From positions 858-64,857 of the forward strand of contig JACQKQ010000033.1 of the NCBI GenBank assembly GCA_016204465.1: a stretch of 64,000 bases of DNA. The letters run 5' to 3'. Within the stretch, counting starts at the first letter, position 1, and the number at the start of each line of letters is the position of its first letter. This document shows positions 1-64,000 of the stretch, piece after piece. Below the pieces are notes generated by a model. The model was not told the origin of the DNA and did not search any database. It saw only the letters and a program-made list of their open reading frames with translations. The DNA comes from Candidatus Levyibacteriota bacterium. GTDB taxonomy: Bacteria; Patescibacteriota; Microgenomatia; Levybacterales; UBA12049. A program made the translations under genes and the position numbers.

Positions 1-17
1 TGACAATTTTTTTTGCG

Positions 18-227
18 TTGGGTATTATCCTCCTTTCGCAATTTTCGTATGACAAGCGGATGCAAGGAGAAATTAGTGTTGGCATCATAGTTGTCTATGT
101 ATTTTGGGCGATTGCGCACCACGTCGTCCATCACGACGTGACAGCTAAAATTGTGATAGAATACGTGCTTATGGGAAGCTTAGGTATTACACTTCTGCTT
201 TTCCTATTGCGGGGGTTTGGTTTATGA
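18..227 (+). CDS. hypothetical small membrane protein; the stop overlaps the rmlA start (ATGA)
   Basis: 69-aa ORF, hydrophobic, coupled to the downstream gene; no recognisable motif. Confidence 0.25.
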   Translation: MGIILLSQFSYDKRMQGEISVGIIVVYVFWAIAHHVVHHDVTAKIVIEYVLMGSLGITLLLFLLRGFGL

Positions 228-964
228 AGGGAGTTATTCTTGCAGGAGGTTTGGCAACACGTCTTCGTCCGTTGACGTGGGTTACCAACAAACATCTTCT
301 TCCCATTTACAACAAACCTATGATTTTTTTTCCACTTGAGGCAATGGCTAGGGCTGGGATAAAGGATGTTCTAGTTACTAGTTCTTCAGATCATGCAGAG
401 CATTTTGAGACACTTCTTAAATCTGGAGAAGACTTTGGTTTGCAGCTGTATTACGCAATCCAAAAGAATCCAAAGGGGGGAATATCAGACGCCATTTCTC
501 TTGCGCGAGATTTTGCAAATAATGAGCGGATTCTTGTTATCCTTGGCGATAACATCTTTCAGTTTGATCTTCGCGACGCAGCTAATCGTTTCGAAAAAAG
601 AGAAAAGGGAGCTATGATTTTTGGCATGAAGATGCCTACGATTTCTAGTCAGTATGGTGTTATAGAGATGGATAAAACAGGAAAAGTGCTTTCTATAGAG
701 GAAAAACCGGATCATCCAAAGTCTAATATTGTTCAAACCGGTATATATATGTACGACGAGCGAGTTTTTTCCTGCATTGATCAGCTTGCTCCATCTGTAA
801 GAGGCGAACTTGAAGTTACCGACCTTAACAACACGTATGTTGCAGAAGGAACAATGATGTGCGAGATCATCGACTGGTGGGTGGATGCGGGGACATCGTT
901 TGACGAGCTCTTACGCGCAAACAATCTTGTTGCAGAAAAAGTGCGGAAAGGAGAATTGTCGTGA
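224..964 (+). CDS. rmlA: glucose-1-phosphate thymidylyltransferase-like sugar nucleotidyltransferase
   Basis: N-terminal GGxGTRLxPLT motif (MKGVILAGGLATRLRPLT), then LLPIYNKPMIFFPLE, typical of RmlA/NTP-transferase. Confidence 0.75.
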   Translation: MKGVILAGGLATRLRPLTWVTNKHLLPIYNKPMIFFPLEAMARAGIKDVLVTSSSDHAEHFETLLKSGEDFGLQLYYAIQKNPKGGISDAISLARDFANNERILVILGDNIFQFDLRDAANRFEKREKGAMIFGMKMPTISSQYGVIEMDKTGKVLSIEEKPDHPKSNIVQTGIYMYDERVFSCIDQLAPSVRGELEVTDLNNTYVAEGTMMCEIIDWWVDAGTSFDELLRANNLVAEKVRKGELS

Positions 965-1389
965 GTCTTGGAACAATTGAAGATGCTAAGAAAGTAGAAA
1001 CATACGATCACAAGGGCAATGTAAATGGGTCATTAGCTGAACTCTTCAAAGACGGAGAAAAAACCGTAGCGTATCTTACCAGTACAAAACCTGGTATGTT
1101 TAAAGGGTATCATCTGCACCGCGTTCGTGCCGCTCGGTATGTTCCACTACAGGGAAAAATGAAAATTGTTCTTTTTAAGCCCGGCACAAAGGAAAAAGAA
1201 GAATATGTGCTTGATGCGCAAAAGCCCCAACGTCTTTTTATTCCAAAAGACATCGCAACAGGGCTTTTGAATATTGGTGATGAGGAAGCTTTCCTCATAA
1301 ATTATCCTGATCCGCCGTATGATCCAAGCCTAAAAGATGAGCAAGTAGAATATACAGAAGAAGAGCTCTTGCAGGGTATTGTGAAATGA
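961..1389 (+). CDS. cupin-fold sugar epimerase/isomerase (dTDP-4-dehydrorhamnose 3,5-epimerase / WxcM-like)
   Basis: 142-aa ORF with a GTG start overlapping the rmlA stop (GTGA). It sits inside the dTDP-sugar cluster and has the short beta-rich cupin-like composition. Confidence 0.45.
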   Translation: MSLGTIEDAKKVETYDHKGNVNGSLAELFKDGEKTVAYLTSTKPGMFKGYHLHRVRAARYVPLQGKMKIVLFKPGTKEKEEYVLDAQKPQRLFIPKDIATGLLNIGDEEAFLINYPDPPYDPSLKDEQVEYTEEELLQGIVK

Positions 1390-1928
1390 GCAAAAGACAA
1401 ATTCTGTCGCATAAAAAGGTATTCGCATCAGAACTTTTTTACGTAGAAGAAACAAAATTTACTCTGCCAAATGGAAAAACTAAAACACACCAAAATGCAA
1501 TCCGCCGTCCAACCGTTTCTGTTTTTCCAATCACAGACCAATATGAAATATATCTTATTACACAATATAGGTACTTACTAGAAAAAGAAGCGCTTGAAGC
1601 AATGGCGGGTTTTATTAACAAAAAAGAAACATCGCTTTCGGCTGCAAAGCGGGAATTACAGGAAGAAATGGGAATAAGTGCATCGCATTGGGAAGAAATT
1701 GCACGAATAGAAATGACAGCGAGCGTTTTTCGAGCGCAATCGCACCTGTTTCTTGCGAAAGATTTAGAATTTGGCAAAACGAATTTTGACGACGATGAAC
1801 ATATCACAATTCTAAAAATGCCCATCGAAGAAGCAGCAAAAAAAGTTGCAAGAGGCGAAATTAATCATGCACCAAGTATGATTGGTATACTTCTTTTAGA
1901 CAGATTGCGGAGAGAAAATAAATTATGA
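1386..1928 (+). CDS. NUDIX hydrolase
   Basis: Nudix box GFINKKETSLSAAKRELQEEMGI (Gx5Ex7REUxEExGU). Confidence 0.8.
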   Translation: MSKRQILSHKKVFASELFYVEETKFTLPNGKTKTHQNAIRRPTVSVFPITDQYEIYLITQYRYLLEKEALEAMAGFINKKETSLSAAKRELQEEMGISASHWEEIARIEMTASVFRAQSHLFLAKDLEFGKTNFDDDEHITILKMPIEEAAKKVARGEINHAPSMIGILLLDRLRRENKL

Positions 1929-1968
1929 CCAATTCGACTTTCAGGGTCATAGTGCGTAAAATTTAACT

Positions 1969-2949
1969 ATGAAGTTACTTATTACCGGCGGGGCGGGGTT
2001 TATTGGATCAAATTTTATCCACTATTGGCTGCGAGAGCATCCGCAAGACCAGATTGTGAACTTTGATAAGCTCACTTATGCCGGCAATCTTGAGAATCTA
2101 AAGGATATAGAACAAACCCCCAACTATTCATTTGTAAAGGCCGATATTTGCGACGCACAAGCAGTTGCAAACGCAATGGAAGGCGTTGATACGGTTGTCC
2201 ATTTTGCTGCCGAAAGCCACGTTGACCGATCAATCCTTGATCCCTCGCCATTTGTTATGACCAATGTCGTTGGAACACAAGTATTGTTGGACGCAGCAAT
2301 TAAACACAAAATAAAACGATTTCATCACATCTCAACAGACGAAGTATTTGGTTCCCTCACTCTTGAAGATGAGAAAAAATTTAACGAACAGACACCATAT
2401 ACACCGCGAAGTCCGTATGCGGCAAGTAAAGCAGCAGCAGATCACTTAGTTGCCTCATACGCAATTACTTACCAGTTGCCCATTACGACAACAAACTGCG
2501 CGGATAATTTTGGCCCGTACCAATTCCCGGAAAAGCTTATTGCTCTTGCAATCACAAATATTTTAGAAGGAAAAAAAGTCCCGATCTATGGAGATGGTTT
2601 GTATGTGCGTGATTGGCTTTATGTCGAAGATCATTGTGGTGCAATCGAAGCAGTACTGCAGAGAGGTAAGGTTGGGGAAACGTATTGTGTCGGTTCACAG
2701 ACAGAAGAAATTAATAACCTTACACTGATCAAAAAATTGCTCGCACTTCTTGGAAAAGATGAAAGTATGATCGAATTTGTGAAAGATCGTCCAGGCCACG
2801 ACCGCCGCTACGCAATTGATTGGTCAAAGATAAAAAAAGAACTTAACTGGCAGCCCAAATATAGATTAGATGATGCACTTTCTAAGACAGTGGAATGGTA
2901 CAAAAATAATACATCTTGGTGGAAAAAGCTCAAATATGGAAAACTATGA
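1969..2949 (+). CDS. rmlB: dTDP-glucose 4,6-dehydratase
   Basis: MKLLITGGAGFIGSNF Rossmann motif, YxxxK SDR catalytic region, ~326 aa as in RmlB. Confidence 0.85.
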   Translation: MKLLITGGAGFIGSNFIHYWLREHPQDQIVNFDKLTYAGNLENLKDIEQTPNYSFVKADICDAQAVANAMEGVDTVVHFAAESHVDRSILDPSPFVMTNVVGTQVLLDAAIKHKIKRFHHISTDEVFGSLTLEDEKKFNEQTPYTPRSPYAASKAAADHLVASYAITYQLPITTTNCADNFGPYQFPEKLIALAITNILEGKKVPIYGDGLYVRDWLYVEDHCGAIEAVLQRGKVGETYCVGSQTEEINNLTLIKKLLALLGKDESMIEFVKDRPGHDRRYAIDWSKIKKELNWQPKYRLDDALSKTVEWYKNNTSWWKKLKYGKL

Positions 2950-3827
2950 AAATTTTGGGAGTTGGGCTTTCAGGGCTTGTTGGGTCGCGCATTGTTGAGC
3001 TTTTGCAAAACAAGCATTCATTTGAAGATATCAGCTACGACACCGGTGTTGATATTATCGATAAACAAGCAGTTACAAAAGCAGTGCAAGCCTCAAGCGC
3101 ACAAATTATTTTTCACCTTGCCGCCAAAGCAAACGTTGATGCATGCGAAGAAGACAAGTCAAAGGGGAAAATGGGTGATGCGTGGAGAATCAATGTGGAA
3201 GGGACAAGAAACGTCGTTGATGCGGCAGTTACGACAGGGAAACGAATAATCTACATTTCAACGGATTTTGTTTTTGACGGTGAGGAAACGCTGCAGAATG
3301 GCTATAGAGAAGATGCGGTTCCAAATCCCCTTAACTGGTATGCAGTAACAAAATATGAAGGTGAGAAAATAGTTGCAGCGGCAAGTGTCCCCTGGGCGGT
3401 GTTGCGGATTGCCTATCCGTACCGATCTTTCTTTCCCCGCAATGATTTTGTCCGCGCGATACTTACTCGACTACAAAAAGGAGAGGTGGTGCATGCGGTA
3501 GAAGATCATGTCATGTCACCGACGTTTATAGACGATTTGGCAAGTGCAATCAATATGCTCATAGAACGCAAAGCAACAGGAATATACCATGTTGTAGGCA
3601 GTCAATTCGTGACACCGTATCAAGCAGCACTTGCCATTGCCGAAACGTTTAGTCTGCCCAAATCACTTATTGCCAAAACTACGCGAGATAATTACTTTGC
3701 CGGCCGCGCGAAGCGACCCTTTCGTTTGGCACTGAATAATGATAAAATAGAACAACTAGGCGTTAGGATGAGAACATTTGAAGAAGGCTTGCTGGAAGTA
3801 AGATCACAGATTAATAATTCAAAATAA
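2946..3827 (+). CDS. rmlD: dTDP-4-dehydrorhamnose reductase
   Basis: Start taken at the ATG at 2946 (MKILGVGLSGLVGSRI), which overlaps the rmlB stop; RmlD-like SDR fold and length. Confidence 0.7.
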   Translation: MKILGVGLSGLVGSRIVELLQNKHSFEDISYDTGVDIIDKQAVTKAVQASSAQIIFHLAAKANVDACEEDKSKGKMGDAWRINVEGTRNVVDAAVTTGKRIIYISTDFVFDGEETLQNGYREDAVPNPLNWYAVTKYEGEKIVAAASVPWAVLRIAYPYRSFFPRNDFVRAILTRLQKGEVVHAVEDHVMSPTFIDDLASAINMLIERKATGIYHVVGSQFVTPYQAALAIAETFSLPKSLIAKTTRDNYFAGRAKRPFRLALNNDKIEQLGVRMRTFEEGLLEVRSQINNSK

Positions 3828-3900
3828 TTATTGCTTCATTGTTCTATTGTTTCACCGCGTCAGACGCGGTTTCATTGTTACAATCTAACAATTAGCTTTT

Positions 3901-5193
3901 ATGATAATAACGTTCGTTGGACATGGGTATGTGGGTTTGGTAACAGCGGCGGTTTTTGCCGATTTAGGCAACACAGTGTGGGTTATCGGCCACACGCCGG
4001 AGAAAATAGAAAATCTAGAAAAAGGAATTATTCCAATTTTCGAGCCGGGACTTGAAGAGCTGGTCAAGCGAAATGTTAAAGCATCTCGGCTCTTGTTCAC
4101 TCTTTCGTACGAAGAGGCGATTCGAGCATCAAAAGTCGTTTTTATCGCTGTTGGCACTCCGCCAAAACAAAATGGCGAAGCAGACCTTTCGGTTGTTTTT
4201 GAAGTTGCGGAAAAGATCGGAAAACACCTCGATGGCTATACGGTCGTGGTAACAAAAAGCACCGTTCCTGTTGGTACCAATAAAGAAGTGCAAAAAATTA
4301 TTCAGCGTGTTAAGAGCGAGAAGGCAACGTTTGACATTGGCTCTGCTCCCGAATTCTTACGCGAAGGACAAGCGATTAGCGATACTTTACATCCAGATAG
4401 AGTTGTTATCGGCACCGAAACAAAAGCTGCGCGCGACATGCTTGTTGAGCTTCATAAACCAATTGACGGCAGATTCGTTCTAACAAACATCGAAACTGCA
4501 GAGATGATAAAATACGCAGCAAATGCATTCCTTGCGACAAAAATTTCTTTTGCTAATGCAATTGCGCATCTCTGCGAATTAACCGGCGCTGATGGGTTAA
4601 AAGTTTTGGCAGGGATGGGGCTAGATAAGCGGATCGGGAGTCCGTTTCTTTCTCCGGGAGCAGGCTACGGCGGTAGCTGTTTTCCAAAAGACGTGAAAGC
4701 GCTTATTGCTATTGCAAAAAAATACAATTACGATTTTAGGCTACTTGGCGAGGTAGAAGCAATTAATAAATTTGCCATTCTCAATATTGTCAAAAAGGCA
4801 GAAGTGCTCCTTGGGGGAAGTATAAAAAGCAAAACAGTATGCGTGCTCGGTTTGGCATTTAAGCCGGATACCGATGACATGCGTGACGCACCGTCGATTA
4901 CCATAATTTCCGCATTGCAAAAAGGAGGGGCAAAAATTCAAGCATACGACCCAATTGCTATGAGCAATGCCAAAAAAATTCTCCGTGGCGTTACGTACTA
5001 CAACAATTCGTATGAAGCGGCAAAGGGCGCTGATATTGTGGTTGTGGTTACCGAATGGAACGAGTTTCGCCAGCTTGATTTACAGAAGGTAAAACAGCTT
5101 ATGAAATCACCGAATCTGCTTGACGCAAGAAATATCTACGAGCCCCAAAAGGCGCGTAGTATTGGGTTTTCCTATCAAGGGGTGGGGCGATAA
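3901..5193 (+). CDS. ugd: UDP-glucose 6-dehydrogenase
   Basis: MIITFVGHGYVGLVTAAVFADLGNTV N-terminal NAD-binding motif, GGSCFPKD catalytic Cys motif, 430 aa. Confidence 0.9.
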   Translation: MIITFVGHGYVGLVTAAVFADLGNTVWVIGHTPEKIENLEKGIIPIFEPGLEELVKRNVKASRLLFTLSYEEAIRASKVVFIAVGTPPKQNGEADLSVVFEVAEKIGKHLDGYTVVVTKSTVPVGTNKEVQKIIQRVKSEKATFDIGSAPEFLREGQAISDTLHPDRVVIGTETKAARDMLVELHKPIDGRFVLTNIETAEMIKYAANAFLATKISFANAIAHLCELTGADGLKVLAGMGLDKRIGSPFLSPGAGYGGSCFPKDVKALIAIAKKYNYDFRLLGEVEAINKFAILNIVKKAEVLLGGSIKSKTVCVLGLAFKPDTDDMRDAPSITIISALQKGGAKIQAYDPIAMSNAKKILRGVTYYNNSYEAAKGADIVVVVTEWNEFRQLDLQKVKQLMKSPNLLDARNIYEPQKARSIGFSYQGVGR

Positions 5194-5203
5194 CTTCTTT
5201 TTA

Positions 5204-6163
5204 ATGAAGCGAGTATTAATAACAGGGATATCTGGTTTTGCAGGGAGTCACCTTGCCGAATATCTTACGGCAAAAACGAACTACCACATCGGTGGAACGT
5301 ATTTATCCGAATCTTCTCTCCAAAATATTGCTTTAATACGAGAAAAAGTTACCCTATGGCAACTTGATCTCACTAACGCCGACCAAATAGCAAACGTTGT
5401 GCAAGAATTCAAGCCTGACTACATTTTTCACTTGGCAGCAATATCAAATTCTAAAGAAAGCTTTGACAAACCTGCTGAAACAATTACAAACAATATAGTT
5501 TCGCAAATAAACCTACTCGAGGCAATTCGTAAGTCTTTTTTACAAACATCACGGACGCTTGTTATTTCTTCTGCAGATATTTATGGCAAAGTAGCCAAAG
5601 ATGACCTACCAATTGATGAAGACACGCCTCTTATGCCCATTAACCCATACGGAGTTTCAAAAATTGCCCAAGATTTTTTAGGTCTACAGTACGCATTAGC
5701 ATATAAATTAGCAGTTATCCGTGCTCGGCCTTTTAATCACATTGGTCCTAGGCAGTCGCAAGGATTCGTTATTGCTGATTTTGCAAAAAGAATCGCTGAA
5801 ATAGAAAAGGGGAAACGCGCACCAATTATGAAGGTAGGCAACCTTAAGAGCAGGCGTGATTTTACAGATGTGAGGGATATGGTTGCTGCATATCATCTGC
5901 TTTTAGAAAAAGGAACTGATGCAGATGCGTACAACATTGGGTTTGGCAGATCAATTACTATCGGTGACGTGCTTACAAAGATGATCAACTTCGCAAAAAC
6001 AAAACAGATACAGATTGAAACAGACGAAAGTAAGCTTCGGATCGAAGACACACCCGATCGAGTCTGCGACAACAAGAAAATATGCGGCCTTGGGTGGAGA
6101 CCTACGATTCCAATCGAAAAGTCATTGCAAGACACACTAGATTATTGGAGAAATATTGTTTAA
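5204..6163 (+). CDS. NAD-dependent epimerase/dehydratase, GDP-6-deoxy-D-mannose reductase (Rmd)-like
   Basis: Probable start is the ATG at 5204 (MKRVLITGISGFAGSHL); SDR Rossmann motif; immediately upstream of gmd. Confidence 0.6.
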   Translation: MKRVLITGISGFAGSHLAEYLTAKTNYHIGGTYLSESSLQNIALIREKVTLWQLDLTNADQIANVVQEFKPDYIFHLAAISNSKESFDKPAETITNNIVSQINLLEAIRKSFLQTSRTLVISSADIYGKVAKDDLPIDEDTPLMPINPYGVSKIAQDFLGLQYALAYKLAVIRARPFNHIGPRQSQGFVIADFAKRIAEIEKGKRAPIMKVGNLKSRRDFTDVRDMVAAYHLLLEKGTDADAYNIGFGRSITIGDVLTKMINFAKTKQIQIETDESKLRIEDTPDRVCDNKKICGLGWRPTIPIEKSLQDTLDYWRNIV

Positions 6164-6172
6164 AATAGATAA

Positions 6173-7150
<978 letters not shown>

Positions 7151-7155
7151 CGTGT

Positions 7156-8118
7156 ATGCACAAAGTACTAGTAGCCGGCGGAGCAGGGTTTATTGGCGCA
7201 AACCTCTGCGAACGACTCCTCCAGGAAAATTGCATTGTTTATTGCATTGATAATCTTATCACAGGCGATAGGGCAAACGTTGATCTTTTAAAATCATATA
7301 AAGAGTTTAGCTTCATAGAGCATGATATCACTAGGCCTTTCTCGCTTGCTGATTTTCATATAGAATCTGTTGATGCGATTTACCACCTTGCATCACCTGC
7401 TTCTCCAAATAAAAATAGTCAGTACAGTTATATGAATTATCCAATAGAAACGCTTCTTGTTAATTCGTTTGGGAGCCACGTTTTGCTAACAATTGCCAAA
7501 GAGCATCATGCTGCATTTCTTTATGCCTCTTCTTCTGAAGTGTACGGCGATCCAACAGTATCGCCACAAAAAGAGGATTACACGGGCAATGTTAGTTCTG
7601 TTAGCGTACGGTCGGTGTACGACGAGGGAAAGCGTTTCGGTGAGGCAATAACAATGGCATACGTTCGAAAACATAATGTTGATGCTAGGATTGTGCGTAT
7701 TTTTAATACATATGGCCCAAGGATGCGATCGGACGACGGAAGGGTTATCTCTAATTTAATAAGTCAAGCATTGCAGGGAAAACCGCTTACCATCTTTGGA
7801 TCAGGAAAGCAGACGAGGAGTTTCTGTTATGTTTCAGATCTTGTCGGAGGGTTGGTGCTTGCTTTGGAAAAAGATATGACCAAAGGCTCTGTGGTAAACG
7901 TTGGTAATCCAGATGAACGAACGATTGGAGAACTTGCTATACTAATTAAAAATATGACAAAATCGAAGTCAGATATTGTGTACGAAGCGCTGCCAGAAGA
8001 CGATCCTAAGACTCGAAAACCTGATATTGCAAAAGCAAAAAAGCTGCTTGACTGGGAACCAAGTATTACATTGGAAGAAGGATTACAAAAAACGATAGAG
8101 TATTTTAAAAATAGATGA
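7156..8118 (+). CDS. uxs: UDP-glucuronate decarboxylase (UDP-xylose synthase)
   Basis: MHKVLVAGGAGFIGANLCERLL...DNLITGDRANV is characteristic of UXS/ArnA-type decarboxylases; pairs with ugd upstream. Confidence 0.8.
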   Translation: MHKVLVAGGAGFIGANLCERLLQENCIVYCIDNLITGDRANVDLLKSYKEFSFIEHDITRPFSLADFHIESVDAIYHLASPASPNKNSQYSYMNYPIETLLVNSFGSHVLLTIAKEHHAAFLYASSSEVYGDPTVSPQKEDYTGNVSSVSVRSVYDEGKRFGEAITMAYVRKHNVDARIVRIFNTYGPRMRSDDGRVISNLISQALQGKPLTIFGSGKQTRSFCYVSDLVGGLVLALEKDMTKGSVVNVGNPDERTIGELAILIKNMTKSKSDIVYEALPEDDPKTRKPDIAKAKKLLDWEPSITLEEGLQKTIEYFKNR

Positions 8119-9266
8119 AAGTAGTTGTTATTATTCCGACATACAACGAAAAAGGGAATATTGATCGTCTTATTCAAATTCTTGAAGAAGAAATTTTTTC
8201 CTCAATTAAAAATCATGAAATGTACATTTTAGTTGCTGATGATAATTCTCCTGATGGAACTGCAGAGGTGGTAAAGAAATTAATGGAAAAATATAAAAAT
8301 ATTGAGCTCAATAGCGGAGAAAAGAAGGGTTTAGGGGCAGCATATGTGAGAGCGATGACTTATGCAATCGAAACGATGCAAGCCGATGTTATGTTTGAAT
8401 TTGATGCAGATCTCTCGCATGACCCGAAAAAAATTCCTGCATTTCTGCAAAAGATTGACGAAGGATACGATATGGTCATTGGTAATCGTTACAGCGATGG
8501 TGGTTCAATCCCACAGAATTGGCCACCTGCGCGAAAAGCATTTTCTATTGTGGCAAACCTTTTTGTCAGAATTGTTTTCTTGCGGCTTACCATTCATGAT
8601 TGGACTGGTGGATTTCGTGCATTAAAAAAAGAAGTATTTCTCAAAGAAAAAAACGAACTCGAAAAATATAATGGATATATCTTCCAAATATCTTTCTTGC
8701 ATAAAGTAGTCCGTGATGGTTTTAGAATTGGTGAAGTGCCTTTTTCTTTTACAGATAGAACTCTTGGGAGATCTAAAATTGCACCGGCCGGATATATTTT
8801 CGATGTATTAAAATTTGTTATCGTAACACGAATCAAAGAAATTATTTTTGGTAAATTTGGAAAGTTTCTCGTTGTCGGCGGTTTTGGATTCATTATCAAT
8901 GCAATGACACTGCGGGTGCTTGTAGAATACATCGATTGGCATCCAGCGCCTGCAAATCTTGTTGGTGCAGCGTTTGCGATCTTCTCTAACTACAATTTCA
9001 ACAATATCTGGACGTTTCGTGAAAGAAGGAGCAGAACATTAGGGATGTATTTATTCAGAATGATTGAATTCTACGCAAGTTCTTCTTTTGGTGTTGTTGT
9101 TATACAAACAGGAACGATTTTTCTTGGTACGGCACTTCTTGGAAAGGAATTTTATTTTATTTACTTTTTAATTGGAACATCATTTTTACTTCTTTGGAAT
9201 TTCACAATGTATAACAGAGTTATTTGGCGCAAAAAATCAGCATCGCAGGTGCAATATTGCTATTAA
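8115..9266 (+). CDS. family-2 glycosyltransferase (dolichyl-phosphate mannose synthase / ArnC-like) with C-terminal GtrA-like membrane domain
   Basis: MKVVVIIPTYNEKGNI GT2 N-terminus, DAD motif (EFDADLSHDP), hydrophobic C-terminal segment. Confidence 0.8.
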   Translation: MKVVVIIPTYNEKGNIDRLIQILEEEIFSSIKNHEMYILVADDNSPDGTAEVVKKLMEKYKNIELNSGEKKGLGAAYVRAMTYAIETMQADVMFEFDADLSHDPKKIPAFLQKIDEGYDMVIGNRYSDGGSIPQNWPPARKAFSIVANLFVRIVFLRLTIHDWTGGFRALKKEVFLKEKNELEKYNGYIFQISFLHKVVRDGFRIGEVPFSFTDRTLGRSKIAPAGYIFDVLKFVIVTRIKEIIFGKFGKFLVVGGFGFIINAMTLRVLVEYIDWHPAPANLVGAAFAIFSNYNFNNIWTFRERRSRTLGMYLFRMIEFYASSSFGVVVIQTGTIFLGTALLGKEFYFIYFLIGTSFLLLWNFTMYNRVIWRKKSASQVQYCY

Positions 9267-10785
9267 ATACCAACGATTCATTATAATTGTCATCTTGCTT
9301 GTGGCGTCATTTATTCGTCTGTATAGAATAGACGAATATATGACATTTTTAGGTGACGAGGGAAGAGACGCAATTATAGTATACGATATATTACATGGAG
9401 ACTTTACCCTTTTAGGGCCTCGGTCATCGGCAGCAGACTTCTATTATGGACCAATTTACTTTTATTTCATTGCGCCATTTTTATGGCTTTTTAATTTTAA
9501 CCCAGTTGGGCCTTCAGTTATGGTAGCAATGCTCGGAATTGCAACGGTATTTTTGGTATATAAAATAGGAAAAGAGTTTTTTGGCACAGGGGCAGCACTC
9601 GTTGCTGCTTCTTTATATACAATATCGCCGTTGGTAGTTGCATATGCTCGTTCTTCCTGGAATCCAAATCCATTACCATTTTTTTCGCTTCTTATTATAT
9701 ATCTTGTGTATAAAGCAGTTGTGCATTCATCATGGCAATTATTCTTAGCTGTTGGTTTTTTTCTTGGTATTGCTTTCCAATTACAATATATCTCGATGTT
9801 CTTAGCAATTATCGTTTGTGTATACATAGCCTTAGGGATATATGTTAAAGAAAAGAATATATCTTTGCTAAAAATTAGCCGCTGGTACCTCACTGTACTT
9901 ACCGGTTTCCTAATTGGCTTTTCTCCATTTTTAGGTTTTGAAGTGCTTCATGGATTTCCAAATACGCAGACAATAATAAACTTTTTACTCGGCAGGATTC
10001 CGGATAATAGAGTGATTGTAAATTTTTCACCTATAAACCAGGTGACAGATGCGGCGTTTCGACTTTTTGCAAGATTAGTGTGGTACTTTCCTCCGCTAGA
10101 ACAACTTGAAAGAGTTAACGGTCTTGTGTTGAAACTCTGGCAAATAGGTGTTGTTGGCATTATGGTTATTTCAACCTATACTCTGATTAAAATAAAAAAT
10201 AAGCTGCAGCTTTTTCTTCTCGCGCTGTGGCTTTTTCTTGGTATAGGCCTTTTTGGTTTCTATAGAAAGGTAATATACGATTACTACTTTGGATTCATGT
10301 TTCCGCTACCGTTCTTACTAGTTGGCAATGCGTTATCCTCTCTATGGCGTTACCATAGAATATTGCGCTTTTTTGTCGCAGGTTTGTTTTTCTTCCTTAT
10401 TATTATTAACCTGCAGGGTATTCCATTCCGATCATCACCAAATCGTCAACTTGAACAAGTAAAGCGAATATCGGAGTTTGTTTTGAAAAAGACCGAAAAT
10501 AAACAATATAATTTTGCGCTGATAACCAACGGGAATTCAGATCATGCATATCGGTATTTTTTTAAACTTGACGGCAAAGACCCTATTACCATTGAAACAA
10601 AGGAAAAGGATCCGCAGCGAAAAACTGTTACCAATCAGTTACTTATCATCTGTGAATATCCTTCCTGCGAGCCACTCGGGCATCCTATCTGGGAAATAGC
10701 CGGGTTTGGGCGGGCAGAAATAGCAGCGCAATGGGATGTTTCTGTTGTAAAGGTGTATAAGCTTATTCACTATAGCGATGATTAA
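9256..10785 (+). CDS. GT-C family membrane glycosyltransferase (ArnT / GT39 / GT83-like)
   Basis: Polytopic membrane protein with an early DE-containing loop (YMTFLGDEGRD) typical of GT-C lipid-linked sugar transferases. The start is uncertain: the six-frame ORF begins at 9172 and overlaps the upstream gene. Confidence 0.55.
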   Translation: MAIKYQRFIIIVILLVASFIRLYRIDEYMTFLGDEGRDAIIVYDILHGDFTLLGPRSSAADFYYGPIYFYFIAPFLWLFNFNPVGPSVMVAMLGIATVFLVYKIGKEFFGTGAALVAASLYTISPLVVAYARSSWNPNPLPFFSLLIIYLVYKAVVHSSWQLFLAVGFFLGIAFQLQYISMFLAIIVCVYIALGIYVKEKNISLLKISRWYLTVLTGFLIGFSPFLGFEVLHGFPNTQTIINFLLGRIPDNRVIVNFSPINQVTDAAFRLFARLVWYFPPLEQLERVNGLVLKLWQIGVVGIMVISTYTLIKIKNKLQLFLLALWLFLGIGLFGFYRKVIYDYYFGFMFPLPFLLVGNALSSLWRYHRILRFFVAGLFFFLIIINLQGIPFRSSPNRQLEQVKRISEFVLKKTENKQYNFALITNGNSDHAYRYFFKLDGKDPITIETKEKDPQRKTVTNQLLIICEYPSCEPLGHPIWEIAGFGRAEIAAQWDVSVVKVYKLIHYSDD

Positions 10786-10830
10786 TAAATTATTTTTTCT
10801 TGGGGGTTGTACTTCATTGAGAGAACCCAG

Positions 10831-10875
10831 TTGACATAGAGAAGACAATACAGTAAACTAGTACTAAATTAGTAT
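10831..10875 (+). promoter_or_regulatory. candidate promoter (TTGACA-17 nt-TAAACT) with a palindrome TACTAAaTTAGTA immediately downstream, upstream of the Rrf2 regulator and suf operon
   Basis: Read from the sequence; palindrome at 10863-10875. Confidence 0.35.
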
Positions 10876-10887
10876 TAGTTAATCTCT

Positions 10888-11295
10888 ATGATGCATGTTT
10901 CACGAAGTGAAGATTACGCTCTCATTTTAGTTCAGTCGCTAACAAAGGCATATAAAAAACGGCTAATTCCTCTGTCTGAAATTGCTAAAAAACATAATCT
11001 TTCGTTACTTTTTTTGCGCAATATTGCAGCAAGTCTCAAGAGAGTGGGTTTTATTACTGCAATAGAGGGAAGAAAGGGGGGCTATAAGCTTCTTAAAGAT
11101 CCAAAATCTATTCAGTTGGGAAATATTATCGAAGCGTCATCAAAAAAAACATTTCTTTCTTGTTGTCAAAAAACAAAAGACGGCAAGTGCCAGGCAAAAA
11201 CATGTCCACATGGATTTTCGCTGCGACGATTGCAAAATCAATTTTTAGAACAAATTTATCATATAAAACTTTCAGAGATTACTAAAAATGCTTAA
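10888..11295 (+). CDS. Rrf2-family transcriptional regulator (IscR/SufR-like), probably Fe-S cluster binding
   Basis: N-terminal wHTH (SEDYALILVQSL...LSEIAKKHNLSLLFLRNIAASLKRVGFI) and a C-terminal Cys cluster (CCQKTKDGKCQAKTCPHG); directly precedes the suf operon. Confidence 0.85.
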   Translation: MMHVSRSEDYALILVQSLTKAYKKRLIPLSEIAKKHNLSLLFLRNIAASLKRVGFITAIEGRKGGYKLLKDPKSIQLGNIIEASSKKTFLSCCQKTKDGKCQAKTCPHGFSLRRLQNQFLEQIYHIKLSEITKNA

Positions 11296-12022
11296 TATTC
11301 AAAATCTTCATGTAACAACGGAAGGCAAAGACATTCTAAAAGGTATTAATCTTTTAATAAAACCTGGCGAAGTGCATGCGATCATGGGGCCAAATGGCGC
11401 TGGAAAAACAACGCTTGCGATGAGCTTGATGGGAAACCCGAATTACCAGTTCAAAATGCAAAATGCAAAATTCAAAATTAACGATAAGAACATGTTCAAA
11501 TTAACTCCAGAGGAACGGGCGAGGGCTGGGCTTTTTGTTTCGTTTCAGCATCCGGTTAGCGTTATCGGTGTTTCAGTTTTGGCGTTTTTGCGTACTGCAT
11601 ACAAAGCGCTTCATCCGCAAAAACCTATTAAGCTTTCCGAGTTCAAGGAGACCGTAAAAAAGTCATTATTGCAAGTAGGTTTACCAGAAGATTTTATGCA
11701 GCGATCAATTAACGAAGGATTTTCTGGTGGAGAGAAAAAGCGCATGGAGATTGTTCAACTACTTGTTCTTAAACCAAGATATGCCATCCTTGATGAAATT
11801 GATTCAGGGCTTGATATTGATAGTCTTCGTATTATTGCCAAAGCTGTGGCAAAGATTGTTAAAAAACAAAAAATGGGGATTTTGCTTATCACCCATTACC
11901 AACGAATTCTCCATTACTTAAAGCCTGATTTCGTTCATGTTCTCAAAGAGGGAAAAATTGCAGCTTCTGACGGCATGGCACTTGTTACCAAAATTGAAAG
12001 GAAGGGTTATGCAACAATTTGA
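11288..12022 (+). CDS. sufC: Fe-S cluster assembly ATPase SufC
   Basis: Walker [14 protein letters not shown] signature FSGGEKKR, Walker B ILDEIDSG. Confidence 0.9.
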
Positions 12023-13400
12023 TCTGTCAGGTTATGAATTTGGTTTTCACGACAATATAAAGCCTGTATTTGCAACGAAAAAAGGACTAACAAAAAAAAC
12101 TGTTGAAGAAATTTCGAATATAAAAAACGAGCCGCAATGGATGCAGGATTTTCGCCTTCGTGCCTTAGATATATTCTTTGCCAAAAAAATGCCGATGTGG
12201 GGCAGTGATTTGTCAAGAATTAATTTTGACAATATTTACTACTACGTAAAACCAACTGACAAGCAAGGGAGGACATGGGATGAAGTGCCAATAGAAATTA
12301 AAAATACTTTTGAAAAAATTGGCATTCCCCAAGCAGAGCGAAAGTTTTTGGCAGGCGTTGGCGCGCAGTATGACTCCGAAGTTATTTACCACAGTATCTC
12401 AAAAATGCTTTCAAAAAAAGGCGTTATTTTTGTTGATACGGATACCGCTATTCAAAAATATCCAGAGCTTGTTAAACAGTATTTCGGGAAGGTAATTCCT
12501 GCTGCAGACAATAAATTTGCTGCGCTGAACTCTGCGGTATGGAGTGGCGGATCATTTATTTATGTTCCAAAAGGCGTTCGTGTTGATCTTCCACTGCAAG
12601 CGTACTTTCGAATCAATGCCCGCAACATGGGACAGTTTGAACGAACACTGATTATTGCTGATGAGGGATCATACGTGTCATACATAGAAGGTTGCACGGC
12701 CCCGATTTTTACCACCAATTCGCTCCATGCTGCGGTTGTTGAAATTATAGTGAAAAAAGGCGCACGAGTGCGTTACACGACTGTGCAGAATTGGAGTAAG
12801 AATGTCTACAACCTTGTGACAAAACGAATGTTTATTGAGGAGGAAGGATTTGGCGAATGGATTGACGGTAATCTTGGTTCACAATTAACCATGAAATATC
12901 CATCGGTGTACTTAAAGGGCCGAAAGGCGCGAGGAGAAGTTCTCTCTTTAGCATTTGCAGGAAAAGGGCAGCATCAGGATGCGGGCGGAAAAGCAATCCA
13001 TTTAGCACCAGAAACAAGCTCCGTCATAACATCTAAATCAGTCAGTAAAGACGGCGGTCGTACCTCATATCGAGGCATGCTTAAGGTTGTTAAAGGAGCA
13101 GAAAACAGTAAGTCAACGGTTCGTTGCGATGCGCTTATCTTAGACGATAAGAGCCGTGCCGATACGTACCCGACAATGGATATTGACGAAGAACGAGTAA
13201 CGATTGGACACGAAGCATCAGTATCAAAAATCGGCGAAGAGCAACTTTTCTATTTCCAATCCCGCGGTATTTCCCAAGTACTGGCCGAAGTAATGATTGT
13301 GAATGGTTTTGTTGAGCCGATTGTTCGCGAGTTGCCCATGGAATATGCAGTAGAACTAAATCGACTAATTCAGCTTGAGATGACTGGAGCGGTCGGATAG
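12009..13400 (+). CDS. sufB: Fe-S cluster assembly protein SufB
   Basis: In-frame ATG at 12009 ([13 protein letters not shown]) and conserved SufB C-terminal beta-helix region ([10 protein letters not shown]...MIVNGF). Confidence 0.85.
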
Positions 13401-13438
13401 GAAATTAAAAAATCAAAAATTAAAAGGCAAAATGACAT

Positions 13439-14008
13439 ATGCAAAATATAGAAATTGTTATAAAAAAGAATGAAAATAAAGTTTTCCCCTTTGTTTGGAT
13501 CAATAGTGACGAAGAAGAGGTAGTAATTGATGCACGTTTGGTTGGGGAGGGGGCAAGACTTTCAATTATCGGAATTTTTGTCGGGGCTGACCAAAAACAT
13601 ATCACGTTTAATACAAACATCGTCCATGAAGCAAAAAATACATATAGCAGAACAACGCTTCGTGGAGTCTTTAAGGATCATAGTGTTTTTAGCAATGATG
13701 GATTAGTCCGAATCAACAAAGGCGCGAAAGGAGCGGATGGGTTTTTTGATTCAAAAGTACTGCTTTTCGATGATGCAAAAGGGCGAAGTGTTCCATCGCT
13801 TGAGATTGATGAAAACGAATTAAAAGCAGGTCATGCGTCAACCGTTGGCAGGCCGGATGCAGAGCAAATATTTTATTTACGAAGCAGAGGACTGTCCGAA
13901 GAAGAAGCAGAGAAGCTCATTGTTTCGGGGTTTTTTACACCTATTTTGAAACAATTCTCAAAAGATAAGCAACTACAATTATCAAAACGAATAGAAGAAA
14001 TGTTATGA
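13439..14008 (+). CDS. sufD: short SufD-like Fe-S assembly protein
   Basis: C-terminal SufB/D family region (IFYLRSRGLSEEEAEKLIVSGFF); a 189-aa short form. Confidence 0.6.
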   Translation: MQNIEIVIKKNENKVFPFVWINSDEEEVVIDARLVGEGARLSIIGIFVGADQKHITFNTNIVHEAKNTYSRTTLRGVFKDHSVFSNDGLVRINKGAKGADGFFDSKVLLFDDAKGRSVPSLEIDENELKAGHASTVGRPDAEQIFYLRSRGLSEEEAEKLIVSGFFTPILKQFSKDKQLQLSKRIEEML

Positions 14009-15225
14009 AAAACCATAAAAAAGATTTTCCTATTTTCCAAAACAATCCAGACCTCATTTATTTAGATTCTGCGGCAACGAGCCAAAAGCCAAGGGTCGTT
14101 TTGGATGCAATAAATGAGTATTATACTTCGTATAACGCAAACATAAAGCGGGGGATATACCCAATTGCGGAGAAAGCGACCGCAAAAGTGGAGGAAGTAA
14201 GAAAAAAAGTTGCGCAATTTATTAACGCGAAGTCTAAAGATGAGATTATTTTTGTCCGTAATGCGACAGAAGCAATTAATCTTGTCGCATACTCTCTTGC
14301 GAGCACATCCGCCAGCTGGCGGATTTCAAGAGGGGATACAATTGCGACAACTATTATGGAGCACCACTCAAATTTTGTACCTTGGCAACAACTCGCCATT
14401 CAAAAAAATGCTGATTTTCTAGTACTGGATATCGATCAGAATTTCAAATTTCAAATATCAAATTTCAAATATCAAATAAAAAACGCCAAAATTTTGGCAA
14501 TAACGCACGTCTCCAATGTTCTTGGCACAATAAATCCGCTCAAAAAAATGATCAATGATTTACGAACAGTGAACGCTGATCTCATCATTCTTGTTGATGC
14601 GGCGCAGTCGGTGCCGCATATGAGCGTTGATGTGCAGGATTTGGATTGCGATTTTTTGGTGTTTTCAGGGCACAAAATGATGGCGGCAACAGGGATCGGT
14701 GTTCTTTACGGCAAGAAAACGCTGCTTTCAAAAATGCAGCCGTTTTTGTACGGCGGTGAAATGATTCGCGAAGTAACTATTCAAAATACGTCATTTGCAA
14801 AGCTTCCACACAAATTTGAGGCTGGAACGCCGGATATTGCTGGCATTGTAAGCTTAGGCGCTGCAATTGAGTACTTAAATAGTACGGGTATAGAAAATGT
14901 TCTAAAACACGAGATTATGCTCATAAAATATGCATTAGAGCAATTAAAAAATATGCAAGAACTCACTATTTACGGATCTACAAATGCTCGTAAGCGAGGG
15001 GGGGTAATATCGTTCAATCTCAAAGGAATTCACCCTCACGACGTTGCGCAAATTTTAGGAGAAATGGAAATTTGTATTCGCGCCGGCCACCACTGCGCAA
15101 TGCCTTTGCACAACCGCTTAGGAATTCCGGCATCCGCGCGCATTAGTTTCTATATTTACAATGAAGAGCAAGATATAGATAAATTTGTTAATGGATTACA
15201 AAAGGTTCAAAAAATGTTTAGATAA
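14005..15225 (+). CDS. sufS: cysteine desulfurase SufS
   Basis: PLP-lysine motif FSGHKMMAATGIGVLYGK, AITHVSNVLG, active-site RAGHHCA. Confidence 0.9.
   Translation: MKNHKKDFPIFQNNPDLIYLDSAATSQKPRVVLDAINEYYTSYNANIKRGIYPIAEKATAKVEEVRKKVAQFINAKSKDEIIFVRNATEAINLVAYSLASTSASWRISRGDTIATTIMEHHSNFVPWQQLAIQKNADFLVLDIDQNFKFQISNFKYQIKNAKILAITHVSNVLGTINPLKKMINDLRTVNADLIILVDAAQSVPHMSVDVQDLDCDFLVFSGHKMMAATGIGVLYGKKTLLSKMQPFLYGGEMIREVTIQNTSFAKLPHKFEAGTPDIAGIVSLGAAIEYLNSTGIENVLKHEIMLIKYALEQLKNMQELTIYGSTNARKRGGVISFNLKGIHPHDVAQILGEMEICIRAGHHCAMPLHNRLGIPASARISFYIYNEEQDIDKFVNGLQKVQKMFR
14443..14477 (+). repeat. 5 x 7-nt tandem repeat (TTCAAAT/ATCAAAT) inside sufS
   Basis: Perfect heptamer periodicity; encodes NFKFQISNFKYQIKN. 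Confidence 0.8.
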
Positions 15226-15231
15226 AAGATT

Positions 15232-15612
15232 ATGGATTTTTCGAAGATATACAGAGAAGAAATTTTGGAGCACTATAAAGAGCCGCTGAATTTTGGAACA
15301 CTCGAAGATTTTGATATGACATCGCGACAGTTTAATCCTTTTTGCGGCGATGAGATTGTGATCTTCGTTACATTTCAGAATGATAAAATTAGCGATATTC
15401 GATTTCAGGGAAAAGGGTGCGCAATAAGTGTTGCCGCGGCGTCAATGCTTACCGAACACGCAAAAGGAAGATCGAAAGAGGAGTTGACAAAATTTACAGA
15501 AGACGATATGCTAAGCCTAATTGGGATAGATGTTTCAGAGACCCGTAAGAAGTGTGTGTTTTTAGCGTTGGGAGTGTTAAAAGATTGTTTAGTGCAAAAT
15601 GCAAAATTTTAA
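15232..15612 (+). CDS. sufU: SufU/IscU-like Fe-S scaffold (NifU N-terminal family)
   Basis: Conserved cysteines at CGDEI, GKGCAISVAAASM and KKCVFLALG. Confidence 0.75.
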   Translation: MDFSKIYREEILEHYKEPLNFGTLEDFDMTSRQFNPFCGDEIVIFVTFQNDKISDIRFQGKGCAISVAAASMLTEHAKGRSKEELTKFTEDDMLSLIGIDVSETRKKCVFLALGVLKDCLVQNAKF

Positions 15613-15660
15613 TTTTTATTTGTATTTTTGATTTTTAATATTTAATTTTTGATTTTTTTT
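15593..15660 (+). repeat. period-7 tract (TGCAAAA x2, then TTTTAAT-like units) spanning the sufU stop and the sufU-ferredoxin spacer
   Basis: Read from the sequence. Confidence 0.55.
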
Positions 15661-15663
15661 ACT

Positions 15664-15936
15664 ATGGCATTAAAAGTAAAAGTTGATCGAAATTTGTGCA
15701 TTGGAGCAGCCTCTTGTGTTGCAGTTGCACCAAATACGTTTGAGCTTGACAGCGAAGGCAAGGCAGTGATTAAGAAAAAGGACGGTACGACTACCTCTGA
15801 TTTTGTCAATTATAGTGAGATTAACGACAACGAAACTAACATTGAACACGCTGCAAAATCGTGCCCTGTGAATGCAATTATCATTGTTGAGGTGGATGAG
15901 CAAGGTAATGAAGTCCGCCAAGTCTGGCCTTCCTAA
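15664..15936 (+). CDS. 4Fe-4S ferredoxin
   Basis: CIGAASCVAVAPNTF and C-terminal CPVNAI motifs; start taken at the ATG at 15664 (MALKVKVD). Confidence 0.7.
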   Translation: MALKVKVDRNLCIGAASCVAVAPNTFELDSEGKAVIKKKDGTTTSDFVNYSEINDNETNIEHAAKSCPVNAIIIVEVDEQGNEVRQVWPS

Positions 15937-15999
15937 TCATGGCGTGCGCTTTGGTCGCCCACAAAAATTTTCTTGTCTTTTTGCTCGGGTCCTGTCTAC

Positions 16000-16025
16000 T
16001 TGCTCCTCGAAAAATGTGGTAAAAT
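16000..16025 (+). promoter_or_regulatory. candidate promoter with extended -10 (TTGCTC ... TGgTAAAAT) about 7 nt upstream of the korA GTG start (possible leaderless transcript)
   Basis: Read from the sequence. Confidence 0.3.
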
Positions 16026-16031
16026 AGAAGT

Positions 16032-17771
16032 GTGAGCGATATTCAGTGGTTGATTGGTGGCGAGGCAGGGTACGGCATCATGACAACAGGGGTTATGATG
16101 TCGAAAATCTTTACCCGTTTGGGATTTTCGGTGTTTGATTATGTCGAGTATCCGTCGCTTATTCGCGGTGGACATAATGCATACTATGTTCGAGGTTCTG
16201 ACGAACAAATCTACTCACAAAAACAGCCGGTTGATATTTTGGTCGCACTCAACAGAGAAACAATTGATAAACACAAGCACGAACTAACTCCCGCTGCCAA
16301 AGTCGTGTTCGATCCAAACTTCACAAAGGTAGAGGCGAATGAATTCCCTGCTGGCATTGTTCAAATCCCTGTTCCTTTTTTAGAAATCACAAAGCAACTA
16401 AATGTTGATAGGCTTATGATCAACACCGTTGCTGTTGGTGCGTCCTTAGCGCTTTTTTACAATGATTACGCAGTTCTAGAGAAAATTATGCGGGATGTAT
16501 TTGGCAGAAAAGGGGAAAAAGTAGTTTCGGAAAATGTGAATACATCGAAAGCTGGGTTTGATTATGTACTCAAAAACTTTGCTTTAGCATGCACGTCGGT
16601 TGCAAAAAAACAGCAAGAAAACTTACTTTTGGGTGGTTCTGAAGCAATTGCCTTAGGCGCAATAAGGGCGGGGCTTAAATTTGCAGCAATTTATCCTATG
16701 ACACCTATTAATGGCGTTTTGACAACGCTTGCAGCGTATGCGCTCAAGTACAACATTATTGTTAAAGAACCGGAAGATGAGATTGCCGGTATAAATATGG
16801 CAATTGGCGCGTCGTTTGCAGGCGTTAGAAGTATGGCAGCAACAAGCGGCGGCGGATTTTCATTAATGGTAGAAGGTTTAGGGCTTGCTGCCCAAACAGA
16901 AGTGCCGTTAGTTGTTATAGAAGGGATGCGGCCGGGGCCGGCAACCGGTATGCCAACGTGGACAGAGCAAGGTGATCTTCGCTTTGTCTTGCACGCAGCG
17001 CAGGGAGATTTTCCAAGAATTGTTGTTGCTCCGGGAGATATTTTTGAAGAGTTTACTTTTACAATGGACGCGTTTAATCTGGCTGAAAAATACCAATTGC
17101 CGGTTATTGTTCTAACAGATAAATATCTTAACGAAGGTCATGCAACAATTAAAAGCGAAGAGCTAAAAGCGAAAAGCGAAAAATATGTAATTCAGCGAGG
17201 GAAAATGCTCACAGATCAAGAACTCGCTAGTCAAACAGATTATAAACGATATGCATTTGTCGAAGATGGCATATCGCCTCGAAGTTTGCCAGGCCAGCAA
17301 GGTGGAATCGGGCTTACTGGTTCCGATGAGCACGATGAGCACGGGCTTTACAACGAAGAATCAGAAGTACGTATTAAAATGATGGATAAGCGGTTTAAAA
17401 AATTAGAAATGGCAACTGCAGAAATTTCTCAACCAGTAATGCACGGTTCAAAAGAAGCGCCATTGACTATTTTTGCTTTTGGCTCAACAAAATTACCACT
17501 TCTTGAAGCAATGCAGTGGCTTGCAAAAGAAAATATTTTGGTAAACTTTGTTCAAGTAGTATTCATTTCGCCATTCCCAACAGAGTACGTAGCCAAAGCG
17601 ATACAATCTGCAAAAAAGACAATGGTAATTGAAGGCAATAAAACAGGCCAATTTGAAGGGTTAATTAGAGAGTATACAGGTTTATCAGTCAATCACCATT
17701 TCCGAAAATACGACGGCCGGCCGTTTTACCCAGAAGAAATCGTTGCGAAAGTGAAGGAGGTTTTGAAGTAA
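16032..17771 (+). CDS. korA: 2-oxoacid:ferredoxin oxidoreductase alpha subunit (KorA/PorA-type)
   Basis: GTG start; 579-aa subunit whose stop overlaps the beta-subunit start (TAATG). Confidence 0.8.
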   Translation: MSDIQWLIGGEAGYGIMTTGVMMSKIFTRLGFSVFDYVEYPSLIRGGHNAYYVRGSDEQIYSQKQPVDILVALNRETIDKHKHELTPAAKVVFDPNFTKVEANEFPAGIVQIPVPFLEITKQLNVDRLMINTVAVGASLALFYNDYAVLEKIMRDVFGRKGEKVVSENVNTSKAGFDYVLKNFALACTSVAKKQQENLLLGGSEAIALGAIRAGLKFAAIYPMTPINGVLTTLAAYALKYNIIVKEPEDEIAGINMAIGASFAGVRSMAATSGGGFSLMVEGLGLAAQTEVPLVVIEGMRPGPATGMPTWTEQGDLRFVLHAAQGDFPRIVVAPGDIFEEFTFTMDAFNLAEKYQLPVIVLTDKYLNEGHATIKSEELKAKSEKYVIQRGKMLTDQELASQTDYKRYAFVEDGISPRSLPGQQGGIGLTGSDEHDEHGLYNEESEVRIKMMDKRFKKLEMATAEISQPVMHGSKEAPLTIFAFGSTKLPLLEAMQWLAKENILVNFVQVVFISPFPTEYVAKAIQSAKKTMVIEGNKTGQFEGLIREYTGLSVNHHFRKYDGRPFYPEEIVAKVKEVLK

Positions 17772-19762
17772 TGCCAACGACATTAAAAGATTTAGAGATT
17801 ACCTACGACAAGCCAAACTGGTGTCCGGGGTGTGTTGTGCCAAACACGTTTATTCAAACAAACCCGTCTGCGACGCTTGTTGCAAATATCAAAAAAAACG
17901 ATAAAGTAATTGCAAGCGATGGTAAGACCCATGTCGTAACAGAAACGATGAGCCACATACACAACGGCGTTGTGTACCAATTAGTCTCAAAGTACTTTGG
18001 AGAAACGACGCTAACCCAAGAACATCCAGTACTTGCTGTTCGGCGAAAATATCGTAAGTTGCAAAATATTGAGTTTAAGTCCGAATGGATTGAGGCAGGA
18101 GAACTTCAAGCTGGAGATTACCTTCTTTATCCAATCCTAAAAGAGACAAGAAACATTCAGACAATAAACCTTTCGTACGTTAGAAAAACAAAAGATACCA
18201 AGGGCAAGATACTCCCAAAACAAATTGTTCTTTCCAATAGCTTTTTGCGCCTCTGCGGTTATTATATTGCCGAAGGATATGTCCACAGACGATCTATCAA
18301 TCTTACCTTCCATATAAAAGAGCAAGAGTATGCAGACGATGTTATACAAATTATGGAAGAAATCTTTAATCTTTCTAGTAAAAAAGTTTTAAGAAAAGGC
18401 AAACAAACCGTCGACCTATCTTTTAATTCTTCCTATCTTTCCGAGTTTTTTGAAGAATGGTTTGGTAAAGGAGCTATTGCGAAAAAAATTCCTGATTTCT
18501 TAATGTTTTTGCCAAAAGAAAAGCAAGGAGAGCTTATAAAAGGATTATGGCGAGGGGATGGCTGGGTAAGCCAGAAAACACATAGGGCAAGTTTTAAAAC
18601 AATTTCTAAAGTTTTATGCGAGCAAGTAAAAGTCCTGCTTCTTCGCTTTGGTATTTTACCAATAATAAGTGTCTACAAAGCCTATGGCATGCATAAAATG
18701 TCGTATGCAATACAACTAAGAGATCCATACGACTTTTCTCTTCTTGCCAAAATTTTAAGCATGGAAGACAACATAGTTGTCGCTTCAAGAACAAGAAATC
18801 TCATAACTTCTGATTTTGCGTTTCTACCAATTAAAAAAATTGAAAAGAAAAAATATAAAGGACCGGTCTATAACATGGAAGTTGAAACAGAAAATGCCTA
18901 TGTTTCCGAGAATGCAATTTTGCACAATTGCGGCGATTTCGGCGTGTGGGTATCAATAAAAAACGCCATTGTGCAACTTGGCCTTAACCCATGGGAGGTG
19001 GTACTTGTGTCTGGTATTGGCTGTTCAGGGAAATTGCCCTATTGGGTAAAAACGTACGGATTCAATGGTTTGCATGGTAGGCCAATGCCGCCGGCCGAGG
19101 CGATCAAGCTTGCAAACCACGGCTTAACAGTAATTGTTATTGGCGGTGACGGCGATCAATACAGTGAAGGCGCAAATCACCTCATCCATGCGATGCGCCG
19201 CAATATTAATATCACACTTATTGTTCACAATAATCAAATCTACGGTCTCACAACCGGCCAGTATTCGCCAACTACCGACATTGGAGAGAAAAACAAAACA
19301 ACACCCGTGCCAACGGTTGAGGCGCCGGTGAATCCAATGTCTTTGGCTCTTGCAGCAGGAGCTACGTTTGTCGCGCGTGGGTTTGCTGGAGATAACAAGC
19401 AAGAAACAGAGCTTATTGTTGCTGGTATCAAACATAAAGGGTTTTCGATTATTGACACCATGCAGCCGTGCGTTACATTTAACCACAAAAACACCTTTTC
19501 ATGGTTTTATGAGCGCGTCTACAAAGTAGAAGCGCAAGGACATGATCCAAAAAACAAACAAAAAGCGTTTGCGTTGGCCGAACAATGGCCGCTGCGTGCA
19601 CCACTCAAAGAAGGCGAAAAAGAACATATTCCAACGGGCATTCTTTTTCAAGAAGATCGTCCAACATGGGAAGACGGCATTCCGCAAATTAGCCAAACGC
19701 CGCTTGTGAAACAGCCGCTTCAAAACATTGACATTTTACCAATCCTCAAAGACTTAGCATAA
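17771..19762 (+). CDS. korB: 2-oxoacid:ferredoxin oxidoreductase beta subunit (TPP-binding), interrupted by a 366-aa intein with LAGLIDADG homing endonuclease
   Basis: Exteins give the canonical WCPG|CGDFG TPP-subunit motif once residues 21-386 are removed. The insert has intein blocks: N-terminal Cys, block B TLTQEH, LAGLIDADG-like LCGYYIAEGYV and LIKGLWRGDGWVS, a VYNMEVE block and terminal HN followed by Cys+1. Confidence 0.85.
   Translation: MPTTLKDLEITYDKPNWCPGCVVPNTFIQTNPSATLVANIKKNDKVIASDGKTHVVTETMSHIHNGVVYQLVSKYFGETTLTQEHPVLAVRRKYRKLQNIEFKSEWIEAGELQAGDYLLYPILKETRNIQTINLSYVRKTKDTKGKILPKQIVLSNSFLRLCGYYIAEGYVHRRSINLTFHIKEQEYADDVIQIMEEIFNLSSKKVLRKGKQTVDLSFNSSYLSEFFEEWFGKGAIAKKIPDFLMFLPKEKQGELIKGLWRGDGWVSQKTHRASFKTISKVLCEQVKVLLLRFGILPIISVYKAYGMHKMSYAIQLRDPYDFSLLAKILSMEDNIVVASRTRNLITSDFAFLPIKKIEKKKYKGPVYNMEVETENAYVSENAILHNCGDFGVWVSIKNAIVQLGLNPWEVVLVSGIGCSGKLPYWVKTYGFNGLHGRPMPPAEAIKLANHGLTVIVIGGDGDQYSEGANHLIHAMRRNINITLIVHNNQIYGLTTGQYSPTTDIGEKNKTTPVPTVEAPVNPMSLALAAGATFVARGFAGDNKQETELIVAGIKHKGFSIIDTMQPCVTFNHKNTFSWFYERVYKVEAQGHDPKNKQKAFALAEQWPLRAPLKEGEKEHIPTGILFQEDRPTWEDGIPQISQTPLVKQPLQNIDILPILKDLA
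17831..18928 (+). mobile_element. intein with LAGLIDADG homing endonuclease domain, inserted in korB at the CPGC|GDFG motif
   Basis: Starts with Cys (CVVPNTF...), ends ...ENAILHN, followed by extein Cys. Boundaries computed from the ORF frame: 1098 nt = 366 aa. Confidence 0.8.
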
Positions 19763-19791
19763 AAATCCCCCACGTTTCGTGAGGGATTTTT
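19762..19791. terminator. bidirectional intrinsic terminator hairpin between korB (+) and the small zinc-ribbon gene (-)
   Basis: AAAATCCCCCACG-TTT-CGTGAGGGATTTT stem-loop, flanked by an A-run upstream and a T-run downstream. Confidence 0.6.
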
Positions 19792-19836
19792 TATGTCTTG
19801 AAGACAAATTTTTCCGATCGATCGGATCTTCAAGTA

Positions 19837-19980
19837 TTAGGCTGCTCCAATCTTATACATACCTGTGCCGCAGACTGGACACTTGCCTTTCATTGCCGGT
19901 TTACCATTTTTCATGGTAACTTTTACGGCATTTGGATCGTCTCGTTTTGCTCGACATTTCACGCAATACATGGATGCCAT
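19837..19980 (-). CDS. small zinc-ribbon protein (DUF5679-like), absent from the ORF track because it is shorter than 60 aa
   Basis: The reverse strand encodes MASMYCVKCRAKRDDPNAVKVTMKNGKPAMKGKCPVCGTGMYKIGAA (47 aa) with two CxxC pairs. It resembles the small conserved zinc-ribbon family common in Patescibacteria and Actinobacteria. Coordinates may be off by about 1 nt. Confidence 0.5.
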   Translation of the reverse strand: MASMYCVKCRAKRDDPNAVKVTMKNGKPAMKGKCPVCGTGMYKIGAA

Positions 19981-20001
19981 GCTATACTTCACCCCCTTCC
20001 G

Positions 20002-20286
20002 TTAATAGCTCACCATCGGGATAGTAATAACTTGTTTGACGTGTAGGAAAAACAATAGTGTCTCAACGCCGACAATTGTAGCAGTAACAAGCAAAGTCTT
20101 TCGAAGGTCGGACAAGAGAAACGAAGATGTATACGTTTCTTCTATGTAGGAAAATGTTGCACCGGTATGCAGTTTTTTTGTAGCTTGCGTTAATGTAGGC
20201 GGCGGTTGTTGCAAAGGTTGCAAACCAACTCTTCGGCGAAGATCTGCAATAATTTTTTGTTGTCGAGTTTTTTTTGTCTTACTCAT
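20002..20286 (-). CDS. hypothetical small protein with C-terminal hydrophobic segment
   Basis: ORF only; no recognisable motif. Confidence 0.3.
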   Translation of the reverse strand: MSKTKKTRQQKIIADLRRRVGLQPLQQPPPTLTQATKKLHTGATFSYIEETYTSSFLLSDLRKTLLVTATIVGVETLLFFLHVKQVITIPMVSY

Positions 20287-20350
20287 CGCAATAAGGCAAA
20301 GATTACACTATTGACATAACTTGTGTCAAGAGGCTAATATAAAAATCACA

Positions 20351-20821
20351 ATGGTATTCAATTTACAAATTTTAGTTTTTGTTATTGGTTTTGCTTGGCT
20401 TATTATCCTTACCTTTTTTTATCTTCGACTTTATTCTCACTACAATAATTTAACTCGTGGAATGAGCAGTAAAACATTGCGTTCAATTCTTGAAGAGCTT
20501 CTCCAAGAAGTAAAAAGCGCACAAAAAGAAATTACAATGCTTGTTTTGCGATGTGATAAAATAGAACAACAGATTCTTTTGCATATTCAAAAAATTGGCC
20601 TCTTGCGATTTAATCCGTTTAAGGATACAGGGGGTAATCAAAGTTTTATCTTAACGCTTCTTGATGCTAATAATACAGGAGTTGTTATTTCTGGTTTGTA
20701 TTCCCGCTTGGGAACGCGGTGGTATGCAAAAGAAGTTATTGCAGGAAAAGGCGTAGATCATGAGTTATCAGAGGAGGAAAAACGGGCAATAAAAGAAGCA
20801 AAACAGTCCGTAAAGACATAA
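20351..20821 (+). CDS. DUF4446-like membrane-anchored protein
   Basis: N-terminal TM segment followed by IGLLRFNPFKDTGGNQSFILTLLDANNTGVVISGLYSR, the pattern typical of the DUF4446 family; start at the ATG at 20351. Confidence 0.5.
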   Translation: MVFNLQILVFVIGFAWLIILTFFYLRLYSHYNNLTRGMSSKTLRSILEELLQEVKSAQKEITMLVLRCDKIEQQILLHIQKIGLLRFNPFKDTGGNQSFILTLLDANNTGVVISGLYSRLGTRWYAKEVIAGKGVDHELSEEEKRAIKEAKQSVKT

Positions 20822-20827
20822 GAAGGT

Positions 20828-21994
20828 ATGAGTACTAAAACATTAACACTTATTGTTATTTCACTTATGATTTATGTTGTAAGTACAGGTATTTCCTACG
20901 TCGCATTCTCAAAAATTGCTTCGGTTGCTGTTTCTGTTGCGCCGCCAAATGTTGATACTAAATCAGGCGTAACAACATTTGATGACACATTGCCAAAAAC
21001 GCAAGAGTGTCCTCTAAACGGCGCGATGTATTCAAAAAAGCAGCGTGACTGGTGGGAGAAGCATCGACCGCTTGGAGTTATGGTTGAAAACCACCAGGAG
21101 TCCCGGCCGCAATCCGGTTTGTCATTTGCCGATGTAATCTACGAAATCGTTGCAGAGGGCGGCATTACACGATTTCTAGCTGTGTATTATTGTCAAGATG
21201 CAGGCCAAGTGGGGCCTGTTCGTTCTGCACGAACTTATTTTCTTGACTTTATTTCTGAATATGGAGATTTTCCACTTTATGCACATGTTGGCGGTGCAAA
21301 CACCCCAGGACCTGCAAATGCACTTGGGCAGATTGAAGATTACGAATGGGAAGGGTACAACGATCTTAACCAATTCTCAATTGGGTATCCTACATTCTGG
21401 CGAGATTACGATAGACTTGGACGATCTGTAGCAACAGAGCATACAATGTATTCTACAACGTCAAGGTTGTGGCAGTTTGCAGAAAAAAATAGGGAAGTAT
21501 CAGCAAAAGATTCAGAAGGAAATAAGTGGGATGAGGAATTTGTGCGATACGCTTTTAAGGACGATGCGCCGTCTCAAGAGAGAGAAGCATCGCAGAAAGT
21601 GGATGTTACCTTTTGGGATGGATACGATCAATATATGGTAACTTGGGAGTACGACAATGCAACAAATAGCTACAAACGAAAGAATGGCGGTTCCCCGCAA
21701 ACTGACAAAAACACAAATAGACAGTTGACAGCAAAAAATATTGTAGTATTATTCATGCAGGAGAATAATGCAAACGATGGGTATACCAATAATTTGCACT
21801 TACTCTATAAAACAAAAGGAAAAGGGAAGGCGGTTGTCTTTATGGACGGGAAGAAGATAGACGGGACTTGGGGTAAAGACAGTAGAACGGATAGAACAGT
21901 TATTTATGATAGGGTAGGTAAAAAAGTGGAATTTAACAAAGGGACATTGTGGTTTCAAGTCCTGCCCCTCGAAGGAGAGGTAGATGCTAGCTGA
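20828..21994 (+). CDS. DUF3048 (YerB-like) secreted/lipoprotein
   Basis: N-terminal signal/TM segment and the RPQSGLSFADVIYEIVAEGGITRFLAVYY motif typical of DUF3048. Confidence 0.5.
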   Translation: MSTKTLTLIVISLMIYVVSTGISYVAFSKIASVAVSVAPPNVDTKSGVTTFDDTLPKTQECPLNGAMYSKKQRDWWEKHRPLGVMVENHQESRPQSGLSFADVIYEIVAEGGITRFLAVYYCQDAGQVGPVRSARTYFLDFISEYGDFPLYAHVGGANTPGPANALGQIEDYEWEGYNDLNQFSIGYPTFWRDYDRLGRSVATEHTMYSTTSRLWQFAEKNREVSAKDSEGNKWDEEFVRYAFKDDAPSQEREASQKVDVTFWDGYDQYMVTWEYDNATNSYKRKNGGSPQTDKNTNRQLTAKNIVVLFMQENNANDGYTNNLHLLYKTKGKGKAVVFMDGKKIDGTWGKDSRTDRTVIYDRVGKKVEFNKGTLWFQVLPLEGEVDAS

Positions 21995-22559
21995 TCTGAT
22001 CACATCAAAGTCAAGAGTTACGCTACTACAGGTATTTCTTACAAACCCATTGGAGATGTACCATGTTAGGGAGTTGGTTCGAAGAACAGACGACGAAATT
22101 AACGCAGTCCGCCGCGAACTCTCTTATTTAGAAAAAAAAGGTATTTTAATCAAAGAACCGCGCGCAAACCGGGTGTATTACTCCTTGTCAAAATCATATC
22201 CGTTTTACTACGATCTCTTAACGCTTGGCTCAAAGATTATTGGACTTGGAGCTGGGGTCTTACGAAACCGCGTGAAACTAGGAAAAGTTAAATATGCAAT
22301 GTTTTCTGGGAAATTTGTTCGTCGCTTACAAAAAGGAGGAGACGAAGTTGATTTTTTAATGGTTGGGACAATTGTTCTTCCAGAACTAGCGCTTCTTATA
22401 AAAAGTGAAGAAAAGCGATTAGGAATGGAGATCAATTATACGGTTATGTCTGAAGACGAATTTAATTTTCGAAAAAGACGACACGACCCGTTTATTCTTT
22501 CTATCCTCACAGGGTCAAGGGTAATGCTTATTGGAGATGAGGAAACAATGCTTGCCTAA
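21984..22559 (+). CDS. winged-HTH transcriptional regulator with a nucleotidyltransferase-like C-terminal region
   Basis: N-terminal wHTH-like segment (VRELVRRTDDEINAVRRELSYLEKKGILIKEP); weak. Confidence 0.35.
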   Translation: MLADLITSKSRVTLLQVFLTNPLEMYHVRELVRRTDDEINAVRRELSYLEKKGILIKEPRANRVYYSLSKSYPFYYDLLTLGSKIIGLGAGVLRNRVKLGKVKYAMFSGKFVRRLQKGGDEVDFLMVGTIVLPELALLIKSEEKRLGMEINYTVMSEDEFNFRKRRHDPFILSILTGSRVMLIGDEETMLA

Positions 22560-22605
22560 GTTGTCCAATTGACAAGCATTCCATTTTTGGCTAGGCTATT
22601 GTGTT

Positions 22606-23946
22606 ATGAGCAATCCCCGGTTTCTATTTTACTTTATTATTATTCTCACAATTGTTGCAGTAATTACTATCTTTCCCAAGGAATTTCGTATTGATATTGG
22701 GAATTTCCACAAAACAGTCTATGGGATTAAGCCAGATTTTTTCATCGGTCCACTTCGTATACATAAAGACCTTTCTTTCCAAAAAGGGCTTGATTTGGAA
22801 GGAGGAGTCAGTGTTACTTACAAAGCTGATACTGCAAAAATTCCGTCATACCAACAACAAGATGCAGTGGATAGCGCAAAAACAGTAATTCAGAGACGCA
22901 TAGACTATTTAGGTGTTCGTGAACCACTTATTCAAACAGCAAAAGTAAATAATGAATACCGCATCATCGTTGAAATTCCCGGGATTTCAGATGTAAACCA
23001 AGCAATAAATCTCATTGGCAAAACAGCGCAACTTACTTTTTGGGAAGAGGGTGCGTCAGGATCGGCTAAACTTAATTCAGAGACACTTCCTTTGGGAGTA
23101 ACACAGATCTTTCAAAACCCTAAGCAGACTAATCTTTCAGGAAGCGATCTTGCGCGGTCAACCGTTACGTTTGATCCAAACACTGGTGAGCCGCAAGTAC
23201 AGCTTACCTTTTCATCAGAAGGAGCAAAAAAATTTGCAGATATTACAAAACGAAATGTAAGCAAACCGGTAGCCATTGTATTGGACAACCAAGTTATTCA
23301 AGCACCTACAGTACAAACCGTTATTGCCGATGGGAATGCAGTTATCACCGGTGGTTTCACAACAGAGCAAGCTAAGGCATTAAGCATTCAGCTTAATGCC
23401 GGTGCGCTTCCGATACCGCTTAGCATTCTTGAGCAACATACTGTCGGTGCAACGCTTGGCGAAGCTTCTCTTCAAAATAGCCTTTTTGCCGCAATTCTAG
23501 GATTTGTAATAATTATTTTCTTTATGGGTATTTTGTATGGAAGACTTGGTATCATTGCAAGCTTTGCGCTGTTTCTGTACACACTCTACGTTTTAGCTTT
23601 ATTTAAACTTATCCCAGTCACTTTAACGCTTGCAGGAATTGCTGGGTTTATTTTGTCAATCGGCATGGCTGTTGATGCCAATATCTTAATATTTGAGAGA
23701 ATGCGAGAAGAGTTACGGCGTGGAAAGCAGCGCAACGTCGCAATTGAGCTAGGCTTTACCAGAGCTTGGACATCAATTCGTGACTCAAACATCTCAAGCC
23801 TTATCACAAGCGCCATCCTTTACTATTTTGGAACAGGTATTGTACGAGGATTTGCAGTAACACTTGCAATTGGCGTTTTGGTATCGATGTTTTCGGCGAT
23901 TATTGTTACGAGAACATTTCTTAGGTTAATATACAAGGAAAATTGA
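22606..23946 (+). CDS. secD: protein translocase subunit SecD
   Basis: GLDLEGGVSVTYKAD periplasmic motif and C-terminal 6-TM SecDF domain (MAVDANILIFERMREE). Confidence 0.9.
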   Translation: MSNPRFLFYFIIILTIVAVITIFPKEFRIDIGNFHKTVYGIKPDFFIGPLRIHKDLSFQKGLDLEGGVSVTYKADTAKIPSYQQQDAVDSAKTVIQRRIDYLGVREPLIQTAKVNNEYRIIVEIPGISDVNQAINLIGKTAQLTFWEEGASGSAKLNSETLPLGVTQIFQNPKQTNLSGSDLARSTVTFDPNTGEPQVQLTFSSEGAKKFADITKRNVSKPVAIVLDNQVIQAPTVQTVIADGNAVITGGFTTEQAKALSIQLNAGALPIPLSILEQHTVGATLGEASLQNSLFAAILGFVIIIFFMGILYGRLGIIASFALFLYTLYVLALFKLIPVTLTLAGIAGFILSIGMAVDANILIFERMREELRRGKQRNVAIELGFTRAWTSIRDSNISSLITSAILYYFGTGIVRGFAVTLAIGVLVSMFSAIIVTRTFLRLIYKEN

Positions 23947-24023
23947 TCTAATTGCTCTAATTAACCTAATTTTAAACAATTTGGGCATTGGGATTTGATT
24001 AGATCAATTAGAAATTTTGGAAT

Positions 24024-24929
24024 ATGAATATTATTAAAAATAAGAAAATTTTCTTTGCGATTTCATTATTGGTAATGATTCCGGGAATAATCTCGCTTTT
24101 GCTGTTTGGTTTGAAACTGTCCATTGATTTTACTGGAGGAAGCAAAATAGAATATCAAATTTCAAATATCAAATTTCAAATATCAAATACAGAATTACAA
24201 AAATTAATAAAAGAAAAAGGAGTAGATGTAGGTTCAATACAGACTGCGGAAGGAAATCGATATATTGTTCGAACAAAGCCAATTGATCAGAAAAAATATA
24301 CGGAAGTAACAAACGCATTAAAAAATAAATATAAAGATTTGAAAGAAATTAGTTTTCAGACAGTCGGTCCAACGATTGGGAAAGAAACAACAGTAAATGC
24401 CGTAAAATCCGTTGTGTTTGCCTCGGTACTTATTATTTTCTATATAGCGTGGTCATTTCGAAAAGTACCAAAGCCGGCGAGCAGTTGGCGGTTTGGGGTA
24501 TGTGCTATTGTCGCGCTACTCCACGACGTGCTGGTTGTAATTGGTGTGTTTTCTCTACTTGGATATTTCTTAAGCGTTGAGATAGACAGTCTTTTTGTGA
24601 CAGCATTACTTACAATTATTGGTTTCTCTGTCCATGATACGATTGTCGTGTTTGACAGAATCCGCGAAAACTTGCGTAGAATGCCAGATGTTGCATTTCC
24701 AAAGATTGTCAACGAGTCAATCCTACAGACAATGGTGCGGTCGCTAAATACGTCGTTTACCACTCTTTTGGTACTGTTCACCCTTTTTCTTTTTGGGGGA
24801 GAGAGCACAAAGTGGTTTATGGTTGCTCTCATAGTTGGTATCACAAGCGGCACGTATTCCTCAATCTTCAACGCTGCTCCGCTTCTGGTTGTATGGCATG
24901 AGTGGAACACGCGAGGAAAGTTAAGTTAA
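24024..24929 (+). CDS. secF: protein translocase subunit SecF
   Basis: IDFTGGSKIEY start region, conserved SecF TM domain, follows secD. Confidence 0.9.
   Translation: MNIIKNKKIFFAISLLVMIPGIISLLLFGLKLSIDFTGGSKIEYQISNIKFQISNTELQKLIKEKGVDVGSIQTAEGNRYIVRTKPIDQKKYTEVTNALKNKYKDLKEISFQTVGPTIGKETTVNAVKSVVFASVLIIFYIAWSFRKVPKPASSWRFGVCAIVALLHDVLVVIGVFSLLGYFLSVEIDSLFVTALLTIIGFSVHDTIVVFDRIRENLRRMPDVAFPKIVNESILQTMVRSLNTSFTTLLVLFTLFLFGGESTKWFMVALIVGITSGTYSSIFNAAPLLVVWHEWNTRGKLS
24154..24188 (+). repeat. 5 x 7-nt tandem repeat (ATCAAAT/TTCAAAT) inside secF, sharing an identical 28-nt stretch with the sufS tract
   Basis: Perfect heptamer periodicity; encodes YQISNIKFQISNT. Confidence 0.8.
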
Positions 24930-25372
24930 ATCTTTTCTTTCACAATTTTACTCACTAAGCTGCCGTCTGCTTTGCCTTTCACTTTTGCCATTACTGCTCC
25001 CATTAATTTGCCCATGTCTGCGACTGACGTCGCACCGATCTCGCTGATTGTTTTTTCAACGATTATACGGATTTCTTCCTCATTCATTTGCGCGGGTAGA
25101 TAGGTTTGGAGAATTTCTAGTTCTTTTGTTTCTTTGTCTACCAAATCCTGGCGTCCGCCTGCTTTGAATTGTTCGATCGAATCTTTTCGCTGCTTGACTT
25201 CTTTCTGAATCATTGCGAGAACATCCCCTTCTGTTGCTTCATATCCTGCTCCGCCCTTTTGAATTTCAAAATAGTTTATTGCTGACAACAGCATTCGCAG
25301 CACCGACGTTTTTAACGCATCTTTTGCCAGCATTGACTGTTTGAGTTCATTTTGTAAGTCTTGTTTTGTCAT
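24926..25372 (-). CDS. GatB/YqeY domain protein
   Basis: MTKQDLQNELKQSMLAKDALKTSVLRMLLSAINYFEIQKG matches the YqeY N-terminus. Confidence 0.8.
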   Translation of the reverse strand: MTKQDLQNELKQSMLAKDALKTSVLRMLLSAINYFEIQKGGAGYEATEGDVLAMIQKEVKQRKDSIEQFKAGGRQDLVDKETKELEILQTYLPAQMNEEEIRIIVEKTISEIGATSVADMGKLMGAVMAKVKGKADGSLVSKIVKEKI

Positions 25373-26190
25373 ATTAACCTTCCAAGACCAATTTTTTTAC
25401 TTTTGTTAAACATGAAGACAAAGAACCATAGCGATAATAGCAAATACGGTATATTTAATGCAAAACCAATAAAAAGTTTCTCTGCCGGAAAATATCCCTT
25501 AAAGAGTACATCCCGCATGCCTTCAAAAATATGACTCGGCGGTAAAACCAATGCAATCTTTTGGGCCCAATTAGGTAAGATGGAAAGCGGGTAATAAAGT
25601 GCGGAAAATGGCGCAATAAGCGCAACGCCTGTCCAAGCTGCTGTTTGGATTTTTATGCCGTACCGAACGATAAAGCCTGCAACTATAAAACCTGCTGACC
25701 AGCCGAAAAGCAAAAGACCTATTGTTATAGGAAGTAATTGTAAGCCAAACATAAATATATTGTATTGATAAAATATGAACGCTATAATTGCCGAGAAAGA
25801 AAGGCTAATAATCATCTTGATAAACCCGACAATAATAAGCGATGTAATCCATTCCCAAATGGTGAGTGGTGAAGCAACGACATTTACCAAATTTTTATCC
25901 CACATTTCAGAGAGGATGTTGACATTAATTTCATACTGCGCACGCCAGATAATAATCCAAAAGACTAATCCATTTAGAATAACAAAAATGAGCTCTTTGC
26001 TGTTATTACTTAACGTTGCTAGGTATAAGCCTGTAAGACCCCAAATAAATAAGTCCATTGCAGGCCAATAGAACATATCACTTAGCCTATCTAAGTTATG
26101 GCGAAGATATAAAAAATAGCGATATACCATCGCGGCTATTCTATGACGGCTCATCGTTTTTCTCCCTTCTAATAATATCAAGGAATACAT
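25369..26190 (-). CDS. ABC-2 type exporter permease
   Basis: Polytopic membrane protein translationally coupled to the upstream ABC ATPase. Confidence 0.65.
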   Translation of the reverse strand: MYSLILLEGRKTMSRHRIAAMVYRYFLYLRHNLDRLSDMFYWPAMDLFIWGLTGLYLATLSNNSKELIFVILNGLVFWIIIWRAQYEINVNILSEMWDKNLVNVVASPLTIWEWITSLIIVGFIKMIISLSFSAIIAFIFYQYNIFMFGLQLLPITIGLLLFGWSAGFIVAGFIVRYGIKIQTAAWTGVALIAPFSALYYPLSILPNWAQKIALVLPPSHIFEGMRDVLFKGYFPAEKLFIGFALNIPYLLLSLWFFVFMFNKSKKIGLGRLI

Positions 26191-27073
26191 CTTCTAAATC
26201 AGGCTTGTTGATGCTAATTTCCTCATAATCTATTTTTTCCGAAGCTAGTAGCATAAGGAAATCTGCGATGTTTCGTTCATCAAGAACAATGGTAAAATTA
26301 TGTCTATCAGAACGAAATGGAATCTCTTTTTCTTCAAAAAATGCAAGCACCCTTTTATTATCTTTGATTATTTTTAGTTCTAGCTTGCATGTTGATATTT
26401 GCTTTGTAAGATTCTCCGGCGTGTCTTCTATAGTGACTTTTCCTTTTTGGATAATAATAACCCTATCGCACATTTCTTCAACTTCGGCCATATTATGAGA
26501 AGTAAAAAGCATACTTACGTTATACTCTCGTTTTTCCTTTTTTAGAAAGTTTCTTATTTTAACCGCTATTTCAGGATCTAGGCTTGCTGTTGGTTCGTCT
26601 AATAGTAAAATCTTTGGATAGTTAAGAAACGATTTTGTTAGTAAGAGGCGAGTTTTTTCACCCTCCGAGAGCATAAAGAATTGCTTTTTTACCATGTGGT
26701 CTAGTTCAAATTCCCTAAGTAGTTTCTCAATTCTTTTATTCTTGTCAGGTATTTGATAGAGCATGGCAAAAATGTTAAGAATTTCCAAGACAGTAAAATG
26801 CCATGGAAGACTTATGTAAGTAGAAGAGAAATTCACAAGCTGCAGAATTTCTTCCCTGTGCTTTTTGAACTGTTTTCCGAAATAAACGATATCTCCGCTA
26901 GTTGATTCCATAACTCCCAAAAGCATCTGGATCGTTGTTGTTTTTCCAGCTCCGTTAGGACCAAGAAGACCCAAAACCTCACCCTCTTTAAGAAAAAAGG
27001 AAATATCATCAACCGCAGTAAATTCGCCGAACTTTTTTGTAAGATTTTTTACTTTCAATACAATCTCTGCCAT
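26141..27073 (-). CDS. ABC transporter ATP-binding protein
   Basis: Walker [11 protein letters not shown], signature LSEGEKTRL, Walker B LLLDEPTASLD. Confidence 0.85.
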   Translation of the reverse strand: MAEIVLKVKNLTKKFGEFTAVDDISFFLKEGEVLGLLGPNGAGKTTTIQMLLGVMESTSGDIVYFGKQFKKHREEILQLVNFSSTYISLPWHFTVLEILNIFAMLYQIPDKNKRIEKLLREFELDHMVKKQFFMLSEGEKTRLLLTKSFLNYPKILLLDEPTASLDPEIAVKIRNFLKKEKREYNVSMLFTSHNMAEVEEMCDRVIIIQKGKVTIEDTPENLTKQISTCKLELKIIKDNKRVLAFFEEKEIPFRSDRHNFTIVLDERNIADFLMLLASEKIDYEEISINKPDLEDVFLDIIRREKNDEPS

Positions 27074-27202
27074 AGTAGGTATATCTTATGGGAATTATAA
27101 GTAAAACGCAATAAATATATACGTTTTTATTGGTATAATTAACGACTAATACTTTTGAGAATAAGTGTATGCAGGCAAAAGAAATGATATTGCAATTCAT
27201 AT

Positions 27203-27230
27203 CTGTACCGTAGACTAGACAACGGTACAG
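27203..27230. terminator. perfect 8-bp inverted repeat hairpin (CTGTACCG-12 nt-CGGTACAG) just downstream of the TrpR-like gene
   Basis: Read directly from the sequence. The loop contains CTAGACAACGG, which is also found upstream of the same gene. Confidence 0.4.
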
Positions 27231-27233
27231 ATA

Positions 27234-27674
27234 CTACCGTAGAACTTTTTTTCGTGTAAATCCAGTATATTGTTTTTTCTTAAAGACTAGTGTTGATCCG
27301 CCAATAGTTTCGTATTTCTTCTTTGCATATTCCGATTCTATTTTTTTACTTCTCTTTTGTATTAATTCAAGCCAATTAGAATCGAGATCCAAATTTTTCA
27401 TTACAGATGTAATGGTGGCTTTGCCAACTTTTAGCATTTTGCTAATTTCGTCAAAACCAAATCCATCAACGACGTATTCGGCAATAAGTATTCTTCTTCC
27501 AATTTTAATTTTTTCGTCGTGTGTTAAAATTCCTTTAATAATTTCTTCAACCTCCTTACCATCTTTTGCGGCAAGGAATGCTTCACGCAATCGGTTAAGC
27601 GCTTCGAACACATCCTCTTTTGTAAGGAATTTATATCTTCTCATGAAAGTTTTGTTGTCTAGACAACGGAACAA
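27234..27674 (-). CDS. TrpR-like DNA-binding protein (YerC/YecD family)
   Basis: KIKIGRRILIAEYVVDGFGFDEISKMLKVGKATITSV HTH region. The ORF-track start is a TTG; the ATG at 27642-27644 is the likely real start. Confidence 0.55.
   Translation of the reverse strand: MFRCLDNKTFMRRYKFLTKEDVFEALNRLREAFLAAKDGKEVEEIIKGILTHDEKIKIGRRILIAEYVVDGFGFDEISKMLKVGKATITSVMKNLDLDSNWLELIQKRSKKIESEYAKKKYETIGGSTLVFKKKQYTGFTRKKVLR
27654..27667. promoter_or_regulatory. perfect 14-bp palindrome GTTGTCTAGACAAC 10-23 nt upstream of the TrpR-like ATG (putative autoregulatory operator)
   Basis: Seen in the sequence; shares the 11-mer CTAGACAACGG with the downstream hairpin loop at 27215-27225. Confidence 0.4.
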
Positions 27675-27741
27675 TTGATTTAAAATTATTTTGTCTTACG
27701 TTTTTATAGATGCTTTACCAATCTTTTAATTTTTAATTATA

Positions 27742-29136
27742 TTAACTACTACTAATTTCTTTCATACGTTTAATCAAATACTCGCGATTATTTTTTGATA
27801 AATCTTCATCCACTTCTTCGAAAAGTTTTTGCAGTATTTCACCCACCTTTGGACAGGGTTTTATATTGAGCTCTCTCATTACATCATTCCCATCAACTGC
27901 CATATCTTCTACAGAAAATGGTTTTGGTTGCAGCTGTTTCTCAATTCGCTTCTTAAATAACTTTAGTCTCCAACTTTCGGCAGTTTGCGTTCCTCCTCCT
28001 AAACGATCGCCAATACGTAAATCCATTATGTCTTTCACATTTTCAACACCTACCCGTCGAATAAATCGTCTGACCGCCGCATCGGTTATTTTCTCGTCAA
28101 CAGTAAACATGTGCCACCTAACAAGATTCACAATTCGCTCTCGATCTTTTTTTGAAAACTTAAGCCGGTCGCAAATGTTTCGTACTATCCTTGCTCCTAC
28201 AACTTCGTGATTATAAAATGTTACAAGCCCCTGTTCGTCTTTACCAATAACACGCGGTTTTCCCGCATCGTGCAGAAGTGTTGCAAATCTAACGATTGAA
28301 TCTCGTGAAGGGCAGAACTTAAGCGAGAGCACATTATGTGTAAATACATCGGCTGTATGGTGCCGGCCAGGCCTAGCTTGTGAAACCCCGACACCTTCAA
28401 GCAATTCTGGCAAGATATGATCCAAAAGTGCAGAATTTCGCAATAATATTACTCCATCGTACGGATAATCACTGCTAAGAATACGAAGCAGCTCATTTCT
28501 TATACGTTCTGCCGATATGTGCGTAATTAGCTTGGCATCCGCAGTGATTGCACTCCAGGTTTTTTCTTCGATGGTAAAGGAAATTTCGGTTGCAATACGA
28601 ACGGCGCGCAGGAGTCGCAACGCATCTTCTTTGAAACGTTTATCTGGCTCTCCGACAGCTTTGATAATTTTGCTTTCAATATCTTTTTTGCCTTTATATG
28701 GATCAATAAGATTGGTCGTTAGTCGTTGGTCGTTCGTCGTTAGCGAAAGGGCGATTGCGTTTATGGTAAAATCACGGCGGGATAAGTCTTCTTCAATAGT
28801 TTTTCCCCATGCAACTTTGTCTGGACGTCTTTTGTCTCCGTAGCCGTGCTCTGTTCGAAACGTTGTAACCTCGACAACCTGTTCCTTATCTTCAACTTTA
28901 ATAGGTAGACCTACAGTCCCGAATGTGTTATCATAGAAACCGCTAGGAAAGAGTTTAAGAATGTCCTCTGGTTTTGCATTTGTTGCAAAGTCCCAGTCCT
29001 TGATAGGTATATCCATGAGGAGGTTGCGTACACATCCGCCAACAAAGAATATTTCAAGCTTATTCTCTGTGAATTTTTTGTAGACTTCGATGAGTTCTTT
29101 AGGAATACGTTTAATCATCTGTTTATAGTATAACAA
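27742..29136 (-). CDS. cca: CCA-adding tRNA nucleotidyltransferase with HD domain
   Basis: N-terminal polymerase-beta head (FFVGGCVRNLLMDIPIKDWDFATNAKPED) and HD motif (LLHDAGKP). Confidence 0.85.
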   Translation of the reverse strand: MLYYKQMIKRIPKELIEVYKKFTENKLEIFFVGGCVRNLLMDIPIKDWDFATNAKPEDILKLFPSGFYDNTFGTVGLPIKVEDKEQVVEVTTFRTEHGYGDKRRPDKVAWGKTIEEDLSRRDFTINAIALSLTTNDQRLTTNLIDPYKGKKDIESKIIKAVGEPDKRFKEDALRLLRAVRIATEISFTIEEKTWSAITADAKLITHISAERIRNELLRILSSDYPYDGVILLRNSALLDHILPELLEGVGVSQARPGRHHTADVFTHNVLSLKFCPSRDSIVRFATLLHDAGKPRVIGKDEQGLVTFYNHEVVGARIVRNICDRLKFSKKDRERIVNLVRWHMFTVDEKITDAAVRRFIRRVGVENVKDIMDLRIGDRLGGGTQTAESWRLKLFKKRIEKQLQPKPFSVEDMAVDGNDVMRELNIKPCPKVGEILQKLFEEVDEDLSKNNREYLIKRMKEISSS

Positions 29137-29144
29137 ATTAGCCT

Positions 29145-30866
29145 ATGAAGAAGTGGGAGGTTATCCATAAGTTCAAAGTTCAAAGTTCAAAGTTCAAAGT
29201 TAAAGAGCTTATTGATATTCTTTTAGAAAACCGAGGTATAAAAACGGCCAAAGCCCGAAAAGAGTTCCTTAATCCAAAACTTGAGGATGTTACTACAGAG
29301 TCGGTTGGAATTGACGAGGATAAGTTAAAAAAAGCGTTAAGTAGAATTAAAAAAGCAATTCAGGAGAAAGAGCAGATTGTTATTTTTGGCGACTACGATG
29401 TAGACGGTATCTGCGGCACTGCAATTCTTTGGGAAACCCTCCATAGCCTAGGTGCAAAAGTTCTTCCTTACATACCTCATCGTGTTGATGAAGGCTACGG
29501 CCTTTCAAAGAAAGGAATTTCAAATCTCCAATTTCATCTATTCGACAAGCTCAGGACAAGAATGTCAAATGTCAAATTAATTATTACCGTGGATAATGGG
29601 ATTGTTGCAAACGAGGCCGTTCAATACGCTATAAAACAGGGGATTGATGTTATTATTACCGATCATCATGTTCCTTCTAAAAAATTACCAAAAGCACATG
29701 CGATTGTGCATACGACAAAGTTGTGTGGGACTGGTGTTGCCTATTTGCTTGCGAAAAAGATTCTGAAACAAGTTCAGCATGACAACGGCGAGGATGATCA
29801 CTTAGGTCTTGTAGCCTTGGCTACGGTTGCGGATTTAGTGCCGCTCACCAGTAGTAATAGAACGTTGTTAACGCATGGGCTCAAAGTTCTTAGACAGTCT
29901 AATCGGCCCGGGCTTTTAGCTTTGTGCAAAGAGGCAGGTATCAATCAAAAAACTATCGGCACGTATGAAATTGGTTATATTATTGCGCCAAGGCTCAACG
30001 CGATGGGAAGAATAACTTCTGCTATGGATAGTCTTAGGCTTTTGTGCACGAAAAGCCAAGAGCGGGCAAGCCTACTTGCTCAAAAATTATGTTTAACCAA
30101 TAAAGAACGCCAGTTGCTAACAGAAGAGACTGTACTTCATGCGTTTACTGGAATAAGAAATCAGGAATCAGGAACTAAGAAACTATTATTCGTTGCGCAT
30201 GAAACATATCAGCAAGGAGTTATTGGACTTGTCGCCGGTAAGATTGTTGAAGAGTTCTACCGCCCGACTATTGTTGTCTCAAAAGGAGAGGTATATAGCA
30301 AGGCATCGGCGCGATCGGTTGCAGGATTTAATATGATTGAGTTTATCCGCCAGGCCTCAAACCTCCTTGTAGATGTTGGCGGTCATCCTATGGCTGCGGG
30401 GTTTACCGTTGAGACCGAAAAACTTGTGCTTCTTCAGGAAAAACTTGAAGGACTTGCAGAGACACTACTTAATGGAGACAAACTTACAAAAACGCTTCGT
30501 ATAGATTGCGAATTACCACTTTCGATTGCCAGTCGCGACCTCCTCACAGTGCTTGAAGAGCTTGCTCCGTTTGGCATGGGAAACCCGCAGCCTTCATTTG
30601 TGAGCCGAGGTGTGTTTATTGAGGACATGCGATTGGTGGGAAGAGATAAAAAACACATCAAATTTCAATTCAAAAGCCAAAATGCAATCCTTCGACTTCG
30701 CTCAGGACAGGAAGTCAAAATAGACGGAATTTCGTTTGGAATGGGAGAACGAGCGCACGAATTCTCCATTGGGCAGAAAGTTGATATCGTTTATACGATT
30801 AGTGAGGATAAGTGGAATGGAAATACCGCGTTGCAGCTTAAAATAAAAGACCTAAAACCCTCTTAA
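29145..30866 (+). CDS. recJ: single-stranded-DNA-specific exonuclease RecJ
   Basis: DHH motifs (IVIFGDYDVDGICG, ITDHH), DHHA1 region (GGHPMAAG). Confidence 0.85.
   Translation: MKKWEVIHKFKVQSSKFKVKELIDILLENRGIKTAKARKEFLNPKLEDVTTESVGIDEDKLKKALSRIKKAIQEKEQIVIFGDYDVDGICGTAILWETLHSLGAKVLPYIPHRVDEGYGLSKKGISNLQFHLFDKLRTRMSNVKLIITVDNGIVANEAVQYAIKQGIDVIITDHHVPSKKLPKAHAIVHTTKLCGTGVAYLLAKKILKQVQHDNGEDDHLGLVALATVADLVPLTSSNRTLLTHGLKVLRQSNRPGLLALCKEAGINQKTIGTYEIGYIIAPRLNAMGRITSAMDSLRLLCTKSQERASLLAQKLCLTNKERQLLTEETVLHAFTGIRNQESGTKKLLFVAHETYQQGVIGLVAGKIVEEFYRPTIVVSKGEVYSKASARSVAGFNMIEFIRQASNLLVDVGGHPMAAGFTVETEKLVLLQEKLEGLAETLLNGDKLTKTLRIDCELPLSIASRDLLTVLEELAPFGMGNPQPSFVSRGVFIEDMRLVGRDKKHIKFQFKSQNAILRLRSGQEVKIDGISFGMGERAHEFSIGQKVDIVYTISEDKWNGNTALQLKIKDLKPS
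29171..29198 (+). repeat. 4 x GTTCAAA tandem repeat at the recJ 5' end
   Basis: Perfect 28-nt tract followed by the degenerate unit GTTAAAG; encodes KFKVQSSKFKVK. Confidence 0.8.
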
Positions 30867-31087
30867 GGTCTCTTTGGTTTGGGAGGACCCTTTTTGTTAC
30901 CAAATTGGCGAACTGGAACAATTGGTGTTTTTACCCCATTTACACAAACTGTTCTAACAGCTTCAGCAGGAATAGCTTCATGCGGCTGCATTGTTCTCCA
31001 TGCGCCTAATTCTGACGGTTCGCCTATCTCCTGTTTAGGAAGCGGTCTATCTATAAATTCTGGATCGTTGTTTGGAATTTCTGTCAT
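30863..31087 (-). CDS. hypothetical protein
   Basis: ORF only. It is in the same frame as the upstream 31097..31513 ORF but separated from it by two TAA stops. Confidence 0.3.
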   Translation of the reverse strand: MTEIPNNDPEFIDRPLPKQEIGEPSELGAWRTMQPHEAIPAEAVRTVCVNGVKTPIVPVRQFGNKKGPPKPKRP

Positions 31088-31096
31088 ACTTTACGC

Positions 31097-31513
31097 TTAC
31101 TTGTTTGGATTGAGATCTTCGTTAAATTCACCAGCTCTCACACGTTGTTTTATATTTTCTAATACTTCTAGATTGAGGCCATATGACTCTAGTGGATAAT
31201 GAATTATTGGTATCTTCGGTTTTTGATTTATCCTTGCTTCGAATATCACTCGTTCTGCTTCAGATACAATTGGTGATTGTGAAGGTTTAAGTTCAGGGAT
31301 ATCGCAAGACATTACTTTATCTGCCTCTTGTTTAAGCCCGTCATCTGCAAGATCCGTATACACAGCGAATGCAGCTTTATTCAACATACCTCTCTGAGCA
31401 CGCGTGTACTTGCTTGTTATTTCATCCGGTCGTTTCAAACGAGTATGCAAGCTAGCGAGTAATCGGATTCTAGCCATTTGGTATGAGTTATATCTTCCTT
31501 CAACACTCCTCAT
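31097..31513 (-). CDS. hypothetical protein
   Basis: 138-aa ORF, no recognisable motif. Confidence 0.35.
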   Translation of the reverse strand: MRSVEGRYNSYQMARIRLLASLHTRLKRPDEITSKYTRAQRGMLNKAAFAVYTDLADDGLKQEADKVMSCDIPELKPSQSPIVSEAERVIFEARINQKPKIPIIHYPLESYGLNLEVLENIKQRVRAGEFNEDLNPNK

Positions 31514-31702
31514 ATACCTTCCTCCATCAAAAAATCTCCCTTTTATGTTTGGGAGATTTGGTAAATAGATTTATTGGCTTTACACTCAAATCTCCCTCTA
31601 TCTAAAGAGGAGGAAGCGATGTGTAATGCAAGAAAAAGATAATTTCACGGCTACAATGGGATTTTAGCGCGCAAAGAAAGGCTTGTCAAGAGGGTAAAAT
31701 CC

Positions 31703-33055
31703 ATGTATTATGAATCAGGAAACATGAATCAGGAAACAAAAAGAGCGTTAGCTGCAGACTGTTTGGAAAGAATTGGGCAGGAAGTGACCCTTGCGGGTTG
31801 GGTGCAGACGGTTAGGGCGCATGGCAAAATAGCCTTTTTTGACCTTCGCGACCGCTCGGGCAGCATCCAGATAGTTGGTGTTTCAGAAGATTTAGCCAAA
31901 GTCGTAACAAACCTTAACCAGCAGGATGTGGTTGAGGTCAAAGGTACCGTTAAGAAGCGAAAAGATGCGTTTGTGAATCCGCATACACCGTTTGGCTCAA
32001 TTGAGATTGCGGCTTTCTCTCTTGCCATACTTAGTAAAGCTGAAACCATGCCTTTTGACATGGCAGGAAAAGAGCTTGTATTAGAGCTTCCAACTCTTCT
32101 TGATCACCGTTCTCTTTCACTTCGCCATCCTAAAGTTTCTGCGATTTTTTCTGTTCAGGCGTCAATACTTGAAGGCTTTCGCAAAATGGCAGAAAAATTT
32201 AACTGCACAGAGATTGTCGTGCCAACGATTGCCAACATCGCAACAGAAGGAGGCGCCGAGGTGTTTCCCGTTGATTACTATGGCCACAAGGCGTACCTTA
32301 CCCAAAGCCCACAGCTTTACAAGCAAATGATGGTGCCAATTTTTGAGCGCGTATGGACGATTGCAAAGGCTTATAGGGCCGAATCTTCGGTTACCACTCG
32401 TCATTTGGCCGAAACAACACAGCTTGATTTTGAAATCGGGTTTATTAATTTTGAAGGGTTGCTTGATATGTTTGAAGAGGTAGCGGTAGGAATGTTAAAA
32501 CACGCAGAAAATGCATCGAAAGCAATATTAAGGTCGTTTAACATTCCGCCAATTGGCTTTGAGAAAATTCCACGATTTACCCTTTCGCAAGCGCAAGTAA
32601 TTATTTTTAAGGCGTACAAGCGCGACGTGCGAAGCCAAAAGGATCTCTCTCCCCAAGACGAGATAGACATTTGCGCCTGGGTTCGCAAAGAGTATGGCAG
32701 CGATCTGGTGACCATTACGCACTTTCCAACAAAAAAACGAGCCTTCTATACCATGCCAGATCCAAAAAATCCCGAATTCTCATTAAGCTACGACGTTTTA
32801 TTTCGGGGCGTTGAGATACTAAGCGGTAGCCAGCGAATTCACGAGTACGATAAATTGGTCGCTGCAATAAAGACAAGAGGGCTTGATCCAAAGGCGTTTG
32901 ACATGTACCTTATGGCGTTTCGGTACGGTATGCCGCCGGAGGGCGGTTTCTCATTTGGCTTGGAACGCATAACAATGAAGATGCTTGGTCTTCCTAATAT
33001 CCGGCAGGCAAGCCTTTTTCCTCGAGATATGGAGCGTGTTGATGAAAGGTTATGA
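31703..33055 (+). CDS. aspS: aspartyl-tRNA synthetase (archaeal/short class II type)
   Basis: N-terminal OB-fold anticodon-binding domain and class II motifs (FRYGMPPEGGFSFGLERI motif 3). Confidence 0.85.
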   Translation: MYYESGNMNQETKRALAADCLERIGQEVTLAGWVQTVRAHGKIAFFDLRDRSGSIQIVGVSEDLAKVVTNLNQQDVVEVKGTVKKRKDAFVNPHTPFGSIEIAAFSLAILSKAETMPFDMAGKELVLELPTLLDHRSLSLRHPKVSAIFSVQASILEGFRKMAEKFNCTEIVVPTIANIATEGGAEVFPVDYYGHKAYLTQSPQLYKQMMVPIFERVWTIAKAYRAESSVTTRHLAETTQLDFEIGFINFEGLLDMFEEVAVGMLKHAENASKAILRSFNIPPIGFEKIPRFTLSQAQVIIFKAYKRDVRSQKDLSPQDEIDICAWVRKEYGSDLVTITHFPTKKRAFYTMPDPKNPEFSLSYDVLFRGVEILSGSQRIHEYDKLVAAIKTRGLDPKAFDMYLMAFRYGMPPEGGFSFGLERITMKMLGLPNIRQASLFPRDMERVDERL

Positions 33056-34020
33056 AATTTTTTATCATCCCCTGTCTTTTAACAGTACTGTACCTAAGTT
33101 TACAGCTAATCGTAAAGCAGACGCAAAACGATCTTACTTTATTGGCCATTAGACCAACCACGTTTTCGTTTTCACCAGCGCCGTACCCGATTGTAAAAAG
33201 TGTGTTAGCTGCAAAAAGCAATGCTTTGCAAAAAAGCCAAGTTTCTGTTTCGGCAAAGGCGTATGCTATTATGGACGATGAGTCAAAAGTGGTTATTGCA
33301 GTAAAGAATGAAAAAACGAGGTTTCCTATGGCATCAACTGCAAAAATTATGACTGCCATTATCGGTCTTGAGCAGTTCTCGCTTGATAGCGTACTCACAG
33401 TGCGGTCTTCGAGTATTTCCGGTTCGATCGTAGGACTTGTGCCGGGGGATGCTTTTTACTTTAGGGATCTTCTTTATGCGATGCTTCTTCCATCTGGCAA
33501 CGACGCCGCATTAACCATAGCAGATAATTATCCGGGGGGCCAAGATGCGTTTATTGCCGCTATGAACAAAAAAGCGGCAGAGCTTTCTTTATCCGCAACC
33601 CACTTTGCCGATCCGTCTGGAATTGGCGAGGACAATACAACAACAGTTATTGATCTTGCTTGGCTAGCGTCTCTTGCAATAAAAAACGATGTAATTGCAG
33701 ATATTGTTAAGACAAAAAGAGCAACAATTACAAACGTTTCTAAAAGCAAAATTTATCCATTGAATAACTTAAATAAATTATTGGGTACAGATGGGGTAAA
33801 CGGCATTAAAACAGGATTTACGGATGAGGCAGGCGGCGTGCTGACCACATCGCAGAAGGTAGAGAATCACTCGTTTATTATCGTTGTCATGGGGAGTAAG
33901 GAGAGATTTGCCGACACGCAAGAACTCCTGCAGAGCATTACAAAAAATGTAACGTTTCAAAATGTAGCGTTGCCATTTATTCAATCCAGTCGTTTCTCAC
34001 AGCCGAGACATAAGCCGTAA
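33052..34020 (+). CDS. serine-type D-Ala-D-Ala carboxypeptidase (PBP5/DacA-like)
   Basis: SxxK (ASTAK), SxN (PSGND), KTG (IKTGFT) motifs and an N-terminal signal/TM segment. Confidence 0.8.
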   Translation: MKFFIIPCLLTVLYLSLQLIVKQTQNDLTLLAIRPTTFSFSPAPYPIVKSVLAAKSNALQKSQVSVSAKAYAIMDDESKVVIAVKNEKTRFPMASTAKIMTAIIGLEQFSLDSVLTVRSSSISGSIVGLVPGDAFYFRDLLYAMLLPSGNDAALTIADNYPGGQDAFIAAMNKKAAELSLSATHFADPSGIGEDNTTTVIDLAWLASLAIKNDVIADIVKTKRATITNVSKSKIYPLNNLNKLLGTDGVNGIKTGFTDEAGGVLTTSQKVENHSFIIVVMGSKERFADTQELLQSITKNVTFQNVALPFIQSSRFSQPRHKP

Positions 34021-35017
34021 ATCCATTTTGTCCTTCAAAAACAATAATTGGCATGAGGAATTGCTGATTACTATCTGCCGCGTAGTAGCCAAGAAAAACA
34101 TTCTGTATCGGAATAGAAGTTTTGTTGCCGTCATAGGATGCGATGTACCCGATTCCTTTTTGCAGTTGTGAAAGCGCCTCTTTTGCAGTTTTTATTGGGT
34201 ACGTTGCTGCTTCATTACTTAAGGGTAAATAGGAAAAGTTGGCTTCAACAAGCTCTGGAGTAAATGAGGGCTTCGCAACGATCGCATAGAGCAACGATTG
34301 TCCAGGTTTGTTGTAGTAAATCGCAATGTCTTGTATTGGTTTTTGAAAAAAATCCACGCGAATGAATGAATTCTTTTTCGTTGTTTTCGTTTTTGCTTCG
34401 TCTAAGTCTTGCGGAAAAACACCTAAGGATACAAAAAAATCTTTTGCTGCAGTAACTGCTTCTTCGGGGGAAAGGTTTTTTTCATCTGAAAACATTTCGG
34501 GGTTGGAAAGGTAATTCGATGTGAGCGATACGTACGGATCAACAATATTAAGAACAAGTTTTTTGGAGAGCGTTCCTTCTTGCGTTGTCCATTGGTACTT
34601 TGTCTGTGAGAGTGCAACGGGTTTGTTTGTAAAACCTGCTTTGTTTGCCTTATCGGTTGCTTTTTGCAAGTCGAGCAAACCTGGCGTATTTTTTACTCCT
34701 TTGTAGACAATTGTTTGTGTTGGAAATTGCGGTAAAAGCCCAGAGAGCGTATCAACTGTATAGGCAAATTGCACTTCGGAGGCATTTTTAGGAAACGTAA
34801 CTTTAGGAAGTTTTCCAAAGGTAACGGTTGGCGGAGTTTCGGGAGTTTTGAAGTAGCGTTCTTTTAATGAAAGAGCAAGCTGTAAAAGAAAAAACAGCAA
34901 AATTCCCCCAAGAATAAGAAAAACCAAAGCGCGAAGGAGCATTTTTGTTCGCAAAACCGCGTAATGGAGCTTGGTAGCCATGTCTTGAGTATAGTGAATG
35001 TATGCGATACAATGCAA
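33977..35017 (-). CDS. hypothetical membrane-anchored extracellular protein
   Basis: N-terminal TM helix (LLRALVFLILGGILLFFLLQLAL); no known motif. Confidence 0.4.
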   Translation of the reverse strand: MHCIAYIHYTQDMATKLHYAVLRTKMLLRALVFLILGGILLFFLLQLALSLKERYFKTPETPPTVTFGKLPKVTFPKNASEVQFAYTVDTLSGLLPQFPTQTIVYKGVKNTPGLLDLQKATDKANKAGFTNKPVALSQTKYQWTTQEGTLSKKLVLNIVDPYVSLTSNYLSNPEMFSDEKNLSPEEAVTAAKDFFVSLGVFPQDLDEAKTKTTKKNSFIRVDFFQKPIQDIAIYYNKPGQSLLYAIVAKPSFTPELVEANFSYLPLSNEAATYPIKTAKEALSQLQKGIGYIASYDGNKTSIPIQNVFLGYYAADSNQQFLMPIIVFEGQNGFTAYVSAVRNDWIE

Positions 35018-35087
35018 TAGATGCTCAAAACAAGCATCTAGCGCGCAACTACGCGGAAAATTACGCGGATAAACGCTGAATGTTAAT

Positions 35088-36317
35088 ATGGTACGAGTTA
35101 GGATTGCTCCAAGTCCAACAGGTATCCCTCATATCGGCAATACCAGAACTGCGCTTTTCAATTATTTATTTGCAAAGCACAATCAAGGAAAATTTATTCT
35201 TCGGATAGAAGATACAGATCAAAAAAGAATCGTTCCTGGTGCAAAAGAGGCAATTGTGGAAATTCTTACTTGGCTCGGGCTTTTTCCAGATGAGCAGTAT
35301 ACACAATCCGAACGCCTTTCTCTTTACAAAGAGCACGCAGAGCTTCTAATTAAGAAAGCTATCGCATATAAAAAAGACGGTGCGGTTTGGGTACGTGTAA
35401 ACACAGGAGCTGCAATTGCTTGGGATGATGCCATTGGAAACAAGAAGATACAATTTAATAGTAATGATATTGAAGATTTTGTTGTGCTTAAATCCGACGG
35501 TTTCCCAACCTATCACCTCGCAAGCGTTGTTGACGACCACCTCACGGAAATTTCCCATGTCATTCGGGGCCAGGAGTGGATATCCTCAACGCCAAAGCAT
35601 TTGTTTTTGTATGAAAGTTTTGGTTGGAAGCCTCCAATTTTTGCTCATTTACCCGTTATTTTAGGACCGGATAAAGCAAAACTCTCAAAGCGTCACGGCG
35701 CAAAGTCAGTGCTTGATTACCGTGATGAAGGGTATCTAAAAGAAGCGCTGCTTAATTTTATGGTAATTCTAGGATGGAGTCCTGGAGGGGACAAAGAAAT
35801 AATGTCCATGGATGAAATGGCGCAGCTTTTTGATCTGAAAAATGTTAATACTGCAAATCCAATTTTTGATATTGGTAAATTACAATGGCTAAACGGAGTG
35901 TACATTCGTCAATTAGGAATTGACGAACTAAGTGAAAAAATAAAAAATAAAAATGAAAAATTAAAAAGAATTAATGAAAAAATATTTAAAAAACTCGTCG
36001 AGCTCGCCCAGTCCCGCATGAAGACATTAAATGAGTTTGACGAGCTTGTTGCGCCGATTGTTGAAGAGCCTAAAGTTGTTCTCTCGCAAAACGAAAAAGA
36101 ACTTGCAAGAAAGCTCAATGTTGGTTTTTCGTCAATCGTCCATTGGGAAAGCAATGCGATTTTTACTACAATAAAAAAGGTGATGCAAGAAGCACAGGTA
36201 CGTATGCCTGTCATGTATAGAATTATGACGGGAAAAGAGAGCGGGTTGCCATTGCCGCAGGTGCTTGAAATTATAGGGAAAGAGAAGGTTTTAGAAAGGT
36301 TGCAGAAGCTCTTATGA
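35088..36317 (+). CDS. gltX: glutamyl-tRNA synthetase (catalytic-domain short form)
   Basis: VRVRIAPSPTGIPHIGNTRTALFNYLFAKH (HIGH motif) and KLSKRHG (KMSKS motif). Confidence 0.85.
   Translation: MVRVRIAPSPTGIPHIGNTRTALFNYLFAKHNQGKFILRIEDTDQKRIVPGAKEAIVEILTWLGLFPDEQYTQSERLSLYKEHAELLIKKAIAYKKDGAVWVRVNTGAAIAWDDAIGNKKIQFNSNDIEDFVVLKSDGFPTYHLASVVDDHLTEISHVIRGQEWISSTPKHLFLYESFGWKPPIFAHLPVILGPDKAKLSKRHGAKSVLDYRDEGYLKEALLNFMVILGWSPGGDKEIMSMDEMAQLFDLKNVNTANPIFDIGKLQWLNGVYIRQLGIDELSEKIKNKNEKLKRINEKIFKKLVELAQSRMKTLNEFDELVAPIVEEPKVVLSQNEKELARKLNVGFSSIVHWESNAIFTTIKKVMQEAQVRMPVMYRIMTGKESGLPLPQVLEIIGKEKVLERLQKLL
35934..35989 (+). repeat. about 8 x 7-nt A-rich periodic tract (NAAAAAW) inside gltX
   Basis: gaaaaaa taaaaaa taaaaat gaaaaat taaaaag ... 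; encodes EKIKNKNEKLKRINEKIFKK. Confidence 0.6.
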
Positions 36318-36904
36318 AAATTATCGCAGAACTTATTTCTATTTTTTTTAATCCTGCGCTTTTTTTCTTTCTTATGCCGTTTTCGGTTGTATATCGATAT
36401 ACGCAAGATGGTTCGTACGCAATGAAATGGTTCTTGTTTTCGGCAATTTTTACTACACTTGGTATTCTGCTGTTCTTAATTGGAAGATTACACGGCACAT
36501 TCTCCGATATAGATATTAGCAAACGAAAAGAACGAGGGACAATGTATGTTTTTGCTTGGGCAATTGCAGTATTTTACCTTGCGGTAGCAATACTTTTTAA
36601 GGGTGTATTATTTCCTCTTTCAATCGCTTCTATCGGCATTGTTGTAGGACTTTTGGTGTTTGAAGCGGTAACAGTAAAAGCAAAGGCGAGCATTCACACT
36701 GGGACAACGTGTGCGTGGGTTTTGTCTCTTGGTTTGCTATTTGGTATTAAGCTGTTTTTATGGACCGTGTGGGTTGTGCCGCTTGTTGCATGGGCAAGGC
36801 TATCCTTGCGGCGTCACACTATGCGTGAAGTTATAATCGGAGGATTATTAGGAAGCAGTATTACGCTGCTGACATTTTATGTAGGAAAGCAATTTGTTCC
36901 ATAA
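36314..36904 (+). CDS. polytopic membrane protein, possibly PAP2-superfamily phosphatase
   Basis: Weak PAP2-like pattern (SIHTG ... SLRRHTMREV); low confidence. Confidence 0.35.
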   Translation: MKIIAELISIFFNPALFFFLMPFSVVYRYTQDGSYAMKWFLFSAIFTTLGILLFLIGRLHGTFSDIDISKRKERGTMYVFAWAIAVFYLAVAILFKGVLFPLSIASIGIVVGLLVFEAVTVKAKASIHTGTTCAWVLSLGLLFGIKLFLWTVWVVPLVAWARLSLRRHTMREVIIGGLLGSSITLLTFYVGKQFVP

Positions 36905-36907
36905 AAT

Positions 36908-37285
36908 ATGATTGATCACCAGAAATTAAAGCCGTCTTTTGAGCACGCTGTTAAAGGCGTTCATTACGCAATGCGGGAGAATCAAAACCTACGCATACAT
37001 CTTATTTTGGCAGTTTTAGCGCTTGTTCTCGCAATCCTTTTGCAGGTAAACCCATTTGAATTGGCAGTTGTCGAGTTAACAATTCTTTTAGTTATTGCAG
37101 CAGAGATGATAAACACTGCAATCGAGCAGATGGTTGATTTGATTACAACCGAACACCGAAAAGAAGCAGAAATCGCAAAAGATGTTTCTGCAGGCATGGT
37201 TTTAGTTACGGCAGTCGGCGCAATTGTCATTGGCGTGCTCATATTCTCTCCCTATATCTTGCGTATCATTGATATTGCATTATGA
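36908..37285 (+). CDS. dgkA: diacylglycerol/undecaprenol kinase DgkA family
   Basis: NLRIHLILAVLALV ... AAEMINTAIEQMVDLITTEHRKEAEIAKDVSAGMVLV matches the DgkA family. Confidence 0.7.
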   Translation: MIDHQKLKPSFEHAVKGVHYAMRENQNLRIHLILAVLALVLAILLQVNPFELAVVELTILLVIAAEMINTAIEQMVDLITTEHRKEAEIAKDVSAGMVLVTAVGAIVIGVLIFSPYILRIIDIAL

Positions 37286-38136
37286 GCAAAATAAAAGCAT
37301 CGCTATATGCTCTCCTTGCATTTTTCCTCTGGAGCCTTTTGGGTTTAGTATTAAATCTTTCAAGCTTTACCGCAATGCAGAATATAAGTTTTCAAGGCTT
37401 TGCTGGAAGCGTTCTTGCTAGTGCCATTTTATTTAAAAAGAGAAAAAGCTTTCCATTCACAACAATAAAAAAGCATAGTAAACTTTTTTTCTTCATGTTC
37501 TTTACAAACGCAGCAGGAGTTCTTTTTCTCTATTCTTATACCATTATGCCAATTGCAAAAGTGCTATTTCTTTTCAGCAGTGGACCCGTTATCGCAGTAC
37601 TAATAGAATTGCTTGTCCTAAAGCAAAAACCTAGTACAAAAAAGATACTTGCTGTCGCCTTGGGCTTAGTTGGTGTTAGTCTTATCTTGATTGAAAATCC
37701 TTTTGAAAATGCTTCGCTTATAACGTATGGCGGTATCCTGGTTCTTTTTGCGTCATTCCTTGCAACAGTGAGAGATTTTATTGTCAAGAAAATGCAAGAG
37801 CGACAGTTGTTAGAAGTTATAATCTTTTTCATTTTGTTTTCCCAACTTATCTTCAGCCTCCCTTTTGCAATGCAGTCTTCTTGGCGTTTTGAGACGTATT
37901 CGGTTCTTGCATCTTTGGCAGCAGGAACGCTCGGTGGCGTAATTGCATTCTTTCTGTATTACAAAGCGATACATGCATTAAAAGTTTCAACCGTTTGGGT
38001 GCTTTATTATTCAGAAATCTTGCTTGGGAGTTTGTGGGGAATTCTCTTTTTATCACAAGCTTTTTCTTTGCAAACACTTATTGGCGGAGCTGGGATTTTA
38101 GTTGCTGCCTACCTTGCCTTAAAATCTGGAGAATAA
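37282..38136 (+). CDS. EamA/DMT family transporter
   Basis: 10-TM pattern in two EamA-like halves. Confidence 0.65.
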   Translation: MSKIKASLYALLAFFLWSLLGLVLNLSSFTAMQNISFQGFAGSVLASAILFKKRKSFPFTTIKKHSKLFFFMFFTNAAGVLFLYSYTIMPIAKVLFLFSSGPVIAVLIELLVLKQKPSTKKILAVALGLVGVSLILIENPFENASLITYGGILVLFASFLATVRDFIVKKMQERQLLEVIIFFILFSQLIFSLPFAMQSSWRFETYSVLASLAAGTLGGVIAFFLYYKAIHALKVSTVWVLYYSEILLGSLWGILFLSQAFSLQTLIGGAGILVAAYLALKSGE

Positions 38137-38141
38137 TAACA

Positions 38142-38795
38142 ATGAATAGTAATTTAGTATATGGTTTTCTCGACGAATCTCCTGCCTTAAGTGATGATGT
38201 GCTTTTCTTTTGTGTCGATATTGTTTCCACAAGCGATAAAACCAACAAGCAACTTCAGAATATTATCAAACGAGCAAGAAAAAGAGTTGTCAAAAAGAAA
38301 CTCAAATCTCTCTCCGAAATAAAATTCCATGATTCTGATGAAAGAACAAGGATATACGTTTTAAAAGAAATTGCGAAATATAATGTAAAGATCATTGCCG
38401 TTATAATTGACAAACAGGGAAGGGTGGTAAAAGATACTCCACTTAACTATGGAATTGCGGTCGGTACAACAATTGCTGAAATGCTCTCCGTATATCCGGT
38501 TTTAAATCTTACACTCGACAAAAAATTTACGAAAGGAGAGCAAGAAGTAGAATTTCTGAAATATGCTCAAGAAACAGTTGAAAAACTTGCTCCCAAAAAT
38601 AAAAGCGTTGTTTTCAATCCACCGAAGGACAGCAAGCAAGATAGTTTGTTACAACTAACTGATTTTGTCGCCGGAGCAATACAGGCAAAATATAATAACA
38701 AAGATAATCATTATGTCGAGATTATTCAGGACAAAATTGTAGTTGAAAAGATGATTAAGTGGACGAAGCTCAAAAAAAGAATAGTCAATCCCTGA
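38142..38795 (+). CDS. DUF3800-like protein
   Basis: Start at the ATG at 38142 (MNSNLVYGFLDES) and C-terminal LQLTDFVAGAI motif, both characteristic of DUF3800. Confidence 0.5.
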   Translation: MNSNLVYGFLDESPALSDDVLFFCVDIVSTSDKTNKQLQNIIKRARKRVVKKKLKSLSEIKFHDSDERTRIYVLKEIAKYNVKIIAVIIDKQGRVVKDTPLNYGIAVGTTIAEMLSVYPVLNLTLDKKFTKGEQEVEFLKYAQETVEKLAPKNKSVVFNPPKDSKQDSLLQLTDFVAGAIQAKYNNKDNHYVEIIQDKIVVEKMIKWTKLKKRIVNP

Positions 38796-39026
38796 ACTCC
38801 GATTCTCACCGCCTCTCCGATGTGCATCGGAGTAAGATAGCTAAATTCATAGCTATTTTGCACGGAATAAGACAGTCTTACGGCCATCTAGAGTAGTCAG
38901 GACTTACTTGACTATTCTATTGATAATATTATCACATTTTAGAGGGTTATTCAAGCACCAAAAATGCTTTGAAAATCTTCTTGTTAATGATACTATATCA
39001 GTACTCAAGATGAATTTTTTGAAATT

Positions 39027-39416
39027 TTACTGCGTTGCTTGCGAGCCGGAAGAAGAGGAAGTAGTGTATTTTTCGACAATGCGTACTAGGTCGTCTATAT
39101 CAAACGGTTTTGCGAGGAAGTCGTTTGCTTCAACTTCTTCTGCAATGCTTTTTGGGTCGTGGTTTGCAGAGATCATAATAATGGGAATATGTTTGGTCGT
39201 AGGATTTGTTCGAAGTATTTTTATAACTTGCTTTCCGTTAAGACCTGAAAGCCAAAAATCAAGCAGAATAACAGATGGAGAAAAAGCAACAATAGTTTGT
39301 GCAATTTTATCTCCATCTGCCAGAAGATGTACATCGTAACCCTTTTCTTCGAGTATTATCTTGATTACGTCAAGTATCGCAGGATCATCATCAACCACAA
39401 GCACACTCTTTTTCAT
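39027..39416 (-). CDS. single-domain response regulator (CheY-like receiver)
   Basis: MKKSVLVVDDDPAILDVI...LLDFWLSGLNG; the start overlaps the stop of the upstream kinase (ATGA). Confidence 0.8.
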   Translation of the reverse strand: MKKSVLVVDDDPAILDVIKIILEEKGYDVHLLADGDKIAQTIVAFSPSVILLDFWLSGLNGKQVIKILRTNPTTKHIPIIMISANHDPKSIAEEVEANDFLAKPFDIDDLVRIVEKYTTSSSSGSQATQ

Positions 39417-40873
39417 ACGGAATGTATTCTTGGAAGGGTAAAGTGAAATGTTGACCCCTTTGTCCTCGCGCTCTCTACCCAAATACGTCCCTGGTGCCGC
39501 TTTATTATTTCTGCGCAAATATACAAGCCAACCCCAAGCCCTGGAAAAGTTTCGCCGTTTGATCCGGAAATTCGAAAGAACCGTTCAAATACCCTTCTTA
39601 GATCTTCTTTACCAATCCCTATACCAAAGTCCGTTACACTCACTTTAACCATACTGTCAACTTTTGCAACGTTCACGTGCACCTCGTTTGATTTTGGTGA
39701 GTACTTCATCGCGTTTGTAAGCAAATTAATAAGCACTTGTTCAATACGTTCTTTATCTCCCGCAACGGTACACGCTTTGAGACTTTTAATAACAATTTTG
39801 TGCGATTCACTAATGCGCTGCATATCTTCAACAACCTCCTTGAGAAGTCCGTCAAGAGAAAATCTCGTTTTCTGAAACGTTAATTTCCCTGCCTGAATCT
39901 TGCTCACATCTAACAAATCAGCGATGAGATCGGTGAGCTTTTCTATCTGACGATCGATTTTCAAAAGAAACCTTGAGGACTCACTGTTCCCTTGTTTTTC
40001 CAGCTGTTTTTGCAGGATTTGTACATATGCTTTAATGCTTGTGATTGGTGTTTTTAGCTCATGGGAAGCAATGCTTATAAACTCATCTTTGCGCTTCTCG
40101 ACTTTCTTTCTCTCCGTCACATCATGGAGGATATTTATAGACATTAGTGGTTTGCCAAAGTCATCAAACATAGCGCGCGCTTTTATAATAACCCATTTTT
40201 CCTCGTTTGTCTGTTTGTTTCGATAACGAATGAGCGCTTCAGGATTTGTTTCTCCAAGCATTGCTTTTCTTCCCGGTAGCCGTTCAAGCGGAAATGGATT
40301 GCCCGACTCATCCATAAGTTCAAACTTTTCCATAATCTTGTCTGGCGGTGTTTTTACCATGTCCTCGCCTGTTGGAAACCCTGCCGCAATCCCCGCAGCA
40401 TTGTTGGCGTATACAAGCTTTCCTGTTTCATTTTGAACAGTTATACCGTCTGCAATTCCTTGTAAGATGACTTCCAGTTCATCCCGAGACTTTTGAAGCG
40501 CTTCTTCTGTCTTTTTCTGGTTGGAGATATCCCTTTTTATGCCAACATAGCAGAGTATTTTTCCGCGTTCGTCTTTGACAGCAAATGCGGAAAGATCTAT
40601 TGGTATTTTTGTTCCGTCTTTTGCCCGAATTTCATGGATGCCACGGTACTGATTGTTTTTTTGTAGCTCTTTGACGATTTTATTGAACGCGCGTTTCCCA
40701 AAATGGATTGCCGGCGTTTTCTGGTGCAACTCGTTGTCTGTGTAGCCGATAAGTTTTCGGTGCGCAGCATTTTGCTCAAGATAAAACCCTTCACTGCTAA
40801 TGATGCCAATGGCGTCTTTTGAGGCAAGGAATATCCGTTTATACAATTTGTCGTAAAACACTGGAAGTGCCAT
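39413..40873 (-). CDS. PAS-domain sensor histidine kinase
   Basis: HisKA H-box HELKTPITSIKAYVQIL, HATPase G-boxes (DFGIGI, GLGVGLYI), two PAS-like repeats. Confidence 0.8.
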   Translation of the reverse strand: MALPVFYDKLYKRIFLASKDAIGIISSEGFYLEQNAAHRKLIGYTDNELHQKTPAIHFGKRAFNKIVKELQKNNQYRGIHEIRAKDGTKIPIDLSAFAVKDERGKILCYVGIKRDISNQKKTEEALQKSRDELEVILQGIADGITVQNETGKLVYANNAAGIAAGFPTGEDMVKTPPDKIMEKFELMDESGNPFPLERLPGRKAMLGETNPEALIRYRNKQTNEEKWVIIKARAMFDDFGKPLMSINILHDVTERKKVEKRKDEFISIASHELKTPITSIKAYVQILQKQLEKQGNSESSRFLLKIDRQIEKLTDLIADLLDVSKIQAGKLTFQKTRFSLDGLLKEVVEDMQRISESHKIVIKSLKACTVAGDKERIEQVLINLLTNAMKYSPKSNEVHVNVAKVDSMVKVSVTDFGIGIGKEDLRRVFERFFRISGSNGETFPGLGVGLYICAEIIKRHQGRIWVESARTKGSTFHFTLPRIHSV

Positions 40874-40940
40874 CTATTTATTTACGTTAGAGTGTGTGCG
40901 TGAGAAAAAAAGAAAAGTACGGTAAGGAACGTGTAAGGGA

Positions 40941-43115
40941 CTACTGTGGTACGGTAATCGTTACAGAGAGAACAGGGTGTTGTATCCGGGGCTTTTTTGG
41001 GGTAGGCTTTGCTGTTTCTGTCGTTGGCTTTGGTGTTTGGGCTGGTGAGATTGTTGGTATTGTTGTTCCATCAGTAGGCAAAGGCGTTGCTGATAGATTT
41101 GGTGATGGAGTTTGGGTTTGTGATGGCGTAGCAAGCACACATGCTTTTTTGGGCTCTGTGCCTTCAAGGAAGTACTCTAATCTGGCCGACATTGTGGAAA
41201 CTGAAACAATTCGGCCATTTTGAAAACACAAAGATGTCGCAACAATATTGCTTGGTTTTTCAAATCGTTCAATGGGTGTTTCTTGTAGGAATCGTTCCAT
41301 AAGTTGTCGCCAAATTGGGGCTGCGCCAAGCGATCCGGCAACGCTATCCATAGGTTTGCCATCGTTGTTGCCCACCCACACACCAACAGCAAGGCTTGGC
41401 GTGTAGCCAATCGTCCAGGCATCCTTGTAATTTTCTGTTGTACCTGTTTTTACCGCTGCAGGACGCGAAATAGTAAGCGCGTTGCCAAATACTTCTTGTC
41501 TTGCATTGTTATCGGAAAGAATAGATGAGACAAGAAATGCAATTCCTTCGTCAACAACTGCCTGTGGATTATTCTTATGCTTAAAAATAACATTATTTTG
41601 TTTATCAAATATTTCGAGAATAGAAACTGGTTTGTTGTATATTCCTTTGTTAGCAAATGTGGCATACGCATTGGTCAGTTCAACAAGCTTTACTTCGCCT
41701 GCTCCAAGTACAAGCGATAAACCATAGCTTGACGGATTTTGTAACGTTTCTATGCCAAGCAGTTTTGCTTGTTCAATCGCCTTTGGAACACCAAGTTTGG
41801 CAAGAACAGCAACAGAGGGTACATTGAGCGAATTTGCGAGTGCGCGGCGCACAGTTACCCGTCCCCTGAAGCGTCTGTCGTAATTTTGCGGAGTGTAGAC
41901 TTGGCTGTCAAATCGGTACGTTGTTGGTTCATCTTTAAGTATGCTAACAGGCGTAATAAGTCTTTCTTCCAATGCTTTGGAGTACACAATTGGTTTAAAC
42001 GCGGATCCGGGTTGTCGCGGGGCAAGTGCTACATTTACTCTTCCAAAAGATGCGTTTTGCCAATTAATGCTTCCCACCATTGCCAATATTTCACCTGTTT
42101 TTGGATCCACGACAACTGTGGCACCGTTGGTTACGCCATTTCTTGCAAGAGTTTGCACCTGCCTTTCAACCGTGTCCTGCGCAAATTCTTGCCAGTCGCT
42201 CTTTAGCGTTGTTTTCACCTTAAAGCCGTATCGTGCGATTCTTTCCTCTCCATACTGTTTCATAAGTTCATCTCTAACCATCATTGCAAAATGCGGTCCA
42301 AATATATTGAGCCCGTCGCCCACATCATACAGCGTAGGTGTTTCGGCAAGCGCTTGTTCCATATTTTCTTTTGCAATAAATCCAAAGTTTACCATCTTCT
42401 CAAGGATAATTTTTTGGCGTTTTTTTGCTTGTTCAATGTTTCCCGAAATTGGAGAAAGTTTTGACGGTGATGGGAGAACTGCGATAAGTAAACTTGCTTC
42501 TCCAAGTGTTAGATCTTTTGCGTGTTTTCGAAAATACCGCAGGCTTGCATCCTCTGCGCCAAACGCGCCCTCGCCAAAATAGACGGAATTAAGATACATC
42601 TCTAAAATCTCGTTTTTGCTGTAGCGTCGCTCTATTTCTTGGGCGAGCACTAGTTCTTGATACTTTCGCAAGAAGTCTTTTCGCGAATTTAGTAATGCGT
42701 TTTTCACAAGCTGCTGTGTAATTGTTGAACCTCCTGACTTGAGTTCGCCAGACTGAAGATTCACAACAACAGAGCGAACAATCCCACGAATTGAAAATCC
42801 TGGGTGGTTGTAAAACTCTTTGTCCTCGGAGGCGATCACCGCAAACTGGAGGGTTTCCGGAATGTCCGATAGGGAAACGTACTGTTTGTGTTTTGCATCA
42901 AAGAGGGTAAAAAATGGCTTATTGTTTCTGTCAAGCAGGACAACACCGGTATCGTTGCGATTCATGATGCTGTCCTTTGTTGTGAGATCGTTAATAAAGT
43001 ATGCGTAGGTAAAAACTGGGATAACGAGGATAAGTCCGGTCATGCCGAGAAGGACGACCACGACCTCACTTTTTCGAATAGTAAAAATGCGATAAAACCA
43101 GCGCTTCATACACAA
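40941..43115 (-). CDS. bifunctional penicillin-binding protein 1A (transglycosylase/transpeptidase) with Thr/Pro-rich C-terminal tail
   Basis: GT51 motifs (EDKEFYNHPGFS, GGSTITQQLVKN), transpeptidase SxxK/KTGT, low-complexity TP-rich C-terminus. Confidence 0.85.
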   Translation of the reverse strand: MCMKRWFYRIFTIRKSEVVVVLLGMTGLILVIPVFTYAYFINDLTTKDSIMNRNDTGVVLLDRNNKPFFTLFDAKHKQYVSLSDIPETLQFAVIASEDKEFYNHPGFSIRGIVRSVVVNLQSGELKSGGSTITQQLVKNALLNSRKDFLRKYQELVLAQEIERRYSKNEILEMYLNSVYFGEGAFGAEDASLRYFRKHAKDLTLGEASLLIAVLPSPSKLSPISGNIEQAKKRQKIILEKMVNFGFIAKENMEQALAETPTLYDVGDGLNIFGPHFAMMVRDELMKQYGEERIARYGFKVKTTLKSDWQEFAQDTVERQVQTLARNGVTNGATVVVDPKTGEILAMVGSINWQNASFGRVNVALAPRQPGSAFKPIVYSKALEERLITPVSILKDEPTTYRFDSQVYTPQNYDRRFRGRVTVRRALANSLNVPSVAVLAKLGVPKAIEQAKLLGIETLQNPSSYGLSLVLGAGEVKLVELTNAYATFANKGIYNKPVSILEIFDKQNNVIFKHKNNPQAVVDEGIAFLVSSILSDNNARQEVFGNALTISRPAAVKTGTTENYKDAWTIGYTPSLAVGVWVGNNDGKPMDSVAGSLGAAPIWRQLMERFLQETPIERFEKPSNIVATSLCFQNGRIVSVSTMSARLEYFLEGTEPKKACVLATPSQTQTPSPNLSATPLPTDGTTIPTISPAQTPKPTTETAKPTPKKPRIQHPVLSVTITVPQ

Positions 43116-43268
43116 TATGTCTTATAAGGATAAGAGGTACGTGTAAGATGCGATGAAACATTTTGTAAGAATTAGATTAGCGACGCGCTTTTGCGAATGC
43201 GGGTTTTCGCGTCCCAAACAGTTCAAGGAGCTTACGAATGAGTCTTTTTACCACAATTAACCTCCTTT

Positions 43269-44327
43269 CTAGAAATAACGCCAGGTTTTGTATTTTGCAC
43301 GGAGTTGCTCTTTTGTAATAGCAACAGGAGCAAGACTGATGCTTTTTTCAAATCCTAAATCGAGAAGCTGCGCAGCCCACAAGTCTCGTTCAACAATGCC
43401 CGGCGCGCCAAGGAGGAGAACAAGCATACCTTTTCCTTCGCGGGTAGCAACGACAATGGTCGTTTTTCCCGCGGCTTCGGTATTTCCAATCTTAACACCT
43501 TGCACTCCCGGATACACTCCCAAAAGCCCGTTCCAGTTGTTAAGATAAAAGCGCTTATCGTGCCTTGCTGTTATATCTGCAAAATCTTTTCCGACAAGCT
43601 CTGCTAAAGGAGGGTAATTTTGCATGGCATAATGCGTAAGTATTGCTAAATCTTCAACGCTGCTAAAATGATTGAGGTTATCAAATCCTTGCGGGTTAGT
43701 AAAATGGGTGTTTTTTAATCCTAGCATTCTTGATTTTTCATTCATTGCGTTAATAAAAACAAGCTCGCCATACGTTACGTCAATGCCGTCTTGGATAGCT
43801 TTCGCTGCATCGTTTGCCGAGGAAAGGAGTGTAGCTGCCAACAAGTCACGAAGGGGAATTTTTTCGCCTGGCTTGAGCATAATTTTACTTGGCGCTGCTT
43901 TAGACGCTCGCTTCGTTACCGTTATCACATCGGTAGGCTTGGCAAGGTCAAGGGCTACAATCGCTGTCATTACTTTCGTAAGCGATGCGATGGAAAGCTT
44001 TGTTGCAAGGTTTTTTTCTGCTAAAACCTCACCTGTATCAAAGTCGATTACACCATATGCCACAGCTTCATCAAAGGGAGCGCTTGCAAAGGATTGCGAG
44101 ATAAGTTGCGTTCTTTTTTGCAATCGGAAGGAGGAAGGCTTGGTCTGCAGTTTTGGCCGGATTAAGTCCATTATATTTGCTTTTGCAGGGAGGGGAGAAA
44201 ATAGCTTTGAAGTTCGTATGTTGGTGTGTTGCAACGCAACAATGAGAAAAATAACAAAAAAGCAGAGCCAAAAAATTTTCCATCGTGAATGTTTTTTTTC
44301 TGACGAGAATGAAAATTCAACCTCCAT
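43269..44327 (-). CDS. serine-type D-Ala-D-Ala carboxypeptidase (second paralogue)
   Basis: SLTKVMT (SxxK), SANDAA (SxN), KIGNT (KTG-like). Confidence 0.7.
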   Translation of the reverse strand: MEVEFSFSSEKKHSRWKIFWLCFFVIFLIVALQHTNIRTSKLFSPLPAKANIMDLIRPKLQTKPSSFRLQKRTQLISQSFASAPFDEAVAYGVIDFDTGEVLAEKNLATKLSIASLTKVMTAIVALDLAKPTDVITVTKRASKAAPSKIMLKPGEKIPLRDLLAATLLSSANDAAKAIQDGIDVTYGELVFINAMNEKSRMLGLKNTHFTNPQGFDNLNHFSSVEDLAILTHYAMQNYPPLAELVGKDFADITARHDKRFYLNNWNGLLGVYPGVQGVKIGNTEAAGKTTIVVATREGKGMLVLLLGAPGIVERDLWAAQLLDLGFEKSISLAPVAITKEQLRAKYKTWRYF

Positions 44328-44330
44328 ACG

Positions 44331-45887
44331 TTAATAAATATATTGCTGGTAACCCCAAGCAAGCAATGCAATATTATATCCTTGATAGTCAGGGTTAATT
44401 GGGGTTCTTGCATCAATAAAATATCCTTCGCTTGCCAACCTTGCAATACCGTTGTCTTTAAAGTACGCGGCAAGAATTTTTGCTGATACTTCGGGTTGCA
44501 ACGCAAGGTTAGGATTTTTGACAAGCTCATCACCTACGCCAATACGCTGCCCCATTGTTTTGTAGTTGCGAAGATGCGTTAACTGAATAAACCCTCGCCC
44601 AAAATAGTTTGTTCCGCCTTCGTACCCAAGCCGACGAGCGTTTTTTCGACCCTTAAACTCTTCAATTGGTTCAAACGTGCCCGCTGTTTCGTGCTCGATT
44701 GTTGCAAGTGCGTACGCAAGGATATTTGGATCTAAAATATTTTCGTCCTCAAGTGCTTTTACAATAAACGGAACGTTTTTTATAGCTGCGGCGCGCGCTT
44801 GGAGAGGGACAACGCGTGAGACTCGTTCAATCGTCATTTGGGAAAGTGGCGTTTTTAGCGTATTAGCAAGCCGTAGGCGGTCAATATTTTCCTTTGACCT
44901 AGAGAACGGGTATTTGTCACCATTGCCGTACCATGCGGTTTCAATAACGGTTTTTTCTTTTGGAATGTACAGGGAAAAATCATTCAGCACTGCGCTGACT
45001 TTTTGCCAATAGTCATTTTTCTCATATCCATAGATAGGATTTGTTAATATGCCTTTCTGTGTCTCAAGTGGTGCAAAATCGTACGCCATGACAAAAATCG
45101 AATCTGCATGCGTTGCAAGCAGGTTTATATCGTAAAAAGCATTGTGCGAAGCTATGGTAGGTAGTGCGACAGTAACAGTTGCATATGGAAACCGAGCATG
45201 TACAAAATCGGTAAGATCCTTTACAAACTTCACGAATTTCTCTCTATATGCTTGTCCATTGCTTCCCTTGTATTCAAAATCAATTGCTACACCGTTAATT
45301 CCTTTTGTTTCTATTTCGAAAATGGCTTCTAAAGCAAGCGTTTCCTGAGCAAGTGGATTGTCAAGGAATTGCTCTATCTCATTGGTGTTTGTTTGCGTAA
45401 GGGTTGCGAGAACTGTTTTATTGCTTTCACGAGCATGTTGGAAGAATAATGTTGCCTGTTCGGAAGAAAAAATACTATATCCGTCGTTTTCTTTATCTAT
45501 AGTGCCGTCTTCCAAAACGGGCAAGTCAAAAAAAGCAAATATATCCGCATTATCTATATCTACGTTGTCAAATTTTGTGCTTGTCCACCCGGGAATAAAA
45601 GAGAAAAATTTAAGTGTTTTTTCTTGCGCGTTGAGATTGCCAAGGAGCGAGAATGGCGATGCAAGAGGAGAAATAAACGTGCTTGTGACTTTCATGCTGG
45701 CAGAAATGACAATGAACATGCAAAGCAAATCAATAGCTATGCCTAAAAGGTACTGATTTCGCTTATTGACAGTGACAGCAGGAGGGTCCCTCCATGAAAA
45801 TACTGCCTCGGAATAGGCAGTAGTGTTTTTTCTGAACAGCTTTTTTGCAAGACAAGAAGCTGCTTTTGAAAATTGTTGTAATAACAC
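44331..45887 (-). CDS. two-domain glycoside hydrolase: GH18-like N-terminal domain plus GH19/lysozyme-like C-terminal domain
   Basis: GH18 catalytic motif NGVAIDFEY (DxDxE) and GH19-like IEHETAGTF ... YFGRGFIQLTHLRNY; N-terminal TM anchor. Confidence 0.5.
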   Translation of the reverse strand: MLLQQFSKAASCLAKKLFRKNTTAYSEAVFSWRDPPAVTVNKRNQYLLGIAIDLLCMFIVISASMKVTSTFISPLASPFSLLGNLNAQEKTLKFFSFIPGWTSTKFDNVDIDNADIFAFFDLPVLEDGTIDKENDGYSIFSSEQATLFFQHARESNKTVLATLTQTNTNEIEQFLDNPLAQETLALEAIFEIETKGINGVAIDFEYKGSNGQAYREKFVKFVKDLTDFVHARFPYATVTVALPTIASHNAFYDINLLATHADSIFVMAYDFAPLETQKGILTNPIYGYEKNDYWQKVSAVLNDFSLYIPKEKTVIETAWYGNGDKYPFSRSKENIDRLRLANTLKTPLSQMTIERVSRVVPLQARAAAIKNVPFIVKALEDENILDPNILAYALATIEHETAGTFEPIEEFKGRKNARRLGYEGGTNYFGRGFIQLTHLRNYKTMGQRIGVGDELVKNPNLALQPEVSAKILAAYFKDNGIARLASEGYFIDARTPINPDYQGYNIALLAWGYQQYIY

Positions 45888-46075
45888 CGAGCAACTTAAG
45901 GCAGTGGAGAATAATAAAGAGGCTTAAGTTACAAGAGGTGGCATTTTAACACAAAATATTTTATTATGTCAAGTAAGAAATTAAAATTCAAGCAGTAGAG
46001 GGTAAGAAATTAGTAAGGGGACGGGTTTGGGGACGGTTGTGCTAGTTATTGTCAAAAGGGGATTTTTTTGTTAGG

Positions 46076-47542
46076 ATGTATGTCCTTGTGACACTGCCTG
46101 AAAATATTGCTTTTGTTGATGTCGAGACAACCGGTATGCGATTCTTGCGCGATCGCATTATCGAAATAGGTATTCTTCGGATAGAAAAGAATAAACTCAT
46201 TGATACCTACACAACGCTTATTAACCCTGGCCTTCGAATTCCTCCAGAAATACTTGCTTTCACCGGCATTTCACCATCAGATCTTGATAAAGCGCCGACA
46301 TTCCAGCAGGTTGCCGATGATATTGCTCAGCTCCTTTCTGGATGCACGTTTGCAGCGCACAACGTCCAGTTTGATTACAGTTTTGTGAGAAACGAATTCA
46401 AACGGCTAGAACGCCATTTCCAAGCACGCTACTTTTGCACCGTAAAACTCTCCCGTTCTCTTTTTCCTAGATTCAAATCGCACAATCTTGATAGCATTAT
46501 CGAACGTTTTTCTATTCCCTGTCCAAGGCGCCACCGAGCGCTTGATGACGCAACGGTGTTATGGAAATTTTATCAGCACGTCCAAAAATCATTACCAAAG
46601 AAAACAGTACTAAAATCATTTGAAAAAGTAACAAAACAGCCATCGCTTCCTACAAATCTTGAAACAAACGTCCAAGCCATTCCGGAGAGCCCTGGCGTGT
46701 ACATTTTTTATGCATCCGACAACACGCCGCTCTACGTTGGAAAAAGCAAGAATATTAGGCAACGGGTGTTTTCACACTTCTCAAGTAGCGAGCGATTTAT
46801 TCTCAAAATGCAGACAAGCGTAGCCCGAATTGAAACAATCAAAACTGCGGGAGAAGTCGGGGCGCTTCTTAAGGAATCACAGCTTATAAAAACACTCCAG
46901 CCGCTCTACAACAGGACACTTCGAAATAGAAAAAAGCTCGTTGTTTTGTCGCAAACGCAAGACAAAAATGGTTATTACAGCGTTGCGATCGAAGCGACAG
47001 ACGCCATTTCCAAAAGCGACACAGCAATAATCCTTTCTGTTTGTAAAACAGCTAGAGAAGCAAAACGGATTTTGGCAAACCTTGCGGAAGAATACGGTCT
47101 TTGCGAGAAATTGCTCTCTTTAGAACACACGACAACGTCATGTTTTGCCTATCGTTTGGAAAAATGTATTGGCGCGTGCGTTGGGCAAGAAAGGCCGATT
47201 TCGTACAATATGCGATTTATCCAAGCATTTGCAAAGACCCGGATTAGGCGGTGGCCATTTAAAAATCCAATTCTTATCGAGGAGGTGCATCCACTAAATA
47301 ATACTCGTGATTTTTTTGTTGTTGACAATTGGTGTCTTGTTGCGACAGGCAGTATTGACGAGAATGGCTTTTATAGTGGCAAAAGCTACGAATTAACCTT
47401 TGATAAAGATTATTATCAAGTTTTCCTCAAGACCCTTCTTTACAAACGACACACGCTTCGCATTACACAACTAACCGACCGTTATAGTCTTGATAGTGTA
47501 CTCTCGCAATTTTGTCAGAACAGCCTTGCTACTTTTTCTTAA
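46076..47542 (+). CDS. DnaQ-like 3'-5' exonuclease fused to a GIY-YIG nuclease domain
   Basis: Exo I FVDVETTG, DEDDh motifs (HNVQFDYSF, HRALDDA) and GIY-YIG (GVYIFYASDNTPLYVGKSKNIRQR). Confidence 0.75.
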   Translation: MYVLVTLPENIAFVDVETTGMRFLRDRIIEIGILRIEKNKLIDTYTTLINPGLRIPPEILAFTGISPSDLDKAPTFQQVADDIAQLLSGCTFAAHNVQFDYSFVRNEFKRLERHFQARYFCTVKLSRSLFPRFKSHNLDSIIERFSIPCPRRHRALDDATVLWKFYQHVQKSLPKKTVLKSFEKVTKQPSLPTNLETNVQAIPESPGVYIFYASDNTPLYVGKSKNIRQRVFSHFSSSERFILKMQTSVARIETIKTAGEVGALLKESQLIKTLQPLYNRTLRNRKKLVVLSQTQDKNGYYSVAIEATDAISKSDTAIILSVCKTAREAKRILANLAEEYGLCEKLLSLEHTTTSCFAYRLEKCIGACVGQERPISYNMRFIQAFAKTRIRRWPFKNPILIEEVHPLNNTRDFFVVDNWCLVATGSIDENGFYSGKSYELTFDKDYYQVFLKTLLYKRHTLRITQLTDRYSLDSVLSQFCQNSLATFS

Positions 47543-47729
47543 GCACCGGAAGACCGGTTTTTTTTACTTCAAGAACTTGAAATCCCGCTGGAAGGTTGTC
47601 CATTACACCGCTTCGCTGTTCGCGGGCAAAAAAGTATATTGTTTGCCGTTTTCCGCTTCCTCGAAGCGTTACGTCTTTTTTGTGTAGATAATATTTCTCG
47701 CCTTTTCTGTTCGTGTGTGTAAACGCCAT
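47529..47729 (-). CDS. hypothetical small basic protein
   Basis: ORF only. Confidence 0.3.
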   Translation of the reverse strand: MAFTHTNRKGEKYYLHKKDVTLRGSGKRQTIYFFAREQRSGVMDNLPAGFQVLEVKKTGLPVLKKK

Positions 47730-47984
47730 ATTTCACCTCCTTTCTTACATATTAGAGTATGTGAGTGGACATTATTGTCTTTTAGATCAACGCGGATTTT
47801 TTATCCGTGTTAATCCGTAAAGGCTCTCCTTTGGATTACACAGATACGTATTTATCCGTGAGATCAAAAACCGTTAAGGTTTGTCCAATCACATATAGTA
47901 TTATACCAGATACTCTCCTAGAGTCTCCAGATGAAACGTACAAAAGAGAAATGTAAGGATTTTGCAAGAAGAAGATAAAAATAA

Positions 47985-48013
47985 TTGAGAATAACTCATC
48001 TGATTGCTATAAT
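47985..48013 (+). promoter_or_regulatory. sigma70-like promoter (TTGAGA-17 nt-TATAAT) for the OmpR-family regulator; the ATG sits about 7 nt after the -10, so the mRNA may be leaderless
   Basis: Read from the sequence; spacing counted. Confidence 0.4.
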
Positions 48014-48020
48014 AAAGCCT

Positions 48021-48692
48021 ATGGTGAGCATGATTTTTATTGTCGAGGACGATTCGGGGTTGCAAAAATACCTTAAGGAGTTAGTTTTGGATAACGGGTA
48101 CGCTGTGCAAACTGCAGCAGATGGTATTACCGCACTCAACATGCTCAAAAAAACAGAGCCAGACGTTCTTGTCCTTGATTTAGGCTTGCCAAACTTAAGC
48201 GGCGAGACAGTATGTCTTGAAGTTAGAAAACGCTATCCGGAGCTTCCTATTCTTATTCTTACCGCGCGCGATGCAGTTTCAGACATTGTACAAGGGCTTA
48301 ATCTTGGCGCGGACGACTATATGACAAAGCCGTTTGTAGCAGACGAGTTTTTAGCGCGCATTAAAGCAAGGCTTCGCGGGAAAAATGGTGCAGACACAAA
48401 ATTAAAGGTAAACGACTTAGAGCTTGACAATAAGACCTTAGAAGTGAAGCGAAACGGGAAAACAATGACGCTTACGCCAAAAGAGTTTCAGCTCTTAAGA
48501 TACCTAATGAGCAACAAGGGCCGCATTTTAACGCGGGAGATGATCTTAAACCGCATTTGGCTCTACTCGCCGGACATCGAAACGCGCGTTGTCGACGTGT
48601 ATATGGGTTATTTACGAAAAAAAGTTGATAACGGCCACGACAAGAAGCTTATTCACTCGGTCCGCGGCTTTGGCTATACAATTCGGGAGTAG
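48021..48692 (+). CDS. OmpR-family response regulator (receiver + winged helix)
   Basis: MIFIVEDDSGL...VLVLDLGLPNLSG receiver; C-terminal wHTH (LTPKEFQLLRYLMSNKGRILTR...GFGYTI). Confidence 0.8.
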   Translation: MVSMIFIVEDDSGLQKYLKELVLDNGYAVQTAADGITALNMLKKTEPDVLVLDLGLPNLSGETVCLEVRKRYPELPILILTARDAVSDIVQGLNLGADDYMTKPFVADEFLARIKARLRGKNGADTKLKVNDLELDNKTLEVKRNGKTMTLTPKEFQLLRYLMSNKGRILTREMILNRIWLYSPDIETRVVDVYMGYLRKKVDNGHDKKLIHSVRGFGYTIRE

Positions 48693-49523
48693 TTATCTTT
48701 GCTTATCTTTCTCTCTGCGCCTCGCAAGATTTTTTAGCTCGCGTGGGGACATACCATGTGTTACTGCATCAAGATAATATTGACGATATTTGGGGTTATT
48801 GCTCAAAAAATCTTCTAATAAACTAATTGCCGCTAATGTTCGTATCTCTATAATTTCTCCTGTTCTTCGAAGCCTTAGCAAGTCATCGAGAGTTCGCCAT
48901 TGCAGAGTAAAGGGCATAATATTTTCTTGCGGATCGAGTTCTTGTTCGGTTGCGCCAGATTCATTGTACGGAATCATATAAAGAATAAATGTTACCTTAT
49001 CAGGGGATAACGACACATCTCTTAAAGCAACGCCAATTTTCTCTCCTGGGTCGTCTGTTTCAATACCAGCTTCTTCCCTTAATTCTCTTCTGCCGGCTTC
49101 GTTGATGCTCTCGCCTGTAGATTCTATACGTCCTGCTGTTTTAGGCTGTGTAGTTTTTGTGTGACCTTGAACAAAGTTGATAGTGATAAATTTTTCACCT
49201 GTGGTGAATGTCCGGGTTTCTCCAATCGTGCAAAATTCCAATCCCCTTAATTTATTTTCGCGCATTGCTACGGCAACCACGCCCGGTTGAGCATGATGCT
49301 CAAGACCAACACCTTGTATCTCATTTCCTTTTAGTATAGCTGCAAAAACAAATGCTCCATGACGATAACCTATCTCTTCGACCCCAAAAAAATTCTCACC
49401 GTCTATAACTGCATAGGGAATGCCAATAGATGTTTCTAGAACTTCTCTATCTTTCAGTGGAATATCGCTGTAAGGTATAAGCCTCGGTCCTTCGTGAAAC
49501 ATAGGTAGCACAGTATAGCACAA
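48693..49523 (-). CDS. NUDIX-domain protein with an N-terminal domain of unknown function
   Basis: Nudix box GESINEAGRRELREEAGIE. Confidence 0.6.
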   Translation of the reverse strand: MCYTVLPMFHEGPRLIPYSDIPLKDREVLETSIGIPYAVIDGENFFGVEEIGYRHGAFVFAAILKGNEIQGVGLEHHAQPGVVAVAMRENKLRGLEFCTIGETRTFTTGEKFITINFVQGHTKTTQPKTAGRIESTGESINEAGRRELREEAGIETDDPGEKIGVALRDVSLSPDKVTFILYMIPYNESGATEQELDPQENIMPFTLQWRTLDDLLRLRRTGEIIEIRTLAAISLLEDFLSNNPKYRQYYLDAVTHGMSPRELKNLARRREKDKQR

Positions 49524-49539
49524 GATGTTAGATATGATA

Positions 49540-50715
49540 CTATTTCTTGCTTTTTGGAAGTGTTATTGTAACTGTTGTCCCTTTTTTTGGCTTGCTTTTT
49601 ACCTTTATAGAACCTTTGTGCAGGGAAATGATGCTTTTGACTAAAAATAGGCCAATGCCCATACCCTCCTCGCCGACTTGGGCCTTGCGGTAATATTGCT
49701 TGAAAATATGAGGTAAATCTTCCGCAACAATTCCTTTCCCTTCGTCCTTAATTCGCACAAAAATATTTTTTACTCTTTGCCCAAGCGTTACGGTAATTGT
49801 TGTATTTGCAGGTGAAAATTTTGCTGCGTTGTCAAGAATATTACCTAATACTTGTAAAAGTTTATCGTAATCGCCAATAACTATCCCTTGACCATCGCTT
49901 AATTCATTAGTAAAATGCACAGGTCTTCCTGGGTATGTAAACGGAAAATTTGCAAGCGCACGCTCAACTAATTCCCGCATTGAAACTTCTTTCCAATGGT
50001 ATTTGAGGTGGCCTTCTTTGATGCGGTTTACCTCAAGAAACTCGTTTACTAAAAGGGTAAGACGTTGTGTTTCCCACTTCAGCTCGTCGGCCCATTTCGC
50101 CTCAACAGCTTCCTTTTCAGAAAGTTTCCGTTGGAGTAGCTGCGCGTAACCGTAAATGGTAGTAATTGGTGTACGCAGTTCGTGTGCTGCCATTGATATA
50201 AAAAGATCACGCGTTTCAAGCGCCTGACTATTTTCGTCCGTAAGCTGCGCTTTTTGAATGGCAAGGCTGGCGTACGAACCAAAGACTTTTAGTAGCCCAA
50301 GCTCTCTTTGGGAAAATTTTTGATCTCTTTTCGATACAAGCATAAGCGCGCCAGTACTTTTGTTGTGGTATGACAAGGGGATGCAGATAGCAGACTTGTA
50401 CCCCTTTCCTTTTAACTCCGGATGTGCTTTATTAAATTCTTTTTTGTAGACAACGACCGCCTTTTTCTTGGAATACGCAGTGTACGTAAATCCCTTTTTT
50501 CGTATTGTGACAACAAGTATCGAATGATTAGGGTACATTGCCACGCGTTGCAAGTCGCCATTTTGAGCCAAATAGAGGTATCCTATGTCTGCCTGCAAAA
50601 GTTTTACCGCCTCCTCGACAATAATGGTATATGTTTGCGAAAGGCTAAGCGGCGTAAGAAACTTTAATCCTGATTTACTAATATTTTCTAGAATATGCTC
50701 CATAAAGCAGCCCAA
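49540..50715 (-). CDS. GAF-domain sensor histidine kinase
   Basis: H-box HELRTPITTIYGYAQLL and HATPase motifs (GMGIGLFLV). Confidence 0.8.
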   Translation of the reverse strand: MGCFMEHILENISKSGLKFLTPLSLSQTYTIIVEEAVKLLQADIGYLYLAQNGDLQRVAMYPNHSILVVTIRKKGFTYTAYSKKKAVVVYKKEFNKAHPELKGKGYKSAICIPLSYHNKSTGALMLVSKRDQKFSQRELGLLKVFGSYASLAIQKAQLTDENSQALETRDLFISMAAHELRTPITTIYGYAQLLQRKLSEKEAVEAKWADELKWETQRLTLLVNEFLEVNRIKEGHLKYHWKEVSMRELVERALANFPFTYPGRPVHFTNELSDGQGIVIGDYDKLLQVLGNILDNAAKFSPANTTITVTLGQRVKNIFVRIKDEGKGIVAEDLPHIFKQYYRKAQVGEEGMGIGLFLVKSIISLHKGSIKVKSKPKKGTTVTITLPKSKK

Positions 50716-50793
50716 AATGAATAAAGAAGATTATACTTTATTTATATTTTTTGTAAAGTATTTCCTTTTCTGCTGCTTAACAATGTTGCGCAT

Positions 50794-51141
50794 CTAACGT
50801 GCATGCGTATGGACGTCAGTTAAATGTGTACGTCTGTCTGTTGTTTCTGCGCTTAGTGCTGCGTCAACAAGCGATCGCAGTAAATAGAATAGCACTGCGT
50901 ACACAACAAGCGAAACTACGGCTACAATGTCAAAAAACGCCGTGTTACTTAGCGCAAGATTTGGGAACATGCCTCGAAAGGGGCTGATAAGCCCATCGCT
51001 TGCACTATACACCCACGTAACAAATGGTGTTTGGGGGTTTGCTGCCAAAAGCCGCAAGATAACACGCAGGGTAAGCATGAGTGCAATTACCGAAAATACT
51101 ACATCCGTAAGACGCAAAATAAAAGTGTATATACCAGTCAT
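50794..51141 (-). CDS. YggT family membrane protein
   Basis: Two-TM pattern and a YggT-like core. Confidence 0.55.
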   Translation of the reverse strand: MTGIYTFILRLTDVVFSVIALMLTLRVILRLLAANPQTPFVTWVYSASDGLISPFRGMFPNLALSNTAFFDIVAVVSLVVYAVLFYLLRSLVDAALSAETTDRRTHLTDVHTHAR

Positions 51142-51171
51142 AAACTATACCACCCCCTTTCTTATTCGACG

Positions 51172-51468
51172 TCATGCTGTTCTAAACGTCCTTCCGATAA
51201 GAAGCAAGAGCAATGCTCCAAGCACTGCAATAGCAAAGGACGTAAAGTTAAATCCTGTTATGCCAACGCCAAAAATAAGATCCGCTAAAAATCCTCCAAG
51301 TAATGCGCCGACAATTCCTAGTAAAATTGCTCCTAGCAAGCCTCCTCTGGAAGGAGAAGGATCAATCGCGTTTGCCACGATACCAACAAGCAAACCAAAA
51401 ATTATCCATGAAATCACATTTTCCACAGTCTCACCCCCTCTCTGCCCGCCAATAATCCCTGCCAGCAA
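51172..51468 (-). CDS. GlsB/YeaQ/YmgE family stress-response membrane protein
   Basis: WIIFGLLVGIVANAIDP...GGLLGAILLGIVGALLGGFL signature. Confidence 0.6.
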   Translation of the reverse strand: MLAGIIGGQRGGETVENVISWIIFGLLVGIVANAIDPSPSRGGLLGAILLGIVGALLGGFLADLIFGVGITGFNFTSFAIAVLGALLLLLIGRTFRTA

Positions 51469-51624
51469 TGCTTCGCAATGCGATGCAGGCGGGGCTCCTT
51501 TGAGCCGCAGTTCAATGAAACTTTGGTGTAATGTAAGATTGGATGTTTCACAAACACACTCAAGACTAGAGAAGGTACTTAAAATAACAACTATAAATGT
51601 GTAAGGATTAAGAAAGAGGGATTT

Positions 51625-52932
51625 TCAGGAGGGGTGGACGTAAGTAATTGTTGCGATAATGTTTCCAAGAATAATAACGTAAAAGGCAATTGCTCCAACC
51701 TTTCGGAACGACTGTTGTTTGCGAAAAAGAAGAAGTACAAAAAAGGGCGCAAAGAGAGCCAAAAGGAGTATTCGAAAATATAACGGAGACAATCCAAAAG
51801 GAATTTCATACAAAAAGTGAATACTCGACAAACCGACAAATAAAAGAAAAATTAAAAAAAGCCATTGTGATTTTTCAAGCGCAGTATGCATAAACTGTGC
51901 AACAGAAAGTGCCATCAGTGGAAAAAGTGGAATAAGGTACCAGCCGGACAGACCAGTGCTTGAAAGCGAGCTAAGCATAATAAAAAAGTATACAAGAAAA
52001 GGGATTGCGACAAATTTGTTTCTTTTAATGTCTGTCAAGCTAGAAAAGAGGGCTATAAAACCAAGATAATACCAACCGTCATGCACAATTTTGTTGACAA
52101 CGACCGGCTGGGTAAAAATAAGAAAGAGGGTTTCGGGCCCAACAGGGCGACTCCCCTGCGCGCTTTGAATCGCCCAAAACAAGTTCCAGTCGTATATTTT
52201 TGCGTACAAAAGGAGTAGTGTTGCAAAAAAAAGGAAAATAGCGATGGTGACAAGCGCGTATTTTGGCTTGATCTTTTCATGGATAAAAAAGCCAAGCGCA
52301 GTGAGTAATACCGTAATGCCTAAAATTTTCGTGATAAACGACAGTCCGCAGAGTGCACCAATCAAAATTGCATGTTTTGTGTTCAGCTTATTTCCGAATT
52401 GGACAAATATATAGATCGTTCCAAGCAAAAATACTGTCAGCAGATTTTCGGCAACGACAACGCGCGTGTTCATGACAAAAATCGTTACAGTATTAAAAAT
52501 AAGCAGAGTCCAGATGGTGACTTTTTCGCCGTATACTTTTCTTCCAATAAGATAAATAAACAGGGAAGAGATAACTGAAAGAATAATGGGTACGAGGCGG
52601 ATCGTCTTAAGATCAATTTCTTTAAAAATCTCTTGCCCAAACAATAACGACCATCCGCCAACAAGAAGGCCGTAGAGCGGTGGGTGGTCAAAGTACGGCT
52701 GCACCATAGGAAAGTAGATGCCGTCAATTGTGAGGTCAAACTTTTCTGTGTACGCAGGGAATGACGACCAAGAGATCGGTACGCCGTTGGTTAAAAGGCT
52801 TACGCCAAGAAATGAATATGTATATTCATCGCTTGTAGCTCCGCGCTGGGGATACAAGGTATAGTCATCAAGGCGCAAAAGAAGGCTAAGAAAGAGGATT
52901 ATTCCAACCAGAAGTACATGGAGCTTTGTCAT
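51625..52932 (-). CDS. GT-C family membrane glycosyltransferase (GT39/PMT-like)
   Basis: 12-TM protein with an early DDY/DE loop (RLDDYTLYPQRGATSDEYTYSF) typical of PMT_2/ArnT-like enzymes. Confidence 0.55.
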   Translation of the reverse strand: MTKLHVLLVGIILFLSLLLRLDDYTLYPQRGATSDEYTYSFLGVSLLTNGVPISWSSFPAYTEKFDLTIDGIYFPMVQPYFDHPPLYGLLVGGWSLLFGQEIFKEIDLKTIRLVPIILSVISSLFIYLIGRKVYGEKVTIWTLLIFNTVTIFVMNTRVVVAENLLTVFLLGTIYIFVQFGNKLNTKHAILIGALCGLSFITKILGITVLLTALGFFIHEKIKPKYALVTIAIFLFFATLLLLYAKIYDWNLFWAIQSAQGSRPVGPETLFLIFTQPVVVNKIVHDGWYYLGFIALFSSLTDIKRNKFVAIPFLVYFFIMLSSLSSTGLSGWYLIPLFPLMALSVAQFMHTALEKSQWLFLIFLLFVGLSSIHFLYEIPFGLSPLYFRILLLALFAPFFVLLLFRKQQSFRKVGAIAFYVIILGNIIATITYVHPS

Positions 52933-52982
52933 ACATCATATTCTAGCAGAATGGGCTTAAATTTGATAAAATCAAAGCAGAT

Positions 52983-53056
52983 TGCCGGATCATCTAATGG
53001 TAGGATAGAGGACTCTGAATCCTTTCATCTAGGTTCGAATCCTAGTCCGGCAGCCA
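52983..53056 (+). tRNA. tRNA-Gln (anticodon CUG), CCA encoded
   Basis: Manual cloverleaf: 7-bp acceptor TGCCGGA/TCCGGCA, anticodon stem GAGGA/TCCTT with loop CTCTGAA, T-arm CTAGG-TTCGAAT-CCTAG, discriminator G then CCA. Confidence 0.75.
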
Positions 53057-53059
53057 GTA

Positions 53060-53345
53060 AGAATTGGAAAGAGGTTGGGAGGTAGCGCTTTCCGCGCCTG
53101 CTTTACACTGAGCGGAGTCGAAGTGCTCCGCGGAAAGTGCGTCAAACCTGCCTGCCGGCGAGGCAGGTCCGCCTTTCTTGAAACTTGCGGACAACCGCCG
53201 GAAAAAGAAGAAGGGAAAAACGCAAAAATTTTTTAAGGAACTCAGTATTTCAAATGGCCGTCCTGGTGTGCTCAAACCCTTTCGGATCTGTCCAAAGACG
53301 GCCATTAAAAAACCGAAAGGAAAAGTTTGAGCACGGTTTTACTAT
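53060..53345. ncRNA. GC-rich, highly structured segment (nested long hairpins plus a pseudoknot-capable pair of 9-10 bp helices): candidate ncRNA, attachment-site scar or bidirectional terminator complex
   Basis: The complementarities are visible in the sequence: 53085-96 with 53129-40, 53254-62 with 53297-305, and 53268-85 with 53313-34. GC is much higher than in the flanks. The ORFs on both strands have non-protein-like composition. Confidence 0.35.
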
Positions 53346-53449
53346 ATGGGGAAAAATGAAGAAAAACAAGAAAACATTGTATATCAAACTAGTAATTTAA
53401 ATCTTATTTCGCCAAGACATGAAATAAAATCTTAATTTAGAATAAAAAG

Positions 53450-53854
53450 TTACCAAGAATAGTTAAATTTCTTTAAAATTGCCCCTAAATTTTTATCTAT
53501 AATAGATTTAGCCTCTTCTTTTGTAATCGCATCTACAGCTCTTTTGTTTGCGGCTTCAGCTTCTAAATATCTCATTACTCGACTTTTTACCATAAGCATT
53601 CTATAATTATTATATATCTCTCTAAAGCAATAATTTATGGCAGAATTCCTAGCTGGATACCAACCGCTATCTATCGCTTGACTCATAAACTTCTTTTTCC
53701 AATCAGGTGTTTTTTTCTCAAGCTCGCAGTCTATAATATGAAGCGCAGTATAAAAGGCAAGAGTAACCTGCCAATCTCTATAATCACTTTTTGTATTTAA
53801 CAATAAGGAATAATTATGTTTCGCTTGCTGTTCATGTATATAAGCATCTGCCAT
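53450..53854 (-). CDS. hypothetical protein (island cassette, gene 3 of 3)
   Basis: 134-aa ORF in a strongly AT-rich block, overlap-coupled to the upstream gene; no recognisable motif. Confidence 0.45.
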   Translation of the reverse strand: MADAYIHEQQAKHNYSLLLNTKSDYRDWQVTLAFYTALHIIDCELEKKTPDWKKKFMSQAIDSGWYPARNSAINYCFREIYNNYRMLMVKSRVMRYLEAEAANKRAVDAITKEEAKSIIDKNLGAILKKFNYSW

Positions 53855-53855
53855 T

Positions 53856-54419
53856 TTATTTTTCGAAAATTAAAACATTATCTGAATGGGTATTGAAAGA
53901 ATCTTTTAAATAATAATTAAAATTTATTGGAAGGTTTAGTATGTTTAATAATTGTTTTTCATATTCAAAAAAAATCTCATATTGCTCATCTAAAATATTT
54001 TCGCAATTAAGAACAACATCCACATTTATATAATAAGAGATTTGATTTAAATAAATTTTTTGTACCTTATCAGATAAGGAATATCTTTTAACAATTTCTA
54101 CGGACGGTCTTTTTTCTGAATCTTGATTTGGTAAAAAAGGCGAAATAACTAGTTCGTTCGCGTAGCTTAACCAAATACACGTAGGCGTATTTACTTTTTT
54201 GTGTAGATAAATCTTTGGGGTTTGAGTACTAAATTTCATATTTATTGAAATCCAAGATGGACTAAAAGATTCATCAACTAAATTATAAAGTTTATCTAAT
54301 TGAAGACTTTTAATTTTTGTAACTTGATTGCTTGAAAAAGAAACCTCTTGAGCAGTTTTATCTTTTTCTGTCAACTCATTTAATCCATCTTGTGGTTGTG
54401 TATATGTTTGGTTATACAT
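53856..54419 (-). CDS. hypothetical protein (island cassette, gene 2 of 3)
   Basis: 187-aa ORF, AT-rich, with 8-nt overlap with gene 1 and a 1-nt gap to gene 3. Confidence 0.45.
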   Translation of the reverse strand: MYNQTYTQPQDGLNELTEKDKTAQEVSFSSNQVTKIKSLQLDKLYNLVDESFSPSWISINMKFSTQTPKIYLHKKVNTPTCIWLSYANELVISPFLPNQDSEKRPSVEIVKRYSLSDKVQKIYLNQISYYINVDVVLNCENILDEQYEIFFEYEKQLLNILNLPINFNYYLKDSFNTHSDNVLIFEK

Positions 54420-55134
54420 AATATTTTATATTTTTTGTAATATATCTCAGCATAGAATTATAAAACTTGTTTATTTCATCATTTGTGTAAGATTTACCAT
54501 CTTCAATAATTGTATTTATGTCATTACTTATCAAAACATTTGTTTTATTTTTATCGTGTTTCTGTGCGATTATTCTAATCCAATTGTTAATACTAAATCC
54601 ATCGACAGTTTCTTTATTAAACATATGAATTTGTCCTTCTAATAGTTTCTCTTTATACTTAAATGACTTACCAAAGTAACTAAGGATATATTTAATACCA
54701 TCATCTTTTTCTAAGCTCATATCCACTATCAAACCAAGCCTATTAATACTTGCAGAAAATTTTTGCATCACAATTTCTTCAATTATCTTAATAGTTTTCA
54801 AAGTTTCTTGTGTAAATTCATTATAAAGTCTACTGCCTTGTTCTTTATTGCCGTAAAAAAAATCAATTCTTTGCGGTGCCACAATTAATGAGTATTCTTC
54901 GTTTTTACTTCTTAGAATAATTCTTGGAATATCAGAAGGAGCATCATCTGGTATTGGCATTATAAGAGGATCTCCATCTAACAAAGATAAAGATTTTTTT
55001 AAAGAATTTGCTAATTCTAGTTTATCTGTAAGATTCATTGAGGCAAGAAAGAATGCTATTCGTGCGTTTTTAACGGAATTCATAATGATTACTGCCTCCA
55101 TTTGGATTATAATGGTGTCAAAGACACAAGTCAA
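54412..55134 (-). CDS. hypothetical protein (island cassette, gene 1 of 3)
   Basis: 240-aa ORF (internal candidate start MNSVKN at about 55083), AT-rich, divergent from the HNH gene. Confidence 0.45.
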   Translation of the reverse strand: MTCVFDTIIIQMEAVIIMNSVKNARIAFFLASMNLTDKLELANSLKKSLSLLDGDPLIMPIPDDAPSDIPRIILRSKNEEYSLIVAPQRIDFFYGNKEQGSRLYNEFTQETLKTIKIIEEIVMQKFSASINRLGLIVDMSLEKDDGIKYILSYFGKSFKYKEKLLEGQIHMFNKETVDGFSINNWIRIIAQKHDKNKTNVLISNDINTIIEDGKSYTNDEINKFYNSMLRYITKNIKYYV

Positions 55135-55175
55135 TTAGAATGATTTATACCGCGAGTGAAATCAGAAAATAAATT

Positions 55176-55904
55176 ATGGATTTTAAGTTTGAAAGAACAA
55201 GAGTAGATAAAATTCCAAGAGAGAAAATTATTGATGAGCTTGCAAAGGTATCAGAAACATATAATCATACTCGTTTTACCTCGAAAGAATTTCTAAGAAA
55301 TGCCTCTATTGGTCATCAAACAGTATTTCGAGAGTTTGTAACCTGGGATGCGGCGATGGATTGTTTAACAGATTATTTGAAACAAAAAAATATTACACTA
55401 AAACCAAGAACAAAACCAAAAAGAAAAGACGCTTACACCCAAAAACAAATTTTTGATGAGATGCAAAGAATTTGGAGCCAAATTGGACATCGCCCTTCAA
55501 AAATAGAATGGGAACAGACAAATCCTAAAATAAATTACAACACAGTCAGACGCCATTTTAATGGATGGACGAACGCTTGTCTAAGATTTATTGAGTACAT
55601 AACAGGTGAAAATAATATTGTTGAAAATATTGATGCTTCGGTAGAAAAAATAAATATGGATAAAAACAGGATTATATATAAACCAGAAGATAATAGAACA
55701 ATTCCATTAGGTACAAGATTAAAAATCTTAGCAAGAGATAATTTTCGTTGTGTATATTGTGGCAAAAGTCCGTCTACAGATATTGGTACAAAACTTCATA
55801 TTGATCATATCATTCCATTTTCGAAAGGTGGAAAAAGTATAGAAGAAAATTTGCAAACATTATGTTTGGAGTGTAATTTTGGAAAGAGCAATAAAAGAAT
55901 ATAG
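55176..55904 (+). CDS. HNH endonuclease with an N-terminal domain of unknown function
   Basis: C-terminal HNH motif RCVYCGK...HIDHIIPFSKGG...NLQTLCLECNFGKSNK. Confidence 0.7.
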   Translation: MDFKFERTRVDKIPREKIIDELAKVSETYNHTRFTSKEFLRNASIGHQTVFREFVTWDAAMDCLTDYLKQKNITLKPRTKPKRKDAYTQKQIFDEMQRIWSQIGHRPSKIEWEQTNPKINYNTVRRHFNGWTNACLRFIEYITGENNIVENIDASVEKINMDKNRIIYKPEDNRTIPLGTRLKILARDNFRCVYCGKSPSTDIGTKLHIDHIIPFSKGGKSIEENLQTLCLECNFGKSNKRI

Positions 55905-56832
55905 AAAGTGGATTTGCTATACTATCTTCATCATGCCAGATATTGAGCCAGGATATATTCCTCCTTCCACTGATAAACCAACCCCTTTTCCTGTAAGAAA
56001 AAATCTATCGGAAGATCCAAAACCAAAAGTAGAACCACTAACTGGCGAAGAGACTGCAAAAGTTATTGCAGAAATGTATGACATACTTGGCCCCACAAAT
56101 GGATGTATATTGGTAAATCCTAACACAGTGCTTGCAGTAGCAGGGTTAAAGGGAAATGCAGACCTACCTTCTCCATTGCTTAACGATGAAGAAGCAGAGA
56201 AAATTGATATGCTGAATAGGCAAATGGAATCTCATGGAGTACATCTAGGATATCCTCGTAATTATAGAGAAAGGCTAGTAACACAACTTAGTTTTGAAAG
56301 TCTTCGAGGCATAGAATATAAATCACGACAAACAAAACTCCCAGGTTACTTTCCGTATGATAGTGGTACTGGCAGACAGGGATTACGTGAATGGCAAATG
56401 AGAGTCCAAAGAAACATACGAAAGATAAATAGAGATGGAAGACTCTCTGATGAAACAGTAGGTATTTATGATGACGGGGTCAGACTTGGGTATCCTGATC
56501 AAGCAATCAGAGACTTTGCTGATTGGTATGAAGAAGGTACACAGGATCATAGTAAGTTAACAGAAGCAGATATATTATCAGTAAACACATATGCGCAACA
56601 ATACAAAGGTAATGTTCCTGAATTTGATTACTATCCATCATCAGCAGAAAATCCAGAAATACAAGAATATATTAGAAAAGCACGAGAAACACTTGATGGG
56701 TTTTACAAAAGTGAGTGGCACATAAAAACAGCCCAAGATCCAAGTTTTCTTGCCGCAAGGAAAGAAAGAGATGAAAGACATGAACGTAATGTAGCGCACT
56801 TGCAAACAGAAAGAGAACAAAAAAGACAATAA
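55879..56832 (+). CDS. hypothetical protein
   Basis: 317-aa ORF overlapping the HNH gene end; no recognisable motif. Confidence 0.35.
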   Translation: MERAIKEYRKWICYTIFIMPDIEPGYIPPSTDKPTPFPVRKNLSEDPKPKVEPLTGEETAKVIAEMYDILGPTNGCILVNPNTVLAVAGLKGNADLPSPLLNDEEAEKIDMLNRQMESHGVHLGYPRNYRERLVTQLSFESLRGIEYKSRQTKLPGYFPYDSGTGRQGLREWQMRVQRNIRKINRDGRLSDETVGIYDDGVRLGYPDQAIRDFADWYEEGTQDHSKLTEADILSVNTYAQQYKGNVPEFDYYPSSAENPEIQEYIRKARETLDGFYKSEWHIKTAQDPSFLAARKERDERHERNVAHLQTEREQKRQ

Positions 56833-57252
56833 TAGTCTTGATATTATTTTATTCTCTAGAGAACAAAACTTTTACTTTTGGAAAATCCATTATGGTTGAA
56901 AACCAAGTCTTCGTACTTCGGGAGAATGTTTTAACAAAAATTCTGTATCCATCGGGAGCCAATGACCTGCTTTCTGAGACTCTTGCCGTCTTATATGATA
57001 CGTGCTACTTAAGAAATTCAAAACGTCACGGCCACTAAATCCCGCAGCTTCCAGTCGTGTTGCAACTGCTGTAAGATCAGCATCGCCCAAAACATCAGTC
57101 CTCCCAATTTGTTTTCCAAGTTTCCCTGCCAGCATTGTTATAATTGTTTCTATATCTTGTCGTTTTGGCGGTAAAATATCAAATATTCATATTGTAATAA
57201 TGATCTCTTTTATGCTATTGCAAACGAATAAAAACCTTTGTATAGTGTACCT

Positions 57253-57507
57253 ATGCTTACACAAGATGATCTATCATCAATTCAAAAACTCGTAAAAAAA
57301 GAGGTGCAAGGCGTTGAAGAACGAATAGGCACAAAAATAGATGGATTTGGGGAAGCACTAAATGGAGTTGCGGAAGCACTAGAGGCAAAAATAGCTAAGG
57401 TGCAAGAAACAGCTGATATTATTCAGGAAGTCATGGTGAAACACCACACGGCACTTGAACAACGAGTGACAAATTTAGAAGAAAAACTCCACAGTTCGGG
57501 TAATTGA
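57253..57507 (+). CDS. small coiled-coil protein
   Basis: Heptad-like charged pattern; start at the ATG at 57253. Confidence 0.3.
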   Translation: MLTQDDLSSIQKLVKKEVQGVEERIGTKIDGFGEALNGVAEALEAKIAKVQETADIIQEVMVKHHTALEQRVTNLEEKLHSSGN

Positions 57508-57542
57508 TTTCTCCTTTATCATCTCTGCTATAATAGCCGCGT

Positions 57543-58316
57543 ATGCGAAAATGGACGGTAGTAGGGCTTTTTTTGGCCGGCGTTTTGCTTTTGAGCAGTG
57601 GGTTTTTGCTTGGGAGGAATACGAGAAACCCAACTCAACAAGCAACTCTTTCGCCGACTCCCGTCAAGCAAACGCTTGGAGCAAGAGAGGAAAATCGCCC
57701 GAAGGGTTTGGAGCAAGAATTTTTAGTGACGAAAGTCGTTGACGGCGATACGATTCAGATAGAAACCGGTAAAACGGTCAGATACATTGGCATTGATACG
57801 CCGGAGACAAGCGATCCGCGCCGTGGCATTGAATGCTTTGGGAAAGAAGCAGCTGCAAAAAATAGAGAATTGTTAGAGAGAAAAGAAGTACGGCTGGAAA
57901 AAGATGTTTCGGAAACCGACCGCTACGGACGTTTGCTTCGGTATGTGTTTGTTGACGGTATTTTTGTAAATGACGAGCTCGTTCGGCAGGGGTTTGCCCA
58001 TGCGTCGGCGTATCCACCTGATGTTGTGTATCAAGATCAATTTAGAGAAGCAGAAAAGCAGGCGCGGGAAAACAACAGAGGATTGTGGGCTTCCTGTGGG
58101 GTGCAAAAAGAAAGCAGTGCCGAATCGGTAAGTTCTTCTCAAGTTAACGCAGTTCAAGAAGAAAAAGTAGAAGCGGTAGGTGAAGACAGAGATTGCGGCG
58201 ATTTCAGAACGCACGATGAGGCGCAATCCTTCTTTCTTTCGCAAGGAGGTCCATCTGTGGACCCGCACAAACTGGATCAGGACCAAGATGGCATTGCCTG
58301 CGAAACACTGCCATAG
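57543..58316 (+). CDS. membrane-anchored thermonuclease (SNase-like) with C-terminal Excalibur Ca-binding domain
   Basis: SNase motifs (VVDGDTIQI, YIGIDTPE, RYGRLLRYVF) and the Excalibur motif DQDQDGIACE; N-terminal TM. Confidence 0.8.
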   Translation: MRKWTVVGLFLAGVLLLSSGFLLGRNTRNPTQQATLSPTPVKQTLGAREENRPKGLEQEFLVTKVVDGDTIQIETGKTVRYIGIDTPETSDPRRGIECFGKEAAAKNRELLERKEVRLEKDVSETDRYGRLLRYVFVDGIFVNDELVRQGFAHASAYPPDVVYQDQFREAEKQARENNRGLWASCGVQKESSAESVSSSQVNAVQEEKVEAVGEDRDCGDFRTHDEAQSFFLSQGGPSVDPHKLDQDQDGIACETLP

Positions 58317-58330
58317 TTTATAATAATAAC

Positions 58331-58648
58331 ATGTTGTTGGTGTTTGTCAGTTTCGAAAATAAAAAAGATGCAGATAAGGTTGCCAATTATCTTATTGATC
58401 ATCATCTTGCAGCGTGTATTTCACTTGTTCGTACAAAGTCTTTTTATTTCTGGAAGCGAAAAAAGGTTCGCACAAACGAGATTGAAGGAATTATTAAAAC
58501 AACACGAGGAAAGCTCAAAAGCGTTCAAGATGCAATAGGGCAACTGCTATCCTATGAAATCCCTCAAATTATTGCTGTTGAGGCAAAAGACGTAAATGAG
58601 AAATATAAAAAATGGGTAGAAGGTGAGGTGAACACAGAGTGGACTTAG
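58331..58648 (+). CDS. cutA: divalent-cation tolerance protein CutA
   Basis: CutA1 fold signature (VANYLIDHHLAACISLV ... YEIPQIIAV). Confidence 0.7.
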   Translation: MLLVFVSFENKKDADKVANYLIDHHLAACISLVRTKSFYFWKRKKVRTNEIEGIIKTTRGKLKSVQDAIGQLLSYEIPQIIAVEAKDVNEKYKKWVEGEVNTEWT

Positions 58649-59010
58649 CGCAAAAACACTGTGTGCCTTGTGAAGGCGGCACTCCACCCTTAACAGACGA
58701 TCAGGAGGAGAAGATGTTCAAGCTTGTTGCGCATGACTCCTCGACAGGTTCGGGGCAAGCATCAGATTGGATGCTCGTTCGCGATGGCACGCATAAACTC
58801 ACTCGACAGTTTAAGTTCAAAAACTTTAAAGAGGCAATTTCCTTTATTAACAAGTTAGCTAATCTTGCAGAAAGAGAGCAGCACCATCCAGATATTAAAA
58901 TAGTCTACAACAGAGTGCAGTTGGAGCTTTTTACCCATGCTGTGGGAGGGCTTTCGGAAAACGACTTTATTATGGCCGTAAAAATAAATAAGCTTAAAAC
59001 CAACGTTTGA
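58639..59010 (+). CDS. pterin-4a-carbinolamine dehydratase
   Basis: EREQHHPDIKIVYNRVQLELFTH signature. Confidence 0.75.
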   Translation: MDLAQKHCVPCEGGTPPLTDDQEEKMFKLVAHDSSTGSGQASDWMLVRDGTHKLTRQFKFKNFKEAISFINKLANLAEREQHHPDIKIVYNRVQLELFTHAVGGLSENDFIMAVKINKLKTNV

Positions 59011-59995
59011 AGCGAAATACCACAAGCATTGCTAGTGAGGTAGTAAGCATAACAAAAATAATTATCCAAAACGCATTCGGATCACGGGCAAACGGAAGAT
59101 CTATATTCATACCATATAAACTTGCAAGTAAGTTTAATGGAAGAATAATTGCGGAGAAAATCGTTAGTACTTTTATTACCTGATTTGTTTTAGATGTAAG
59201 GAACGATTCGTTACTTTCGGATATGCCCTCTATTAACTCTCGCCCGTCTTCAAGCCGTTCCCAAATTTTATGCAAGTGGTCTAAAACGTTGCTCCAAAAT
59301 GGCTGCATTGCGCCATTGAGCTCTCGATACTCACCTTCCTCAAGCCGTCTAAAAATTGGAATCAGCGGTTTTATCATAGTTTGGAATACAACAATATTAC
59401 GTCTGGTAATGGAAATTTCTTCAAGCGTGCGTTCGGTTGGTACGTGTTCAAGTTCTTTATCAATCTTATCAATTGTTGCGTACAACTCGTTAAGTAAAGG
59501 GAAACATGTGTCAACTAAGGCGTCAACAACCCGATATGCCAAAAAAACAGTGCCTTGTCCCATAAACTCGTTTCGGTTGGGGAGCGTTTTTTGGCATTTT
59601 GCAAAAATATCGTTAATTGGGGAAAGAACTCCCTCGTGGAGGATAACAACATAGTCTTTGCCCACAAAGAAGTCAATTTGAGTGGTTGCCATGCGTTTTT
59701 TTCTTATAGAACCGGAGAAGGAGGGGAGGGGAACAGAGGAAAGTGCTGCTTGAGGAAAATTGAAGATATGAGATTTTTGCTCTGTATGATTAAGGCCAAC
59801 ATAGGGGAAATCCAGGACAATAAGCGCATACTCTTTATAAATTTCGACTTTTGGGGCCTGTGTCTTATTAATATAATCATCAAGATGGAGGCTATCAAAA
59901 CCATAGGTATTCCTGAGATATTTAACTTCAAACTCACCCGGATTAGTTACCAGTACAAATGAAAGATCGCGGAATTTTACCGTTTGAATATTCAT
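58994..59995 (-). CDS. corA: magnesium transporter CorA
   Basis: C-terminal two TM helices with YGMN motif (SLYGMNIDLPF). Confidence 0.8.
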   Translation of the reverse strand: MNIQTVKFRDLSFVLVTNPGEFEVKYLRNTYGFDSLHLDDYINKTQAPKVEIYKEYALIVLDFPYVGLNHTEQKSHIFNFPQAALSSVPLPSFSGSIRKKRMATTQIDFFVGKDYVVILHEGVLSPINDIFAKCQKTLPNRNEFMGQGTVFLAYRVVDALVDTCFPLLNELYATIDKIDKELEHVPTERTLEEISITRRNIVVFQTMIKPLIPIFRRLEEGEYRELNGAMQPFWSNVLDHLHKIWERLEDGRELIEGISESNESFLTSKTNQVIKVLTIFSAIILPLNLLASLYGMNIDLPFARDPNAFWIIIFVMLTTSLAMLVVFRFKRWF

Positions 59996-60113
59996 GGTAA
60001 GTAAATTGTAAACCTCATACCCTACTTGGTCAACCCCTGAAAAATTTTATGAAAAATAACTTTTCGGTACTTGACAGTTAGCAGATATTCTGCTAGAGTG
60101 CTAATAGTATCAA

Positions 60114-62504
60114 TTGACGCTCACTATGGAAAAACTAGTTCCTGTCATTCCGATAAGAGACGGAATAATTTTCCCTAATACAGACTCAGTTCTTACCTTT
60201 GGGAGGCCAAAAAGTCTTGCGGCCCTTGAATCCTCATTTCAAAGCGAACGCATCGTCTGTTTCGTTTTGCAAAAAAACGCAAAGCTCAACGATCCTTCTC
60301 CTTCAGATCTCTATGCCATAGGGACACTTTCTCGTATCGAGCGCATGATACGAACTGATGGAGAAATCAACGCGCAGGTTAGAGGTCTTTCTAGAGTTAA
60401 AATTATTGCATACGACGAACATGCATCACATTTACTTGCAAAAGTTGTTGAACTTCCTGATGTTGTTGAAGACTCACCGGAAATTAAAGCATTGTGCAAT
60501 CACCTTACAAGCGAATTTAGACGAGCCATGAATCTTGGCAAGCCGGCAGATTTTTTGGTGTTTATGAATATTATGTCGGAGAATTCTCCTGCCGAACTCT
60601 CCAATCTCATTTCTTCGGTATTAGACATTAAACCGCAAGAGCGACAGACGCTACTGGAAGAAGTGAGCGTTAAAGTTAGGCTTGAACGGATAGCCGAACT
60701 TTTAGCCCGTGAAATTAAGATTTTGGAACTTGAGCGAAAAATTGCATCAAAAACGCAAGAGCGATTTGAAAAGGGCGCACGGGAAGCAATGCTTCGGGAA
60801 AGGCTTAAGACAATCGAGAAAGAACTTGGCGAAGACGAAGAAGGATCCGAAACAAAAGAGCTTATGGATAAGATAAAAAAGGCCGGCATGCCAGAAGAGG
60901 TTGAGGAAAAAGCGCGAAAAGAAGTGAAAAAGCTTGGGCAAATGAACCAGTTTAATCCCGAAGCAGGCTACATTCGAAACTACCTTGAATGGCTCATTAG
61001 TCTTCCTTGGAGCATAGAAAGCAAAGAACAGATCAATATTAAAGCCGCAGAGAAAATTCTTAACGAAGATCATTTTGGGCTTAAAAAAATAAAAGAGCGT
61101 ATCACCGAATACCTCGCGGTCCACCAACTCTCTGGCAAAATGAAAGGGCCGATCCTCTGTTTTGTCGGACCACCGGGTGTTGGGAAAACATCTATTGGAA
61201 AATCAATTGCTCGGGCTTTGGGCCGTAAGTTTGTCCGCGTGTCGCTTGGCGGTATCAGGGATGAGGCAGAAATTAGAGGCCACCGCCGAACCTACGTTGG
61301 CGCGCTTCCTGGCCGCATTATCCAAGGTGTAAAAGATGCAGGGACAAAAAATCCTGTCTTTATGCTCGACGAGATTGACAAAGTGGGTACAGATTTTCGA
61401 GGCGATCCATCATCGGCCTTGCTTGAAGCACTTGACCCAGAGCAAAATAACCAGTTTTCAGATCACTATTTAGAAGTTCCGTTTGATCTTTCTGACGTTA
61501 TGTTTGTGACAACGGCAAACATTTTGGATACAATTCCGCCCGCGCTTAAAGATCGTTTGGAAATTATTCATTTTGCCGGCTATACGCACGATGAGAAGTT
61601 TCACATAGCTCATGACTTTTTGCTCAAAAAGCAGATGGAAGCACACGGGCTTTCTTCGGAAAAAGTAGACATTACCGACGAGGCAGTGAAGTTTGTCATC
61701 CACCATTATACAAGAGAAGCAGGAGTTCGAAGCCTCGAGCGTCAGCTTGCAACCATACTTCGAAAAGTTGCCAAGCTTGTTGCTCAAGGACGAAAAGAAA
61801 AGACAATTGTCAAACCAAAAGATGTTTCAAGGTTCCTTGGTCCCATTAAATTCAGAGGCACCATGCTTGAAAAGAAAGACGAGGTCGGTATGTCAACGGG
61901 ACTTGCTTGGACTGAAGCAGGAGGCGACATTCTCTTTATCGAAGTAGCTTTAATGCCGGGAAGAGGTAATCTTATCTTAACAGGCCAGCTTGGTGATGTT
62001 ATGAAGGAATCATGTCAAGCAGCAATGTCGTACATAAGAGCGCGGGCAAAATCACTTGGCTTGGCGGATAAATTCTACCAAAAGCTTGATGTGCACGTGC
62101 ACGTGCCTGAAGGAGCAGTTCCTAAAGATGGTCCATCAGCGGGTCTTGCTATTACTACAGCTATTATTTCCGCACTCACAAAAATTCCGGTTAAGCGAAG
62201 GGTGGGTATGACAGGAGAAATTACTCTTCGTGGTAGGGCGCTTGAAATTGGCGGCGTTAAAGAAAAAGTTATTGCAGCCCATCGAGCAGGACTGAAGACA
62301 ATCATCTTGCCAAAAGAAAACAAAAAAGACTTGGAGGATGTGCCAAAGGAAGTCATTCGCGACCTACGCTTTATCTTTGTCTCGCACATGGATGAAGCGT
62401 TGGGCGTTGCGCTTGTCAAGCAGTTTCCAAGGGAAAAAGTCGAGATTGTGAGTACGCCGCACCGTGCGATGCTCCATGCACCACAGCCCTACAAAGCAGA
62501 CTAA
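60114..62504 (+). CDS. lon: ATP-dependent Lon protease
   Basis: N-terminal LON domain, Walker A GPPGVGKTS, protease catalytic DGPSAG(L) serine motif. Confidence 0.9.
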   Translation: MTLTMEKLVPVIPIRDGIIFPNTDSVLTFGRPKSLAALESSFQSERIVCFVLQKNAKLNDPSPSDLYAIGTLSRIERMIRTDGEINAQVRGLSRVKIIAYDEHASHLLAKVVELPDVVEDSPEIKALCNHLTSEFRRAMNLGKPADFLVFMNIMSENSPAELSNLISSVLDIKPQERQTLLEEVSVKVRLERIAELLAREIKILELERKIASKTQERFEKGAREAMLRERLKTIEKELGEDEEGSETKELMDKIKKAGMPEEVEEKARKEVKKLGQMNQFNPEAGYIRNYLEWLISLPWSIESKEQINIKAAEKILNEDHFGLKKIKERITEYLAVHQLSGKMKGPILCFVGPPGVGKTSIGKSIARALGRKFVRVSLGGIRDEAEIRGHRRTYVGALPGRIIQGVKDAGTKNPVFMLDEIDKVGTDFRGDPSSALLEALDPEQNNQFSDHYLEVPFDLSDVMFVTTANILDTIPPALKDRLEIIHFAGYTHDEKFHIAHDFLLKKQMEAHGLSSEKVDITDEAVKFVIHHYTREAGVRSLERQLATILRKVAKLVAQGRKEKTIVKPKDVSRFLGPIKFRGTMLEKKDEVGMSTGLAWTEAGGDILFIEVALMPGRGNLILTGQLGDVMKESCQAAMSYIRARAKSLGLADKFYQKLDVHVHVPEGAVPKDGPSAGLAITTAIISALTKIPVKRRVGMTGEITLRGRALEIGGVKEKVIAAHRAGLKTIILPKENKKDLEDVPKEVIRDLRFIFVSHMDEALGVALVKQFPREKVEIVSTPHRAMLHAPQPYKAD

Positions 62505-62560
62505 AATCCTCTTGCACTCTTACGATTATCTGATATAATCCTCGTTAAGGATTTATTGCA

Positions 62561-63217
62561 ATGTTTTCTGTTGTCAAGCTAGATTTGCTTATTGCTATAT
62601 ACGTTTTTTGCGTTGTTATTGCCGAGGTGATGGGTGGCAAGACATTCCATATTCTTGACATTGGCTCCTACCCACTCAACGCAAGCGTTGCACTGTTTGT
62701 GGTACCGGCAATTTTTTCCATAAACGATATTGTCACCGAAGTCTACGGGCCGGAGCGGATGCGAAGCATCATCCGATCAACGCTCTTGGTAGTTGTATTG
62801 GTGCTGCTTTTTTCGCTTCTTGCCACAAATCTTCCTCCATCAAAACGGTTTGTGATAAATGAAGGTGCGTACGACACGATTTTTGGCCTTACCGCACGTA
62901 TTTCGGCAGCAAGTCTTACCGCATTTGCCGTTGCAGACTTTTTAGATGTGCTATTTTTTTCTAAAATCCGAAAGAGACTTGGAAAAAAAGCGTTATGGTT
63001 TCGCAATAATGCCTCTAATTTTATCTCGCAATTTATTGACTCAACGGTGTTTATTTTCTTGGCGTTTTACGCATTTGACAAGGGATTAGGTGATAATATC
63101 GGCTTTTTGTTCAGCCTCATCATTCCGTATTGGCTCTTAAAGACATTCATGTCAGTTGTCGAAACGCCGTTTGTGTACCTTGGGGTTAATTGGCTTAAAG
63201 ACGAGAAGAAAGCATGA
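62561..63217 (+). CDS. YhhQ/DUF165-family queuosine-precursor (vitamin uptake-type) transporter
   Basis: About 218 aa, six hydrophobic segments, family-like N-terminus. Confidence 0.5.
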   Translation: MFSVVKLDLLIAIYVFCVVIAEVMGGKTFHILDIGSYPLNASVALFVVPAIFSINDIVTEVYGPERMRSIIRSTLLVVVLVLLFSLLATNLPPSKRFVINEGAYDTIFGLTARISAASLTAFAVADFLDVLFFSKIRKRLGKKALWFRNNASNFISQFIDSTVFIFLAFYAFDKGLGDNIGFLFSLIIPYWLLKTFMSVVETPFVYLGVNWLKDEKKA

Positions 63218-63852
63218 TATACAAAAACCTGTCCTTTGAAAAACCCTCTAATCGCCCCTTCTTTTATTCAAGTTTTGTTGCAACTGCTGATGGGAAGGTG
63301 TGGGTAGGCAAGCCAGGCTACTGGCCAATCGGCAGTAAAACAGATTTTGAAACCTTCACGTATCTTCGCGCGCATGCGGATGCAATTATTGACGGCAAAG
63401 GCACGGCCATGCAATTCGGGAAGAATACGATTGAAACAGTCCACAGCGATTCGTTCAAGGCTATTCGAAAATCATTAGGGAAAGTTGGGGAGATTAGATA
63501 TTTTGTTGTGACAAAGCATCCGGATGAAGCCTTAGAAAAAAGACTTGCAAACCCCTTCAATTTTTCACCAGAAATATTTCAAGGAGATATTAATGAGCTT
63601 GTTCAGCAGCTTAAAAATGAGCAGCTTGATTATGTGTTTGTGGACGGCGGGCCGCACCTTTTGACTTCATTTTTAGATCATAATTTACTCGACGAACTCT
63701 TCATTACCATTGCCCCTCGGATTTTCGGCAACGACGGGAGCGCTATGACAATGGTTGAGGGATTATTGCTCGATCCTAAAAAGGTGCAGATGCAACTTCT
63801 TTCAGTCGAAAAAGCTGGAAACGAAGTGTTCCTTCGGTATAGATTAGGTTAA
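63214..63852 (+). CDS. dihydrofolate-reductase-like protein (RibD C-terminal domain family)
   Basis: C-terminal DYVFVDGGPHLLTSFLDHNLLDELFITIAPRIFG motif typical of the RibD_C/DHFR-like fold. Confidence 0.6.
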   Translation: MIYKNLSFEKPSNRPFFYSSFVATADGKVWVGKPGYWPIGSKTDFETFTYLRAHADAIIDGKGTAMQFGKNTIETVHSDSFKAIRKSLGKVGEIRYFVVTKHPDEALEKRLANPFNFSPEIFQGDINELVQQLKNEQLDYVFVDGGPHLLTSFLDHNLLDELFITIAPRIFGNDGSAMTMVEGLLLDPKKVQMQLLSVEKAGNEVFLRYRLG

Positions 63853-64000
63853 CTGAAAGAGACGAGTTAGGTCAAAAATAAACTTCAGGCCAATTACAAA
63901 AATTGCTCCCAAAACCACTTTTCTAAACTGTTTCTGCGGAATTTTGTTAACGGTTTGTTTGCCGGTAAATGACCCTAACAGCGCAACAAGTAAAAGCACA

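Follow-up and report, generated by a model that had tools for sequence, protein, structure and literature searches.

Short repeats translated inside essential genes are known from the Rickettsia palindromic elements, which occupy surface-exposed positions and are insertions of approximately 100 to 150 nt that can form hairpins and follow a single consensus. Among the long simple sequence repeats of prokaryotes, 7-nt units form the most abundant longer class, according to Mrazek et al. (2007), as cited in PMC4679880 and PMC4692102. Slippage has been suggested as the cause of these repeats and 7 nt proposed as a polymerase-contact length (PMC4679880). Copy numbers are small, with four units preferred in Xanthomonas and Nostoc (PMC4692102). 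According to PMC4679880 and PMC4692102, these repeats occur mainly between genes and are depleted in ORFs, and units that are not a multiple of three are rare in coding regions. The TAACTGA repeats of Beggiatoaceae and cyanobacteria, together with the cyanobacterial STRR heptamers, occur genome-wide in 2 to 6 copies, with a patchy distribution and an unknown origin (PMC4679880). TAACTGA-type repeats have one dominant unit per genome and lie mostly upstream of start codons; because their forward orientation contains stop codons, they are almost never translated (PMC4679880).

Coding examples have been described in two other settings. The poly-psi motif of NeuO, from the Escherichia coli K1 prophage CUS-3, is a coding (AAGACTC)n repeat in which three units specify one heptad, RLKTQDS; NeuO belongs to the phase-variable contingency loci; it has 2 to 93 copies and frequent one-unit changes, and its out-of-frame alleles switch the enzyme off (PMC3046976). 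In Borgs, perfect nucleotide repeats within ORFs are genome-specific and fast-evolving and generate new peptide segments; the lengths of their units are all divisible by three, and new disordered regions are added to the proteins (PMC9879509). Repeats whose unit is not a multiple of three should be selected out of essential genes, since gaining or losing a single unit throws the gene out of frame. Here we describe translated, length-neutral 7-base tracts in housekeeping genes of Levybacteria, which are tiny, uncultured bacteria. Such tracts have apparently not been described before: within the incomplete coverage of our literature search, no account of heptamer or tandem repeats in CPR, Patescibacteria or Levybacteria was found.

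Heptamer tracts in SufS, SecF and neighbouring genes

The window (the whole 64,000-nt stretch of DNA analysed, from a Candidatus Levybacteria MAG) contains two near-identical copies of a heptamer tract, each lying within a protein-coding gene:

14005 to 15225, forward strand: SufS-type cysteine desulfurase gene of a suf operon (Rrf2-SufC-SufB-SufD-SufS-NifU)
14438 to 14478, forward strand: SufS heptamer tract, AGAAT followed by the units TTCAAAT, TTCAAAT, ATCAAAT, TTCAAAT, ATCAAAT and a final A; peptide QNFKFQISNFKYQI
24024 to 24929, forward strand: SecF gene (PF02355, PF07549), downstream of SecD
24149 to 24189, forward strand: SecF heptamer tract, AGAAT followed by the units ATCAAAT, TTCAAAT, ATCAAAT, TTCAAAT, ATCAAAT and a final A; peptide EYQISNIKFQISN

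The first host ORF encodes a class-V aminotransferase (E 4e-144) that matches Bacillus subtilis SufS (5J8Q) at 2e-120. The initial annotation had placed five 7-nt units at 14443 to 14477 in SufS and at 24154 to 24188 in SecF, in frame and preceded by GAAT; both tracts are real and lie at these positions, in frame within their ORFs (protein contexts DQNFKFQISNFKYQIKNAK and EYQISNIKFQISNTE), and the longer lead-in AGAAT was found at both. TRF copy numbers for the pair were 5.4 (SufS tract, period 7) and 5.6. The identity between the two, given previously as 28 nt, exists but was understated, the exact match being 35 nt (14444 to 14478 with 24155 to 24189). With the preceding AGAAT the shared block comprises 41 nt with one mismatch, its borders are abrupt and the flanks are unrelated. 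By length, the pair is the top dispersed direct repeat of the window (D1, 88% over 57 nt). The two unit variants and their order are common to both tracts, as are the end (…CAAATA) and the lead-in, and the alternation of T and A that both show is a fingerprint.

As had been pointed out, a 7-nt period read in triplets yields a 7-aa period, and the translations confirm it, with the in-frame repeats NFKFQIS / NFKYQIK and YQISNIK / FQISN. The location in a variable region was likewise borne out: in orthologue alignments each tract occupies the most variable segment of its protein, and the confidence of the SufS model is lower there (pLDDT 69 to 77). A programmed frameshift site (A AAT TTC read as X XXY YYZ) was considered and discarded, the zero frame not fitting the frame of the motif.

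The window holds further period-7 sequences:

11452 to 11479, forward strand: heptamer tract in SufC (ABC ATPase), CAAAATG CAAAATG CAAAATT CAAAATT, at aa ~59
15607 to 15657, forward strand: non-coding period-7 tract, (TTTTAAT)7.6 with 82% match, between NifU and the next ORF
17151 to 17182, forward strand: heptamer tract in the POR alpha/gamma subunit, (AAAAGCG)4.6, at aa ~378
28715 to 28743, reverse strand: tract in a gene of the CCA-adding/poly(A) polymerase family, coding-strand units CTAACGA, CGAACGA, CCAACGA, CTAACGA, at aa ~136
29169 to 29205, forward strand: tract at the RecJ N-terminus, (AAGTTCA)5.4, 33 nt of it perfect; peptide KFKVQSSKFKVK
29520 to 29577, forward strand: AATNTCA remnants at RecJ aa ~130, TCAAATCTCCAAT ... 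TCAAATGTCAAAT
30150 to 30174, forward strand: weaker RecJ heptamer tract, (GGAATCA)3.6, at the aa ~340 hotspot
31710 to 31738, forward strand: N-terminus of a class II aminoacyl-tRNA synthetase, a 14-nt repeat in 2.1 copies, ATGAATCAGGAAAC

The RecJ remnants at aa ~130 are split by an 8-aa insertion that occurs only in the window genome. Several of these sites carry other units elsewhere: (AAATATC)4.7 at the SufC site and (AATGTCA)4.4 at the synthetase site in locus L004, and AAATCTC, TCCAATT and AGTTCAA at the POR site in three other genomes. The hosts (SufS, SecF, SufC, RecJ, POR and the CCA enzyme) do not behave as phase-variable loci, all orthologues examined being in frame.

Runs of three WTCAAAT units occurred seven times in the window and in none of 100 shuffles, and period-7 tracts of at least three units four times, as against none in 30 Markov shuffles. 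The SufS/SecF identity is thus far beyond chance when compared with random sequence; it is less extreme given the abundance of tracts in the phylum. The earlier statement that chance identity is negligible holds in the first sense only, since 8/4093 tract pairs (0.2%) that differ in both genome and site share at least 34 nt.

Tract sites across Levybacteria

We surveyed about 82 to 84 Levybacteria loci (1.37 Mb) for tandem repeats of at least 2.8 copies, at least 80% match and a score of at least 40; the best match to the window itself in the representative-genome collection had 64% identity. Period 7 accounted for 100 of the 112 repeats, with periods 8, 9, 11 and 12 contributing 3, 6, 2 and 1, and it alone gave perfect runs of at least 24 matched positions. 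Most tracts (78/93, ~84%) lay within stop-free stretches of at least 100 aa, at any position along the ORFs; the units of the remaining 15 mostly contain stops. Dozens of different units were recovered, among them AAGTCAG, TCAGGAA, CAACAGC, TCCAATT and AATNTCA. Tracts recurred at orthologous sites in RecJ (aa ~15 in 13 loci, with units that differ among loci, ~135 in 8 and ~210 in 6), SufS (~150, 5), POR alpha (~375, 5), SecF (~45, 5) and SufC (~60, 3), and the site at aa ~135 of the CCA enzyme in about 6 to 8 loci or genomes. Tracts are patchily distributed over the tree, with overdispersion. On a DUF3048 plus SecD tree the tract-rich genomes are spread out and do not form one clade, and GC content does not correlate with tract load (rho 0.13, p=0.24). 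Tract density varies strongly between genomes, and the sharp differences between sister genomes hint at a genome-wide factor.

The SufS and SecF sites hold heptamer tracts or decayed, 7-aa-periodic remains in many Levybacteria at 60 to 78% protein identity, with differing units. At the SufS site, CP066685.1 carries a perfect (AATTTTC)4.4 as against AATWTCA in the window. At the SecF site, L004 has (ATATCAA)5.4, L009 has ATACCAA units, L011 alternates ATTTCAA with ATCTCAA, and L005 has AATTCAR; the peptides there among 120 orthologues include EYQISNIKYQISN, EIQSSKFKIQNS, EVQSSEFKIQNS and similar sequences. Non-tract orthologues may retain the 7-aa period, as in ELRIKKDELRS and KLKFKSEKLKV, and the nearest relatives, P0002 and P0122 (78% identity), have non-tract or interrupted sequence at both sites. 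The initial annotation's proposal of a lineage-specific insertion or propagating mini-repeat is not supported by this comparison, given tracts or decayed remains at the same sites across Levybacteria and almost no change in length. It had named, as evidence against itself, orthologues with the same peptide in place and no nucleotide periodicity; the peptide is indeed found there, in spirit, while several orthologues keep the periodicity.

The SufS tract differs from B. subtilis SufS (5J8Q) by 1 aa in length and the SecF tract is only ~4 aa longer than Thermus thermophilus SecDF. Tracts at RecJ aa ~130 have the same length as 34 of 37 other orthologues, 19 of 32 RecJ tracts stand at the median orthologue length, and no gap is needed to align the metagenomic LeuRS tract SIKFQISNFKFQIEV with T. 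thermophilus EILFPVEGKEVRIPV (2V0C). Occasional steps of three units do occur between species, the SecF proteins P0152 and P0156 being exactly 7 aa shorter and the L036 RecJ tract 7 aa longer. One extra unit was seen among paralogous copies on the unrelated contig L098, and a GC-rich 21-nt insert in L009 SecF had no further copy in the surveyed loci. The tracts are mostly not insertions; the patch stands where the ancestral segment stood, and length is altered barely or not at all. Ten 90%-identity protein clusters, a small sample mostly devoid of fresh tracts, yielded no copy-number or length variants at tract sites, and the slippage assumed in the model set out below is therefore not seen directly.

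Perfect tracts measure 31 to 38 nt, with a gap at 21 to 30 nt, and 61 of 80 metagenome matches have exactly four cores. Non-coding tracts likewise have ~4 to 5 units, so the size mode is not simply an effect of the reading frame. Quantisation by the frame (a seed plus 21 nt) as the whole cause of the mode is further weakened by the length neutrality of most tracts. On the coding strand, no unit contains TTGA and 51% contain TCAA, whereas a stop-codon filter with composition predicts TCAA in 6 to 16% of units and does not suffice as its cause. Shared ancestry of sites inflates the observed share, and another factor also favours the TCAA family. DNA folding gave z-scores of 0.87, -0.39, 0.30 and -0.14, and a hairpin or structured element was rejected.

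Origin of the tracts and of the SufS/SecF identity

On balance we favour, with modest confidence, the view that these are translated heptanucleotide microsatellites maintained by period-7 templated homogenisation and filtered for stop codons and peptide properties, the SufS and SecF tracts belonging to a shared family with probable exchange between them. Each tract is a patch of ~31 to 38 nt (4.4 to 5.4 units) in a structurally tolerant strand-turn or loop segment of a housekeeping gene; since 7 and 3 have no common factor, translation runs through all three phases of the unit and produces a peptide with a 7-aa period. The sites are old and orthologous across the phylum, and their periodicity would be regenerated repeatedly. 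We infer that this proceeds by misalignment, probably as a transient out-of-register pairing or as short-patch conversion between neighbouring units, and that the SufS and SecF loci have exchanged sequence. Copying one unit over the next, followed by realignment, would cause no frameshift, and steps of 21 nt (three units) would be occasional. Selection passes only units without a stop codon in any cyclic triplet, so that a run of T can join a run of A solely through C, creating the TCAA core, and would favour benign peptides alternating polar and hydrophobic residues: three AATNTCA units encode N-h-K-h-Q-h-S, the free base N setting the three hydrophobic residues.

The identity between SufS and SecF follows in part from both sites holding the AATNTCA unit family. 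Beyond this, one tract was most probably copied recently over the other, or each of them from a third copy, presumably through non-allelic gene conversion or a template switch inside the tract; conversion between the SufS and SecF loci is plausible. Sharing of at least 34 nt between different sites was found in 3/150 within-genome pairs as against 8/4093 between-genome pairs (OR ~10, p=0.006), although without the window pair the enrichment is marginal (OR ~7, p=0.046) and the pairs are phylogenetically non-independent; other same-genome pairs sharing units occur in L042, L001/L005 and L004. Independent convergence, in which no exchange took place and each tract was homogenised alone among the few allowed units (A-rich, stop-free, NNTCAAA) with an easily reached 14-nt alternation, is a genuine possibility that we nonetheless think doubtful. 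AATNTCA tracts exist at no fewer than seven different sites in many genomes and are abundant in unrelated metagenome contigs, alternation has arisen separately (T/C in L011 SecF, C/G in L005 RecJ, C/T in L011 CCA), and at the between-genome rate the 21 tract pairs of the window would have a ~4% chance of at least one such match. In CP066685.1, moreover, the SufS and SecF tracts differ (TTTTCAA versus ATTCAAA). Convergence accounts less well for the roughly tenfold enrichment within genomes and for a window pair that agrees in unit variants, order, end and lead-in. It also leaves aside that SufS relatives mostly carry AATTTTC, so that the window SufS tract has shifted towards the SecF-type unit.

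Readings in which the tract itself is a functional or mobile entity fare worse. A nucleic-acid element, whereby arrays of ~4 to 5 heptads bind a protein with a 7-nt register on DNA or mRNA and selection keeps the periodicity, would have candidate binders in ribbon-helix-helix repressors (heptad iterons) or cold-shock/S1-type proteins (one heptamer each). The common preference for ~4 to 5 units in coding and non-coding tracts would suit it, as would the four-unit preference of the GGGNATC repeats in Xanthomonas and Nostoc (Rehm et al., PMC4692102), the (ATCTCAA)4.3 array inside a GC-rich 168-nt repeat of an unrelated contig, and the persistence of periodicity at old sites. We consider it improbable, however, as units vary so widely by site and genome that no single recognition sequence emerges, tracts fall anywhere along ORFs (84% inside them) and not at promoters or operators, 47 of 82 related loci lack tracts at the same sites while keeping the genes, and no secondary structure is apparent (z-scores 0.87 and -0.39). 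A mobile mini-cassette of ~33 nt, inserted by an element-encoded or host activity, might explain the discrete size mode, the occurrence of one unit at two or more sites per genome (L042, L001, L004 and the window) and the patchy distribution, but we judge it very unlikely, and length neutrality against orthologues and solved homologues largely refutes it. Furthermore, terminal repeats, target duplications and hairpins are all absent from the SufS and SecF tracts, unit similarity is higher between genomes at one site (5% sharing at least 14 nt) than between different sites (1.8%), and most tracts within one genome differ in unit. It is scarcely credible that the tracts are an assembly or sequencing artefact, or that selection for a peptide motif produced the nucleotide period as a by-product. 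The tracts lie in frame and are below the length of assembly k-mers, and assemblies made independently (NCBI, ENA, JGI and Logan) have them at the same sites. Alternating polar/hydrophobic peptides could be tolerated as strand-turn elements, yet the units are identical at the nucleotide level, with one codon per repeated residue, and the peptide varies by genome while the 7-nt period stays. A DNA-level process, not protein-level selection, must therefore be responsible.

More tentatively, and in our estimation on the unlikely side, a lineage-variable activity in some Levybacteria and related CPR lineages may rewrite patches of ~33 nt to perfect 7-nt periodicity, in place and with length kept, essential genes included. 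Such an activity would amount to a templated mutational process not described before, or to a dedicated enzyme; if true, it would explain the 31 to 38 nt mode, the load differences between sister genomes, the within-genome sharing of units and the want of intermediate-length tracts.

Significance and comparison with known repeats

Heptamer tracts are the dominant tandem repeat of the whole phylum, are hosted by SufS, SecF, RecJ, tRNA synthetases and similar proteins, and put repeat-encoded peptides of equal length in place of native strand-turn segments. Should the favoured reading of in-place homogenisation be correct, a mutational process alone can overwrite protein segments, and go on doing so, over long evolutionary times. 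The tracts would then constitute a natural data set on the peptides that a fold tolerates, would confound alignments, phylogenies and tests for selection that use CPR genomes, and would give a way into the excess of bacterial heptanucleotide repeats, which was noted long ago but lacks an explanation.

Compared with the known heptanucleotide repeats, the Levybacteria tracts stand apart in that 84% lie in housekeeping ORFs, at orthologous sites and with protein length kept. They resemble the TAACTGA and STRR families as genome-wide short heptamer arrays with a patchy phylogenetic distribution, but have many units and are translated. Unlike the Rickettsia palindromic elements, they are ~33 nt long, with no hairpin, no net insertion and many units. 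In contrast to Borgs, the 7-nt unit is read in three phases, and existing structure is replaced without added length. With NeuO they share a coding heptanucleotide repeat translated as 7-aa repeats; in place of the phase variation of that locus, the tracts are fixed near five units in essential genes, and in the data examined none of their alleles is out of frame or varies in length.

Heptanucleotide tracts in the window and in syntenic loci

The tracts in SufS and SecF, together with kindred tracts, are translated heptanucleotide microsatellites. Both were found where the initial annotation had placed them and comprise five WTCAAAT units each:

14443-14477 (+), heptanucleotide tract in SufS
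14005-15225, host ORF, SufS-type cysteine desulfurase
24154-24188 (+), heptanucleotide tract in SecF
24024-24929, host ORF, SecF

The reading frame is kept in both, as had been proposed, with the translations QNFKFQISNFKYQIKN (SufS) and EYQISNIKFQISN (SecF). Identity between the tracts is real, but the 28 nt originally reported was too short: the exact match spans 35 nt (14444-14478 and 24155-24189), and with the preceding AGAAT the shared block reaches 41 nt with one mismatch; among the dispersed direct repeats of the window, this one is the longest. Three WTCAAAT units occurred in none of 100 shuffles. The window is part of a 68,308-nt contig from a Candidatus Levybacteria MAG (Microgenomates, candidate phyla radiation, CPR), and the analysis covered 64 kb of that genome. 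Separately, SufS residues 100 to 108 (14302-14328) include a 4-aa insertion (STSASWRI) that is common to the window and its three closest relatives and absent from all other aligned orthologues.

In the window, TRF detected a dozen further period-7 tracts built of other units, every one of them within 11-36 kb, hosted by SufC, PORa (the POR alpha/gamma subunit), a CCA-adding/poly(A) polymerase-family gene (CCA), RecJ (several) and a class II tRNA synthetase. A non-coding A/T-rich tract, (TTTTAAT)7.6, follows NifU at 15602-15657; 25 nt of it (CAAAATTTTAATTTTTATTTGTATT) reappear with 84% identity upstream of the CCA gene (27719-27743). The POR beta subunit (17771-19762, +; domains TPP_enzyme_C + PFO_beta_C) is 663 aa long, where about 296 aa would be usual, and contains an intein (Intein_splicing aa 39-386) that bears a LAGLIDADG homing-endonuclease domain (LAGLIDADG_3); its orthologues in loci L001 and L002 are without the intein.

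Eighty syntenic loci from other Levybacteria genomes were retrieved using the DUF3048 gene located between SufS and SecF. (Many clear Levybacteria contigs among loci L004-L083 are titled 'uncultured Gammaproteobacteria bacterium'; this name appears wrong, given 55-64% DUF3048 identity and the same surrounding gene order.) The tracts consist of stop-free units, are of discrete size and vary in load from genome to genome. Across 84 loci (1.37 Mb), with minimum values of 2.8 copies and 80% match, we counted 100 tracts of period 7 and only 3, 6, 2 and 1 of periods 8, 9, 11 and 12, respectively, detection being sensitive to TRF thresholds. Perfect runs of at least 24 matched positions were seen for period 7 only. 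Perfect tracts span 31-38 nt, most often 33, and are nearly absent at 21-30 nt, whereas every other period shows plain decay. Of 93 non-redundant tracts, 78 fall within stretches of 100 aa or more that have no stop codon. Tract load differs strongly among genomes (chi-square p=2.5e-7; 82 loci): 47 of the 82 loci possess none and three carry 6-8 per 21 kb. These differences are not due to GC content; tract-rich genomes are dispersed over the DUF3048+SecD tree, and sister taxa are unlike in load. No hairpin potential was found in the tracts. L079 has two perfect (AGGAGTT)6.1 arrays (14151-14193 and 14306-14348), inverted relative to each other with about 110 nt between them; they sit where the convergent SecF and neighbouring genes end, outside long ORFs, and make a long inverted repeat built of heptamers.

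Orthologous sites and protein length

The sites occupied by tracts are old, orthologous and tolerant.

Loci with tracts at each protein site
RecJ aa ~15: 13
RecJ aa ~135: 8
RecJ aa ~210: 6
CCA aa ~135: 6
SufS aa ~150: 5
PORa aa ~375: 5
SecF aa ~45: 5
SufC aa ~60: 3

The SufS site holds a perfect (AATTTTC)4.4 in the complete genome CP066685.1 and a decayed (AATTTTC) tract in one further genome; in the protein alignment, many orthologues carry NFQFSIFNFQSN-type peptides and others the ENGFLDLD-type sequence of ordinary SufS. At the SecF site we found perfect (ATATCAA)5.4 in L004, (ATACCAA) in L009, alternating ATTTCAA/ATCTCAA in L011 and AATTCAR in L005. In most of the 120 nearest SecF orthologues (62-78% identity) the site holds EYQISNIKYQISN, EIQSSKFKIQNS, EVQSSEFKIQNS or similar, which are translated (TATCAAA)n, (ATTCAAA)n and (GTTCAAA)n, while more distant Levybacteria have the non-repeat GGSRLTLSF... 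Since the same protein positions bear tracts in other genomes, those of the window genome are not lineage-specific insertions, a possibility that the initial annotation had raised.

The alignments indicate that tracts overwrite existing sequence rather than insert into it, leaving protein length mostly unchanged. The RecJ tract peptide GISNLKSQISNLKL matches GIDNLLKENKEVDL of tract-free orthologues column for column, with the same length in 34 of 37 orthologues; of the 32 tracts in RecJ as a whole, 19 match the median length of the orthologues. Compared with the B. subtilis SufS structure (5J8Q), the SufS tract shows a difference of one residue; in SecF, the tract region exceeds T. thermophilus SecDF by about 4 aa; and in a metagenomic LeuRS, the alignment of the tract SIKFQISNFKFQIEV with the T. 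thermophilus segment EILFPVEGKEVRIPV is free of gaps. Tract-free RecJ N-termini retain a 7-aa period (ELRIKKDELRS, KLKFKSEKLKV) and so look like decayed tracts. Occasional 7-aa length steps occur (SecF orthologues P0152 and P0156 are shorter, RecJ of L036 longer).

Several tracts are themselves interrupted. In the window, 8 additional residues (GISNLQFHLFDKLRTRMSNVKL) divide the RecJ aa ~130 tract (29520-29577, aa ~126-145), an insertion that 35 of 38 other orthologues lack; at this point L049 carries one of 27 aa. Several lineages have GC-rich inserts of 7-10 aa (SPRDEAG, SPRGEAG, FDSAQGK, LRLRSGQ, FDFAQGK) mid-tract (SecF orthologues P0158, P0183, P0202, P0194, P0228, P0210, P0196 and P0122; SufS orthologue P0003), and some look like one DNA sequence in different reading frames. 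The 21-nt SecF insert of L009 (3934-3954), TCGCCTCGCGACGAAGCGGGC, was found in that copy only by a pattern search of the compared loci.

Unit sequence and the origin of shared tracts

As 7 and 3 have no common factor, each of the seven cyclic triplets of a unit serves as a codon, and the unit must therefore be free of TAA, TAG and TGA. Within a stop-free unit, C is the only base through which a run of T can pass into a run of A. Coding-strand units contain TTGA in no case, as expected from this filter, and TCAA in 51%, whereas composition and the stop filter together predict TCAA in only 6-16%. The filter is real, yet insufficient to explain the frequency of TCAA. In the AATNTCA family, to which the SufS and SecF tracts belong, only position 4 varies; three units encode N-h-K-h-Q-h-S, the free base deciding the three hydrophobic residues. 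By the genetic code, changes at the fixed positions would mostly strike polar residues or yield stops.

Sharing of at least 34 nt between tracts at different sites was observed in 3 of 150 pairs from the same genome and 8 of 4093 from different genomes (odds ratio 10, p=0.006; without the window pair, through which the case was found, odds ratio 7, p=0.046), pairs and sites not being phylogenetically independent. L042 has (AAATCTC)5 at two sites, CP066685.1 has (AATTTTC)4.5 at two sites, and L004 has (AAATATC) in both SufC and SecF. Chance identity had been regarded as negligible; the window offers 21 tract pairs, however, and at a background rate of 0.2% the probability of one such pair is about 4%, making the SufS/SecF identity unusual but not negligible. 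The common T/A order and common ends of the two tracts favour copying between the loci. Patterns of this kind can also arise separately, as shown by independent alternations elsewhere (T/C in L011 SecF, C/G in L005 RecJ, C/T in L011 CCA).

Mutation templated by quasi-repeats is an established mechanism, as is dislocation of the polymerase followed by realignment. We suggest that periodicity is regenerated by transient misalignment in a 7-nt register, or by short-patch conversion between adjacent units. Either process would copy one unit over the next with no net indel, and frameshifts in essential genes would thus be avoided; occasional three-unit (21-nt) slips may also occur. Were the same machinery sometimes to template from a tract elsewhere in the genome, copying between loci would account for the SufS/SecF identity. 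As a reason for a period of 7, Mrazek and colleagues proposed that the polymerase contacts 7 nt (as summarised in PMC4679880).

Tracts beyond Levybacteria and known repeat systems

A metagenome scan for four TCAAATN units found more than 120 stretches; among the matches listed, 61 of 80 loci have exactly four cores. The tracts favour 4-5 units; a similar preference in GGGNATC repeats was ascribed to quadruplex formation (Rehm et al., PMC4692102), a cause inapplicable here, the units being A/T-rich. L098 (1-636), an unrelated contig of GC 0.53, contains a GC-rich 168-nt tandem repeat of 3.7 copies, each with (ATCTCAA)4.3 and one with an extra unit (4.9), and arrays of 9-13 AATCTCA units occupy the contig ends of L093, L094, L101 and L155; AATNTCA tracts are thus not limited to Levybacteria. 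In LeuRS, three contigs (L084, L087, L114) have the tract at the same site, immediately before VFTTRPDT. In further contigs (L135, L139, L156, L113, L160, L100, L142), sequence motifs point to a ValRS-like synthetase, TsaD, GluRS, glycosyltransferases and an adenylation enzyme as hosts; LeuRS alone was compared with solved structures. In metagenome contigs of high GC, ORF calls are unreliable.

The literature searched held no report of such tracts in CPR bacteria. Among the longer simple repeats of bacteria, those with heptanucleotide units are the most frequent; they are described as chiefly intergenic, with units that are not multiples of 3 rarely occurring in genes (PMC4692102, PMC4679880). 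In NeuO, three AAGACTC units translate to one heptad, and the array, of 2-93 copies, is a hypervariable on/off switch (PMC3046976). In Borgs, the unit length of every within-ORF repeat is a multiple of three, and the repeats add new disordered segments (PMC9879509). With TAACTGA repeats, each genome employs a single unit, and the forward orientation cannot be translated (PMC4679880). The Levybacteria tracts match none of these systems, while sharing some features with each.

What the first reader, a model, noticed from the sequence alone, without database searches (positions are those of the whole stretch)
17831..18928. Intein with LAGLIDADG homing endonuclease splitting the TPP-binding CPGC|GDFG motif of the 2-oxoacid:ferredoxin oxidoreductase beta subunit
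The beta-subunit ORF is about 366 aa longer than normal. The excess forms one contiguous insert that begins with Cys right after WCPG and ends ...ILHN immediately before CGDFGVW. Removing it restores the universally conserved WCPGCGDFG motif. The insert carries the canonical intein splicing blocks (Cys1, TxxH, a VYNMEVE block, HN + Cys+1) and two LAGLIDADG-type motifs. An intein at the cofactor-binding loop of a KOR/POR beta subunit is, to my knowledge, not a classical catalogued insertion site, and it sits in a central metabolic enzyme of a reduced genome.
Basis: partly seen in the sequence, partly recalled or inferred. Interest (0 to 1): 0.6.

Follow-up and report, generated by a model that had tools for sequence, protein, structure and literature searches.

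The report
Intein in ferredoxin oxidoreductase beta subunit
A self-splicing protein insert (an intein carrying its own DNA-cutting homing enzyme) interrupts the iron-sulfur-binding CxxC motif of a central metabolic enzyme in a Candidatus Levybacteria genome; it is a textbook intein at a site I found described in no paper, although the same insert is present, unremarked, in dozens of public bacterial and archaeal genomes.

Summary
ORF 17771-19762 (+) encodes a 663-aa beta subunit of a two-subunit 2-oxoacid:ferredoxin oxidoreductase (OFOR). Nucleotides 17831-18928 encode a 366-aa class-1 intein with a two-motif LAGLIDADG homing endonuclease.

Removing the insert gives a 297-aa protein. It aligns end to end with 296-297-aa intein-less Levybacteria orthologues and, ungapped across the junction, with the Sulfolobus tokodaii OFOR crystal chain. 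Cys1, T62xxH65, H365-N366, Cys+1 and both endonuclease acidic residues are present. The AlphaFold model (pLDDT 93.5) matches solved VMA, PI-SceI, PI-PkoII and PI-PfuI inteins.

The split motif WCPG|CGDFG is the CxGC ligand motif of the [4Fe-4S] cluster, not the TPP motif, which lies about 70 residues downstream. The site is also not rare: at least 110 protein clusters and 52 GTDB species genomes carry this intein at exactly this site, across CPR bacteria, Chloroflexota, DPANN and ammonia-oxidising archaea. It is patchy among close relatives, and identity patterns suggest horizontal spread.

New lead: the precursor reads C(-3)-P-G-C(1), identical to the engineered "CPGC" intein redox trap, so redox-conditional splicing is testable. 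Verdict: a new member of a known kind, of moderate interest.

The parts
16032..17771 (+). OFOR alpha subunit (579 aa). It is the partner of the intein-bearing beta subunit, and its stop codon overlaps the beta start (TAATG).
   Evidence: Pfam POR (E=9e-30), POR_N (E=8e-51) and PFOR_II. The overlap and a GGAGG 10 nt upstream of the beta ATG are visible.
17771..17830 (+). N-extein, 20 aa (MPTTLKDLEITYDKPNWCPG). Cys18 (17822-17824) is the first Cys of the CxGC [4Fe-4S] ligand motif and sits at position -3 relative to the intein.
   Evidence: The motif's function comes from PMC5020499.
17831..18928 (+). Intein, 366 aa, class 1 (Cys1 ... His365-Asn366). It contains a LAGLIDADG homing endonuclease domain.
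   Evidence: Pfam Intein_splicing and LAGLIDADG_3. AF2 model with pLDDT 93.5 and pTM 0.92. Top Foldseek hits are the TliVMA, PI-SceI, PhoVMA, PI-PkoII and PI-PfuI inteins, E=1.6e-23 to 1e-14.
17831..18190 (+). N-terminal part of the splicing (HINT) domain, intein residues about 1-120. It includes block A (Cys1) and block B.
   Evidence: All-beta secondary structure in the model. Conserved columns C1, P4, G31, G57, T62, H65, P66. The boundary is approximate.
18014..18025 (+). Block B, T62-Q-E-H65 (the TxxH motif).
   Evidence: T62 and H65 are invariant in 46 aligned sequences.
18191..18757 (+). LAGLIDADG homing endonuclease domain, intein residues about 121-309. It consists of two alpha-beta-beta-alpha-beta-beta-alpha repeats.
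   Evidence: Secondary structure H136-148/E/E/H162-179/E/E/H201-211 and H229-243/E/E/H260-272/E/E/H299-308. The domain matches I-DmoI and I-Tsp061I. PDB sequence hit to PI-PkoII residues 265-417, E=9e-11. The boundary is approximate.
18245..18280 (+). LAGLIDADG motif 1 (block C), L139-RLCGYYIAEG-Y150, with the catalytic-position acidic residue E148.
   Evidence: G143, E148 and G149 are invariant. E is present in 45 of 52 same-site GTDB loci; one has K and six did not match my pattern.
18533..18565 (+). LAGLIDADG motif 2 (block E), L235-IKGLWRGDG-W245, with the acidic residue D243.
   Evidence: W240, G242 and G244 are invariant and D243 is at least 90% conserved. D is present in 51 of 52 same-site GTDB loci.
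18758..18928 (+). C-terminal part of the splicing domain, residues about 310-366. It carries block F (G344-PVYNMEVE) and block G (NAILH365-N366).
   Evidence: G344, V346 and N366 are invariant in 46 sequences; N348, E350, V351 and H365 are at least 90% conserved there and invariant in the 11-intein alignment.
18929..19762 (+). C-extein, 277 aa plus stop. It starts with Cys+1 (18929-18931), which is the second Cys of the CxGC cluster motif (mature Cys21).
   Evidence: Pfam TPP_enzyme_C and PFO_beta_C.
19145..19234 (+). The true TPP-binding motif GDG-X25-NN (mature residues 93-122), well downstream of the intein.
   Evidence: Regex on the spliced sequence. It lies inside the Pfam TPP_enzyme_C match. 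Recognising the motif as the TPP motif rests on general knowledge of TPP enzymes.

Best explanation
This is a canonical class-1 intein with an embedded LAGLIDADG homing endonuclease. It is inserted in frame in the beta subunit of a two-subunit (Sulfolobus-type) 2-oxoacid:ferredoxin oxidoreductase of a Candidatus Levybacteria bacterium, between Gly20 and Cys21 of the CxGC motif that ligates the enzyme's single [4Fe-4S] cluster.

Inferred mechanism, by standard intein chemistry:
1. The 663-aa precursor is translated, coupled to the alpha subunit.
2. Cys1 performs an N-S acyl shift at the Gly(-1)-Cys1 bond, assisted by block B T62/H65.
3. Cys+1 attacks the thioester, giving a branched intermediate.
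4. Asn366 cyclises, assisted by His365, and releases the 366-aa intein.
5. An S-N shift restores a normal peptide bond. The product is the 297-aa beta subunit with an intact WCPGCGDFG.

The +1 nucleophile is one of the four cluster-ligand cysteines, so the Fe-S cluster can only be assembled after splicing.

At the DNA level, the free intein's endonuclease is expected to cut intein-less alleles at the highly conserved sequence encoding WCPGCGDFG. It would then be copied in by repair (homing). This explains the intein's patchy presence among close relatives and its presence at the same site in distant bacteria and archaea.

Shown here: the anatomy, the exact junctions, the conserved catalytic residues, the predicted fold, the existence of empty alleles, and constraint on both domains. 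Inferred: actual splicing and endonuclease activity.
For: Exact contiguous insertion:
- The spliced product aligns end to end with 296-297-aa intein-less orthologues at 73-87% identity.
- It aligns ungapped to 5b46_B across the junction, E=2.5e-70.
- A syntenic Levybacteria locus (L001: sufC-B-D-S-U, ferredoxin, oforA, oforB, DUF4446, DUF3048, SecDF) holds the empty site. The reconstructed site is 47/54 nt identical to it.

Intein hallmarks:
- Pfam Intein_splicing and LAGLIDADG_3.
- C1, T62, H65, E148 and N366 are invariant, and H365 and D243 at least 90% conserved, in 46 sequences.
- All 110 homologues in which both junctions could be located read WC[PAV][GA]|C...HN|CG[DN][FY].

Fold: the AF2 model has pLDDT 93.5. 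Its best PDB matches are homing-endonuclease inteins, with TM 0.75 to TliVMA.

Selection: dN for the endonuclease domain is 0.18-0.25 and for the splicing domain 0.20-0.26, against 0.13-0.21 for the extein, while dS is at least 1.7, i.e. saturated. Both intein domains are therefore constrained.

Mobility:
- Nine Levybacteria-type intein-bearing alleles are scattered among 82 intein-less ones in an extein NJ tree.
- Closely related pairs have intein identity below extein identity.
- For pairs with exteins only 30-40% identical, the inteins average 45% identity and exceed the extein in 98% of pairs.

Reality of the gene: the identical protein is recorded on 6 contigs.
Against: - No experiment shows splicing or DNA cleavage for any member of this allele family.
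- dS is saturated, so omega values are not quantitative.
- The NJ tree has no support values.
- The 45% plateau in intein identity could partly reflect a constrained core rather than transfer. However, related inteins in other host proteins fall to 25-38% identity.
- Block F has Asn where many inteins have Asp (VYNMEVE). This is the family consensus and is not known to me to be disabling.
Confidence: 0.9

Rival explanations
1. The intein acts as a conditional, redox- or Fe-S-linked splicing switch rather than a purely selfish element. In the precursor, N-extein Cys18 (-3) and intein Cys1 form a C-P-G-C motif. Under oxidising conditions a Cys(-3)-Cys1 disulfide would block the first splicing step, so the oxygen-sensitive Fe-S enzyme would mature only when the cell is reducing.
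For: - The precursor sequence is literally CPG|C.
- The native Pyrococcus abyssi MoaA intein has a Cys-3/Cys1 disulfide that controls its activity (PMC3922620).
- Among related inteins, Cys at -3 occurs in 29 of 178 mapped N-junctions, against at most 7 at any other upstream position. The hosts are OFOR CPG|C, thioredoxin-reductase-like CAT|C and CxxxCxx|C motifs.
- The allele persists across two domains with intact splicing residues.
Against: - The CPGC arrangement follows automatically from inserting before the second Cys of a CxxC motif, so it needs no adaptive explanation.
- The distribution is patchy among close relatives, and the endonuclease is intact and constrained, as expected for a selfish mobile element.
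- Most close Levybacteria relatives manage without the intein.
- The Cys(-3) enrichment is driven by a few host families and is not corrected for relatedness.
- Nothing here measures redox sensitivity.
Confidence: 0.2
2. The intein is splicing-dead or decaying, and the beta-subunit gene is effectively a pseudogene in this genome.
For: - Some family members show decay. P0115 has GGG and L044 has K at the LAGLIDADG acidic positions, and three homologues end in GN instead of HN.
- NCBI names the protein only 'hypothetical protein'.
Against: - The window copy has an uninterrupted 663-codon ORF.
- Every splicing residue (C1, T62, H65, H365, N366, C+1) and both endonuclease acidic residues are present.
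- dN is far below dS in the intein and the extein when compared with three relatives.
- The alpha subunit, the ferredoxin and the suf operon upstream are intact.
Confidence: 0.04
3. The insert is not an intein. It is either a non-splicing HINT or bacterial intein-like domain, or a domain insertion retained in the mature enzyme.
For: There is a weak sub-threshold Pfam hit to PT-HINT (E=0.006, 17.2 bits against a cut-off of 27.7).
Against: - The C-terminal His-Asn followed by Cys+1 and the precise restoration of a universally conserved host motif are intein features.
- The insertion separates two ligands of one Fe-S cluster, so keeping it is hard to reconcile with function. This step is inference.
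- The best structural matches are true inteins.
Confidence: 0.02
4. The insert is an assembly or binning artefact that joins unrelated sequences.
For: The window comes from a metagenome-assembled genome. Intein GC is 36.3% against 46.3% for the exteins.
Against: - The identical protein is seen on 6 contigs.
- More than 100 independent homologues from many samples share the same in-frame junctions.
- Three related intein-bearing loci share the local gene order (NifU_N gene, ferredoxin, oforA, oforB), and two of them also share the downstream genes.
Confidence: 0.01

Closest known systems
Archaeal and yeast VMA inteins with LAGLIDADG endonucleases (TliVMA 7qsu/7qss, PhoVMA 7qst, PI-SceI 1vde)
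   Same: They share the two-part architecture: a HINT splicing domain split by a double-motif LAGLIDADG endonuclease, with Cys1 and a C-terminal HN followed by Cys. They are the best structural matches to the model (E=1.6e-23 to 7.5e-18, TM up to 0.75).
   Different: Sequence identity is only 14-17%. The host is a V/A-ATPase subunit, not an Fe-S/TPP enzyme, and the insertion is in a P-loop region rather than a metal-ligand motif. PI-SceI has an extra DNA-recognition region and is longer.
PI-PkoII (Thermococcus kodakarensis DNA polymerase intein 2, PDB 2cw7)
   Same: It is the only solved protein with a significant sequence match (E=9e-11). The match covers the endonuclease domain, including both LAGLIDADG motifs and the K-x-IP block D.
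   Different: It is 537 aa against 366 aa. The host is a family B DNA polymerase. The splicing-domain halves do not match significantly at sequence level.
Cys(-3)/Cys1 'redox trap' inteins: the engineered CPGC Ssp/Npu DnaE inteins and the native Pyrococcus abyssi MoaA intein
   Same: The window precursor has the identical local sequence C-P-G-C, with the last Cys being the intein's catalytic Cys1 (PMC10772547 and PMC3922620). As in MoaA, the host is an Fe-S enzyme and the flanking cysteines belong to its metal-binding motif. The MoaA Fe-S detail is from my own knowledge.
   Different: No redox dependence has been measured here. The DnaE trap is engineered into a mini or split intein, whereas this is a natural full-length endonuclease-bearing intein in a different host.
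Sister inteins found here in NifU_N/IscU-type scaffolds, thioredoxin-reductase-like proteins and CxxxCxxC proteins
   Same: They are the closest non-OFOR relatives by sequence (25-41% identity, E=1e-65 to 1e-35). They have the same length class and the same Cys1...HN|Cys+1. They also sit immediately before a conserved metal- or redox-active Cys: GNPV|CGD, CAT|CD, CVFCGF|C.
   Different: They occupy different host genes and target sites. The OFOR inteins are at least about 40% identical to one another and form a distinct allele family.
Mycobacterial SufB intein (from my own knowledge; not examined here)
   Same: It is an intein in a protein of iron-sulfur metabolism and has been discussed as stress-responsive.
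   Different: It has a different host (the Fe-S assembly scaffold SufB) and a different insertion site. SufB in this window (11937-13400) is 487 aa and has no intein.

Membership tests
Intein (class 1, canonical protein-splicing element) | An in-frame insertion in a conserved host protein whose removal restores a contiguous host sequence. | tested here: met
   The spliced 297-aa product aligns over 99-100% of its length with intein-less orthologues. It aligns ungapped across the junction with 5b46_B. An empty-site locus, L001, has the same synteny.
Intein (class 1, canonical protein-splicing element) | An N-terminal nucleophile (Cys or Ser at position 1). | tested here: met
   Cys1 is at 17831-17833. 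It is invariant in 46 aligned sequences and present in all 110 homologues in which both junctions could be located.
Intein (class 1, canonical protein-splicing element) | The block B TxxH motif. | tested here: met
   T62-Q-E-H65. Both T62 and H65 are invariant.
Intein (class 1, canonical protein-splicing element) | A C-terminal Asn (usually His-Asn) followed by a Cys, Ser or Thr at +1. | tested here: met
   H365-N366 | Cys+1. 110 of 113 family members with mapped junctions end in HN and three end in GN.
Intein (class 1, canonical protein-splicing element) | A HINT fold for the splicing domain. | tested here: met
   This was tested on a predicted structure only. The AF2 model has pLDDT 93.5, and its top Foldseek hits are solved inteins aligned over both splicing halves and the endonuclease.
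Intein (class 1, canonical protein-splicing element) | Autocatalytic excision with ligation of the exteins. | not testable with these tools
   This needs expression of the precursor with SDS-PAGE and mass spectrometry, or proteomics for the ligated junction peptide.
LAGLIDADG homing endonuclease (double-motif, monomeric) | Two LAGLIDADG motifs, each ending in a conserved acidic residue. | tested here: met
   L139-Y150 with E148 and L235-W245 with D243. Pfam LAGLIDADG_3 scores E=8.7e-17 in two stretches. Conservation is shown.
LAGLIDADG homing endonuclease (double-motif, monomeric) | Two alpha-beta-beta-alpha-beta-beta-alpha repeats forming a DNA-binding saddle. | tested here: met
   The secondary-structure order in the model shows this. 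The domain matches I-DmoI and I-Tsp061I at E about 1e-7. This is a predicted structure only.
LAGLIDADG homing endonuclease (double-motif, monomeric) | Site-specific cleavage of the intein-less allele, and homing. | not testable with these tools
   The evidence is indirect only: empty alleles exist in close relatives, the distribution is patchy and the domain is constrained.
Two-subunit 2-oxoacid:ferredoxin oxidoreductase, beta subunit (host protein) | A TPP-binding domain with a GDG-X(24-27)-NN motif. | tested here: met
   Pfam TPP_enzyme_C scores E=3.9e-26. GDG-X25-NN is at mature residues 93-122.
Two-subunit 2-oxoacid:ferredoxin oxidoreductase, beta subunit (host protein) | An N-terminal CxGC motif plus two further Cys that ligate one [4Fe-4S] cluster. 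| tested here: met
   After virtual splicing, the protein has exactly four Cys, at positions 18, 21, 52 and 201. Cys18 and Cys21 align to StOFOR Cys12 and Cys15, which the structure paper calls the cluster-ligating CXGC motif (PMC5020499). Assigning Cys52 and Cys201 as ligands is inferred from that paper's reference to four ligand Cys.
Two-subunit 2-oxoacid:ferredoxin oxidoreductase, beta subunit (host protein) | An adjacent alpha subunit with fused gamma and alpha domains. | tested here: met
   ORF 16032-17771 has POR, POR_N and PFOR_II domains and overlaps the beta start.
Redox-trap (Cys-3/Cys1 disulfide-controlled) inteins | A Cys at N-extein position -3, forming CxxC with the catalytic Cys1. 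| tested here: met
   C18-P19-G20 | C1. This is the same CPGC as the engineered trap (PMC10772547).
Redox-trap (Cys-3/Cys1 disulfide-controlled) inteins | A reversible disulfide that blocks splicing or N-cleavage under oxidising conditions. | not testable with these tools
   This needs in vivo or in vitro splicing assays with and without reductant, plus a C18S control.

The most novel reading that the evidence does not exclude
The most novel reading not excluded is that this widespread OFOR-beta intein is a natural 'CPGC' redox trap. In the precursor, the first Fe-S ligand Cys (-3) and the catalytic Cys1 would form a reversible disulfide, or bind metal, and so hold splicing in check. The oxygen-labile [4Fe-4S]/TPP enzyme would then mature only under reducing, Fe-S-competent conditions. 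Related inteins sit at the equivalent position of CxxC motifs in thioredoxin-reductase-like and CxxxCxxC proteins and before a ligand Cys in IscU/SufU-type proteins. That raises the possibility of a clade of inteins that recurrently couples maturation of redox and Fe-S proteins to cellular redox state, in CPR bacteria, DPANN archaea and ammonia-oxidising archaea.
Probability: 0.2. Interest if true: 0.65.

Novelty: new member of a known kind. Interest (0 to 1): 0.4.

Why it matters
Most characterised inteins sit in replication, recombination and repair proteins. This one sits in a central carbon-metabolism enzyme, exactly at a ligand cysteine of its only iron-sulfur cluster.

- **Maturation order.** The enzyme cannot receive its cluster until the intein has left, and the splicing nucleophile doubles as a cluster ligand.
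- **Annotation.** Public records name this allele only 'hypothetical protein', 'thiamine pyrophosphate-dependent enzyme' or an oxidoreductase beta subunit. It occurs in at least 52 species-level genomes, including ecologically important ammonia-oxidising archaea. Recognising it corrects subunit lengths and clarifies a metabolic marker gene in CPR and DPANN genomes.
- **A testable redox hypothesis.** The precursor carries the very CPGC sequence that protein engineers introduced to make inteins redox-switchable. This is a natural test case for whether conditional splicing operates on a redox enzyme.
- **Cross-domain transfer.** Near-identical junctions across bacteria and archaea give a clean data set for studying intein homing between domains.

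Tried and rejected
- **Literature.** I ran five full-text searches: intein with ferredoxin oxidoreductase; with oxoacid/oxoglutarate/KorB/PorB/TPP; with PFOR/OFOR/OGOR; with Thaumarchaeota; and with Patescibacteria names. None turned up a paper describing an intein in an OFOR, POR or KOR beta subunit. The candidate papers I opened (Thiomargarita, Nanoarchaeota, arCOG update) mention the two topics separately.
- **Unavailable sources.** Supplements of the Novikova et al. intein survey (PMC4760082) are not held. The Callahan 2011 paper (PMC3087850) is not held either, so the redox-trap facts are cited second-hand from PMC3922620 and PMC10772547.
- **Apparent intein-less hits.** I first took P0037 and P0038 (375-377 aa) for intein-less or mini-intein alleles. 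Their sequences show they are 5'-truncated fragments that still carry the C-terminal part of the intein.
- **dN/dS.** Synonymous sites are saturated (dS at least 1.7, or undefined), so I use only the qualitative result that dN is far below dS.
- **Other inteins in the window.** A family HMM searched against all six frames found only this one.
- **Frequency of occupancy.** The extein search listed only intein-less proteins and the full-length search only intein-bearing ones. These lists therefore cannot be used to estimate how often the site is occupied.
- **Not done.** I did not model the precursor or the spliced extein, because the tool returns no coordinates and the sequence alignment to 5b46_B is already decisive. 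I also left the third large protein search unused. It would have looked for intein-less alleles among ammonia-oxidising archaea.
Full report
**1. What is in the sequence**

ORF 17771-19762 (+) encodes 663 aa. It starts one base inside the stop codon of the upstream ORF 16032-17771 (TAATG), with a GGAGG 10 nt upstream. The upstream ORF is an OFOR alpha subunit, with Pfam POR, POR_N and PFOR_II domains. The 663-aa protein has TPP_enzyme_C and PFO_beta_C at its C-terminal end, plus Intein_splicing and two LAGLIDADG_3 stretches in between.

Translating 17831-18928 gives 366 codons with no stop, from CVVPNTF... to ...ENAILHN. The DNA junctions are TGG TGT CCG GGG | TGT GTT and CAC AAT | TGC GGC GAT TTC GGC.

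**2. Is it one contiguous insertion at that junction?**

Yes.
- Deleting residues 21-386 gives a 297-aa protein reading ...KPNWCPGCGDFGVW....
- This virtual product aligns over 99-100% of its length, at 73-87% identity, with 296-297-aa beta subunits from Levybacteria and Microgenomates that lack the insert. Of these, 92 of 120 read WCPGCGDFG exactly.
- It also aligns with the crystal-structure chain 5b46_B of Sulfolobus tokodaii OFOR at E=2.5e-70, with no gap at the junction.
- A Levybacteria genome (GCA_016182425.1, locus L001) has the same gene order and an uninterrupted beta gene. The order is sufC, sufB, short sufD, sufS, sufU, ferredoxin, oforA, oforB, DUF4446, DUF3048, an unnamed 191-aa ORF, then SecD/SecF. 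The 54-nt site reconstructed from the window is 47/54 identical to that empty site.

**3. Is it an intein?**

All sequence hallmarks are present and conserved.
- Cys1.
- Block B, T62-x-x-H65.
- LAGLIDADG motif 1, L139-Y150, with E148.
- Block D, K218-K-I-P.
- LAGLIDADG motif 2, L235-W245, with D243.
- Block H, LLLRFGI.
- Block F, G344-PVYNMEVE.
- Block G, H365-N366, followed by Cys+1.

In 46 aligned sequences, C1, T62, H65, G143, E148, G149, W240, G242, G244 and N366 are invariant, and H365 and D243 are at least 90% conserved.

An AlphaFold2 model built with that alignment has mean pLDDT 93.5 and pTM 0.92. It shows beta-rich N- and C-terminal parts around two alpha-beta-beta-alpha-beta-beta-alpha repeats. 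Foldseek against the PDB returns only endonuclease-bearing inteins at the top: TliVMA at E=1.6e-23 and TM 0.75, then PI-SceI, PhoVMA, PI-PkoII and PI-PfuI. Free-standing LAGLIDADG enzymes such as I-DmoI follow, matching the middle domain. By sequence, the only solved relative is PI-PkoII, at E=9e-11 over the endonuclease domain.

**4. Correction: which motif is split**

[quoted passage not shown] These residues align to mature Cys18 and Cys21 here.

The mature protein has exactly four cysteines, at positions 18, 21, 52 and 201. This matches that paper's reference to four ligand Cys. The assignment of Cys52 and Cys201 is my inference.

The TPP motif GDG-X25-NN lies at mature residues 93-122, nt 19145-19234. 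So the intein splits the iron-sulfur ligand motif, and its +1 splicing nucleophile is itself a cluster ligand. It follows, by inference, that the cluster can only be inserted after splicing.

**5. How common is it?**

A search with the whole protein returned 250 hits. All of the best 120 carry the intein domains or fragments of them.
- In the 110 in which both junctions could be located, they read WC[PAV][GA]|C ... HN|CG[DN][FY], with intein lengths of 342-388 aa and a median of 366.
- Three more end in GN.
- Source names include Levybacteria, Woesebacteria, Microgenomates, Chloroflexota, Aenigmarchaeota, Woesearchaeota, Micrarchaeota, Nitrososphaera and Ca. Nitrosotenuis uzonensis.

A pattern scan of one genome per GTDB species found 61 loci. 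Of the 53 I checked, 52 have the intein at this same site, with no internal stop. Both LAGLIDADG acidic residues were recognisable in 44 of these; one locus has K at the first position and the rest did not match my search pattern. These loci include the complete genome of Ca. Nitrosotenuis chungbukensis MY2, together with Nitrosotalea, Collierbacteria, Saccharimonadales and Limnocylindria.

The window's own protein is MBI4079310.1, named 'hypothetical protein'. None of the source names mentions an intein. No paper in the searchable library describes an intein in this enzyme. The site is therefore undescribed in the literature I could search, but it is not rare.

**6. Is it mobile?**

- Among close Levybacteria-type sequences, nine intein-bearing alleles are scattered among 82 intein-less ones in a neighbour-joining tree of the exteins. 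The tree has no support values.
- Against three relatives whose DNA I fetched, dN is 0.18-0.25 for the endonuclease domain, 0.20-0.26 for the splicing domain and 0.13-0.21 for the exteins. dS is at least 1.7, i.e. saturated. Both intein domains are under constraint, but they evolve somewhat faster than the host.
- Across all 113 inteins with mapped junctions, closely related pairs show lower identity for the intein than the extein (for example 82% against 93%). For pairs whose exteins are only 30-40% identical, the inteins average 45%, and they exceed the extein in 98% of pairs.
- Related inteins in other host proteins fall to 25-38% identity. The 45% plateau is therefore better explained by spread of one intein lineage between distant hosts than by co-descent.
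- Whole-gene transfer between CPR and DPANN may also contribute. I did not separate the two.
- The intein is more AT-rich than its host gene: 36.3% GC against 46.3%, with the window at 40.1%.

**7. Relatives in other proteins, and the CxxC pattern**

An exhaustive search with the intein alone found 266 cluster representatives at E<=1e-30. Besides OFOR beta subunits, the nearest relatives sit in several other host proteins:
- NifU_N/IscU-type scaffolds, with junction GNPV|CGD, immediately before a conserved Cys;
- thioredoxin-reductase-like flavoproteins, with junction CAT|CD, inside the redox-active CxxC (motif identity from my own knowledge);
- proteins with CVFCGF|C-type motifs;
- a phage terminase;
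- a UDP-GlcNAc 2-epimerase.

Among 178 mapped N-junctions, Cys occupies position -3 in 29, against at most 7 at any other upstream position. This count is not corrected for relatedness and is driven by a few host families.

**8. The redox-trap lead**

Because the intein sits before the second Cys of CPGC, the precursor reads C(-3)-P-G-C(1). Engineered redox-responsive inteins are made precisely by placing CPG before the catalytic Cys to create a CPGC disulfide trap (PMC10772547). The native Pyrococcus abyssi MoaA intein uses a Cys-3/Cys1 disulfide to control its activity (PMC3922620).

Redox-conditional splicing of this oxygen-sensitive Fe-S enzyme is therefore a concrete hypothesis. I rate it at about 0.2 as a physiologically meaningful switch, for two reasons. 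The arrangement follows automatically from the insertion site. The patchy distribution and the intact endonuclease fit a selfish element.

**9. Verdict**

The motif label is corrected to the Fe-S ligand motif, and the claim of rarity is corrected to 'widespread but undescribed'.

It is a new member (insertion allele) of a well-known kind of element. Interest is moderate at 0.4. It rises if the CPGC trap proves functional.

Noticed in passing
window 11288-15936 (+): A complete suf iron-sulfur assembly cluster lies directly upstream of the OFOR genes on the same strand: sufC 11288-12022, sufB 11937-13400, a short 189-aa SufD-like ORF 13439-14008, sufS 14005-15225 and sufU/NifU_N 15232-15612. A 95-aa single-cluster ferredoxin follows at 15649-15936. 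The same order is found in the intein-less relative L001.
   Followed up: partly
window 15232-15612 (+), SufU/NifU_N: This window's SufU reads ...QFNPF|CGDEI.... That is the unoccupied counterpart of the site (GNPV|CGD) where the closest non-OFOR relatives of this intein are inserted in NifU_N proteins of other organisms (P0247, P0251, P0254 and others).
   Followed up: partly
proteins P0276, P0277, P0281, P0282, P0287; locus L065 1501-2682: Related inteins are inserted inside the CxxC of thioredoxin-reductase-like flavoproteins (C-A-T|C-D). This gives the same Cys(-3)/Cys1 arrangement. Others sit in CVFCGF|C-type motifs (P0246, P0250, P0285).
   Followed up: partly
loci L011 and L033 (GTDB genome contigs): Two MAG contigs titled 'uncultured Gammaproteobacteria bacterium' carry this intein. 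L011 is 73% identical to the window's intein and has Levybacteria-type flanks (PNWCPG|C...HN|CGDFGV). They look like mis-binned or mislabelled CPR contigs.
   Followed up: no
proteins P0047, P0082, P0090, P0115; locus L044: There are variants within the allele family. Three inteins end in Gly-Asn instead of His-Asn (...TASGN|CGDFG). P0115 has GGG, and L044 has Lys, at a LAGLIDADG acidic position. This suggests endonuclease decay in some lineages.
   Followed up: no
window 38778-38918 (-): There is an Rfam match to the DUF3800-III RNA motif (51.6 bits against a gathering score of 43.8, E=2.7e-09).
   Followed up: no
window 52983-53053 (+): This is the only tRNA gene that the Rfam gathering-threshold scan detected in the 64-kb window.
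   Followed up: no
window 17831-18928 compared with 17771-17830 plus 18929-19762: The intein is markedly more AT-rich (36.3% GC) than the exteins that host it (46.3%). The window average is 40.1%.
   Followed up: partly
window 20321-21994 (+): DUF4446 and DUF3048 genes follow the OFOR operon. They are conserved in that position in three related Levybacteria-type loci (L001, L008, L010).
   Followed up: no

Follow-up and report, generated by a model that had tools for sequence, protein, structure and literature searches.

A probable composite of recombinase scar and covarying two-helix module beside tRNA-Gln in a Candidatus Levyibacteriota contig

The segment considered here lies directly 3' of an intact tRNA-Gln(CTG) gene and runs up to an AT-rich island, in a 64-kb stretch of Candidatus Levyibacteriota DNA (the window, meaning the whole stretch analysed; Table 1). 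A preliminary description had singled out about 290 nt at this position as GC-rich and densely base-paired, and both properties are confirmed. GC content at 53000-53199 is 0.56, compared with 0.26-0.29 just downstream and ~0.41 in the whole window. All of the complementarities that it listed are present, at most 2 nt from where they had been placed, and the last two helices do interleave in the order A-B-A'-B'. GCGCTTTCCGCG (53085-53096) is complementary to CGCGGAAAGTGC (53129-53140) with one G.T pair, ACCTGCCT (53146-53153) is complementary to AGGCAGGT (53161-53168), and the pairs GTCCGC/GCGGAC and CCGGCG/CGCCGG can be read straight from the sequence. The plus strand of the 289-nt stretch folds to -98.2 kcal/mol, compared with -83.3 +/- 5.0 kcal/mol for shuffled sequences (z = -3.0), and the minus strand folds equally strongly (z = -3.03). 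Such similar scores on both strands indicate pairing beyond chance and do not point to either strand.

Table 1. Features at the tRNA-Gln locus, in window coordinates
Feature	Coordinates	Strand	Basis or remark
tRNA-Gln(CTG), intact, with encoded CCA	52983..53056	+	ARAGORN; Rfam tRNA, 59.6 bits; predicted integration target, 3' end forming the left junction
Large serine recombinase gene, 3' tail remnant, last ~49 codons (RRLSASFKKGG..SNSYW)	53057..53205	-	ORF homologues and DNA alignment; predicted to carry the element-side att arm
In-frame variable insertion, 24 nt (HFDSAQCK on the minus strand)	53102..53125		Makes the GAGCGGAG/CTCCGC hairpin
In-frame GC-rich palindromic insertion, 21 nt (PASPAGR on the minus strand)	53147..53167		Source of the CCTGCC/GGCAGG hairpin and of the CCGGCG arm
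Whole module, A-rich box plus helices A and B	53213..53346		~90% identical to L160 4243-4374; homology ends sharply at ..ACTATA
A-rich box GAAAAACGCAAAAATTTT, 17-18 nt	53215..53232	+	Same core in all three copies (window, L160, L157)
Helix A, AATGGCCGTC (53253-53262) / GACGGCCATT (53297-53306)	53253..53306		3' arm lies inside the helix B loop
Helix B, outer GTGCTCAAAC (53268-53277) / GTTTGAGCAC (53325-53334), inner CCTTTCGG (53278-53285) / CCGAAAGG (53313-53320)	53268..53334		Three copies
AT-rich island, GC 0.19-0.35, three minus-strand ORFs plus an HNH endonuclease ORF	53450..55904		Composition; Pfam, PHROGs and PADLOC

Known RNA families do not account for this folding. Among the Rfam 15 covariance models, including those for RNase P, SRP, tmRNA and 6S, only tRNA passes its gathering threshold, and ARAGORN detects no tmRNA. 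The preliminary description had likewise matched the segment to none of these four RNAs by eye. Relaxing the Rfam search to E <= 10 adds a single alignment, to the potC motif on the minus strand at 53262-53340, with 22 bits against a threshold of 44. Terminator-like sites, defined by a GC-rich stem (5-20 pairs), a 3-8 nt loop and a U run directly after the stem, were detected on neither strand between 52700 and 53700.

The left half of the segment instead resembles the end of a protein-coding gene on the opposite strand. A protein-database search with the minus-strand ORF at 53042-53305 retrieved 24 homologous ORFs from Shapiro-, Levy-, Woese- and Gottesmanbacteria, which have RRLSASFKKGGFDALSAE..AGAESATSRPLSNSYWL in common. 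Longer homologues extend upstream through ..LDRLLEGYLDK..WLEPF..KIARAKNSCHDLSIMAKTVGSNFFLKDRRLS, corresponding to the coiled coil and zinc ribbon of large serine recombinases (LSRs), and the LSR C-terminal frame is continuous in P0132 and in P0147-P0157. P0157 matches Zn_ribbon_recom (PF13408) with 29.9 bits against a cutoff of 25.3; its alignment with P0147 (46% identity, E = 3e-39) spans the tail, and its downstream sequence differs once the tail has ended. At the locus L160, a full-length LSR of 533 aa with Resolvase, Recombinase and Zn_ribbon_recom domains aligns through ..AKTVGSNFLLFNKRLAASFKRGFDA.., and its ORF runs antisense through tRNA-Pro. In many of the ORFs, ..YWL is followed by residues (PDLDSNQ, RDLDSNQ) that a tRNA T-arm gives when translated antisense. 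Taken together, the continuity of the frame and the tRNA junctions described below suggest that the GC-rich segment represents ~49 codons from the 3' terminus of a recombinase gene, where that gene overlaps the attachment (att) arm. The earlier impression that the ORFs on both strands are non-coding was therefore half right, as the minus-strand ORF at 53042-53305 appears to be what is left of a genuine coding sequence.

A comparison of recombinase fragments with positions 52900-56000 by tblastn recovered the tail only, with no catalytic Resolvase or Recombinase domain, and because these domains are missing at the locus we consider the tail a remnant rather than a gene. Its profile finds no second copy in the 64-kb window. 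Blocks of ~125-150 nt that are ~90% identical to window positions 53052-53205 occur at five other loci (L153, L155, L156, L157 and L158), an identity that holds across distant lineages even for a scar. No full-length recombinase with exactly this GC-rich tail family was found: all 40-odd matches are at most 242 aa long, many of them cut by contig ends, and the intact example at L160 has a related but different tail family and a tRNA-Pro target.

Comparison of the tail copies shows that the helices of the left half are not selected as RNA structure. Across six copies, the 20 pairs of the three testable helices include no double change, nine unpaired cells and two G.U pairs, and in a seventh copy, the tRNA-adjacent tail of L157 (labelled L157b), the main palindrome is rewritten. 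The GGAG/CTCC hairpin of the preliminary description exists, but it sits within a 24-nt insertion that the window shares with L153 and L155 and that is missing from the other half of the copies (L156, L157 and L158); P0124, P0127 and P0149 have an alternative insert, APYVPQGK, at the same site. Likewise real are the CCTGCC/GGCAGG hairpin and CCGGCG, an arm of the supposed first pseudoknot, but both fall within a 21-nt insertion that is peculiar to this genome and missing from all six other tail copies. The 21-mer of this insertion also occurs in 17 unrelated metagenome contigs, with ~26 nt in common, and these unrelated contexts are what a lineage-specific palindromic insertion would be expected to return as a query. 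Indels in the tail are all multiples of three (21, 24 and 24 nt), and its variable sites are distributed over the codon positions as 7/7/10, with a lack of third-position bias that fits a decaying pseudogene. Most helices of the left half thus derive from two in-frame palindromic insertions together with palindromes in the coding tail.

The position of the tail relative to the tRNA points to site-specific integration. The junction of ..(A/G)CCA with GTAAGAATT.. follows tRNA-Gln(CTG) in the window and in L158, and tRNA-Gln(TTG) in L156 and L157, so that the window, L156, L158 and the first copy in L157 all have a tail that begins exactly behind the CCA of tRNA-Gln. An att-type direct repeat of the tRNA 3' end is absent from the whole 64-kb window. 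Serine recombinases leave only a 2-bp overlap, and such a repeat is therefore not expected. A search for the right end of the element and for the empty site found neither, and no empty-site contig was retrieved. L157 has two tails, one at tRNA-Gln and the other 3 kb away and preceded by ..CAGCCA, which fits stacked integrations. L156 and L159 come from near-identical strains that differ only by the tail cassette and by a SNP gradient in the adjacent recombinase fragment; this difference and the double tail of L157 fit repeated integration followed by deletion. On these sequence comparisons we read the left half, 53057-53205, as an integration scar, formed by the 3' end of an LSR gene abutting tRNA-Gln, and for this half the earlier suggestion of an attachment site or recombination scar holds. 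At L160, a 119-nt inverted copy of the tail flanks the recombinase.

These observations are consistent with a model in which the 3' end of tRNA-Gln in Microgenomates, which belong to the candidate phyla radiation (CPR), would be a hot spot for mobile elements carrying LSRs. In the intact element, the recombinase gene would run antisense toward the tRNA, with its last ~45 codons lying over the att arm and continuing into the tRNA, an arrangement that L160 shows with tRNA-Pro and that fragments show with tRNA-Gln. We infer that in the window the body of the recombinase was lost by deletion in situ, which would leave the tail abutting the A-rich box and the module that follows it. The junction of tail and A-rich box recurs in the window, L155 and L157. 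Independent deletions would not give the same junction, and the short form may therefore itself propagate.

The AT-rich island beyond the segment is probably what is left of the cargo that the integrated element carried. Searches of its ORFs against Pfam, PHROGs and PADLOC returned HNH matches only, and the islands contain no recognizable replication or transfer genes. The window island has no cargo in common with that of L160, L157 or L155. Neither the tail nor the module has a copy in IMG/VR, GenBank phages or PLSDB plasmids, and no relative of the L160 recombinase was found on viral contigs.

The right half of the segment consists of the A-rich box followed by two interleaved helices. It was traced to other genomes through the plus-strand ORF at 53185-53400, for which an exhaustive protein search returned two ORFs over the module, one of them leading to L160. 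There ~250 nt separate the module from the recombinase start downstream of it, and a minus-strand gene ends right before the module. The island that separates the two tails of L157 holds a diverged copy, found by a profile search and then by a covariance model. Scores of this model are 169.9 bits in the window, 167.2 bits in L160 and 59.6 bits in L157 (E = 1.6e-9), and a search with it of 256 kb of loci found no copy beyond these three. The A-rich box also follows the tail in L155 and the second tail of L157, both of which have tail and box without the module, and L160 has a second, inverted copy of the box at a distance of 21-37 nt from the start codon of the recombinase.

Base pairing in the module is maintained through extensive sequence change. 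The core of helix A, ATGGCCGTC (53254-53262) paired with GACGGCCAT (53297-53305), is replaced in L160 by AATGGCCGCT/AGCGGCCATT (core ATGGCCGCT/AGCGGCCAT) and in L157 by AATGGCG/CGCCATT plus two A-T pairs (core ATGGCG/CGCCAT). Read directly off the sequences, helix A changes on both sides at positions 7, 9 and 10; the automated count of 92.9% paired cells reflects a suboptimal gap placement. Helix B has 18 pairs, with all cells paired (100%) in the three copies and 10 double-changed pairs. In L157 the inner 8 bp of this helix are wholly replaced, by GAAATTGC/GCAATTTC, with retention of both the CCATTAAAAAA loop segment and the bulge, which is A-rich and 4 nt long in the window (53321-53324) and kept at 4-5 nt in the copies. 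For the module as a whole, 97.6% of cells over 28 pairs are paired and at least 11 pairs are double-changed, a result equalled by none of 500 shuffles and compared with 28-50% in slid controls, in an alignment of three independent copies fitted to helix B. The same helix, with 10 compensatory pairs, also emerges from an independent RNAalifold analysis. By this pattern of substitution, both interleaved helices of the module are selected for pairing.

Segments of 5, 11 and 7 nt connect the A-B-A'-B' arms, and the module folded alone gives z scores from -3.2 to -5.4. Nested folding yields helix B on the plus strand and helix A on the minus strand of the window, with similar energies. Essentially no G.U pair occurs among the 82 paired cells, which gives no basis for assigning the module to a strand, and mildly favours a function on two strands or as DNA. 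The small ORF that begins at helix A lacks conservation in L157 and carries two frameshifts in the window, which argues that pairing, rather than a peptide, is what selection has kept. The right half was also considered as a second, older recombinase tail, and neither its protein nor its DNA similarity was significant.

The segment 3' of tRNA-Gln is thus probably a composite of a recombinase gene scar and a conserved two-helix element rather than one RNA gene. Treatment of the 290 nt as a single unit does not survive comparison with other genomes, in which the two halves occur separately. The proposal of a structured ncRNA is borne out only in so far as the right half (53213-53346) shows compensatory changes in three copies and so a conserved structure; the left half has no compensatory pair and no Rfam match. 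A single free-standing ncRNA gene beside tRNA-Gln would account for a stretch that folds better than its shuffles, lies directly 3' of a tRNA and is highly conserved in its left part. The independence of the halves makes such a gene very unlikely, as do the disruptive changes within a left half that is in frame with an opposite-strand recombinase gene, and the origin of two of its helices in lineage-specific insertions. It is also unlikely that 53057-53346 constitutes a non-autonomous miniature element that retains the recombinase-binding arm and relies on full-length LSR elements to mobilize it in trans. The recurrence of the tail-to-box junction in the window, L155, L157 and the ORFs P0123-P0126 speaks for such an element, as do the sharp ends of the unit and the high nucleotide identity across lineages. 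Against it stand the tails without a module in L155 and at the second L157 site, the modules of L160 and L157 that do not lie beside a tail in the same arrangement, the absence of a second copy from the 64-kb window and the dissimilarity between the right end of the module and the P arm.

What the module does is a further matter, and our tentative answer is that it may serve the element in cis, as an insulator, terminator or switch. Its location between upstream genes and the recombinase, in the window and in L160, hints at a structure that insulates or switches in cis. Such a structure would separate transcription of the cargo from the recombinase gene, in a manner dependent on its folding and possibly read on both strands. 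In L157 the gene that follows the module is co-directional rather than convergent, which weakens this view, and helix B is followed by a U run of no more than UUUU that L157 does not retain. Alternatively, the module might be a small non-coding RNA of the element, serving as a riboregulator of recombinase expression or an RNA cofactor and forming a pseudoknot or a two-state switch. Its covarying helices would suit this role, as would its fold scores, the similar energies of the A and B conformations, the conservation of the A-rich bulge, CCATTAAAAAA and TGTC, and a conserved box 14-27 nt upstream that could serve as a promoter element. We nevertheless find this doubtful, given that near-complete absence of G.U is unusual for a single-stranded RNA, that a search of the box revealed no promoter-like site, that the nearest Rfam alignment is the subthreshold potC match, and that complementarity between the module loops and the att junctions never exceeds chance 7-8-mers.

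Pairs that are Watson-Crick on both strands are also what DNA inverted repeats would give, and the module could act as overlapping dyad binding sites for the recombinase or an accessory protein or as extruded single-stranded hairpins of an origin, transfer or packaging type. It always adjoins recombinase-derived sequence (the tail in the window, a AAAAACTGTCGGCTCG fragment in L160 and L157) and has a sharp right boundary. Known LSR att sites of the phiC31 and Bxb1 type are compact, at ~50 bp. An asymmetric bulge of 4-5 nt on one arm only and arms that lie 27-34 nt apart do not fit such sites; the module has no significant similarity to P-arm sequences or recombinase 3' regions, and the islands lack recognizable replication or transfer genes, all of which makes a role as DNA rather unlikely. 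A small basic protein, such as a recombination directionality factor (43 aa in L160, MAALVVLKPFRICLKRPLKNRKGKFEYRFTI..), would explain why P0161 and P0162 share an ORF at the protein level and why an ATG stands at the start of helix A in all three DNA copies. The two compensating frameshifts of the window copy relative to P0162, the unrelated 24-aa peptide encoded in L157 with every base pair kept, and the inconsistent ribosome-binding site render this reading highly improbable.

Comparison with known systems places the L160 element close to LSR elements of the phiC31, Bxb1 and TnpX type, with which it shares the combination of Resolvase, Recombinase, zinc ribbon and coiled coil. Site-specific insertion, the lack of long direct repeats and a recombinase gene at the edge of the element are likewise common to both. 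The elements described here differ in that their target is the CCA end of a tRNA. That end is the classic target of tyrosine integrases. They differ further in that the recombinase ORF, of which the window keeps ~49 codons, has its 3' end over the att arm and runs antisense through the tRNA, and in that remnants stack in tandem, as in L157. The locus also resembles tRNA-linked islands and integrase scars in its AT-rich island, intact tRNA, strain-variable content and decayed integrase; it departs from them in that its recombinase is of the serine and not the tyrosine type, the 3' part of the tRNA is not duplicated, and the sequence of the scar is unusually conserved across lineages.

For the module, the nearest comparisons are the bridge RNA of IS110 and the omega-RNA of IS605/IS607, which are also structured and recombinase-linked, as is this ~130-nt module with its covarying helices in the non-coding end of the element. 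The likeness is one of analogy and not of membership, as the recombinase here is a serine enzyme rather than DEDD or TnpB, the loops lack complementarity to target or donor, and neither Rfam nor sequence comparison shows any similarity. By loose comparison with the non-coding RNAs of the IS110 and IS605 families, the module might be a structured RNA or single-stranded DNA partner of CPR LSR elements that controls recombination directionality, timing or site choice, an idea we regard as quite improbable. To our knowledge, nothing of this kind is known for serine recombinases. The potC motif (RF01751) is similar in its long hairpin and U/A-rich interior, but with 22 bits against a gathering threshold of 44 (E = 0.12) and no potC context the module is not a member. 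Like bidirectional terminators, which the preliminary description had offered as a further reading of the segment, the module sits in the window and in L160 between the end of a minus-strand gene and plus-strand features, and its perfect Watson-Crick stem would form on either strand. It differs from them in a far longer stem (18 bp plus bulge), a second interleaved helix and the lack of a directly following U run.

These results remove a false ncRNA candidate, as the GC-rich, well-folding and highly conserved stretch on the tRNA side appears to derive from the coding end of an integrase gene since lost, with small palindromic insertions. They add a structured motif from outside Rfam that is supported by covariation and tied to LSR elements of the CPR. 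The proposed landing of Microgenomates LSR elements at the CCA end of tRNA-Gln (and tRNA-Pro), where they would leave stacked scars, may also aid annotation of CPR genomes and the reading of assembly breaks. Synteny offered little help at this locus: a search through the neighbouring PMT_2 glycosyltransferase gene found no close relative among genome contigs, and orthologues of that gene at ~50% identity have other neighbours and no tRNA. The PMT_2 protein itself has a 100% identical counterpart in a Candidatus Levybacteria MAG. A genome scan with the 28-mer at the tRNA 3' end was uninformative, with matches across many unrelated phyla. Short-read (Logan) contigs that carry the PMT_2 gene all end between ~53011 and 53096, and those that carry the first island gene end at ~53178-53210. 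Contig ends that approach from both sides and stop inside the tail are expected of a sequence common to several co-occurring genomes.

The cassette beside the tRNA was found to differ between near-identical strains. Two strains that are otherwise identical share a recombinase fragment and a tRNA-Gln(TTG), and the tail cassettes of ~125 nt lying between these two features differ (L156, positions 1400-2400, against L159, positions 2150-3150). Only one of the two cassettes supplies an encoded CCA. At the tRNA-Gln(CTG) of the window, short-read contigs flanking the tail (L001-L006 and L126-L129) end within 53011-53210. They come from at least six samples that were assembled independently, and every break falls within the tRNA and the recombinase tail or at their borders, which is consistent with both being common to several co-occurring genomes.

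In L160, where the recombinase is full-length (533 aa) and lies at a tRNA-Pro, the gene is flanked by the two arms of an inverted repeat of the tail (table). The second arm is joined to a sequence encoding 'VVYKKVRTSF', which recurs after tails in non-tRNA contexts (the homologous ORFs P0122, P0125, P0127, P0146 and P0151). The repeat could mark a segment that inverts or a junction of the attP type; stacked integrations could also have produced it.

Features of the recombinase tail, its L160 counterpart and the adjoining AT-rich island
Feature	Location	Strand	Remark
24-nt in-frame insert (HFDSAQCK)	window 53102-53125		at the main-palindrome loop of the tail
GC-rich 21-nt palindrome CCTGCCTGCCGGCGAGGCAGG	window 53147-53167		in-frame insertion in the tail
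HNH endonuclease with homing-endonuclease-associated repeat	window 55176-55904	+	in the AT-rich island
119-nt inverted repeat of the tail	L160 2503-2621 and 4038-4156		arms 91% complementary

The tail itself has acquired small in-frame insertions. At the exact site of the 24-nt insert, other copies have either no insert or a different one of the same length (APYVPQGK). Among tail copies, the 21-nt palindrome is present only in that of the window, and a metagenome scan recovered identical copies in 17 unrelated contigs; its form in other contigs is ACCCGCCTGCCGGCGAGGCAGGTCCGCC. A single contig, L137, contains several variants (1278-1302, 3227-3249 and 10588-10619), and one copy appears to lie within a coding N-terminus (..MAPPAGGPASPAGGLEF..). 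The palindrome looks like a tiny palindromic insert that is recurrent or mobile.

In the AT-rich island, probably cargo of the integrated element, the three minus-strand ORFs adjoining the HNH endonuclease have no family match save two weak PHROGs hits, both to one of these ORFs and to phage protein families of unknown function. Elsewhere in the window, an Rfam match to the DUF3800-III RNA (38778-38918, minus strand) scores 51.6 bits, above the gathering score of 43.8, and AT-rich arrays of short heptad repeats (ATTTCAAAT/ATATCAAAT, TTCAAAG) occur at 14438-14494, 24135-24219 and 29167-29223.
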